A stretch of 21,568 nt of DNA. Source: Vulcanimicrobiota bacterium (GTDB taxonomy: Bacteria; Vulcanimicrobiota; Vulcanimicrobiia; Vulcanimicrobiales; Vulcanimicrobiaceae). The translations under genes were made by a program, and so were the position numbers. This document shows positions 1-21,568 of the stretch, in pieces. The stretch's first letter is position 1. Every line of letters begins with the position of its first letter. The notes below the pieces were generated by a model. That model saw nothing but the letters and a program-made list of their open reading frames with translations. It did no database searches and had not been told where the DNA came from. The stretch covers positions 1 through 21,568 of the forward strand of contig PLCF01000048.1 in the NCBI GenBank assembly GCA_003135555.1, given 5' to 3'.

Positions 1-37
1 AAGCGAAGCGCGTGATCGACCGCCGAACGCTCTGACA

Positions 38-63
38 CGCGTGCGCAGCGAGCTGCGCACGCG
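38..63. terminator. Perfect 12-bp inverted repeat, possible terminator or mRNA-end hairpin downstream of the 86..607 gene
   Basis: CGCGTGCGCAGC-GA-GCTGCGCACGCG, 22 nt past the minus-strand stop at 86-88. No clear U-tract. Confidence 0.4.
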
Positions 64-85
64 CCCCAGGAGCGCATCACCAGAT

Positions 86-607
86 TTATCCGTCCGTCAG
101 TTTTATCTTTGGCGGCGGTTTCGGAAACGGCAACGGGACCGGCCAGCCGGTGAAATAGCATGGACCGCTTTGCTCGACGAGCTGGTAGGTGAACGTGAAC
201 GGCGTTCCGGAGACGGTGAACGGCTGCCAGTCGCTCTCCAGGATATAGTTCCCGGCTCCCTTGGGCAGGTCCGGGTAGTTCGTCCAGGGACCGGCGTTCG
301 CGGTGAACGCCTCCCAGTTCGCGGGCAACGTATACGCGGTATACGGTCCCCAGTTCGATCCCGTGACGATCGGCGTTTGCGTGATCGGCACGCCGTTCGA
401 ATCATACGCGCAGCCTTGGTCGTCCGTCACGCTGACCGCGCGGACGAGTCCGTCGTCCAGACCCCGCGTCGCGCGCGCGTGCCCCGCATTCGACGTGAGC
501 GCGGTCGCATGCGCGCTCGGCACCGCCGTCGATCCACAGCCGCTCGCGCCCACCGCGAGCAGAACAGCCGCAGCGCGTAGCGCCTGCGGCAGCATCGATC
601 CTTTCAT
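86..607 (-). CDS. Hypothetical lipoprotein
   Basis: Signal peptide with lipobox-like AVLLAVGASG-C; aromatic-rich mature region; Pro-rich C-terminus. Alternative start at 595 (MLPQ). Confidence 0.7.
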   Translation of the reverse strand: MKGSMLPQALRAAAVLLAVGASGCGSTAVPSAHATALTSNAGHARATRGLDDGLVRAVSVTDDQGCAYDSNGVPITQTPIVTGSNWGPYTAYTLPANWEAFTANAGPWTNYPDLPKGAGNYILESDWQPFTVSGTPFTFTYQLVEQSGPCYFTGWPVPLPFPKPPPKIKLTDG

Positions 608-759
608 GTGTTACACCCTCGACCGGTCGGTCAACCACATCGGTGACCGGTGCCGCTCTTCTGCGCCCGGCGGAGCGGTTCCGGCACGCGAGCCGGACGC
701 GGCGCCGGGAGCACCGCGCCCGTCGGACGTACTACCCAAAGCTGACGGAGAACGCCCTG

Positions 760-1512
760 ATGGAAGACCTCGTCCTGACCGAGCGGCCGCACGAGCACGT
801 CGCGCTCGTCCGGCTCAACCGCCCCAAGGTGCTCAACGCGCTCTCCAACGCGCTCGCCGAGCAGCTCGCCACGGCGCTGGAGACGCTGGACGCCAACGGT
901 GTCACGCGCGCCGTCGTGCTCACCGGCGACGAACGCGCCTTTGCCGCCGGCGCCGACATCGCGGAGTTCGCCGCGGTTGGACCGCGGCTGGAGGTGTGGG
1001 ACCGCCTGTGGTCCACCGGGCTCCCGCTGGTCGGGGCGGTCCGCGGGTTCGCGCTGGGCGGCGGGCTAGAGCTGGCGATGTCGTGCGATCTGCTGGTCGT
1101 CGCCGACGATGCGCGGCTCGGTCAGCCCGAGATCAACCTCGGCGTGATGCCGGGCGCCGGCGGGACGCAGCGGCTCACCCGCGCCGTCGGCAAGACGCTG
1201 GCGGCGGAGATGATTTTGCTGGGCCGCGAGCTGAGCGGACGCGAAGCGGAGCTGCACGGCCTGGCCAACCGGTCCGTCCCCGCCGAACGGGTCCTCCCGG
1301 TCGCGCTCGAGCTGGCCCGGGAGCTGGCCAAGAAGGCGCCGCTGGCGGTGCGCGCCGCGAAGCGCGCGATCGGGCGCGCCTTCGAGGACTCGCTGCGCGC
1401 GGGGCTCGACGACGAGCGCCGCGCGTTCTACGGCCTGCTGCAGAGCGCGGACGGGCGCGAGGGTGTCGCAGCGTTCCTCGAAAAACGGAGACCGACATGG
1501 AGCGGACGGTGA
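760..1512 (+). CDS. paaF: Enoyl-CoA hydratase, PaaF-like (2,3-dehydroadipyl-CoA hydratase)
   Basis: Crotonase motifs LNRPKVLNAL, FAAGADI, GGGLELAMSCD and GQPEINLGVMPGAGGTQRL, with both catalytic Glu. GGAG at 747-750 precedes ATG 760. Adjacent to a paaG-like gene. Confidence 0.85.
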   Translation: MEDLVLTERPHEHVALVRLNRPKVLNALSNALAEQLATALETLDANGVTRAVVLTGDERAFAAGADIAEFAAVGPRLEVWDRLWSTGLPLVGAVRGFALGGGLELAMSCDLLVVADDARLGQPEINLGVMPGAGGTQRLTRAVGKTLAAEMILLGRELSGREAELHGLANRSVPAERVLPVALELARELAKKAPLAVRAAKRAIGRAFEDSLRAGLDDERRAFYGLLQSADGREGVAAFLEKRRPTWSGR

Positions 1513-1618
1513 TGGACCGAGCGCAGCCGAATCGTGCAGCGCCTGAAAACGCTGTTGCGAGGTCGGCCCGGGGGCCCCGCGCGAAGCGTGGGGGGCGCGT
1601 AGCCTGGGGCGAAGCGCC

Positions 1619-2419
1619 GTGAAAACACTAACAGCTCCGGTCGATCATCGGGTCGAGATCGCGGACGGGGTCGCGACGATCACGCTCGATCGTCCGCAAG
1701 CCTACAACGCGATGACCGCGGCGCTGCTCGAATCGCTACTCGCGACGTTCAAGCAGCTCGAGCGCGACGCCGCGGTGCGGGCGATCGTGTTGACCGGTGC
1801 CGGAAAGGCGTTCTGCGCCGGACAGGCGCTCGACGATGTCCGAACGCTGCCGCCGGACGGCTCGCACGAGCTCTTCAACACCATTGAACGGCGGTACAAC
1901 CCGCTCATCGTCGCGATCATGACATCGGAGATGCCGGTCATCGCCGCGGTCAACGGCGTCGCGGCCGGGGCGGGTTTCTCGATCGCGTGCGCGTGCGACT
2001 TCCGCATCGTGGCCGAGACGGCGTCGTTCACCACGGCCTTCGTCAAGATCGGCTTGGTACCGGACTCCGCGATGTCGTTCACGCTGCCGCGGCTGATCGG
2101 CTACGCGAAGGCGCTCGAGCTGTGCTTGCTCTCCGACAAGGTCGACGCGCAGCGCGCCGACGCGCTCGGGCTGTGCACGAAGGTGGTGCCGGCCGATGAG
2201 GTGGTGGCCGAAGCGCAGCTACTCGCGGCGCGGTTCGCCCACGGACCACGCTCGCTGGGGCTCATCAAGCGCGAGCTGCTGCGTAACGGCTTGGGCGATT
2301 TGCGCGCCGCGGTCGAGTACGAGCTGCAGTTGCAGAGCATCGCCGGCGCCACGACGGACTTCGCCGAGGGCCTCGCCGCGTTCGCTGCGAAACGCGCGCC
2401 CGTCTTTCGCGGCGAGTGA
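1619..2419 (+). CDS. paaG: Enoyl-CoA hydratase/isomerase, PaaG-like (epoxyphenylacetyl-CoA isomerase)
   Basis: FCAGQAL, RRYNPLI, VNGVAAGAG and FVKIGLVPDS (Asp instead of the Glu pair), typical of the PaaG subfamily. Confidence 0.8.
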   Translation: MKTLTAPVDHRVEIADGVATITLDRPQAYNAMTAALLESLLATFKQLERDAAVRAIVLTGAGKAFCAGQALDDVRTLPPDGSHELFNTIERRYNPLIVAIMTSEMPVIAAVNGVAAGAGFSIACACDFRIVAETASFTTAFVKIGLVPDSAMSFTLPRLIGYAKALELCLLSDKVDAQRADALGLCTKVVPADEVVAEAQLLAARFAHGPRSLGLIKRELLRNGLGDLRAAVEYELQLQSIAGATTDFAEGLAAFAAKRAPVFRGE

Positions 2420-2886
2420 GCTACGCGCTGCGGCGCGCGACGCTCGGCGACGCGGCCCTGCTCGCAGCGCATCGGGCGTGCGTATGGCACGAGATCGGCG
2501 GCTGGGACGAGGCGCCGCTGACGGCGCAGATCCCGATCTGGACCGCCTGGTTCCGTGACGCCCTCGACGCCCAAACCTATATCTCGTTCGTGGCCGAAGA
2601 GGGCGGGGCGGCGATCGCGAGCGGGTCGTTGCTGATCCAGATCGCGATCCCGCGACCGGGCTTCCATTCGGACCGCGAAGGGCGCGTGCAGTCAGTCTAC
2701 GTCGTCCCGGCGGCGCGCCGACGCGGCATCGCACACGCCTTAATGGCGGCGATCCTGGAGCACGCACGCAGGGTGATGCTGATCCGCTTGTCGCTGCACC
2801 CCTCAGACGAAGCCCGCGGTCTTTACGAGTCGCTCGGTTTCGTCGCCCTCGACGAGATGGGGCTTCGGCTCACCGGCGAGTCGTGA
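2416..2886 (+). CDS. GNAT-family N-acetyltransferase
   Basis: VYVVPAARRRGIA acetyl-CoA motif and ARGLYESLGF. GTGA overlap with the paaG stop. Confidence 0.85.
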   Translation: MSYALRRATLGDAALLAAHRACVWHEIGGWDEAPLTAQIPIWTAWFRDALDAQTYISFVAEEGGAAIASGSLLIQIAIPRPGFHSDREGRVQSVYVVPAARRRGIAHALMAAILEHARRVMLIRLSLHPSDEARGLYESLGFVALDEMGLRLTGES

Positions 2887-2890
2887 TCGC

Positions 2891-3802
2891 GTGGCCGCGG
2901 CGGTGAAGATCGGGATCGTCGGCGGCGGTGCGATCGGGCTGACGTTCGCCGCCGCGCTGACGTCCGTACACGATGTCGTCGTGCTGGTGCGCCGCCCGGC
3001 GCTCGCCGAGTTGTTGAGCCGCGACGGTATTGCGCTCGAAGGCGATACTGGGATCAGGCACGTCGCGATTCGGGCGACGGTCGACTCCGCCGCGTGCGCC
3101 GATCGTGACGCGTTGATCGTCGCAGTGAAAGCCTACGCCACGGCGGAGGCACTTGCCCCGCTGCGCGGCATCTTGCTGGCTCGCGCCCTCGTCGCATCAG
3201 TGCAGAACGGGATCGACAACGTCGAGGTCGCCCGCACGGTGCTTCCCGGCGCGCGCGTGATCGCCGGCGCGACGACGCAAGGCGCGATCGGCGTGCGCGA
3301 CGGGCGCGTGCGGCCCGTGAACCGCGGCACGACGACCTTCGCCCGGGACGACGCCGCCTGGCCGGCCGCCGAAGAGCTCGCGGCGGCGTTCGTCGCGGCG
3401 GGGCTCGACGCTCGCGTCACCACGGACGGCGCCGCCTTGGTGTGGCACAAGCTCGTGGTGAACGCCGCGATCAACCCGCTGGGAGCGCTGGCCGCGCGGA
3501 CCAACGGCGACGTCGCGACCGACCCGGATCTCGCGCCGCTCGCGCGCGCGCTCGCCGCCGAAGCCGTCGCGGTCGCCCGAGCGGAAGGGGTCGACGCCGC
3601 CGCGCCGTGGGCGGCGGTCGAAGCGGCGGCGCGGGACACGGCGGCGAACCGCAACTCGATGCTTCAGGATGTCGACGCCGGCCGCCGGACCGAGATCGAC
3701 GCGATCTCCGGCGCCGTCGTGCGGCGCGCGCAGGCGCACGGGATCGCCGTGCCGCTCACCGAGACGGTGCTACGGCTCGTGCGCGCGAGAGAGCGCGCGT
3801 GA
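2891..3802 (+). CDS. panE: 2-dehydropantoate 2-reductase
   Basis: KIGIVGGGAIG, VAVKAY, VQNGI, WHKLVVNAAINPL and NSMLQDVDAGRRTEIDAISG. Start may be GTG 2903. Confidence 0.9.
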   Translation: MAAAVKIGIVGGGAIGLTFAAALTSVHDVVVLVRRPALAELLSRDGIALEGDTGIRHVAIRATVDSAACADRDALIVAVKAYATAEALAPLRGILLARALVASVQNGIDNVEVARTVLPGARVIAGATTQGAIGVRDGRVRPVNRGTTTFARDDAAWPAAEELAAAFVAAGLDARVTTDGAALVWHKLVVNAAINPLGALAARTNGDVATDPDLAPLARALAAEAVAVARAEGVDAAAPWAAVEAAARDTAANRNSMLQDVDAGRRTEIDAISGAVVRRAQAHGIAVPLTETVLRLVRARERA

Positions 3803-4602
3803 AGCGCCCCACCGCGGCGGAGATCGCGACGCGCAAGGGCGCCGCGTTCCCGGTCATCACCGCCTACGACGCACCGTTCTCACGGTGCGCCGAAGAGGCC
3901 GGGATCGACGTCATCCTCGTCGGCGACTCGTTGGGCATGGTGGTGCTGGGGTTCGACTCGACCGTGCACGTCGAGCTCGGCGACATGATCCGTCACGGCG
4001 CCGCGGTTGCGCGCGGCACCCAACGAGCGCACATCATGGTGGATCTGCCGTTCGGAACGTACGAAGCATCCGACGAACTTGCGATCGCGAGCTCGAGCGA
4101 GCTGGTCAAACGCGGCGCCGCGACTTCGGTGAAGCTCGAGGGCGGCGCGAGCGCGGCGGCGCGTATCTGCGCTATCGCCGGTGCCGGGATCCCGGTGTGC
4201 GCGCACATCGGCGTGCTCCCGCAGACGGCATCGCTGGGCAGCGGATTCCGCCTCAAGCGCGAGCGCGACCGGCTCCTCGCCGATGCCGACGCGGTCGCCG
4301 CCGCGGGCGCGTTCGCGGTCGTGCTGGAGATGGTCGAGGACTCGATCGCCGCCGAGATCACCGCGCGCATCCCCATACCGACGATCGGAATCGGCAGCGG
4401 CCCGGGCTGCGACGGGCAGGTGCTCGTCCTCCACGACGTGCTCGGCCTCTACCCGGATGCGCCCCCGTTCGCGAAGCGGTACGCGGAGCTGGGCGCGGCC
4501 ACGACCAACGCCTTGCGGGCGTACGCGGGGGACGTTCGCGCGCGCGCCTTCCCGGCCGAGCGCGCCAAGGCGACGCGCGAAGGGAATGGCTACCGGTCCT
4601 GA
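3799..4602 (+). CDS. panB: 3-methyl-2-oxobutanoate hydroxymethyltransferase
   Basis: ITAYDA, ILVGDSLGMVVLG, VKLEGG, HIGVLPQ and PTIGIGSGPGCDGQVLVLHD. GTGA overlap with the panE stop. Confidence 0.95.
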   Translation: MKRPTAAEIATRKGAAFPVITAYDAPFSRCAEEAGIDVILVGDSLGMVVLGFDSTVHVELGDMIRHGAAVARGTQRAHIMVDLPFGTYEASDELAIASSSELVKRGAATSVKLEGGASAAARICAIAGAGIPVCAHIGVLPQTASLGSGFRLKRERDRLLADADAVAAAGAFAVVLEMVEDSIAAEITARIPIPTIGIGSGPGCDGQVLVLHDVLGLYPDAPPFAKRYAELGAATTNALRAYAGDVRARAFPAERAKATREGNGYRS

Positions 4603-4614
4603 AAATGAGCCGCC

Positions 4615-5535
4615 ATGAGGACCTTCATCGCCTTTTGTCTGTGCGTGCTTTTCTTGGCGCCCATCGCCGTATCGGCGGAGTTCGACAATACCGTGCCGTG
4701 GCGCAATCTGAGCGCCAACAGCCCGATCGCGGTCACCCGTTCGTCGGTGTTCTTCAACAGCGACGGCACCGTTCGGCTGTGCGTGAACTTCCGTAACGTT
4801 TCAAACAAGGCCGCCTCGCGGGTGCGGGTCACCTTCGAGTTCGACGACTCGTTCGACCGGCCGATGCGAGACGCGGTACTCGAGCGGTCCGGATCGTTCG
4901 GCCCGGGGATCCTCATCGAGGGCAAGATGGATCTGCTCGGCGGGAACAGCGACTCGTTCAACAACTGCGTCGACCGCGTCGCGGGGACGACCAACAAACC
5001 GACCCTCGAGAAGATCGACGTCACCGACGTGATCTTCGAGGACGGGACGCGCTGGAAGAAAGGCGACGCCTTCGTTCGAGCCTTCGACAACGGCGGAGGC
5101 CACGTCGCGGCCGCGCCGGTCGGCGCGACCCCTACGCCCGGCGCCGCTCCCGCGGTGAACATCGGCGGAGCAACCGCCATCGGCGGAAGCGTCGGGGCCA
5201 GCGGCGTGGCGTTCGGAACGATCGCCTGGATCCCGGGGTCGCGCACGGCGTACGGCGTCAGCACCGACGCCACCTCGCAGTCCGACGCCGACTTCGCGGC
5301 GATGCTCGCCTGCACCCAACTCGCAAAGGGCGCGCCGGGGTGCAAACCCGTGGTGCGCCTCTACGGCGCCGACAACAAGTGCGGCGCGATCGCGACCGAC
5401 GAGTCGAAGTTCAGCACCGGCCGCGGCCCCAACATGAGCGCCACGATCCAGTCCGTGCTGCAGGCCCTGGCCGCCGCGGGCGGCACGATCGCCGGCAACA
5501 GCGTGATCGCAAGCGCTTGCAACACGCGTACGTGA
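4615..5535 (+). CDS. Secreted two-domain protein with C-terminal DUF4189-like domain
   Basis: Sec signal peptide; beta-rich N-domain; Gly/Ala/Pro linker; C-terminal FGTIA..YGVS..A...AMLAC..C..CGAIA pattern typical of DUF4189. Confidence 0.7.
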   Translation: MRTFIAFCLCVLFLAPIAVSAEFDNTVPWRNLSANSPIAVTRSSVFFNSDGTVRLCVNFRNVSNKAASRVRVTFEFDDSFDRPMRDAVLERSGSFGPGILIEGKMDLLGGNSDSFNNCVDRVAGTTNKPTLEKIDVTDVIFEDGTRWKKGDAFVRAFDNGGGHVAAAPVGATPTPGAAPAVNIGGATAIGGSVGASGVAFGTIAWIPGSRTAYGVSTDATSQSDADFAAMLACTQLAKGAPGCKPVVRLYGADNKCGAIATDESKFSTGRGPNMSATIQSVLQALAAAGGTIAGNSVIASACNTRT

Positions 5536-5540
5536 TCGCG

Positions 5541-6338
5541 ATGAAACGCATCGGCGCCCTGGCGCGCATCGCGACACCGTTCCTGTTCGCCCTGCTCGTC
5601 CTCCCGGCGGCTGCCAGGGCCGACGCTGCCAAGGACGAGCTCGCGCCTTCGGGGCACCTGCGCGTCGCGATCGCGATGAGCTCCCTGGGCGGGCCGTTTT
5701 GGTCGGCGAAAGACGCGGCCGGAAAGCCGACCGGAGTGCCGGTCGATCTCGGCGCGGAGATGGCCCGGCGGCTCGGTGTTCCGGTCGACTACGTGATGTA
5801 CGAGAACTCCGGACAGATCACCGATGCCGCCGCCAAGGGGGAATGGGATCTGACGTTCGTCCCCATCGATGCGGAGCGGGCCAAGAAGTTGGCCTTCGGG
5901 CCGATCTACCACGCCGCCGACGCGACCTACCTGGTGCGCGCCGGCTTGGCGGTGCAAACGGCCGAGCAGCTCGATCAGCCCGGCATGAAGGTGGGGGCGG
6001 TCGCGAACACCACGACGATGCGCGGCGCAGCGCGGGTGCTCAAGAACACCCCGGTGGTCGGGTACCAGAGCGTCGACGAGATCATCGCGCTGTTGAACAC
6101 AGGCCAGATCGACGCGTTCGCCAACTTGCGCGACCAGCTCGTACCGCTGTCGGCGCGCATCCCCGGCTCGCGAGTCTTGCCGGGCGCGTTTCAGCAGACC
6201 AAGACCGCGGTCGCGGTTCCGCTCGGGAAGCCCAACGCACTCGCCTATGCGAGCGCATTCCTCGACAACGCGAAGACCGGCGGCTTCCTGCGGCGTACGT
6301 TCGACGCCCACGGCCTCAAGGACACGCCGATCTTCTAG
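5541..6338 (+). CDS. Solute-binding protein, family 3 (polar amino acid type)
   Basis: Signal peptide ending ARA; ELAPSGHLRVAI, GVPVDLGAEMARRLGVP and WDLTFVPIDAER. No permease genes adjacent. Confidence 0.8.
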   Translation: MKRIGALARIATPFLFALLVLPAAARADAAKDELAPSGHLRVAIAMSSLGGPFWSAKDAAGKPTGVPVDLGAEMARRLGVPVDYVMYENSGQITDAAAKGEWDLTFVPIDAERAKKLAFGPIYHAADATYLVRAGLAVQTAEQLDQPGMKVGAVANTTTMRGAARVLKNTPVVGYQSVDEIIALLNTGQIDAFANLRDQLVPLSARIPGSRVLPGAFQQTKTAVAVPLGKPNALAYASAFLDNAKTGGFLRRTFDAHGLKDTPIF

Positions 6339-6356
6339 GTCCCCCGTGTCGCGGCT

Positions 6357-7550
6357 CTACACCCGTTCGAAGATCGTGGCGATCCCTTGGCCCATGCCGA
6401 TGCACATCGTCGCAAGGCCGTAGCGACCGCCGCGGCGCTTGAGCTCGTGCAGCAAGGTCGTCGCGATGCGCGCCCCGCTACAGCCTAGCGGGTGACCCAG
6501 CGCAATCGCACCGCCGTTGACGTTGACGATGCTCGGATCGATCTCGAGCGCCTTGACGCAGGCGACGCTCTGCGCTGCGAAGGCTTCGTTGAGCTCGACC
6601 AGATCGAGGTCGTCGACGGTCAACTTGGCGCGCTCGAGCGCCTTGCGCGTCGCGCCGATCGGGCCGATCCCCATCACGCTCGGATCGACGCCGAACGTCG
6701 CCGACGTCACCACGCGCGCCAGCGGCTGCCAGCCGTTGTGGTGCGCGGCTGCGGCGCTGCAGATGAGCAGCGCCGCGGCGCCGTCGTTGAGCGGCGAAGC
6801 GTTGCCGGCGGTCACCGTTCCGTCGGCCTTGAAGGCGGCCTTGAGCTTGGCTAGCGACTCGCGCGTCGTGTCGGGCCGCGGCGGTTCGTCCACGCACAGG
6901 TCGTAGCGCTGCTTCCCGTGCTCGACGTGCACCGGGACGAGCTCGGCGTCGAAGCGACCGGCCTCCATCGCGGCCTTGCACTTCATCTGGCTCTCGTACG
7001 CGAACTCGTCCTGGTCGTCGCGCGTGACGTGGAACTCCGCAGCGACCTTCTCGGCAGTCTCCCCCAGCGAGATGGGCGGATACATCGCGGCCAGCCGAGG
7101 GTTAAGCATCCGGTTGCCCAGCGTGGTGTCGTGGATGTCGGGCGCGCGGTCGTAGGCCTTCTCCGCCTTGAGGATGACGAACGGCGCGCGCGTCATCGAC
7201 TCGGCGCCGCCGGCGATTGCGATGTCGATCACCCCCGCGGCGATCGCGTGGTAGGCCGAGTTGAGCGCCTGCAGCCCGCTGCCGCACAGCCGGTTGAGCG
7301 TCGTTCCGGGGACGCTGGTGGGCAGCCCGGCGAGTAGCGACGCCATGCGCGCGACGTTTCGGCAGTCCTCACCCGCTTGGTTGGCGGCGCCCCAAAAGAC
7401 GTCGTCGAGCGTGGCCGGGTCGACGCCGGTGCGCTCGACGAGCGCCCGAATCGCGTACGACCCCAGGTCGTCGGGGCGAACGGGCGCTAGAGCGCCGCCA
7501 TAACGCCCCATGGGCGTGCGCAGCGCGTCGACGATTACAGCTTCGGCCAT
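6357..7550 (-). CDS. paaJ: Acetyl-CoA C-acyltransferase (thiolase), PaaJ/PcaF-like
   Basis: ANQAGED.RNVARM, NRLCGSG (active Cys), NEAFA, GGAIALGHPLG and TMCIGMGQG. Start 7550 or 7559. The paaJ versus pcaF assignment rests on context. Confidence 0.85.
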   Translation of the reverse strand: MAEAVIVDALRTPMGRYGGALAPVRPDDLGSYAIRALVERTGVDPATLDDVFWGAANQAGEDCRNVARMASLLAGLPTSVPGTTLNRLCGSGLQALNSAYHAIAAGVIDIAIAGGAESMTRAPFVILKAEKAYDRAPDIHDTTLGNRMLNPRLAAMYPPISLGETAEKVAAEFHVTRDDQDEFAYESQMKCKAAMEAGRFDAELVPVHVEHGKQRYDLCVDEPPRPDTTRESLAKLKAAFKADGTVTAGNASPLNDGAAALLICSAAAAHHNGWQPLARVVTSATFGVDPSVMGIGPIGATRKALERAKLTVDDLDLVELNEAFAAQSVACVKALEIDPSIVNVNGGAIALGHPLGCSGARIATTLLHELKRRGGRYGLATMCIGMGQGIATIFERV

Positions 7551-7627
7551 ATCATCCATAACACGCTCGCGCGCTCGGCCGTCGCGCCTAGGAGCGGCCG
7601 CCCAGCAGGACGGCGAAGGGGCTGGCC

Positions 7628-8860
7628 GTGGAGACGATGCGGGTGCGCTGCTGCATCGCCGGCGGCGGGCCTGCCGGGATGATGCTGGGCTACCTGTTGG
7701 CGCGCGCCGGCGTCGAGATCGTCGTCCTGGAGAAGCACGCCGACTTCTTGCGCGACTTTCGGGGCGATACGGTCCACCCGTCGACGTTGCAGGTGATGGC
7801 CGAGCTGGGGCTGCTCGAGGAGTTCCTCAAGCGGCCGCACCAGGAGCTGCCGCGCATCGGCGGGCTCATCGGCGACGACGCCATCACCATGGCCGACTTC
7901 AGCGGGCTCAACGTCGCCTGCAAGTTCATCGTGCTCATGCCGCAGTGGGACTTCTTGAACTTCCTCGAGGAGCACGCGCGGCGCTATCCGGCCTTCCACC
8001 TGCGCATGCGCGCCGAGGTGACGGAGCTCGTCGAGGAAGCCGGCGTGATCGTCGGCGTTCGCGCGGCGACCCCGGACGGTCCGCTGGAGATCCGAGCCGG
8101 CCTCGTGATCGGCGCCGACGGCCGGCGTTCGACGGTGCGCGAGCAGGCCGGTCTGCGCGTCGAGGACCTCGGCGCCCCGATCGACGTGCTCTGGATGAGG
8201 CTGCCGCAACATCCCGGCGATCCCAAGTCGACCCTGGGGCGGATCAACGCGGGCAAAGTCTTCGTGACGCTGGACCGCGGTGAGTACTGGCAGTGCGCCT
8301 ACGTGATCCCCAAGGGCGGATTCGAGGCGCTGCGGCAGCGCGGTCTGGACGCGCTGCGCGCGGACATCGTGGCGATCGCCCCGTTCATGGCCGACCGCAT
8401 CGACGCGCTACGCGACTGGGACGACGTCAAGCTCCTCACCGTCACGGTGGACCGCTTGCGGCGCTGGTATCGTCCAGGACTGTTGTGCATCGGCGACGCC
8501 GCGCACGCCATGTCCCCGATCGGCGGGGTCGGCATCAACCTGGCCATCCAGGACGCGGTCGCCGCCGCGAACATCTTGGCCGCACCGCTGCGTGACGGCA
8601 CCGTGGCGGAGCGCGACCTAGCCCAACTCCAGCGCCGCCGCGAGTTTCCGATCCGGGTGACGCAAGCGTTCCAAGTCTTCGCACAGACCCGCATCTTCGG
8701 CGCCGTCCTGCGCAGCACCGCGCCGCTGCGCGCACCCTGGCCGGTCCGGCTGTTGCGGCGCTTCCCGTACCTGCAACGCTTCCCGGCGCTCTTCATCGGC
8801 GTCGGCGTGCGTCCCGAGCACGTGCACACGCCCGAGCTCACCGCCCCGCGAAATGCCTAA
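7628..8860 (+). CDS. FAD-dependent oxidoreductase/monooxygenase (UbiH/PHBH-like fold)
   Basis: IAGGGPAG, EKHADFLRDFRGDTVHPST, GADGRRS and IGDAAHAMSPIGGVGINLAIQDA. Confidence 0.9.
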   Translation: METMRVRCCIAGGGPAGMMLGYLLARAGVEIVVLEKHADFLRDFRGDTVHPSTLQVMAELGLLEEFLKRPHQELPRIGGLIGDDAITMADFSGLNVACKFIVLMPQWDFLNFLEEHARRYPAFHLRMRAEVTELVEEAGVIVGVRAATPDGPLEIRAGLVIGADGRRSTVREQAGLRVEDLGAPIDVLWMRLPQHPGDPKSTLGRINAGKVFVTLDRGEYWQCAYVIPKGGFEALRQRGLDALRADIVAIAPFMADRIDALRDWDDVKLLTVTVDRLRRWYRPGLLCIGDAAHAMSPIGGVGINLAIQDAVAAANILAAPLRDGTVAERDLAQLQRRREFPIRVTQAFQVFAQTRIFGAVLRSTAPLRAPWPVRLLRRFPYLQRFPALFIGVGVRPEHVHTPELTAPRNA

Positions 8861-9548
8861 CGCGGTGAGGCCTTCGAACGACCGCATTCTTCCCTATCTC
8901 CTGCTGCTGCTCACCGTCGTTGCCGGTACCGTCGATGCGGTGAGCTACCTCGCGCTGGGCCACGTCTTCGTGGTCAACATGACCGGGAACGTCGTGTTTC
9001 TCGGCTTCGCCGCCGCCGGCGCCGCCGAAATCTCACTGCGCGCGACGCTCACCGCGATGGGCGCGTTTCTGGTCGGTTCGGTCGCCGGCGGCCGGCTCGC
9101 GCTGCGTTTCGCCGCCCACGACGGGCGGCTGATCGGTGTCGCGACGGTCATCAAGATCGTGCTCGTCGCGATGGCGCTCGCCGTCGTCATCAGCGCGGCC
9201 GGGAAGCTCGACGACATCCATCGCGATGTGGTGATCGCGCTGCTCGCGCTGGCGATGGGCGTGCAGAACGCCTCGGCGCGCCGCCTCGGCATCCCCGATC
9301 TCACGACGACCGTCCTGACCATGACCATCACCGCGATCGCGGCCGACTCGACCCTTGCCGGCGGCACCAACCCGCGCTTGCAATGGCGCTTGCTGGCGGT
9401 CGGCTCGATGCTGCTCGGCGCGTTCGCCGGCGGACTGTGCGTCCTGCGCAGTGGCATTGCTGCCGCACTGGTTCTGACGCTGGTGCTGCTGGTGCTCACC
9501 GGCGTCCTCTCCCGCGGAACGTTCCGCGGCGCGCAAGCGAGTCGGTAG
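8853..9548 (+). CDS. YoaK/DUF1275-family membrane protein
   Basis: AGTVDAVSYLALGHVFVVNMTGN, AMGVQN and LTTTVLT; multiple TM helices; 8-nt overlap with the upstream stop. Confidence 0.85.
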   Translation: MPNAVRPSNDRILPYLLLLLTVVAGTVDAVSYLALGHVFVVNMTGNVVFLGFAAAGAAEISLRATLTAMGAFLVGSVAGGRLALRFAAHDGRLIGVATVIKIVLVAMALAVVISAAGKLDDIHRDVVIALLALAMGVQNASARRLGIPDLTTTVLTMTITAIAADSTLAGGTNPRLQWRLLAVGSMLLGAFAGGLCVLRSGIAAALVLTLVLLVLTGVLSRGTFRGAQASR

Positions 9549-9576
9549 AACTACGGACGACGCGGCGGCGGCGCGG

Positions 9577-9585
9577 TGCTAGGAT
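9577..9585 (+). promoter_or_regulatory. Putative extended -10 element (TGnTAGGAT) for a leaderless transcript
   Basis: TGC-TAGGAT followed by 6 nt and then ATG 9592. Confidence 0.4.
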
Positions 9586-9591
9586 GCTCCC

Positions 9592-9927
9592 ATGATGCAA
9601 TCGAGATCGAAGCCATGGGCCGCGGCGGGAGGGGCGGCGGTAGCTGTACCGGCCGCCGGTTACGCCGCCCTGCTGCTGGTCGATGCCCTGCGTTGCAGCC
9701 CGAACCACGCAATGTTCATGGCTTTCTTCGCCGCGTTCGCGGCCTTGCCGCTCGCTGCGCTCGGCCTCGGCGTCGCGGCGCTAGCCGTGGGCCTCTGGCG
9801 CGGTGAATTTCCGCTTCGCGGCTGGCGCATCGGGTGTTGCGTTCTGGCGCTCGGCGCTGTGACCGCCGCCGCGGCGTTCGGTCTGCATGACCTACACGAC
9901 CCGAGCTTTTGCCGCATCGACATGTAA
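9592..9927 (+). CDS. Hypothetical membrane protein (about 3 TM helices)
   Basis: Three hydrophobic segments; fills the gap between neighbouring genes without overlap. Confidence 0.6.
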   Translation: MMQSRSKPWAAAGGAAVAVPAAGYAALLLVDALRCSPNHAMFMAFFAAFAALPLAALGLGVAALAVGLWRGEFPLRGWRIGCCVLALGAVTAAAAFGLHDLHDPSFCRIDM

Positions 9928-9951
9928 TCCCGCCAAGGGGGTCTCGCGCCG

Positions 9952-11055
9952 TCAGCCGACGGTAAAGCGCTCCAACTTCTCGAGGCCCAAGCGCTCGGCC
10001 ATCGCGTCGAGTCCGTCCCAGACCTTCGGATCGATCGGCACGCCCTCGCGGCGATAGCGCTCCGTGTTCGCACGCTCGGGTTCACCGGCGGTGACGACGC
10101 TCTCCACGCCCGGCACCGGCGCGCTTTGCTCGAACGTTTGCAGCTCGCGGGCGACGTCGCGCTCGAAGTCCTTGACGTCGCGCAGCGCGTCGATGCGGAA
10201 CGCGCCGAAGAAGTGGGCCACCGTTCCGCCGTGCATGCCGCGTTCGTCGAGCCCCAGAGCGGTGCCGAACATCCCGCCCGAGAGCACGCCGCACAGGATC
10301 TCGACGAGCGCGCCGAGCCCGTAGCCTTTGTGCCCGCCGCCCTCGGTGCCGTAGCCGCCCAGCGGCAGCAGCGCGCCGACCGTCATCGCCGTCGTCGGAT
10401 CGAGCGTCTCGCGCCCGTCGGCGCCGACGGCCCAACCCGGCTTGAGCAGCTTGCCTTTGCGCTCGCTCACCTCGAGCCGCCCGAACGTCACGCCGCTCGT
10501 CGACATGTCGAGCACGTACGGCGCGTGCCCGTGGGCCGGGATCGCGACCGAGATCGGGTTGGTCCCTTGGGTTTTCTGGGCCCCGAACGTCGGCACCGTC
10601 AGGTGCGTCGAGTTCGTCATCGACAGGCCGATGCAGTCGTGCTCGAGCGCCAGCATCGCATAGTAGGCTGCGATGCCGTAGTGATTGGAGTTGCGGACGG
10701 TCGCAAACGCGAGGCCGTTTTGGCGCGCCTTGTCGATCGCCTTGCGCATCGCAAAGACGCCGGCCGGGTGACCGAGCCCGTTGCCGGCGTCGAGCGCGAA
10801 CTGGGTCGGGCGGTCGCACAACGTCGCGTAGGCCGGCCGCGCGTTGACGACGCCGCCCTCGATGCGGCGCACGTAGAACACGTCGAGCCGCGCGATCCCG
10901 TGCGATTCCACGCCGCGCAGATCGGCCGCCACGAGCACGTCCGCGACGTCACCCGCGTCGGACTCGCTCACGCCGACGGCGCTAAGCGCGCGCACGATGA
11001 AGTCGTGCTCGTCCGCCTCGTGCGCGCGAATAGGTGAGGGTGCTTCGCCGATCAT
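9952..11055 (-). CDS. Ldh_2-family (malate/L-lactate/ureidoglycolate dehydrogenase-like) oxidoreductase
   Basis: ADLRGVESHGIARL, VRNSNHYG, GTNPIS, LDMSTS and GGHKGYGL. Start uncertain (11055 or 11088). Confidence 0.9.
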   Translation of the reverse strand: MIGEAPSPIRAHEADEHDFIVRALSAVGVSESDAGDVADVLVAADLRGVESHGIARLDVFYVRRIEGGVVNARPAYATLCDRPTQFALDAGNGLGHPAGVFAMRKAIDKARQNGLAFATVRNSNHYGIAAYYAMLALEHDCIGLSMTNSTHLTVPTFGAQKTQGTNPISVAIPAHGHAPYVLDMSTSGVTFGRLEVSERKGKLLKPGWAVGADGRETLDPTTAMTVGALLPLGGYGTEGGGHKGYGLGALVEILCGVLSGGMFGTALGLDERGMHGGTVAHFFGAFRIDALRDVKDFERDVARELQTFEQSAPVPGVESVVTAGEPERANTERYRREGVPIDPKVWDGLDAMAERLGLEKLERFTVG

Positions 11056-11187
11056 GGCGAGGAAAATGCGCTCAGCGGAACGCCACATCCTCGCCGCTTG
11101 GCAGCTCGTTCGGTCAAAGAGGAACCCGACCCGCGAGCGCCAAGTGCACACGCCCCCATTCCACGTCGTACCTCTGCCGCTCGATCG

Positions 11188-11193
11188 GGAGGA
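11188..11193 (+). promoter_or_regulatory. Strong Shine-Dalgarno sequence for the small peptide gene
   Basis: GGAGGA followed by AAGCAC and then ATG 11200. Confidence 0.75.
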
Positions 11194-11199
11194 AAGCAC

Positions 11200-11394
11200 A
11201 TGCAGAGCAAGACTCGCTACAGCGACGCCGATGTCAAGACGATCTGGCCCAATGCGCCGCAGGCCACCACCGCGCCGGACGATCAGGGCCGCGACGATCC
11301 GCCGCCACCCCCGCCGCCGGGTCCGGACGACCAAGGCCGCGACGATCGTCCACCACCGCCGCCGCCCGACGATCAGGGTCGCGACGACACGTAA
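11200..11394 (+). CDS. 64-aa repeat peptide, candidate RiPP-like precursor (leader + 3x PDDQGRDD with polyproline spacers)
   Basis: MQSKTRYSDADVKTIWPNAPQATTA-PDDQGRDD-PPPPPPPG-PDDQGRDD-RPPPPP-PDDQGRDD-T. Strong RBS; repeats differ only synonymously; 6 nt upstream of the JmjC oxygenase. Confidence 0.8.
   Translation: MQSKTRYSDADVKTIWPNAPQATTAPDDQGRDDPPPPPPPGPDDQGRDDRPPPPPPDDQGRDDT
11275..11388 (+). repeat. Three 24-nt imperfect direct repeats encoding PDDQGRDD
   Basis: Copies at 11275-11298, 11323-11346 and 11365-11388. Confidence 0.9.
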
Positions 11395-11400
11395 CGAGCC

Positions 11401-12615
11401 GTGCTGACGCGCGACCGAGCCGTACGCGCGCTCGACCGCTGCGTTCGCATCGACCGCCGGCGGTTCTTCGAGGAGATCTGGTCGCAGCGGCCGCTCCTGG
11501 TCGACCGCCGTGACGATGCGGCGTTCGGCGACCTGTTCTCGCTCGAGAGCGTCGACCGCATCCTCTCCGGCACGTTTCCGCGCCGTCCCGCCGTTCGGCT
11601 CGTCAAGGACGGCGCGGAGCTGCCCCCGAGCTCGTACGTGCGCACGGTCAGCCTGGGCTCGGAGTGGCTGCACGACGTCATCGACGCCGGGCGCGTGTAT
11701 GACGCGTTCCAGAACGGCGCGACGATCGTGCTGCAAGGGCTGCAGCGCTACTGGGAGCCGGTCGTGCGCTTCGCGCGCGACTTGGAGCTCGAGCTCACGC
11801 ATCCCGTTCAGGTCAACGCGTACGTCTCTCCGCCGGGCGCGCGCGGCCTGGGCGTTCACTACGACACGCACGACGTCTTCGTGCTGCAGACCGGCGGCTC
11901 GAAGCGGTGGAACGTCCACGAGCGCGCGGTCGACGTTCCGCTGCCGCACCAGCGCTCGCGCACGGTGCCGGTTCCGCAGGAGTCGGTGATCGAGACGGAG
12001 CTGCTCGCCGGCCAGTCGCTCTACATCCCGCGCGGCTTCTTGCACGAGGCGATCGCGACCGCGCAGGTCTCCGTCCATCTGACCGTCGGGATGCTGTGCT
12101 ACACCTGGAAAGACGTCTTCGACGAGGCGTTCAAGGACCTGGAGGACGTCGTCGAGTTTCGCGCAGCGCTGCCGGCCGGATTTGCGAACGACGCCGAGGC
12201 GCACGCGCCGGCGGTCGCGGCGAAGCTGCGGGCGCTCGCGGCGTGGCTCGAGACGCGCGATCCGAATGCGCTCGGCGAGCGCGTCGCAAACCGCTTCCTC
12301 TCTTCGCGCGCGCCGGTCCGGTTCGGACAGTTCGAGCAGCTGCCGCTCATCGAAGCGCTCGGCGAGCGCAGCCAGGTTCGCCTGCGGTCCGGCAACGTGT
12401 TCGACGTGCGCGGCGGTGACGAGGGCGCGATCGAGGTCGTGCTCGGCGATCGCAAGCTGGTGATGCCGGCGCCGCTCGAGGACGCGCTGCGCTTCGTCGC
12501 GCGCGGCGAGCCGTTCGCTCCCGCCGACCTGGAGATGTTCGAGGACGGCGAGAGCGCGACGGCGTTCGTGCGGCGGCTCGCGCGCGAAGGGGCGCTCGAG
12601 ATCCTCAGCCTGTAG
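11401..12615 (+). CDS. JmjC/cupin Fe(II)/2-oxoglutarate oxygenase, RoxA/NO66/MINA53-like
   Basis: FFEEIWSQRP; NAYVSPPGARGLGVHYDTHDVFVLQTGGSKRW (H153, D155, K168); LYIPRGFLH (H215); C-terminal winged-helix-like region. Confidence 0.9.
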   Translation: MLTRDRAVRALDRCVRIDRRRFFEEIWSQRPLLVDRRDDAAFGDLFSLESVDRILSGTFPRRPAVRLVKDGAELPPSSYVRTVSLGSEWLHDVIDAGRVYDAFQNGATIVLQGLQRYWEPVVRFARDLELELTHPVQVNAYVSPPGARGLGVHYDTHDVFVLQTGGSKRWNVHERAVDVPLPHQRSRTVPVPQESVIETELLAGQSLYIPRGFLHEAIATAQVSVHLTVGMLCYTWKDVFDEAFKDLEDVVEFRAALPAGFANDAEAHAPAVAAKLRALAAWLETRDPNALGERVANRFLSSRAPVRFGQFEQLPLIEALGERSQVRLRSGNVFDVRGGDEGAIEVVLGDRKLVMPAPLEDALRFVARGEPFAPADLEMFEDGESATAFVRRLAREGALEILSL

Positions 12616-13450
12616 GGCGCCCGAGCGCTGCGAGGCGCTCCGCGACGTTCGCCAGCAGACGGTCGGCGGCGTACTCGTCGTAGCGCGCGCGGTCGTAACA
12701 CATGGCGAGCCAGCACCGGCCGTCGACGACCGCACCGGGGGCGAGGATTGCGGGTTCGCCCGGCGCGACGAGCGGAAACGCGAGCAGCGTGCCGCCGGCG
12801 CCGACGTTGGTAACGGTTGCGACGGCGCCGCCGACGTCGGTCGCGGTGAGCGCGCCGGCCTGGGCGCGTTCGGCGAAGTCGCGGATGCGCACGCCGATGT
12901 CGTGCAGCGAGGCGTCGCGTGCGTCGGGGACGACCGGCACGACCAGACCACCCGGCACCTCGACCGCGACCCCGATGCGGTCGGCCTCGAGCGCCTGCGC
13001 GAAGGCCTTGACGAAATACGCCGTCCACGCCACGCCCGCGCGCTCGATCCCGGACAGATCGACCTGCCGCGCGCACGAACCTTGCGCGATGGTCGCACGC
13101 GCTTCGGTCATCCGCTCGGCAATACGCTTGCGCATCGGACTCAGGCCGCCGGGCCGCGCCTGCGGCGCCGCGCCGATCGGCCGCGAAACCGCGGTGTGCT
13201 CGCCCGCGACGGATCCGCCTTCGTTCGCGAAGCGCGCCAGGATCTGACCGACCTCGGCGCGTTCGCCCGCGGCGACGACGATCTCGGCGAGCACGCCGTC
13301 GTAGGGCGACTCGATGTCGGTGTTCACCTTGTCGGTCTCGACGGCGAACAGCGGCTCGCCGCGTTTCACCGTATCGCCGGGGCGCTTGTACCACTCCGAC
13401 ACGAGGCCGTCGACGAGCGTGTCGGCCAGCCGCGGAAACTCAACGTCCAT
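12605..13450 (-). CDS. Reduced dihydrolipoamide acyltransferase (E2): lipoyl domain plus degenerate catalytic domain
   Basis: Lipoyl motif VETDKVNTDIESP; LSPMRKRIAERM; IGVAVEVPGGLVVPVV; ATVTNVG; YDRARYD in place of DHRxxDG. Confidence 0.8.
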   Translation of the reverse strand: MDVEFPRLADTLVDGLVSEWYKRPGDTVKRGEPLFAVETDKVNTDIESPYDGVLAEIVVAAGERAEVGQILARFANEGGSVAGEHTAVSRPIGAAPQARPGGLSPMRKRIAERMTEARATIAQGSCARQVDLSGIERAGVAWTAYFVKAFAQALEADRIGVAVEVPGGLVVPVVPDARDASLHDIGVRIRDFAERAQAGALTATDVGGAVATVTNVGAGGTLLAFPLVAPGEPAILAPGAVVDGRCWLAMCYDRARYDEYAADRLLANVAERLAALGRPTG

Positions 13451-14879
13451 CTTCCACCGCAGTCTTGAAGGCGGCGAGGAAGCGGCCGACGTCGGCGCCG
13501 TCGACGGCGCGATGGTCGACGGCGCAGGCGGCGTACGCGCGCCCGTCGTGCACGGCACCGATCCGCAGCGCCGCGGTTTGGCCGGGCCGGACGAACGGGA
13601 TCGCGAGGTCGCTCCCGGCCGGACCGTAGTCGACCAGCGTGATCGTGCCGCGCCCGCTCGCCGGCGACGTCGCGCCCAAGTCGAGATCGACTCGCACCTC
13701 GTCGTGCGCGACGAGGCCCGTCCAAGCGAAGGTCGCGTTGCACTGCGGAACCGCGCGCACCGCCGCTGCCAGCGCGTCGACGGCGAGGCGGGTGTGCTCG
13801 ACCGGCAGCGCGACTTCGACGATGCTCGAGGCCTGCGGTATCCCCGGATCGTAGGCCGCCGGGGCGGCGCCTCCGGCGTGCGAACGCGGTCGCGCGACCA
13901 GCCGCGCGAGCGCGTCGCCGATCGTCGCGCGATTGGGCAACAGCGCGTCTTCGAGCACCTCGTCGACCGGGATCCCGGGGATGTCGGGCATGGCGACCCG
14001 TACCGGCGGCACGTCGAGCACGCCGGCTTCGGCCGCCAGCGCGCACAACTCCGCGCCCAGCCCCATCGTGAGCGTGTCTTCGTGCACGACGCACAGCCGG
14101 CGCGTTTTCGCCAGCGACGTCAGGATCGTCTCGCGGTCGAGCGGCGCGAGCGTGCGCAGGTCGATCACCTCGACGTCGATCCCCTCCTGCGCGAGCACAT
14201 CAGCGGCGGCGAGCGACTCGTGCAGCATCATGCCGTAGGCGAGCACCGTCGCGTCGGCCCCGGCGCGTGCGACCGCCGCGCGCCCGATCGGCACGACGTA
14301 CTCGCCTTCGGGGACCGGGCCGCGAATCGCGCGGTACGTACGCTTGTGCTCGAGCACCAGGACGGGATCCGGATCGCGAATCGCCGCGACGAGTAGGCCC
14401 TTCGCGTCGGCCGGCGTCGAGGGCGCTACGACCTTCAATCCCGGCGCATGCGCGTAGAAGGCTTCGACGGATTGCGAATGATACGGTCCGCCGCGAAAGC
14501 CGCCGCCGTAGGCGGTGCGCAGCACCATCGGGCACGACCAATCGCCGCCGGTACGCCAGCGGATCTTCGCCGCCTCGCCGACGAGATGGTCCATCGCGGC
14601 ATGAATGAAGTCGGCGAACTGGATCTCGGCGACGGGCCGCATCCCGCGCATCGCCAGACCGACGGTCACCCCCGCGATCACGGTCTCGGCCATCGGCATG
14701 TCGATGACGCGCTGCGGCCCGAAACGCTCGTACAGCCCTTCGGTGGCGCGAAACACGCCGCCCAGTTTTCCGACGTCCTCACCCAGGACCAGAACGCGCT
14801 CGTCGCGCGCCATCTCTTGCGCCAGCGCCTCGCGCACCGCCTCAACCACGCTGAGCTCACGGCTGACGGTGTTAGGCAT
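13440..14879 (-). CDS. 2-oxoacid dehydrogenase E1-beta fused to a shortened E2 catalytic-like domain
   Basis: GEDVGKLGGVFRATEGL, AEIQFADF, YHSQS and EVIDLRTLAPLD, then about 135 aa ending AVDHRAVDGADVGRFL. ATG 14879 overlaps the E1-alpha stop. Confidence 0.85.
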   Translation of the reverse strand: MPNTVSRELSVVEAVREALAQEMARDERVLVLGEDVGKLGGVFRATEGLYERFGPQRVIDMPMAETVIAGVTVGLAMRGMRPVAEIQFADFIHAAMDHLVGEAAKIRWRTGGDWSCPMVLRTAYGGGFRGGPYHSQSVEAFYAHAPGLKVVAPSTPADAKGLLVAAIRDPDPVLVLEHKRTYRAIRGPVPEGEYVVPIGRAAVARAGADATVLAYGMMLHESLAAADVLAQEGIDVEVIDLRTLAPLDRETILTSLAKTRRLCVVHEDTLTMGLGAELCALAAEAGVLDVPPVRVAMPDIPGIPVDEVLEDALLPNRATIGDALARLVARPRSHAGGAAPAAYDPGIPQASSIVEVALPVEHTRLAVDALAAAVRAVPQCNATFAWTGLVAHDEVRVDLDLGATSPASGRGTITLVDYGPAGSDLAIPFVRPGQTAALRIGAVHDGRAYAACAVDHRAVDGADVGRFLAAFKTAVEDGR

Positions 14880-15816
14880 AGGCGTGGTCCGCAACCGTCG
14901 CGGGGTCGCCGAGCGGTTGCGCTTCGGCCCACTCGGCGGCATCGTCGGCCTGGGCGGCGCTCTCGGCGTCGACGCGTGCTGCAAAATCGGCGCCCACCAA
15001 AGCGCGCGCGCGCACCAACGGATCGCCCTTCACGCGCACGGCGTCGACCTCGGCACGGTCGCGATAGCGCGAGTCGTCGTCGTTGGACGTATTGGGCATG
15101 AAGCGCACGCACGCCGCGTCGATGAGCGTAGGGCCGTCGCCGGCGCGCGCGCGTTCGACCGCCTGCGTGGCCGCTGCGTACATCGCCTCGACGTCCATCC
15201 CGTCGACCGCGATCCCGGGCATCCCGTAGCCCGCCGCGCGGGCGACGAGCATCTCGGTCGCGTACTGGTCGCTGCGCTTCACCGACTGCGTCCAGCCGTT
15301 TCTATGCACGACGAAGACGCACGGCAGCCGGTGGATCGCCGCAACGTTCATGGACTCGTGCACCTCGCCTTTCTGCGCCCCGCCGTCGCCGAAGGCGATC
15401 ACCGAGACACTGCCGTCGCCGAGCAGCTTCGAGCCCCACGCGCAGCCGACGCCGTGCGAACAGTGGTTCGGCTGCGGTCCCTGCTGCGACAGCACGTGCA
15501 ACTCGCGCGAGCCGAAATGCGCGTAGGGCTGACGCCCGCGGGCGTTCGGGTCCGCGGGCCGCGAAAAGAAGCACAGCATCACGTCGCGCGGTTCCATCCC
15601 GAGCACGAGCAGCGCGGCGAGGTCCCGGTAGTGCGGCGAGAGCCAGTCGACGCCCGGCCGCATCGCCAGCGCGTAGCCGACGCCGATCGCCTCATGCCCG
15701 CTGCACGGGACAGCGAAGTGCGCGCGGCCCGCGCGTGCGAGCCGCCACATGCGCTCGTCGAGTGCCCGCGCGAGCGAAAGCGCACCGTAGGCGCGCTCGC
15801 GCTCGGCCTGCGTCAT
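14872..15816 (-). CDS. ThDP-dependent 2-oxoacid dehydrogenase E1-alpha (branched-chain-like, divergent)
   Basis: GHEA, PHYRD, ThDP motif GDGG..KGEVHESMN...VHRN, AAGYGMPGIAVDGMD and GPTLID. Confidence 0.9.
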   Translation of the reverse strand: MTQAERERAYGALSLARALDERMWRLARAGRAHFAVPCSGHEAIGVGYALAMRPGVDWLSPHYRDLAALLVLGMEPRDVMLCFFSRPADPNARGRQPYAHFGSRELHVLSQQGPQPNHCSHGVGCAWGSKLLGDGSVSVIAFGDGGAQKGEVHESMNVAAIHRLPCVFVVHRNGWTQSVKRSDQYATEMLVARAAGYGMPGIAVDGMDVEAMYAAATQAVERARAGDGPTLIDAACVRFMPNTSNDDDSRYRDRAEVDAVRVKGDPLVRARALVGADFAARVDAESAAQADDAAEWAEAQPLGDPATVADHAYA

Positions 15817-15826
15817 CGCCACCGCA

Positions 15827-16996
15827 CTATTTCGCGATCGCGAACTTTCCGTTTTCGACCTGCGTGAGCACCAGCGAGAACACCGACAGACCGTTGTGGT
15901 CGCCGCCGGACATGCGGAATTGGCCGGTAACGCCGAGGTAGTCGGTGTGCTCGAGCGCCTGGCGCAGCTTCTCGCCGTCGGTGCTCTTGGCGCGCTCGAG
16001 AGCCTGCTTGAGCACGTAGACGCCGTCGTAGCCGAAGCCGCCGAAGATGCTGACCGGCGCGTCCTTGGGATAATCCTTGACGAACGTCGCGATGTAGCGC
16101 GTGAGCAGCTTCTTTTGCGGGTCGCCGTTGGGCAGCGCGTCGGCGACGTTGATCTTCGTGCTCGCGATGTACGCACCGTTGAGCGCCGCGCCGGCCTGCT
16201 GCGGGAACACACCGGTCGCCGCACCGTCGGAATAGTAGATCGGGGTCGTTACGCCGAGTTCGCGGTAGGCCTTGATGATCACGGCGGCCGACGGCAGCGT
16301 GGTCCAGCACACGATCGCCTGCGGGTTGGCAGCCTTGATGTGGGTCAGCTGGGTGGTCGCGTCGCTGGCGCGGGCGTTGATCGCCTCCGCGTCGACGACC
16401 TCGATGCCGAAGTTCGCACCGGCGTCCTTGAAGTGCGAGAGTCCCGTCTTGCCGTAGTCGTCGTCGCGATAGATGACGGCGACCTTGGTCGTCTTCTTCT
16501 TGCGCATGTGCTCCTGCATCGCTTGCGCAACGTGGAAATCGGTGATCGGCATCTTGAAGATCCACTGGCGGTCGCCGACCGGCTGGATCACCTGCGAGCT
16601 CGAGGCGAATGAGACCATCGGAACCTTCGCCTGCGTCGCGAGCGGGACCATCGCGAGCGAGGTCTGGGTGAGCGATGAGCCCAGGATCGCGATGACGTGC
16701 GCGTCGAGAAACTTGCGCGTGTTGTTGACGGCGGTGGTCGCGCTGGATTCATCGTCGAGGATAGTGATCTGCAAGGGGTGGCCGTTCACTCCGCCCGCCT
16801 TGTTGATCTCGTCGACGGCCAGCTGCATGCTGTCGGCCTCGGGGCGGCCCAGCGTCGCCCCCGGACCGCTCTCGGAAACCGTGGCGCCGATGAGGTACGG
16901 TTCGTTCGCCGCACCGGCCGGCGGCGGCGGCGCACCCGAAACGATGAGAAACGATGCAAGCGCGAGCGCGCCGAGACGAGCGACCGTCGAACGCAT
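15827..16996 (-). CDS. Liv-type ABC transporter substrate-binding protein (resembles the aromatic-acid-binding subgroup)
   Basis: Signal peptide; IGATVSESGPGATLGRPE, EINKAGGVNG, DDYG and DHNGL. AAGGAGG RBS at 17005-17011. Confidence 0.9.
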   Translation of the reverse strand: MRSTVARLGALALASFLIVSGAPPPPAGAANEPYLIGATVSESGPGATLGRPEADSMQLAVDEINKAGGVNGHPLQITILDDESSATTAVNNTRKFLDAHVIAILGSSLTQTSLAMVPLATQAKVPMVSFASSSQVIQPVGDRQWIFKMPITDFHVAQAMQEHMRKKKTTKVAVIYRDDDYGKTGLSHFKDAGANFGIEVVDAEAINARASDATTQLTHIKAANPQAIVCWTTLPSAAVIIKAYRELGVTTPIYYSDGAATGVFPQQAGAALNGAYIASTKINVADALPNGDPQKKLLTRYIATFVKDYPKDAPVSIFGGFGYDGVYVLKQALERAKSTDGEKLRQALEHTDYLGVTGQFRMSGGDHNGLSVFSLVLTQVENGKFAIAK

Positions 16997-17051
16997 GGAC
17001 CTAGCCTCCTTCACGATAGATTGATCCCGGGGGTTCTGCGAGTGCGGCCGA

Positions 17052-17106
17052 TCACCCGCGCAGCGGGTGACCGCGTCACCCGCGCAGCGGGTGACCGCGT
17101 CACCCG
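17052..17106. repeat. Tandem 24-nt palindromic repeat (2 full copies plus 1 partial)
   Basis: TCACCCGCGCAGCGGGTGACCGCG at 17052-17075 and 17076-17099, then TCACCCG. Confidence 0.9.
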
Positions 17107-17837
17107 TGCGGCGCTTCCCCGTGGGACTCCAAGTACACGTGCCGGGCCGACTGCGCCAACTCCTCGGACGTCGCCGTCCCCACGATGCGCCCGCGTTGCA
17201 TGAGGTACGCGCGCCCGCAGATCCGCGCCGCCAGCCGCAGGTTCTGCTCGACCAGCAGGATCGTGACGCCGCGTTCGGCGAGCCGCGCCAGCGCTCCGAA
17301 GTTCTCCGCACGGACCTTGGGCGCGAGCCCGAGGCTGGGCTCGTCGAGGAGCAACAGCTCGGGCTTCGCCATGAGCGCGCGCCCGATCGCCACCATTTGC
17401 TGCTCGCCGCCCGAGAGCGAGCCGGCGAGCGCGTCGCGCAATCGCACCAGCGCCGGAAACAAGCCGAACACATCATCGAGGTCGGCGGCGAGATCGGCGC
17501 GCTGCGCGCGCCGCGCGTATGCACCCATGAGCAGGTTTTCGCGCACGCTGAGCGGCGCGAAGATCCCGCGCCGCTCGGGGACCAGCGCGACCCGCCGCGA
17601 TGCGAGCCGCTCGGGTGCCATCCCGGTCACGTCTTCGCCGTTGACGCGGATGCGGCCGGACCGGGGCGGGACCAGCCCGGTGATCGAGCCGACCAGGGTC
17701 GTCTTCCCCGCGCCGTTAGGTCCGACGATGGCGACCGTTTCACCACGGCGCACGCTCAGGCTGACGTCCCACAACACCTGCACGCGCCCGCGGACGGTCG
17801 AGATTTTCTCGACCTCGAGGACCGGCGTTTCAGTCAT
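17100..17837 (-). CDS. livF: Liv-type ABC transporter ATP-binding protein
   Basis: GPNGAGKTT, LSGGEQQM, LLLDEPSLGLAP and LVEQN. Start 17837 or 17843. Confidence 0.9.
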   Translation of the reverse strand: MTETPVLEVEKISTVRGRVQVLWDVSLSVRRGETVAIVGPNGAGKTTLVGSITGLVPPRSGRIRVNGEDVTGMAPERLASRRVALVPERRGIFAPLSVRENLLMGAYARRAQRADLAADLDDVFGLFPALVRLRDALAGSLSGGEQQMVAIGRALMAKPELLLLDEPSLGLAPKVRAENFGALARLAERGVTILLVEQNLRLAARICGRAYLMQRGRIVGTATSEELAQSARHVYLESHGEAPHG

Positions 17838-18696
17838 TGTCATCCTGAGCCCCGTCGAAGGATGAACCAGCCGGAGCGTCCAGCTCGTCACCGATGTAGG
17901 CGTCGATCACCAGCGGATCGGTCGCGACGGCTTGCGGAGCACCTTCGGCGATCTTGCGCCCGTGGTCGAGCACCACCACGCGATCGGCGACGGCAAGCAG
18001 CTCCCCGACGGCGTGCTCCACCAACAGCACCGCGACGCCGTCCTCGCGCGCGGCCCGAATCGACGCGATCACGGCGCCGATCTCATCGGGGTTGAGCCCC
18101 GAGAGCGGCTCGTCGAGCAGCAGGACCGTCGGCTCGACCGCGAGTGCGCGCGCGAGTTCCAGCAGCCGTTCCTCGCCGAAGGCCAGCGACTCGGTGAGCC
18201 GATCGGCGGTCGCAGCGATCCCCGCGCGGGTCAGGATCGCATCGGCCGTGTCACGTAAGGCCGTCTCCGCGCGCCGGCGCTGCGCCGCTCCGATCCCGCA
18301 CGGCACGAGCTCGCGGTGCGGCGCGGGCGGATACGTCGCGCCGAACTCGCGCGCTGCCAGGGCGACCTCGATGCTCTCGCGCACCGTGAGCCCCCAGAAC
18401 ATGACGGGTGTTTGGAAGGTTCGCGTGACGCCCAGTGCCGCGACATTCTCCACGGAGCGCCCCGTCAGCGCCGTACCGGCGAGCGATACGCTGCCGGCGG
18501 TGGGCCGTTGCACGCCGCTGATCACGTTGAACAGCGTCGTCTTGCCGGCCCCGTTGGGGCCCATCACGCCGAGCACTTCGCCGGTGCGCGCGACGAAGCT
18601 GACGTCGTCCACCGCGACGACCCCGCCGAAGCGCACCGTCACGCCGGCCACCTCGAGGGTCGCCGTCACGCTGGGGTTTGCGGCCGGCGCGGTCAT
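17830..18696 (-). CDS. livG: Liv-type ABC transporter ATP-binding protein
   Basis: FGGVVAV, GPNGAGKTT, RTFQ, LELARAL, LLDEP and VIDAYIG. ATGA overlap with the livH stop. Confidence 0.9.
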   Translation of the reverse strand: MTAPAANPSVTATLEVAGVTVRFGGVVAVDDVSFVARTGEVLGVMGPNGAGKTTLFNVISGVQRPTAGSVSLAGTALTGRSVENVAALGVTRTFQTPVMFWGLTVRESIEVALAAREFGATYPPAPHRELVPCGIGAAQRRRAETALRDTADAILTRAGIAATADRLTESLAFGEERLLELARALAVEPTVLLLDEPLSGLNPDEIGAVIASIRAAREDGVAVLLVEHAVGELLAVADRVVVLDHGRKIAEGAPQAVATDPLVIDAYIGDELDAPAGSSFDGAQDDND

Positions 18697-19565
18697 GCGC
18701 GCCGCACCGCGCGCCCGAGCAGCCCTTGCGGGCGCAGCACGAGCACCAGCACGAGGATAAAAAAACCGACGCCGTCCTCCCAACCGGTGGAGAGCAGACC
18801 GCCCGCAACCTTCACGATGATCCCCAAGACGAATCCGCCGACGAGCGCACCGGGAAGGCTCTCGAGTCCGCCCAGCACGGCGGCGACGAAACCGGCCAGT
18901 CCGAAGGTGAGGCCCATGTCGAACGTCGCGCTGGTGATCGGCGCGATGACGACGCCGCCGAGTCCGCCGATCGCCGCCGCCACGACGAAACTCCAGAACG
19001 CAAACGTGCGCAGCGGGATGCCGAACGTCGACGCGATCGGCGGGTTCGCGACCGCGGCGCGTACCGCCGTGCCGGTATAGGTGTGCCGGAAGAACAGGTA
19101 GAGCGCACCGAACACCAGCACGTCGGTCAAGAGCACCCACAGCGCTTGCGGCGGCAGCACGCCGCCGAAGATCGTAACGGCGGTACCGCCGCTGAACGCG
19201 TTCAAGCTGAGCGGGTTGGTGCCCCACACGAACAGTCCCAGCCCGCGCAGCGCGACGTCGAGCCCCAGCGTGATGAAGATCAGCGTGACCCCCGTCGCCG
19301 CGCGGGCCGGTCGGATCGCCAGCAGATAGCACAGCGCGCCGGTCACCGCGGCGGCGACGACCGCGATCCCGGCGGCGGCGAGGGTCGGCATCCCGGCGCC
19401 GGCCAGCGAAGCCGCGGTCATCGCACCGATCATCGCGAACTCGCCTTGGGCGAAGTTGATCAACCCCGTGACCTGATAGATGAGCACGAAGCCCGCCGCG
19501 ATGAGCGCGTAGATCGCGCCGACGACGACGCCGGCGAGGATGTACTGCCACACCGATGCCATCAT
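18693..19565 (-). CDS. livH: Liv-type ABC transporter permease
   Basis: GAIYALIAAGFVLIY, INFAQGE, AAVLGG and LRPQGLLG. Confidence 0.9.
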   Translation of the reverse strand: MMASVWQYILAGVVVGAIYALIAAGFVLIYQVTGLINFAQGEFAMIGAMTAASLAGAGMPTLAAAGIAVVAAAVTGALCYLLAIRPARAATGVTLIFITLGLDVALRGLGLFVWGTNPLSLNAFSGGTAVTIFGGVLPPQALWVLLTDVLVFGALYLFFRHTYTGTAVRAAVANPPIASTFGIPLRTFAFWSFVVAAAIGGLGGVVIAPITSATFDMGLTFGLAGFVAAVLGGLESLPGALVGGFVLGIIVKVAGGLLSTGWEDGVGFFILVLVLVLRPQGLLGRAVRRA

Positions 19566-20506
19566 GCGCGGCGCGCCTCGGCGAACCGGCCGGTGATCCC
19601 GCGCGGCAAGTAGATCAGCATCGCGATGAGGATGATCCCGAAGAAGAACGACTGAAAGTCGCCGCGTGCACCGGGCAGCACGAGCGGAACGGTCGCTTGG
19701 AGCATTTGCTTGAGCGCGACGACCGCGGCGGCGCCGACGACCGCGCCCGAGAGGCTGCGAATCCCGCCGATCACCGACATGAGCACGAAGTTCACCGACA
19801 GCAAGAAATCGAACGAGCTGGGATCGATATACGATTGTTGCGACGCGTAGACCGCGCCGGCGACTCCCGCGTACACCGCGCTGAGCACGAACGTCTGGCG
19901 CTTCAAACGCTCCGCGTCGACGCCCAGCGCCTGCGCGCCCAGTTCACCGGCGGAGATCGCGACCAACGAGCGCCCGAAGCTCGACCGCACGAGGTTCCCC
20001 GCGAACCATAGCCCCAGCACGAGCAACGCCCAGGCGAGCACGGCATATGCGCGTTGATCGAAGGTGTACGCCCCCAGCGTGAAACCCGGGATGTCCTTGA
20101 AGCCCGAGGAGCCGCCGATGAACTCCCATTGGTTGAACACGACGTTGATCACGATACCGAGCGCCAGCGTCGCGAGCGCAAGCAGGTTCTCACGCAACCG
20201 CAGTGCGACGAAGCTCAGAACGTAGGCGACGAATGCCGCCAGAAGCGCTCCGGCCAGCATCCCCGCCCACGGCGTGACGTGCAGCTTCACGGCCAACGCC
20301 GCCGACGCGTACGCGCCGATCCCGAAGAACGCCGCTTGCCCCAGCGAGACCTGACCGGCGTATCCCATGAACAGATTGAGCCCGATCGTGACGAGCGCGT
20401 ACAGCCCGATCTGCGTCAACAGCCCCGTGTAGTATGACGGCAGAACCCACACGGCCGCCGCAACGGCGACGAGCAGCACCAATCCGATCCGGCCGTGCAC
20501 CAACAT
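19562..20506 (-). CDS. livM: Liv-type ABC transporter permease
   Basis: GLNLFMGYAGQVSLGQAAFFGIGAY, LALATLA and PRGI. Start may be GTG 20500 behind an AAAGGA RBS. Confidence 0.9.
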   Translation of the reverse strand: MLVHGRIGLVLLVAVAAAVWVLPSYYTGLLTQIGLYALVTIGLNLFMGYAGQVSLGQAAFFGIGAYASAALAVKLHVTPWAGMLAGALLAAFVAYVLSFVALRLRENLLALATLALGIVINVVFNQWEFIGGSSGFKDIPGFTLGAYTFDQRAYAVLAWALLVLGLWFAGNLVRSSFGRSLVAISAGELGAQALGVDAERLKRQTFVLSAVYAGVAGAVYASQQSYIDPSSFDFLLSVNFVLMSVIGGIRSLSGAVVGAAAVVALKQMLQATVPLVLPGARGDFQSFFFGIILIAMLIYLPRGITGRFAEARRA

Positions 20507-20563
20507 CCTTTCACGAGAGCTCGAAGGGAACGCCGCCGGGCGGTTTTCTCCCCGGTTGAGGGC

Positions 20564-21028
20564 TCAATCCCCTGTCCGCGCGCCGTCTCGGCGCCAACGG
20601 TACAGAATGTCGGGTTCGCGCTCCTCGTTTTCGCCGCCGGTCAGGCGCTCGACGACGAAGCCTTGCGCCTCGTAGAAGCGTCGAGCGCTCGCATTACGCT
20701 GGAAGGTCCAGAGGCGCAGCTCCTGGTGTCCGCCCTTGGCTGTGTCGAGCAACGCCGAGCCGATGCCGCGGCGTTGCTGCTCCGGTGCGACGTAGAGATG
20801 GTCCACCCAGCCCGCGCGAAAGGCGCAGAATCCGGCCAACGAGCCGAGCCGCGACGCAACCCACACCTCACACTCCGCGAACACGCGATCGCGGAAAAAC
20901 GCACGATCTTCTTCGGGTGTGTGCAGTTCCGGGAGGATCGAGAGTGCCGTCTCCTTGCTCAGACGAAACAGCGCCGCGACCGCGTCGTTCTCGTCGCGCG
21001 CGGCGCGACGCAGCAGCACGTCTTGCAT
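20564..21028 (-). CDS. GNAT-family N-acetyltransferase
   Basis: HLYVAPEQQRRGIGSALL and LWTFQRNASARRFYEAQGF. ATG 21028 avoids overlap with the divergent MFS gene. Confidence 0.85.
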   Translation of the reverse strand: MQDVLLRRAARDENDAVAALFRLSKETALSILPELHTPEEDRAFFRDRVFAECEVWVASRLGSLAGFCAFRAGWVDHLYVAPEQQRRGIGSALLDTAKGGHQELRLWTFQRNASARRFYEAQGFVVERLTGGENEEREPDILYRWRRDGARTGD

Positions 21029-21083
21029 CGGCGCTCGATTCGCGCGAAAGCGTCCCGGGCCTTGGACGACGAACACCGCTGCC

Positions 21084-21568
21084 GTGACCACCGCTTCCGT
21101 GCCGCGACCCTGGGATCTGCGCGGCGTCTCGTTGATGGCGTTCGCCCACGGTGCGAGCGACCTGTACTCGGGGATTCTGCCGTTCGTGCTCTTCTACGAC
21201 GTCGCGCGCGCGGGGCTGCCGGTATGGTGGCAAGGCGCGCTCGCGTTCGTTTGGTACCTGACGAGCTCGATCGCGCAGCCACTCGTCGGCGCGTACAGCG
21301 ACCGCCGCGGCCGGTGGTGGTTCTTGCCGGCATCGGTCGCGCTCACCGCGATCGCGGTGTCGGCGACGCCCGCCGCGTCGTCGATCGCACTGCTGCTCCC
21401 GCTCCTGCTGCTCGGTGGCTTCGGCTCGGCGGTCATGCATCCCGAGGCCGGGCGGTATTCGACGTTATTGGGCGGTTCCAAGCGCGCCTCGGCGATCTCG
21501 ATCTATCAGATCGGCGGCCAAGTCGGCTACGGTCTGGGCCCGCTCGTCGCCGCGGTGCTGCTCGCGCA
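21084..21568 (+). CDS. MFS transporter, Fsr-like (partial, runs off the window)
   Basis: Absent from the ORF track because it has no stop. Manual translation gives AHGASDLYSGILP, SSIAQPLVGAYSDRRG, GFGSAVMHPEA and SIYQIGGQVGYGLGP. Confidence 0.85.
   Translation, partial: MTTASVPRPWDLRGVSLMAFAHGASDLYSGILPFVLFYDVARAGLPVWWQGALAFVWYLTSSIAQPLVGAYSDRRGRWWFLPASVALTAIAVSATPAASSIALLLPLLLLGGFGSAVMHPEAGRYSTLLGGSKRASAISIYQIGGQVGYGLGPLVAAVLLA

Follow-up and report, generated by a model that had tools for sequence, protein, structure and literature searches.

Organization of the Locus

The window (the whole stretch of DNA that was analysed, 21,568 nucleotides) carries a short gene for an acidic repeat peptide, followed on the same strand by a gene for a JmjC oxygenase; the coordinates of both, of their parts, and of the flanking genes are collected in Table 1. 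Direct reading confirms the original prediction of a 64-aa open reading frame (ORF) with a strong ribosome-binding site. It encodes MQSKTRYSDADVKTIWPNAPQATTAPDDQGRDDPPPPPPPGPDDQGRDDRPPPPPPDDQGRDDT, which comprises a unique, non-repeated N-terminus of 25 aa and three identical PDDQGRDD units with Pro-rich linkers between them, and which includes runs of 7 and 6 prolines. The TAA stop codon (11392–11394) is separated by a gap of 6 nt from the GTG start codon of the oxygenase at 11401. The isolation of the pair, which had also been pointed out, holds as well: the divergent gene on the left and the convergent gene on the right encode an Ldh_2 family dehydrogenase and a 2-oxoacid dehydrogenase E2, both on the minus strand. 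The neighbours in the window are genes of primary metabolism, and the locus contains no arginase, protease, or transporter gene.

Table 1. Features of the peptide–oxygenase locus, with positions in the window.
Feature	Position	Strand	Basis
Ribosome-binding site GGAGG	11188..11192	+	Direct reading; 7 nt before the peptide ATG at 11200
Acidic repeat peptide gene, 64 aa, stop included	11200..11394	+	Direct reading, codon differences, relatives P0001–P0004
Leader recognition stretch, aa 4–17, KTRYSDADVKTIWP	11209..11250	+	Alignment of 40 peptides; predicted enzyme contact
Core unit 1, PDDQGRDD, aa 26–33	11275..11298	+	Direct reading, codon comparison
Pro-rich linker 1, aa 34–41	11299..11322	+	Not conserved in orthologues
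Core unit 2, PDDQGRDD, aa 42–49	11323..11346	+	Direct reading, codon comparison
Pro-rich linker 2, aa 50–55	11347..11364	+	Direct reading
Core unit 3, PDDQGRDD, aa 56–63, then C-terminal Thr	11365..11388	+	Direct reading, codon comparison
ROX-type JmjC 2-oxoglutarate oxygenase, 404 aa	11401..12615	+	PF08007, profile comparison, AF2, Foldseek
H153-Y154-D155 codons, HxD of the iron triad	11857..11865	+	Invariant 48/48; aligned to HYD of NO66
K168 codon, presumed 2-oxoglutarate-binding lysine (role inferred)	11902..11904	+	Invariant 48/48; aligns to the GrK lysine of NO66
H215 codon, third iron ligand	12043..12045	+	Invariant
C-terminal winged-helix, RRE-like domain, aa 318–404, predicted leader-binding site	12352..12612	+	Domain model, Foldseek, complex model
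Ldh_2 family dehydrogenase, divergent flank, outside the system	9952..11076	-	Pfam; abuts E2 in 6/25 orthologous loci
2-oxoacid dehydrogenase E2, convergent flank, outside the system	12605..13558	-	Pfam

The window peptide has no match in Pfam or NCBIfam, and seven relative peptides compared with NCBIfam gave only low-complexity matches, far under the cut-off. No signal peptide is found in the window peptide itself. Its repeats offer a way of judging whether the gene is translated. Among eight units (the three of the window and five from L083, a 77%-identical orthologue locus), 65 codon differences are synonymous and 12 non-synonymous, all of the latter at unit position 4 (Q/A); this synonymous excess indicates that the ORF is coding and is not a chance frame. 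Proteins of the same kind, 63–75 aa long, have been predicted independently by gene callers in public data. Contigs from four peat-metagenome runs, issued from four studies, were also compared with the region. Three carry the whole peptide gene, which differs there by a Tyr-to-Phe exchange and a single synonymous substitution and has an unchanged number of units. In the fourth run the gene is split over two pieces and shows a few more differences, at low depth.

Family and Fold of the Oxygenase

The enzyme matches the Pfam family JmjC_2 (PF08007; E 1.8e-23, 82.9 bits, cut-off 22), in line with its original description as a JmjC oxygenase with an intact triad lying 6 nt downstream: all 48 of the aligned homologues have H153, D155, and H215, and likewise K168. 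Profile comparison places the family nearest to NO66 (E 2.5e-51) and MINA53 (E 2.3e-46), YcfD following at E 4.5e-14. The AF2 model (pLDDT 94.3) consists of a JmjC barrel, a helical dimerisation domain, and a C-terminal winged helix, the same three domains being indicated by Foldseek, where the full-length match to NO66 has a TMq of 0.70–0.72. The family is large: a library clustered at 50% contains 1,160 of its representatives at E ≤ 1e-30. In the source assembly, which is 84% complete, no second PF08007 gene was detected.

Modelled on its own, the C-terminal domain (pLDDT 92.9) most resembles the winged helix of MINA53 and NO66 in the PDB (Foldseek TMq 0.75–0.79). The next-best PDB matches, with moderate TMq values of 0.50–0.59, are the RRE domains of PbtF (8t19), ThcOx, TruD/LynD, McbB, and TbiB1; no RRE family was matched at the sequence level in Pfam or NCBIfam. 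Four residues of the domain, R329, R392, L393, and E396, are invariant in the homologue alignment.

Complex prediction suggests that this domain is where the peptide would bind. Peptide and enzyme reached ipSAE values of 0.71, 0.73, and 0.73, the best control scoring 0.00; among solved complexes 116 of 157 attain this mark, among mismatched pairs 2 of 215, counts that are only a rough guide here because our own alignments were used. At least 55% of the contacts agree between runs, with a partner pLDDT of at least 55. The predicted interface joins peptide residues 4–9 and 11–17 to enzyme residues 350–356, 358–362, and 379–396, and would bring the invariant R392 of the enzyme next to the invariant D9 of the peptide. 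Binding of the leader to the winged-helix, RRE-like domain by strand addition beside a helix is plausible in the model. The leader alone is confidently placed, with no core residue at the iron centre, and the target residue, which was sought in the same model, cannot be read from it. RRE–leader complexes are present in the PDB, and the complex score may partly reflect a learned likeness of the binding mode.

Recurrence of the Pair and Gene Neighbourhood

The homologue scan put forward with the original prediction, for upstream Asp-rich repeat ORFs sharing the leader, was carried out on the best 80 of 569 confirmed relatives. Four of these loci have too little upstream DNA. Among the 76 testable ones, 72 have a small same-strand upstream ORF encoding a leader and Asp-rich repeats: 65 were recognized by a strict script, in addition to L020, L070, L072, L077, L050 (partial), L059, and L075. 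They also include the Asp/Gly-rich proteins with an SDDDI-like N-terminus that the first reading of this DNA had placed beside similar cupins in Actinobacteria. As the peptide gene lies directly upstream in 72 of 76 testable loci, the pairing is beyond chance, and the peptide belongs with the oxygenase in a conserved unit. Over the 61 loci with an assignable enzyme start, the median gap between the two genes is 8 nt, and 27 of the starts overlap the stop of the peptide gene.

The peptide is found in loci from Actinomycetota, Chloroflexota, Armatimonadota, Acidobacteriota, and Pseudomonadota. The four testable loci with no upstream peptide (L031, L035, L062, and L056) encode enzymes that keep the invariant C-terminal residues. 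When 300 genomes were sampled, 5 matched, and the four further gammaproteobacterial homologues obtained from them (29–44% identity) have no Tat-type upstream peptide. In another homologue, P0016, leader-like motifs are fused to the enzyme's own N-terminus, with no acidic repeats, which could indicate that leader binding serves to regulate the enzyme rather than to deliver a substrate.

Within the genus of the source genome, the distribution is that of an accessory pair: of 25 orthologous Ldh_2 loci, 3 carry it and 6 have E2 directly abutting Ldh_2 in its absence, and a close orthologue of the enzyme occurs in 1 of 24 other same-genus genomes. Across the family, the commonest form is a three-gene unit, peptide, ROX-type JmjC oxygenase, and a Suc_Fer-like [2Fe-2S]-type gene (PF06999), the last being found immediately downstream on the same strand in 57 of the 75 loci with enough downstream DNA. 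The window has the two-gene form, as do Micromonosporaceae loci: the convergent E2 gene takes the downstream place, and no PF06999 match was found downstream or elsewhere in the 84%-complete assembly. When flanking ORFs were clustered over the 80 loci, the Suc_Fer-like gene was the only conserved third gene, and no conserved protease or exporter emerged. Several other ORF clusters that appeared conserved turned out to be the enzyme gene or the Suc_Fer-like gene read in another frame of the GC-rich DNA, and were rejected. In two diderm loci, L075 and L059, a Tat signal lies inside the precursor, between leader and repeats, an order that implies cytoplasmic modification followed by export.

Conservation of Leader and Cores

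Alignment of 40 peptides gives the leader consensus [LIY]-x-D-x-[DE]-[IV]-x-T, which in the window reads Y-S-D-A-D-V-K-T; D9 is invariant, and D11 and position 12 (I/V) are nearly so. Asp and Gly are the only residues shared by all 70 cores, Asp making up at least 13% of each (70/70). Arg occurs in 28 of these cores, His in 38 of them, and Lys in 15; D-G and G-x-D are frequent.

In the three orthologues that share one chromosomal site, leader and unit stay constant, but the number of units differs (3, 4, and 5) and the linkers are unrelated (Gly/Ala/Pro/Lys and Gly/Ser/Ala/Pro/Gln in two of them); all three peptides terminate in GRDDT. Poly-Pro linkers are limited to the source genome and its closest metagenomic relatives. 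The most similar units elsewhere, those of L012, are DDAGADD, DDSGKDD, and DDAGQD, with A, K, or Q at the Arg position. In the window lineage, Arg is conserved equally with Asp, GRDD standing in all 12 units of the three orthologues; it is found in the units of P0001–P0003 as well.

The proposal of a RiPP-like multi-core system can thus be retained as regards the conserved leader and the variable numbers of acidic units. It does not extend to the remaining machinery, and the RiPP label is incomplete, as there is no conserved protease or exporter.

Proposed Mechanism and Alternative Explanations

The recurrent pairing points to an undescribed enzyme-and-substrate system. Probably, the peptide is a dedicated substrate and the oxygenase its modifying enzyme, which would carry out leader-guided hydroxylation at multiple sites. 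The leader would dock as an added strand on the C-terminal winged-helix domain and so hold the disordered, acidic tail of the peptide close to the centre for Fe(II) and 2-oxoglutarate (H153, D155, H215, and K168), where one residue per PDDQGRDD unit would be hydroxylated. As no residue other than Asp and Gly occurs in every core, Asp beta-hydroxylation is the most economical choice of target, and its chances may be put at about even; C-3 hydroxylation of Arg in this lineage is a possible, though clearly weaker, candidate, and some other target is rather unlikely. The peptide probably remains a small poly-hydroxylated acidic protein, given that neither a leader protease nor an exporter is conserved. 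In the two diderm relatives, the repeat part would be modified in the cytoplasm and then exported through Tat. A role of the product in binding metal, Fe3+ or Ca2+, is plausible by pure inference.

Other explanations of the same locus have to be weighed against this one. The same pair could, in the window lineage, modify the Arg of the unit to C-3 hydroxy-arginine, as YcfD/RoxA does on uL16, through a drift of specificity between clades like the one that has set Arg and His hydroxylases apart among ROX enzymes. The constancy of GRDD in 12 of 12 orthologue units and in P0001–P0003 fits this, as do the PDB titles in which ROX enzymes are Arg and His hydroxylases. Nevertheless, 42 of the 70 cores are without Arg, the L012 units have other residues in its place, and the enzyme is far closer to NO66/MINA53 than to YcfD, all of which makes this explanation an unlikely one. 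It is decidedly improbable that the enzyme is an oxygenase of ribosomal or other proteins and that the acidic protein sits on its winged helix as a pseudo-substrate inhibitor, chaperone, or regulator. Such a function would agree with the ROX architecture, with the enzyme being the sole PF08007 gene of the assembly, with the repeat-free fusion in P0016, and with a complex model that places the leader alone. Against it, the pair is accessory (3/25 loci; an orthologue in 1/24 genomes), so that a ribosome-modifying function would be odd; the units are under purifying selection while their number and linkers vary, a pattern not required of a partner that does no more than bind the domain; and the Tat variants, judging by their sequences, would export the repeats away from a cytoplasmic enzyme.

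The two remaining explanations concern the small ORF itself. Poly-proline runs are prone to ribosome stalling, and the ORF might be a regulatory upstream ORF whose stalling tunes expression of the oxygenase, its product having no function. The runs of 7 and 6 prolines and the 6 nt between stop and start are what such a regulator might look like, but only this genome and the metagenomic relatives closest to it have poly-Pro, the orthologue linkers differ, and leader and units are conserved as protein across phyla, so the chances of this explanation are very slim. That the ORF is a chance open frame across a GC-rich tandem repeat, in local DNA full of long spurious frames, has a likelihood close to nil: it is refuted by the synonymous-biased codon pattern of the units, and the ribosome-binding site, the frame-specific conservation in 72 loci, and the predictions of the same proteins by gene callers argue against it too.

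If the proposal of a dedicated substrate and its hydroxylase is true, one enzyme and one peptide make up a minimal and widespread system. The ROX winged-helix domain would gain a function, leader binding; the bacterial enzymes closest to human NO66/MINA53 would gain a natural substrate; and tandem-repeat hydroxylation of Asp (or Arg) would be added to the chemistry of ribosomal peptides. The link with a Suc_Fer-like [2Fe-2S]-type gene and the Tat variants may be clues to a function connected with metals or redox processes. A bolder reading, quite doubtful at present, is that the ROX winged helix began as a leader-recognition element in an ancestral, RiPP-like one-enzyme pathway from a ribosomal Asp-repeat peptide to a poly-(beta-hydroxy-aspartate) metal binder. 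No prokaryotic family being closer to NO66/MINA53, the bacterial one would have preserved this ancestral state; its product would stay inside the cell in Actinomycetota and leave it through Tat in diderms. The beta-hydroxy-Asp siderophores would thereby gain their first counterpart of ribosomal origin.

Comparison with Known Systems

The substrates of NO66/RIOX1, MINA53/RIOX2, and YcfD/RoxA are ribosomal proteins whose genes lie elsewhere, with hydroxylation at Arg (uL16) or at His (uL2/Rpl8 or Rpl27a), and we know of no leader-binding role for their winged-helix domain. For the window enzyme, the coupled peptide and the accessory distribution of the pair speak for a different substrate. The window enzyme shares with NO66, MINA53, and YcfD the JmjC barrel, the helical domain, and the winged helix, as well as the HxD...H triad and the position of the 2OG lysine. 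It differs in being coupled to a dedicated acidic peptide gene, the leader of which is predicted to lie on the winged helix. Its identity to ribosomal oxygenases is only 21–23%, and its family has an invariant T156-H157-D158 after the HxD motif, where NO66 has D-I-E. Among other ribosomal peptide systems, 2OG-dioxygenase macrocyclisation in RiPPs has reportedly been described by Xia et al. in JACS in 2025.

When compared with the RiPP definition, the system has the precursor gene beside the enzyme gene and the leader/core layout, and lacks the clustered protease or transporter. Searchable literature yielded no description of the peptide–oxygenase pair, although JmjC/PF08007 enzymes are known from other RiPP clusters. 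A bacterial MinA/No66-like clade was listed by Iyer et al. in 2010, with no coupled acidic peptide mentioned in the accessible part of that paper (PMC2938197). A further paper mentions RRE-like domains fused to PF08007, which have bacterial homologues in RiPP-like contexts (PMC12710340). The resemblance to RRE-dependent enzymes (PbtF, TbiB1, LynD/TruD; PqqD-like) would lie in the fold of the C-terminal domain and in the strand addition predicted by the model.

The closest parallels by enzyme family are PhaI (phaeornamide) and BipG (biphenomycin), PF08007 enzymes that hydroxylate residues of RiPP precursors (PMC8784127, PMC12707348). They belong to the same Pfam family or JmjC class as the window enzyme and likewise have ribosomally made substrates; they act on ornithine produced by a peptide arginase, in multi-enzyme clusters with class-defining enzymes. 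In the window, unlike in these clusters, the oxygenase is the only modifying enzyme, and the cores are Asp-rich repeats. By chemistry, the proposed Fe/2OG-dependent formation of beta-hydroxy-Asp on a ribosomal peptide would recall SmaO, CinX/DurX, YhhC, and CanE. SmaO, an Fe/2OG enzyme, beta-hydroxylates Asp and requires that this Asp have a Gly neighbour, within a DGDG motif (PMC12186529). Each of these enzymes modifies a single core at one or two positions within a larger pathway, with no tandem units; none was recovered as a relative here, and none is called JmjC in the accessible descriptions.

For export and metal binding, a precedent is offered by the bufferins, periplasmic RiPP metallophores that are modified by an MNIO and carry Sec signal peptides (PMC11626156). 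They exemplify precursors that are modified in the cytoplasm and leave it by a general pathway through an N-terminal signal, and also metal-binding peptides of ribosomal origin. They differ by their MNIO enzyme, by the thiooxazoles formed from Cys, and by a Sec rather than a Tat signal. The precursors of L075 and L059, unlike the bufferins, have a separate recognition leader ahead of the Tat signal.

Peptide gene and its coding status

Direct reading of the region agreed exactly with the original prediction, which had described a ribosome-binding site, a small ORF with repeats, an oxygenase gene and their neighbours.

Coordinates of the features discussed, on the window or on the named locus
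Feature	Sequence	Position	Strand	Remarks
Ribosome-binding site GGAGG	window	11188-11192	+	read directly
Peptide ORF	window	11200..11394	+	ATG at 11200, 64 codons, TAA at 11392-11394; read directly
Linkers with proline runs	window	11299..11364		
Oxygenase ORF	window	11401..12615	+	GTG at 11401, 404 codons; Pfam JmjC_2 PF08007, E 1.8e-23
Ldh_2 gene	window	9952..11076	-	divergent, left of pair
E2 gene of 2-oxoacid dehydrogenase operon (E2, E1 beta, E1 alpha)	window	12605..13558	-	operon convergent, right of pair
Interval holding the pair	window	11076..12605		
E1-beta ORF	window	13440..14984	-	
Putative E2 split or rearrangement	window	12605..14984	-	
Tat-form precursor gene	L075	2474..2866		
Tat-form precursor gene	L059	2495..2881		
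Separate RiPP-like cluster	L091; L090	1096..2679; 1264..3780		one contig

The peptide, MQSKTRYSDADVKTIWPNAPQATTAPDDQGRDDPPPPPPPGPDDQGRDDRPPPPPPDDQGRDDT, consists of a unique N-terminus of 25 residues and three identical PDDQGRDD units separated by Pro-rich linkers, and its stop codon lies six bases before the enzyme's GTG. Because chance frames are abundant in the GC-rich DNA of the window, the coding status of the small ORF was tested directly. In a same-genus genome (G014, locus L083), an enzyme with 77% identity follows an 88-aa peptide with the same leader, five PDD[Q/A]GRDD units and linkers of Gly/Ala/Pro/Lys, not poly-Pro. Over the eight units of both genes, 65 codon differences are synonymous and 12 non-synonymous, the latter all at unit position 4. 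In another genome of the genus (G343, locus L104), the units number four and the linker differs again from both. Four metagenomic proteins of 63-75 aa have leader and units in common; all three that bear a source name are labelled 'hypothetical protein'. Since unit variation is mostly synonymous, and linkers and unit numbers differ between orthologues, selection targets the leader and the unit, and not the linkers or copy number. The window's linkers contain one uninterrupted stretch of seven prolines and one of six, and such stretches usually require EF-P for translation; given the other linkers of the orthologues, poly-Pro is lineage-specific.

Genomic setting

The pair is inserted between E2 and Ldh_2, on the strand opposite to theirs. 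Among 25 orthologous Ldh_2 loci within the genus, 3 contain it, and E2 and Ldh_2 abut within 75 nt in six (L100, L101, L103, L106, L107 and L118); it is thus an accessory two-gene cassette. To its right, the end of the E1-beta ORF matches a C-terminal portion of the 2-oxoacid_dh catalytic domain, and the next E2 ORF, at 317 aa, is short and matches this domain only in part, a pattern resembling an unusual split or rearrangement of E2. A same-genus genome also carries a separate RiPP-like cluster (L091/L090), in which two JmjC_2 and two radical-SAM genes accompany two precursor-like ORFs of 39 aa, whose leader is acidic (L-[ST]-[ST]-[DE]-[DE]-V-D-V) and whose C-terminus is rich in Tyr and Cys.

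Conservation of the pairing

A total of 569 enzyme relatives were confirmed in species-representative genomes, and the best 80 were analysed. Scanning upstream of them for Asp-rich peptide ORFs with the leader, a check proposed with the original prediction, found such a gene in 72 of 76 testable loci among these 80. Strict script criteria (upstream ORF on the enzyme's strand, leader motif, net-acidic tail) gave 65/80; looser scanning or reading by eye added L020, L070, L072 and L077, the contig-truncated L050, and the loci L059 and L075, whose peptides carry a Tat signal. Four loci with fewer than 260 bases upstream (L025, L028, L043, L068) were left out of the denominator. No leader-plus-acidic ORF was found upstream in L031, L035 and L062 (Chloroflexota) or L056 (Planctomycetota). 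The enzyme start overlaps the peptide stop in 27 of the 61 loci with an assignable start (median gap, 8 nt). At the contig ends of the Rubrobacter-type loci L025 and L028, a Gly-rich frame with DASGDTGGGG repeats stops some 100 nt short of the enzyme; truncated where the contig stops, it may constitute a further core type.

Clustering of flanking ORFs, with alternative frames of the enzyme removed, revealed one further conserved gene, Suc_Fer-like (~300 aa; PF06999 above cut-off in 6/6 proteins tested), directly downstream on the enzyme's strand, and no conserved protease or transporter. It occurs in 57 of the 75 loci with enough downstream sequence among the best 80 of 569 relatives (37 by a strict position rule, 20 with the match inside a longer open frame). 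The Micromonosporaceae loci and the window do not have it, and a search of the window's assembly (84% complete) yielded no PF06999 gene.

Leader and core types

The aligned leaders share the consensus [LIY]-x-D-x-[DE]-[IV]-x-T across phyla, with D9 invariant and D11 and position 12 nearly so. The core varies with clade: TD/SD repeats ending in DVDGTDA (Acidimicrobiales), EGxADGGANPxGHDGGADGSA units (Microbacteriaceae, Cellulomonas, Micromonosporaceae), (DGGA)n (Nakamurella), DADGTDG (Chloroflexota, Armatimonadota) and DDxGxDD (the window and locus L012). Asp, at 13% or more of each, and Gly are present in 70/70 cores, Arg in 28, His in 38 and Lys in 15. Peptide class tracks the enzyme tree (11 label changes versus a shuffled mean of 27.9), although labels are shared through kinship, hence this is no proof of co-evolution.

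The precursors that accompany two sister enzymes from different phyla are 130 aa (L075, Steroidobacteraceae) and 128 aa (L059, Acidobacteriota) long. Their leader motifs (LTDDQITTE, LSNDQISTE) are followed by twin-arginine signals (RRRRSFL..., GRRSFL...), then by DPDKV or SDPDAKK repeats. With the signal between leader and repeats, this order implies that modification would precede Tat export. To our knowledge, such a leader-signal-core layout has no prior description.

Enzyme fold and predicted leader docking

The enzyme, the sole PF08007 gene found in the window's assembly, has H153, D155, H215 and K168 invariant over 48 aligned homologues. Its family profile matches human NO66 (E 2.5e-51) and MINA53 (2.3e-46), of the ribosomal oxygenase (ROX) family, and far more weakly E. 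coli YcfD (4.5e-14). The confident AlphaFold2 model (pLDDT 94.3, pTM 0.90) superposes on the full length of NO66 (TMq 0.70-0.72), and comprises a JmjC barrel, a helical domain and a C-terminal beta-beta-beta-beta-alpha-alpha-beta domain (pLDDT 92.9 when modelled alone). For the latter, the top structural match is the MINA53/NO66 winged helix (TMq 0.75-0.79), followed by RiPP recognition elements (RREs) at TMq 0.50-0.59: PbtF bound to leader (8t19), ThcOx, TruD/LynD, McbB and TbiB1 with leader. Two sequences available as proteins only, not in a genomic context, are longer: the N-terminus of the enzyme homologue P0016 (493 aa) carries a fusion of two leader-like motifs, without acidic repeats, and P0115 (819 aa) has a C-terminal extension of ~400 aa.

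Input to the controlled complex prediction comprised the alignment of the enzyme plus residues 1-40 of the peptide and the alignment of these residues. The ipSAE was 0.71, 0.73 and 0.73, versus 0.00 in all three controls; 116/157 solved complexes and 2/215 mismatched pairs reach the ipSAE mark, counts that are only approximate here, as custom alignments were used. Contact agreement between runs was at least 55%, and partner pLDDT at least 55. The confident interface joins peptide residues 4-9 and 11-17, the conserved leader, to the strand at 350-356 and the helices at 358-362 and 379-396 in the C-terminal domain, with invariant R392 adjoining invariant D9; core units were unplaced in this prediction. 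Leaders usually dock on RREs by strand addition, and the model supports such docking here, although part of its score may stem from RRE-leader complexes on which the predictor was trained.

Proposed mechanism and alternatives

The pair is probably a dedicated substrate and its enzyme: the RRE-like C-terminal domain would bind the leader, the acidic tail would reach the Fe/2OG centre, and each unit would be hydroxylated. Of the residues that bear a side chain, Asp alone occurs in every core. Among RiPPs, SmaO (PMC12186529) provides a precedent for beta-hydroxylation of Asp adjacent to Gly, and Asp is among the residues hydroxylated by JmjC-class enzymes (PMC11575548). In the window's lineage, however, Arg is as conserved as Asp, and YcfD, also of the ROX family, is an Arg hydroxylase. 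Arg is therefore kept as a candidate target there, its modification instead of Asp being rather unlikely.

The accessory distribution of the pair, the selection on units and the Tat-signal variants all argue against the other readings. It is improbable that the enzyme is a ribosomal oxygenase with the peptide as a partner and not a substrate, and highly improbable that the small ORF is a regulatory uORF; a chance ORF, contradicted as well by the codon pattern and by relatives sharing leader and units, is next to impossible. A metal-binding product is a speculative idea, drawn by analogy from the known chemistry of beta-hydroxy-Asp and from the neighbouring Fe-S-type (Suc_Fer-like) gene.

Relation to known systems

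Leader recognition by RREs is textbook knowledge. The PF08007 enzymes PhaI (PMC8784127) and BipG (PMC12707348) are known tailoring hydroxylases of RiPP clusters, and bufferins are RiPP metallophores carrying signal peptides (PMC11626156). An article of 2025 mentions fusions of RRE-like and PF08007 domains, and also bacterial homologues with RiPP-like surroundings, and does not describe this system (PMC12710340). The literature search found no description of an oxygenase of ROX architecture that is paired with a dedicated peptide of leader and acidic repeats and, in most cases, also with a Suc_Fer-like gene.

Follow-up and report, generated by a model that had tools for sequence, protein, structure and literature searches.

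Can two E2 catalytic domains that have each lost one half of their active site together make a single acyltransferase? This question is raised by a locus in a 21,568-nucleotide stretch of DNA (the window) from a soil bacterium. In the original prediction, an E2-like domain fused to E1-β keeps the catalytic His, a separate lipoyl-bearing E2 keeps the Thr, neither works as a homomer, and the two form an obligate heteromeric core.

Two cut-down E2 domains in one gene cluster

The genes lie on the minus strand in the order E1-α, E1-β fusion (P0001), and lipoyl-E2 (P0002), and translation together with direct reading of the His456 and Thr214 codons reproduced the predicted gene and residue coordinates (Table 1). 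The 3′ end of the E1-α gene overlaps the start of the fusion gene by 8 nt, and the 11-nt overlap between the fusion and lipoyl-E2 genes suggests translational coupling. In most of 31 related loci this second overlap is 4 or 11 nt, with start codons estimated. Genes for a LIV-type ABC transporter lie upstream on the same strand, and the Ldh_2-family dehydrogenase gene probably belongs to the same pathway as the E1 and lipoyl-E2 genes. In genome G011, an Ldh_2 homologue directly follows the lipoyl-E2 gene on the same strand, and a permease of the same family as in the transporter here lies upstream as well. Elsewhere in the source genome there are four other PF00198 loci, whose domains are complete, and there is a true E2o-E1o fusion.

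Table 1. Features of the locus, with positions in the window
Feature	Position	Strand	Evidence
E1-α (ThDP-dependent 2-oxoacid dehydrogenase α subunit), 332 aa	14872..15870	-	PF00676 E1_dh, E = 5.4e-65
E1-β with cut-down E2 catalytic domain (P0001), 479 aa + stop	13440..14879	-	translation; PF02779, PF02780, PF00198
Fused minimal E2 domain, P0001 residues 335-479 with linker	13443..13877	-	AlphaFold, Foldseek, alignments, codons
His456 codon (catalytic His of DHRAVDG, P0001), CAT	13512..13514	-	direct codon reading
Val416 codon (Ser/Thr, or oxyanion, position, P0001), GTC	13632..13634	-	direct codon reading
11-nt overlap ATGGACGTTGA, fusion gene end and lipoyl-E2 gene start	13440..13450	-	sequence
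Short lipoyl-E2 (P0002), 281 aa + stop	12605..13450	-	translation; PF00364 and PF00198
Lipoyl domain, P0002 residues 3-73	13232..13444	-	PF00364, E = 7.7e-18
Lipoyl-lysine K41 codon (VETDKVN, P0002)	13328..13330	-	codon reading
Lipoyl-E2 catalytic domain, P0002 residues 103-281	12608..13144	-	alignments, codons
Thr214 codon (Ser/Thr position, P0002), ACC	12809..12811	-	direct codon reading
Arg254 codon (catalytic-His position, P0002), CGC	12689..12691	-	direct codon reading
Ldh_2-family 2-hydroxyacid/2-oxoacid dehydrogenase	9955..11055	-	PF02615, E = 5e-108
LIV-type ABC transporter genes (binding protein, two ATPases, two permeases)	15830..20506	-	PF13458, PF00005 (twice), PF12399, PF02653 (twice)

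The E1 is of the heterotetrameric (α2β2) type, with PF00676 in the α subunit and both PF02779 (Transket_pyr) and PF02780 (Transketolase_C) in the β subunit. The enzyme seems to be pyruvate-dehydrogenase-like. The best NCBIfam model for E1-α is the PDH E1-α model TIGR03181, at 252 bits, far under the 411-bit cut-off, and the E1 proteins score below every NCBIfam equivalog cut-off, which is too low to assign a substrate. In P0001, PF02779 (residues 9-183) and PF02780 (199-320) are followed on the same polypeptide by PF00198 (410-477, profile positions 147-226; 38 bits against a cut-off of 23 bits). The predicted covalent tether between E1 and an E2 domain can thus be read directly from the sequence.

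The fused E2 domain spans only about 135 residues. AlphaFold models it with pLDDT 92.8 and pTM 0.88, and Foldseek ranks E2 catalytic domains highest (TM 0.75-0.82, on the scale of the query). In alignments to canonical E2 domains, it lacks the N-terminal arm, helices H1 and H2, the GLxxPV strand with helix H4, and the hairpin preceding the DHR strand. It has the His half of the site (P378, N381, D455-H456-R457, and D460-G461) and carries Val416-Asp417 in place of Ser-Asn.

P0002 consists of a lipoyl domain (PF00364, residues 3-73), a 27-residue linker, and a cut-down catalytic domain whose best PF00198 stretch covers residues 159-243 (profile positions 98-182; 85.7 bits). A Pfam search found no peripheral-subunit-binding domain (PSBD, PF02817) in P0002 at E ≤ 1. 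By alignment, the catalytic domain retains the Ser half (an H1 helix bearing R107, G168-L169-x-x-P172-V173, helix H4, and T214-N215), whereas helix H2, the PxxNA hairpin, and the hairpin preceding the DHR strand are among its losses. At the DHRxxDG site it reads D253-R254-A255...D258-E259. The AlphaFold model (pLDDT 75.6) has E2 cores as its top Foldseek matches and is weak at residues 81-120, where 10-residue blocks average pLDDT 30-42. Although helix H1 falls in this region, it is recognizable by alignment (R107, A111, and M114).

Codons and alignments to solved E2s and to 26 canonical E2 domains bear out both halves of the predicted pattern. V416 and T214 align to the Ser/Thr of GTFTI[ST]N, and H456 and R254 align to the His of DHRxxDG. 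We also compared all positions conserved in at least 65% of the 26 canonical E2s. Those retained only in the lipoyl-E2 are in H1 (L103, R107, A111, and M114), A162, G168/L169/P172/V173, A196, L201, N215, and I235; those retained only in the fused domain are P378, N381, G411, T412, H456, and G461. The PxxN hairpin would belong to the "His face", an assignment made solely from this retention pattern.

Both short-form domains stop within a few residues of the last helix, apparently without the C-terminal 3-10 "knob" helix that makes trimer-trimer contacts in classical E2 chains (lipoyl-PSBD-catalytic domain, with a 24- or 60-mer core). An Arg described as binding the CoA 3′-phosphate (Av R450 / Cg R480; bioRxiv 2020.07.24.212647) maps to helix H2. 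Since this helix is missing from both domains, CoA binding is not assured.

Conservation and spread of the reciprocal pattern

Among P0001 and its 120 listed relatives (n = 121), DHRA[VI]DG is present in 119, while the Ser position is occupied by Val (90), Ile (28), Ala (1), or Thr (2). All 120 relatives contain PF02780 and PF00198, and 115 also contain PF02779; the other five are fragments of 268-288 residues. One relative (P0098) is labeled Vulcanimicrobium alpinum, a cultured species. In P0002 and its own 120 listed relatives (n = 121), the His position is Arg in 120 and Gly in one, and never His. D455, H456, R457, and G461 are invariant in 115 aligned P0001-type sequences, as are T214, N215, V216, G217, and the lipoyl-lysine K41 (VETDKVN) in 113 aligned P0002-type sequences. 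At the level of aligned sequences, D455/H456/R457/G461 and T214-G217 appear to be under purifying selection.

The two genes also travel together. Of 201 genomes sampled from the phylum, the same 10 carry the fusion and the lipoyl-E2 gene, side by side in every one; adjacency also holds in 31 of 33 further loci. The genomes of the two loci lacking an adjacent partner encode a 60%-identical lipoyl-E2 elsewhere; the unlinked protein, read for locus L103 only, contains TVTNVG and YDRR.

A longer form of the pair is found in metagenome contigs, whose few named members are Chloroflexota. Here E1-β bears a near-full E2 domain in which helix H1 is deleted, as alignment also places it in the short form. 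DHRxxDG is present in 91/91 of these fused domains. The Ser position, scored in the 82 of 91 with a clean motif match, is Ala (52), Thr (16), Val (6), Ile (5), or Ser (3), so that 19 of 82 carry Ser or Thr. A lipoyl gene lies directly downstream of the fusion in 28 of 33 metagenome loci. The long-form partner is a lipoyl-PSBD-E2 (PF02817 matches at E = 1.2e-5 and 3.5e-4) with D-R-R and no His in 15/15 complete genes. With one complete short-form partner added (n = 16), all contain T-N and D-R-[RG] and none has the His. In the approximate column of the CoA-phosphate Arg, the long-form lipoyl-E2s have Arg (10/10) and the long-form fused domains Leu (4/4).

In a tree of 60 domains, the fused domains of both forms group together in one clade (support 99), and so do the lipoyl-E2s of both forms in another (support 98). 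The phylogeny of the two components thus runs parallel, and since each clade mixes both forms, the pair is older than the split between them. Its layout is conserved in two bacterial phyla. The His/Thr pattern, which the original prediction proposed to look for in other genomes, was present in all related loci examined, short and long, and the fusion is far from unique to this assembly, with at least 120 relatives and 91 long-form fusions. More than 100 relatives of each protein keep the residues and the genes co-occur, so neither chance nor faulty assembly accounts for the pattern.

Readings of the reciprocal pattern

These sequences are best read as a heteromeric E2 that has a composite active site and holds E1 by a covalent link. 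We think it probable, on balance, that three genes here encode a 2-oxoacid dehydrogenase module and that two of the polypeptides share its E2 active site between them; the physical association, the composite catalytic site, CoA as the acceptor, and the stoichiometry are what we infer. That an E2 site is built by two subunits, as the original prediction assumed, agrees with the structure described for E. coli E2p, in which H603′ and D607′ come from the neighbor of the S551-bearing domain, while the lipoyl domain docks on the S551-bearing domain itself, at the tip of helix H1 (R407) and at loop 536-544 (PMC8421416). The same report describes D-H-R as conserved in all E2 sequences (PMC8421416).

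In the proposed mechanism, E1 (α and β) would decarboxylate a 2-oxoacid and acylate lipoyl-Lys41 of the lipoyl-E2. The acyl-dihydrolipoyl arm would dock on the lipoyl-E2's own catalytic domain, which by alignment retains the docking helix H1, the loop at the channel entrance, and Thr214/Asn215. The minimal E2 domain at the E1-β C terminus, packed on the lipoyl-E2 like a neighboring subunit of a chloramphenicol-acetyltransferase (CAT)-like E2 oligomer, would supply the general base His456, with Asp460, and CoA would be acylated at the composite site. The fusion would also keep E1 on the complex in lieu of the missing PSBD. This reading draws on the reciprocal residues, the complementary retention, the purifying selection, the co-occurrence, and the same division in the long form, together with the E. 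coli E2p structure, the tree, the missing PSBD and 11-nt overlap, and the pattern in the CoA-Arg column.

Geometry speaks against a composite site. A three-fold CAT-like ring could not be closed with a single productive interface alone; at least one more type of contact, either homotypic or doubly degenerate, would be required. Nor is the apparent 1:1 gene dosage easily reconciled with a trimer. The absence of helix H2 from both short-form domains and the low-confidence H1 in the lipoyl-E2 model count against this reading as well. In related enzymes, loss of the Ser only lowers activity; given this, and with Ser or Thr persisting in 19 of 82 long-form fused domains, homomers of the fused domain could retain some activity. 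Thus, although all comparative tests run came out as predicted for a heteromer, the strict claim that neither homomer works is weakened.

The catalytic domain of E3BP lacks the catalytic His. It is unlikely, in our view, that the lipoyl-E2 is such a dead scaffold, giving its arm in trans to a homo-oligomeric fused domain that is the sole acyltransferase. There are partial precedents: actinobacterial OdhA/Kgd is described as joining a working E2o to E1o and borrowing lipoyl domains from another protein (PMC10415282), and mammalian E3BP as an E2 paralogue in a mixed core with E2p (PMC11700594). The DHRxxDG kept by every fused domain and the residual Ser/Thr of the long form would also fit. However, the fused domain has no lipoyl-docking helix H1, its GLxxPV is lost or degraded, its conserved Asn has become Asp, and its Ser position drifts freely, while a dead scaffold has no cause to keep T214, N215, GLxxPV, and the H1 Arg as well conserved as in canonical E2s, over distinct domain layouts and two phyla.

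Heavy truncation, the loss of helix H2 from both short-form domains, the missing PSBD for E3 in P0002, and the four other complete PF00198 loci in the genome would suit domains that are purely structural, tethering E1 to a lipoyl carrier while one of the organism's canonical E2s relays the acyl group or another acceptor receives it. As a mere tether does not need catalytic residues, this is made improbable by the invariance of H456/D460 and T214/N215, each in over 100 sequences and also in the long form. We give very little weight to a lipoyl-E2 active alone, with Arg254 or a His/Arg three residues further on as the base. That residue is His in 60 of the 121 short-form sequences listed and Arg, Lys, Gln, or Leu in the rest, whereas long-form partners have Ala, Val, Arg, or Leu there, so the position is not conserved; moreover, Arg is a poor general base, and neither the PxxN hairpin nor the Gly of DG is present in the domain.

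Returning to the composite site, a more far-reaching proposal, to which we give slightly less than even odds, is that a pair of paralogous E2 domains degenerated on opposite sides of a common interface site, leaving only the hetero-oligomer catalytic. One domain would have retained the His face and become joined to E1-β, and the other would have retained the Ser/lipoyl-docking face. The long form, which still has the PSBD and appears to be the older, would have arisen in or near Chloroflexota, and the Vulcanimicrobium lineage of Eremiobacterota would have a further stripped version; the short form of this lineage has no PSBD and no helix H2, and its fused domain has no GLxxPV strand. Such a module would be a minimal 2-oxoacid dehydrogenase that does without a core and in which each pair forms one composite acyltransferase site.

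Comparison with known systems

In textbooks, 2-oxoacid dehydrogenase complexes are organized around a homo-oligomeric E2 core, and actinobacterial trimeric E2p and OdhA have been reported as paradigm-breaking exceptions. We found no published description of the split E2 layout. If true, it would be a further and different break: an obligate heteromeric acyltransferase in two phyla, with E1 attached through a peptide bond instead of a PSBD, whose short form may be the smallest such complex. The layout would, in addition, be a natural obligate heteromer produced by reciprocal degeneration within a single active site, and a clean case of a homo-oligomer becoming an obligate hetero-oligomer by complementary loss.

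CAT-type trimers share the fold of these E2 domains. The CAT active site lies at the subunit interface, where one subunit contributes the His and its neighbor most of the pocket; CAT differs in being a homotrimer with three equal sites. E1-β proteins with an N-terminal lipoyl domain (NCBIfam NF008854 / PRK11892) likewise have an E2 part moved onto E1-β. P0001 matches positions 140-460 of the NF008854 model and the P0002 lipoyl domain matches positions 4-94, but P0001 adds a C-terminal catalytic-domain remnant instead.

The nearest solved relatives by sequence are trimeric actinobacterial E2p (AceF/DlaT; PDB 6zzi, 9y6t). This E2 is described as stopping at the trimer, with no 24- or 60-mer (bioRxiv 2020.07.24.212647), and the domains here likewise appear to end without the knob; AceF, however, is described as a full-length homotrimeric E2 with His, Ser, lipoyl domains, and PSBD (bioRxiv 2020.07.24.212647). 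OdhA/Kgd resembles the fusion in joining an E2 catalytic domain, without a lipoyl domain of its own, to E1 and in abandoning the classical large core, as described in PMC10415282. In that account, the E2 domain of OdhA precedes a homodimeric E1o in the chain, is catalytically complete (His/Gln dyad), and forms a homotrimer. By contrast, the remnant in P0001 is C-terminal to the β subunit of a heterotetrameric-type E1, has neither helix H1 nor the Ser, and is always accompanied by a dedicated His-less lipoyl-E2. Being C-terminal and incomplete, it places P0001 outside the OdhA/Kgd-type fusions, in which one chain carries a complete N-terminal E2o domain and a homodimeric E1o with OxoGdeHyase_C. 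Mammalian E2p/E3BP also combines two paralogous E2-type catalytic domains in one core, and E3BP has lipoyl and PSBD domains, as does the long-form lipoyl-E2 (PMC11700594). In mammals, however, E2p is described as a complete enzyme and E3BP as an add-on that binds E3 (PMC11700594), whereas neither partner here has a full active-site set and the His-bearing partner is part of E1-β.

Domains and residues of the fused and lipoyl-bearing chains

The module lies on the minus strand, and the genes for P0001, the E1-beta fusion, and P0002, the lipoyl-E2, share 11 nt (ATGGACGTTGA). The G+C content of the window is ~70%. The codons for H456, V416, T214, and R254 were all confirmed in the sequence, those for H456 and T214 at the nucleotide positions given in the original prediction.

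Genes of the module and its surroundings, with the codons at the Ser and His positions
Feature	Position (nt)	Strand	Remarks
LIV-type ABC transporter, five genes	15830-20506	minus	domain matches; first in minus-strand order
E1-alpha	14872-15870	minus	PF00676; after transporter genes
P0001, 479 aa	13440-14879	minus	after E1-alpha
V416 (GTC)	13632-13634	minus	P0001
H456 (CAT)	13512-13514	minus	P0001
P0002, 281 aa	12605-13450	minus	after P0001
T214 (ACC)	12809-12811	minus	P0002
R254 (CGC)	12689-12691	minus	P0002
JmjC_2 gene	11401-12612	plus	opposite to module; between P0002 and Ldh_2 gene
Ldh_2-family dehydrogenase	9955-11055	minus	Ldh_2 entry also at L109:6838-7998
FAD-dependent monooxygenase	7628-8857	plus	PF01494; downstream of module
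Thiolase	6360-7559	minus	PF00108/PF02803; downstream of module

By Pfam, P0001 contains a full E1-beta (PF02779 at 9-183 and PF02780 at 199-320), followed by a linker of ~20 residues and an E2-type domain whose PF00198 match is limited to profile positions 147-226. In P0002, a short linker joins the lipoyl domain (residues 3-73, with K41 as the lipoyl-lysine) to a PF00198 domain whose strongest match is at profile positions 98-182; when P0002 was searched with Pfam for a PSBD (PF02817), none was detected. Both alignments agree with the predicted placement of the active-site residues within the E2 family. In a HMMER alignment with solved E2s, GTITLVDYG of the fusion and AVATVTNVG of the lipoyl-E2 both pair with GTFTITNIG, and DHRAVDG of the fusion pairs with DHRLIDG. 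In a MAFFT alignment that includes 26 canonical E2 domains, column 263 holds His in 26/26 canonical domains and in every fused domain, and Arg in every lipoyl-E2. Since a divergent lipoyl-E2 orthologue (L103) has YDRRAYDD, which aligns without gaps to DHRxxDG, the Arg itself, not a shifted residue, stands for the His.

A high-confidence structure model of the fused domain (residues 335-479; pLDDT 92.8, pTM 0.88) has E2 catalytic cores as its best PDB matches by Foldseek (TM 0.75-0.82 relative to the query). As modeled, the domain is a compact, minimized E2 domain and more than a C-terminal fragment. The lipoyl-E2 model, which also matched E2 cores, was weaker (mean pLDDT 75.6), with low values in the linker and helix H1. 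Among solved structures, the closest by sequence are those of trimeric actinobacterial E2p, 6zzi and 9y6t. Within the otherwise variable linker of P0002, residues 83-92 (GEHTAVSRPI, window ~13175-13204) are near-invariant (n = 113) and modeled as disordered; they may form a docking peptide or an N-terminal arm over a neighboring subunit.

Both E1 subunits score under every NCBIfam equivalog cut-off. The top NCBIfam model for the Ldh_2 protein, L-sulfolactate dehydrogenase, scores 215 bits, far under its 500-bit cut-off. With a LIV-type transporter and an Ldh_2 enzyme as neighbors, and with an Ldh_2 gene directly following the lipoyl-E2 in another genome (G011), there is a hint that the substrate is a 2-oxoacid derived from an amino acid or a 2-hydroxyacid, which the Ldh_2 enzyme may supply. 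G011 likewise has an FAD_binding_3 gene close to its module.

Conservation and co-inheritance of the pair

The module's parts, their conservation, and their co-inheritance are shown by sequence comparison. Of 8000 candidates scored against the fused domain, 188 proteins matched at E ≤ 0.001. Among the 120 matches listed, PF02780 and PF00198 occur in all 120 and PF02779 also in 115, the other five being fragments; source names point to Eremiobacterota, and one protein (P0098) is labeled Vulcanimicrobium alpinum. When P0001 is included with those listed, DHRA[VI]DG is present in 119 of 121, and the Ser position is V in 90, I in 28, A in 1, and T in 2. With the catalytic part of P0002 as the query, 473 proteins matched at E ≤ 0.001. 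Among P0002 and the 120 listed, 120 of the 121 sequences have Arg at the His position, and the remaining one has Gly. D455, H456, R457, and G461 are invariant across 115 aligned fusions, as are T214, N215, V216, and G217 across 113 aligned lipoyl-E2s. Conservation over >100 assemblies excludes an assembly artefact, a frameshift, or a decaying gene. A fusion confined to this one assembly was named by the original prediction as fatal to it, and the fusion is not so confined.

In a sample of 201 genomes of the window's phylum, 10 hold full-length P0002 orthologues. Nine of them are all the sampled members of the window's genus (its own genome included), and the tenth is the only genome of a second genus. 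These 10 and no others carry the fused domain, one copy each. (Two unpublished genomes, G128 and G178, are counted only among the sampled genomes without the pair.) A further scan of one genome per species yielded 33 more fused-domain loci (L037-L069), 30 of which NCBI labels Vulcanimicrobiota, Eremiobacteraeota, or WPS-2. All 33 have DHRA[VI]DG, and a lipoyl-E2 directly follows the fusion in 31. The reciprocal pattern that the prediction proposed to seek in other genomes, with the His only in the fused domain and Ser/Thr-Asn only in the lipoyl-E2, is present with the two genes adjacent in 10/10 phylum genomes; among the 31 further adjacent pairs, the His-less YDR is readable in 30, and one falls beyond the motif pattern. 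For the two loci without an adjacent lipoyl-E2 (L063 and L064), a full-length lipoyl-E2 of 60% identity is encoded elsewhere in the genome; the one unlinked lipoyl-E2 that was read, L103, has GGGFTVTNVG and CYDRRAYDDY. Because the pair is co-inherited even without linkage, these data argue that the fusion and the lipoyl-E2 depend functionally on each other.

Weaker matches, from a tail search of 50%-identity representatives, led to a long, older form of the pair that divides the residues in the same way. This representatives search contained no full-length short-form (P0001-type) fusions, which seemingly lie behind other cluster representatives, and is uninformative on short-form distribution. 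The long-form fusion P0260 (594 aa) joins E1-beta to an almost full PF00198 domain (Pfam, profile 21-227) that begins after helix H1 and carries ATATLADYG and DHRALDG. This domain retrieved 91 proteins at E ≤ 1e-20, each with the three-domain architecture and DHRxxDG; organism names, available for 4/91, are all Chloroflexota/Chloroflexi. The Ser-position pattern matched 84 of the 91 and missed seven; in the 82 clean sequences this residue is A (52), T (16), V (6), I (5), or S (3), with Asp always next. Among 33 metagenome loci, the fusion motifs were found in 28, and a lipoyl gene (IETDKVT) starts directly after in 28. All 16 partners with a complete C terminus, 15 of the long form (D-R-R) and one of the short form, have x-T-[VLI]-T-N-V-G and [FY]-D-R-[RG], with no His. 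Long-form partners contain lipoyl, PSBD, and PF00198 (profile 6-229) domains and are also without the PxxNA hairpin. In the 201 sampled phylum genomes, the P0260 domain found only canonical E2s (~30% identity) and no long form. Three short-form loci (L063 and L064, in genomes G201 and G202, and L043) are labeled outside Eremiobacterota (Dormiibacterota, Chloroflexi, and Limnocylindrales); since the long form is also labeled Chloroflexota, the genes may have been transferred between phyla, or the bins may be mislabeled.

A quick maximum-likelihood tree covered 60 catalytic domains. These comprised fused domains of the short form (10) and the long form (four, from the 4 of 11 picked long-form proteins that passed the trimming pattern), lipoyl-E2s (10 of each form), and 26 canonical E2s. 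Short and long fused domains form one clade (SH-aLRT 99), and short and long lipoyl-E2s another (SH-aLRT 98). Since the two versions of each component form their own clade, the pair is older than the divergence of the two forms. A deletion ahead of the DHR strand is common to the fused domain and the lipoyl-E2, and their identity is 41% across 56 gap-free residues; the tree supports neither a sister-paralogue relationship nor another. Five lipoyl-E2s of 386-417 aa from the representatives search (P0266, P0269, P0282, P0300, and P0301) group together within the canonical E2s, in a well-supported clade. They have no PF02817 match, their hairpin ahead of the DHR strand is short, and their Ser and His are intact (GGTFSISNVG, DHRALDG).

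Complementary residue retention and a proposed mechanism

The cryo-EM account of E. coli E2p places S551 on the domain forming the entrance, assigns H603' and D607' to the subunit next to it, and has the lipoyl domain dock on loop 536-544 and the helix H1 tip (R407) (PMC8421416). We compared retention at positions conserved in ≥65% of the 26 canonical domains. Only the lipoyl-E2, short and long, keeps L103, R107, A111, and M114 of helix H1, A162, G168-L169-x-x-P172-V173, A196, L201, N215, and I235, all deleted or altered in the fused domain. Only the fused domain keeps P378 and N381 (PxxN), G411, T412, H456, and G461. The CoA 3'-phosphate-binding Arg is given as Av R450 and Cg R480 (bioRxiv 2020.07.24.212647); at its column, a mapping good to a few residues only, long-form lipoyl-E2s have Arg (10/10) and long-form fused domains Leu (4/4), and the helix that bears it is missing from both short-form domains. 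Judged by this complementary retention, the lipoyl-E2 would be the substrate-docking half, keeping what a Ser-bearing subunit needs, and the fused domain the His half, keeping little beyond the His loop and a stable fold. Chloramphenicol acetyltransferase, where one subunit supplies most of the pocket and its neighbor the His, agrees with such a split.

Other explanations account for less of this pattern. One possibility is that, as in OdhA, the fused domain is the only transferase and the lipoyl-E2 a carrier with a dead domain. Although there is an actinobacterial precedent (PMC10415282), and S or T is kept in 19/82 clean long-form fused domains, this explains neither why T-N, GLxxPV, and H1 stay at canonical conservation in the supposedly dead domain nor why the supposed enzyme lost them, and we consider it unlikely. 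That both E2-like domains are purely structural is less probable still, as the invariant catalytic residues would go unexplained. Activity of the lipoyl-E2 alone is highly improbable, since it has no conserved base.

For a composite site shared by the two chains, which we consider the most likely reading, we infer the binding, catalysis, acceptor, and stoichiometry of the pair as follows. E1 would decarboxylate the 2-oxoacid and acylate lipoyl-K41, and the acylated arm would swing into the entrance made by the lipoyl-E2 catalytic domain. His456/Asp460 of the fused domain, packed as the neighboring subunit, would deprotonate CoA, and Thr214 would stabilize the intermediate. The fusion would hold E1 on the complex, doing the job of the absent PSBD. 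Since a three-fold ring can close only with one or more interfaces besides the productive one, possible assemblies include a 2:1 trimer, a 1:2 trimer, and an open heterodimer. We considered an Arg254-Asp417 salt bridge as the plug of a second, dead interface; the side chain adjoining the Ser position would probably point away from the site.

Relation to known 2-oxoacid dehydrogenase systems

In open-access full text, the scope of our literature search, neither an E1-beta-E2 fusion nor a split E2 site was found described. Database names are generic, such as "2-oxoisovalerate dehydrogenase E1 component beta subunit" and "2-oxo acid dehydrogenase subunit E2."

OdhA/Kgd is also an E2-E1 fusion, but with a complete, N-terminal E2 domain that forms homotrimers. 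The window's own genome additionally encodes an all-in-one E2o-E1o fusion of 1400 aa (G000:C79; L156:1353-5552, minus strand), with lipoyl (35-107), PSBD (187-216), and E2 catalytic (252-485) domains and a complete E1o (E1_dh, Transket_pyr, and OxoGdeHyase_C); unlike actinobacterial OdhA/Kgd, it retains its own lipoyl domain and PSBD. Since many of the phylum's genomes have lipoyl matches inside reading frames of 1300-1480 aa, such fusions are probably common there. In the mammalian E2p/E3BP mixed core (PMC11700594), one partner is complete. The closest known systems also include the trimeric actinobacterial E2p and NF008854, an E1-beta with an N-terminal lipoyl domain. The split E2 pair is relevant to work on 2-oxoacid dehydrogenase complexes and on hetero-oligomer evolution; in none of these four systems is the active site divided reciprocally between two different chains.
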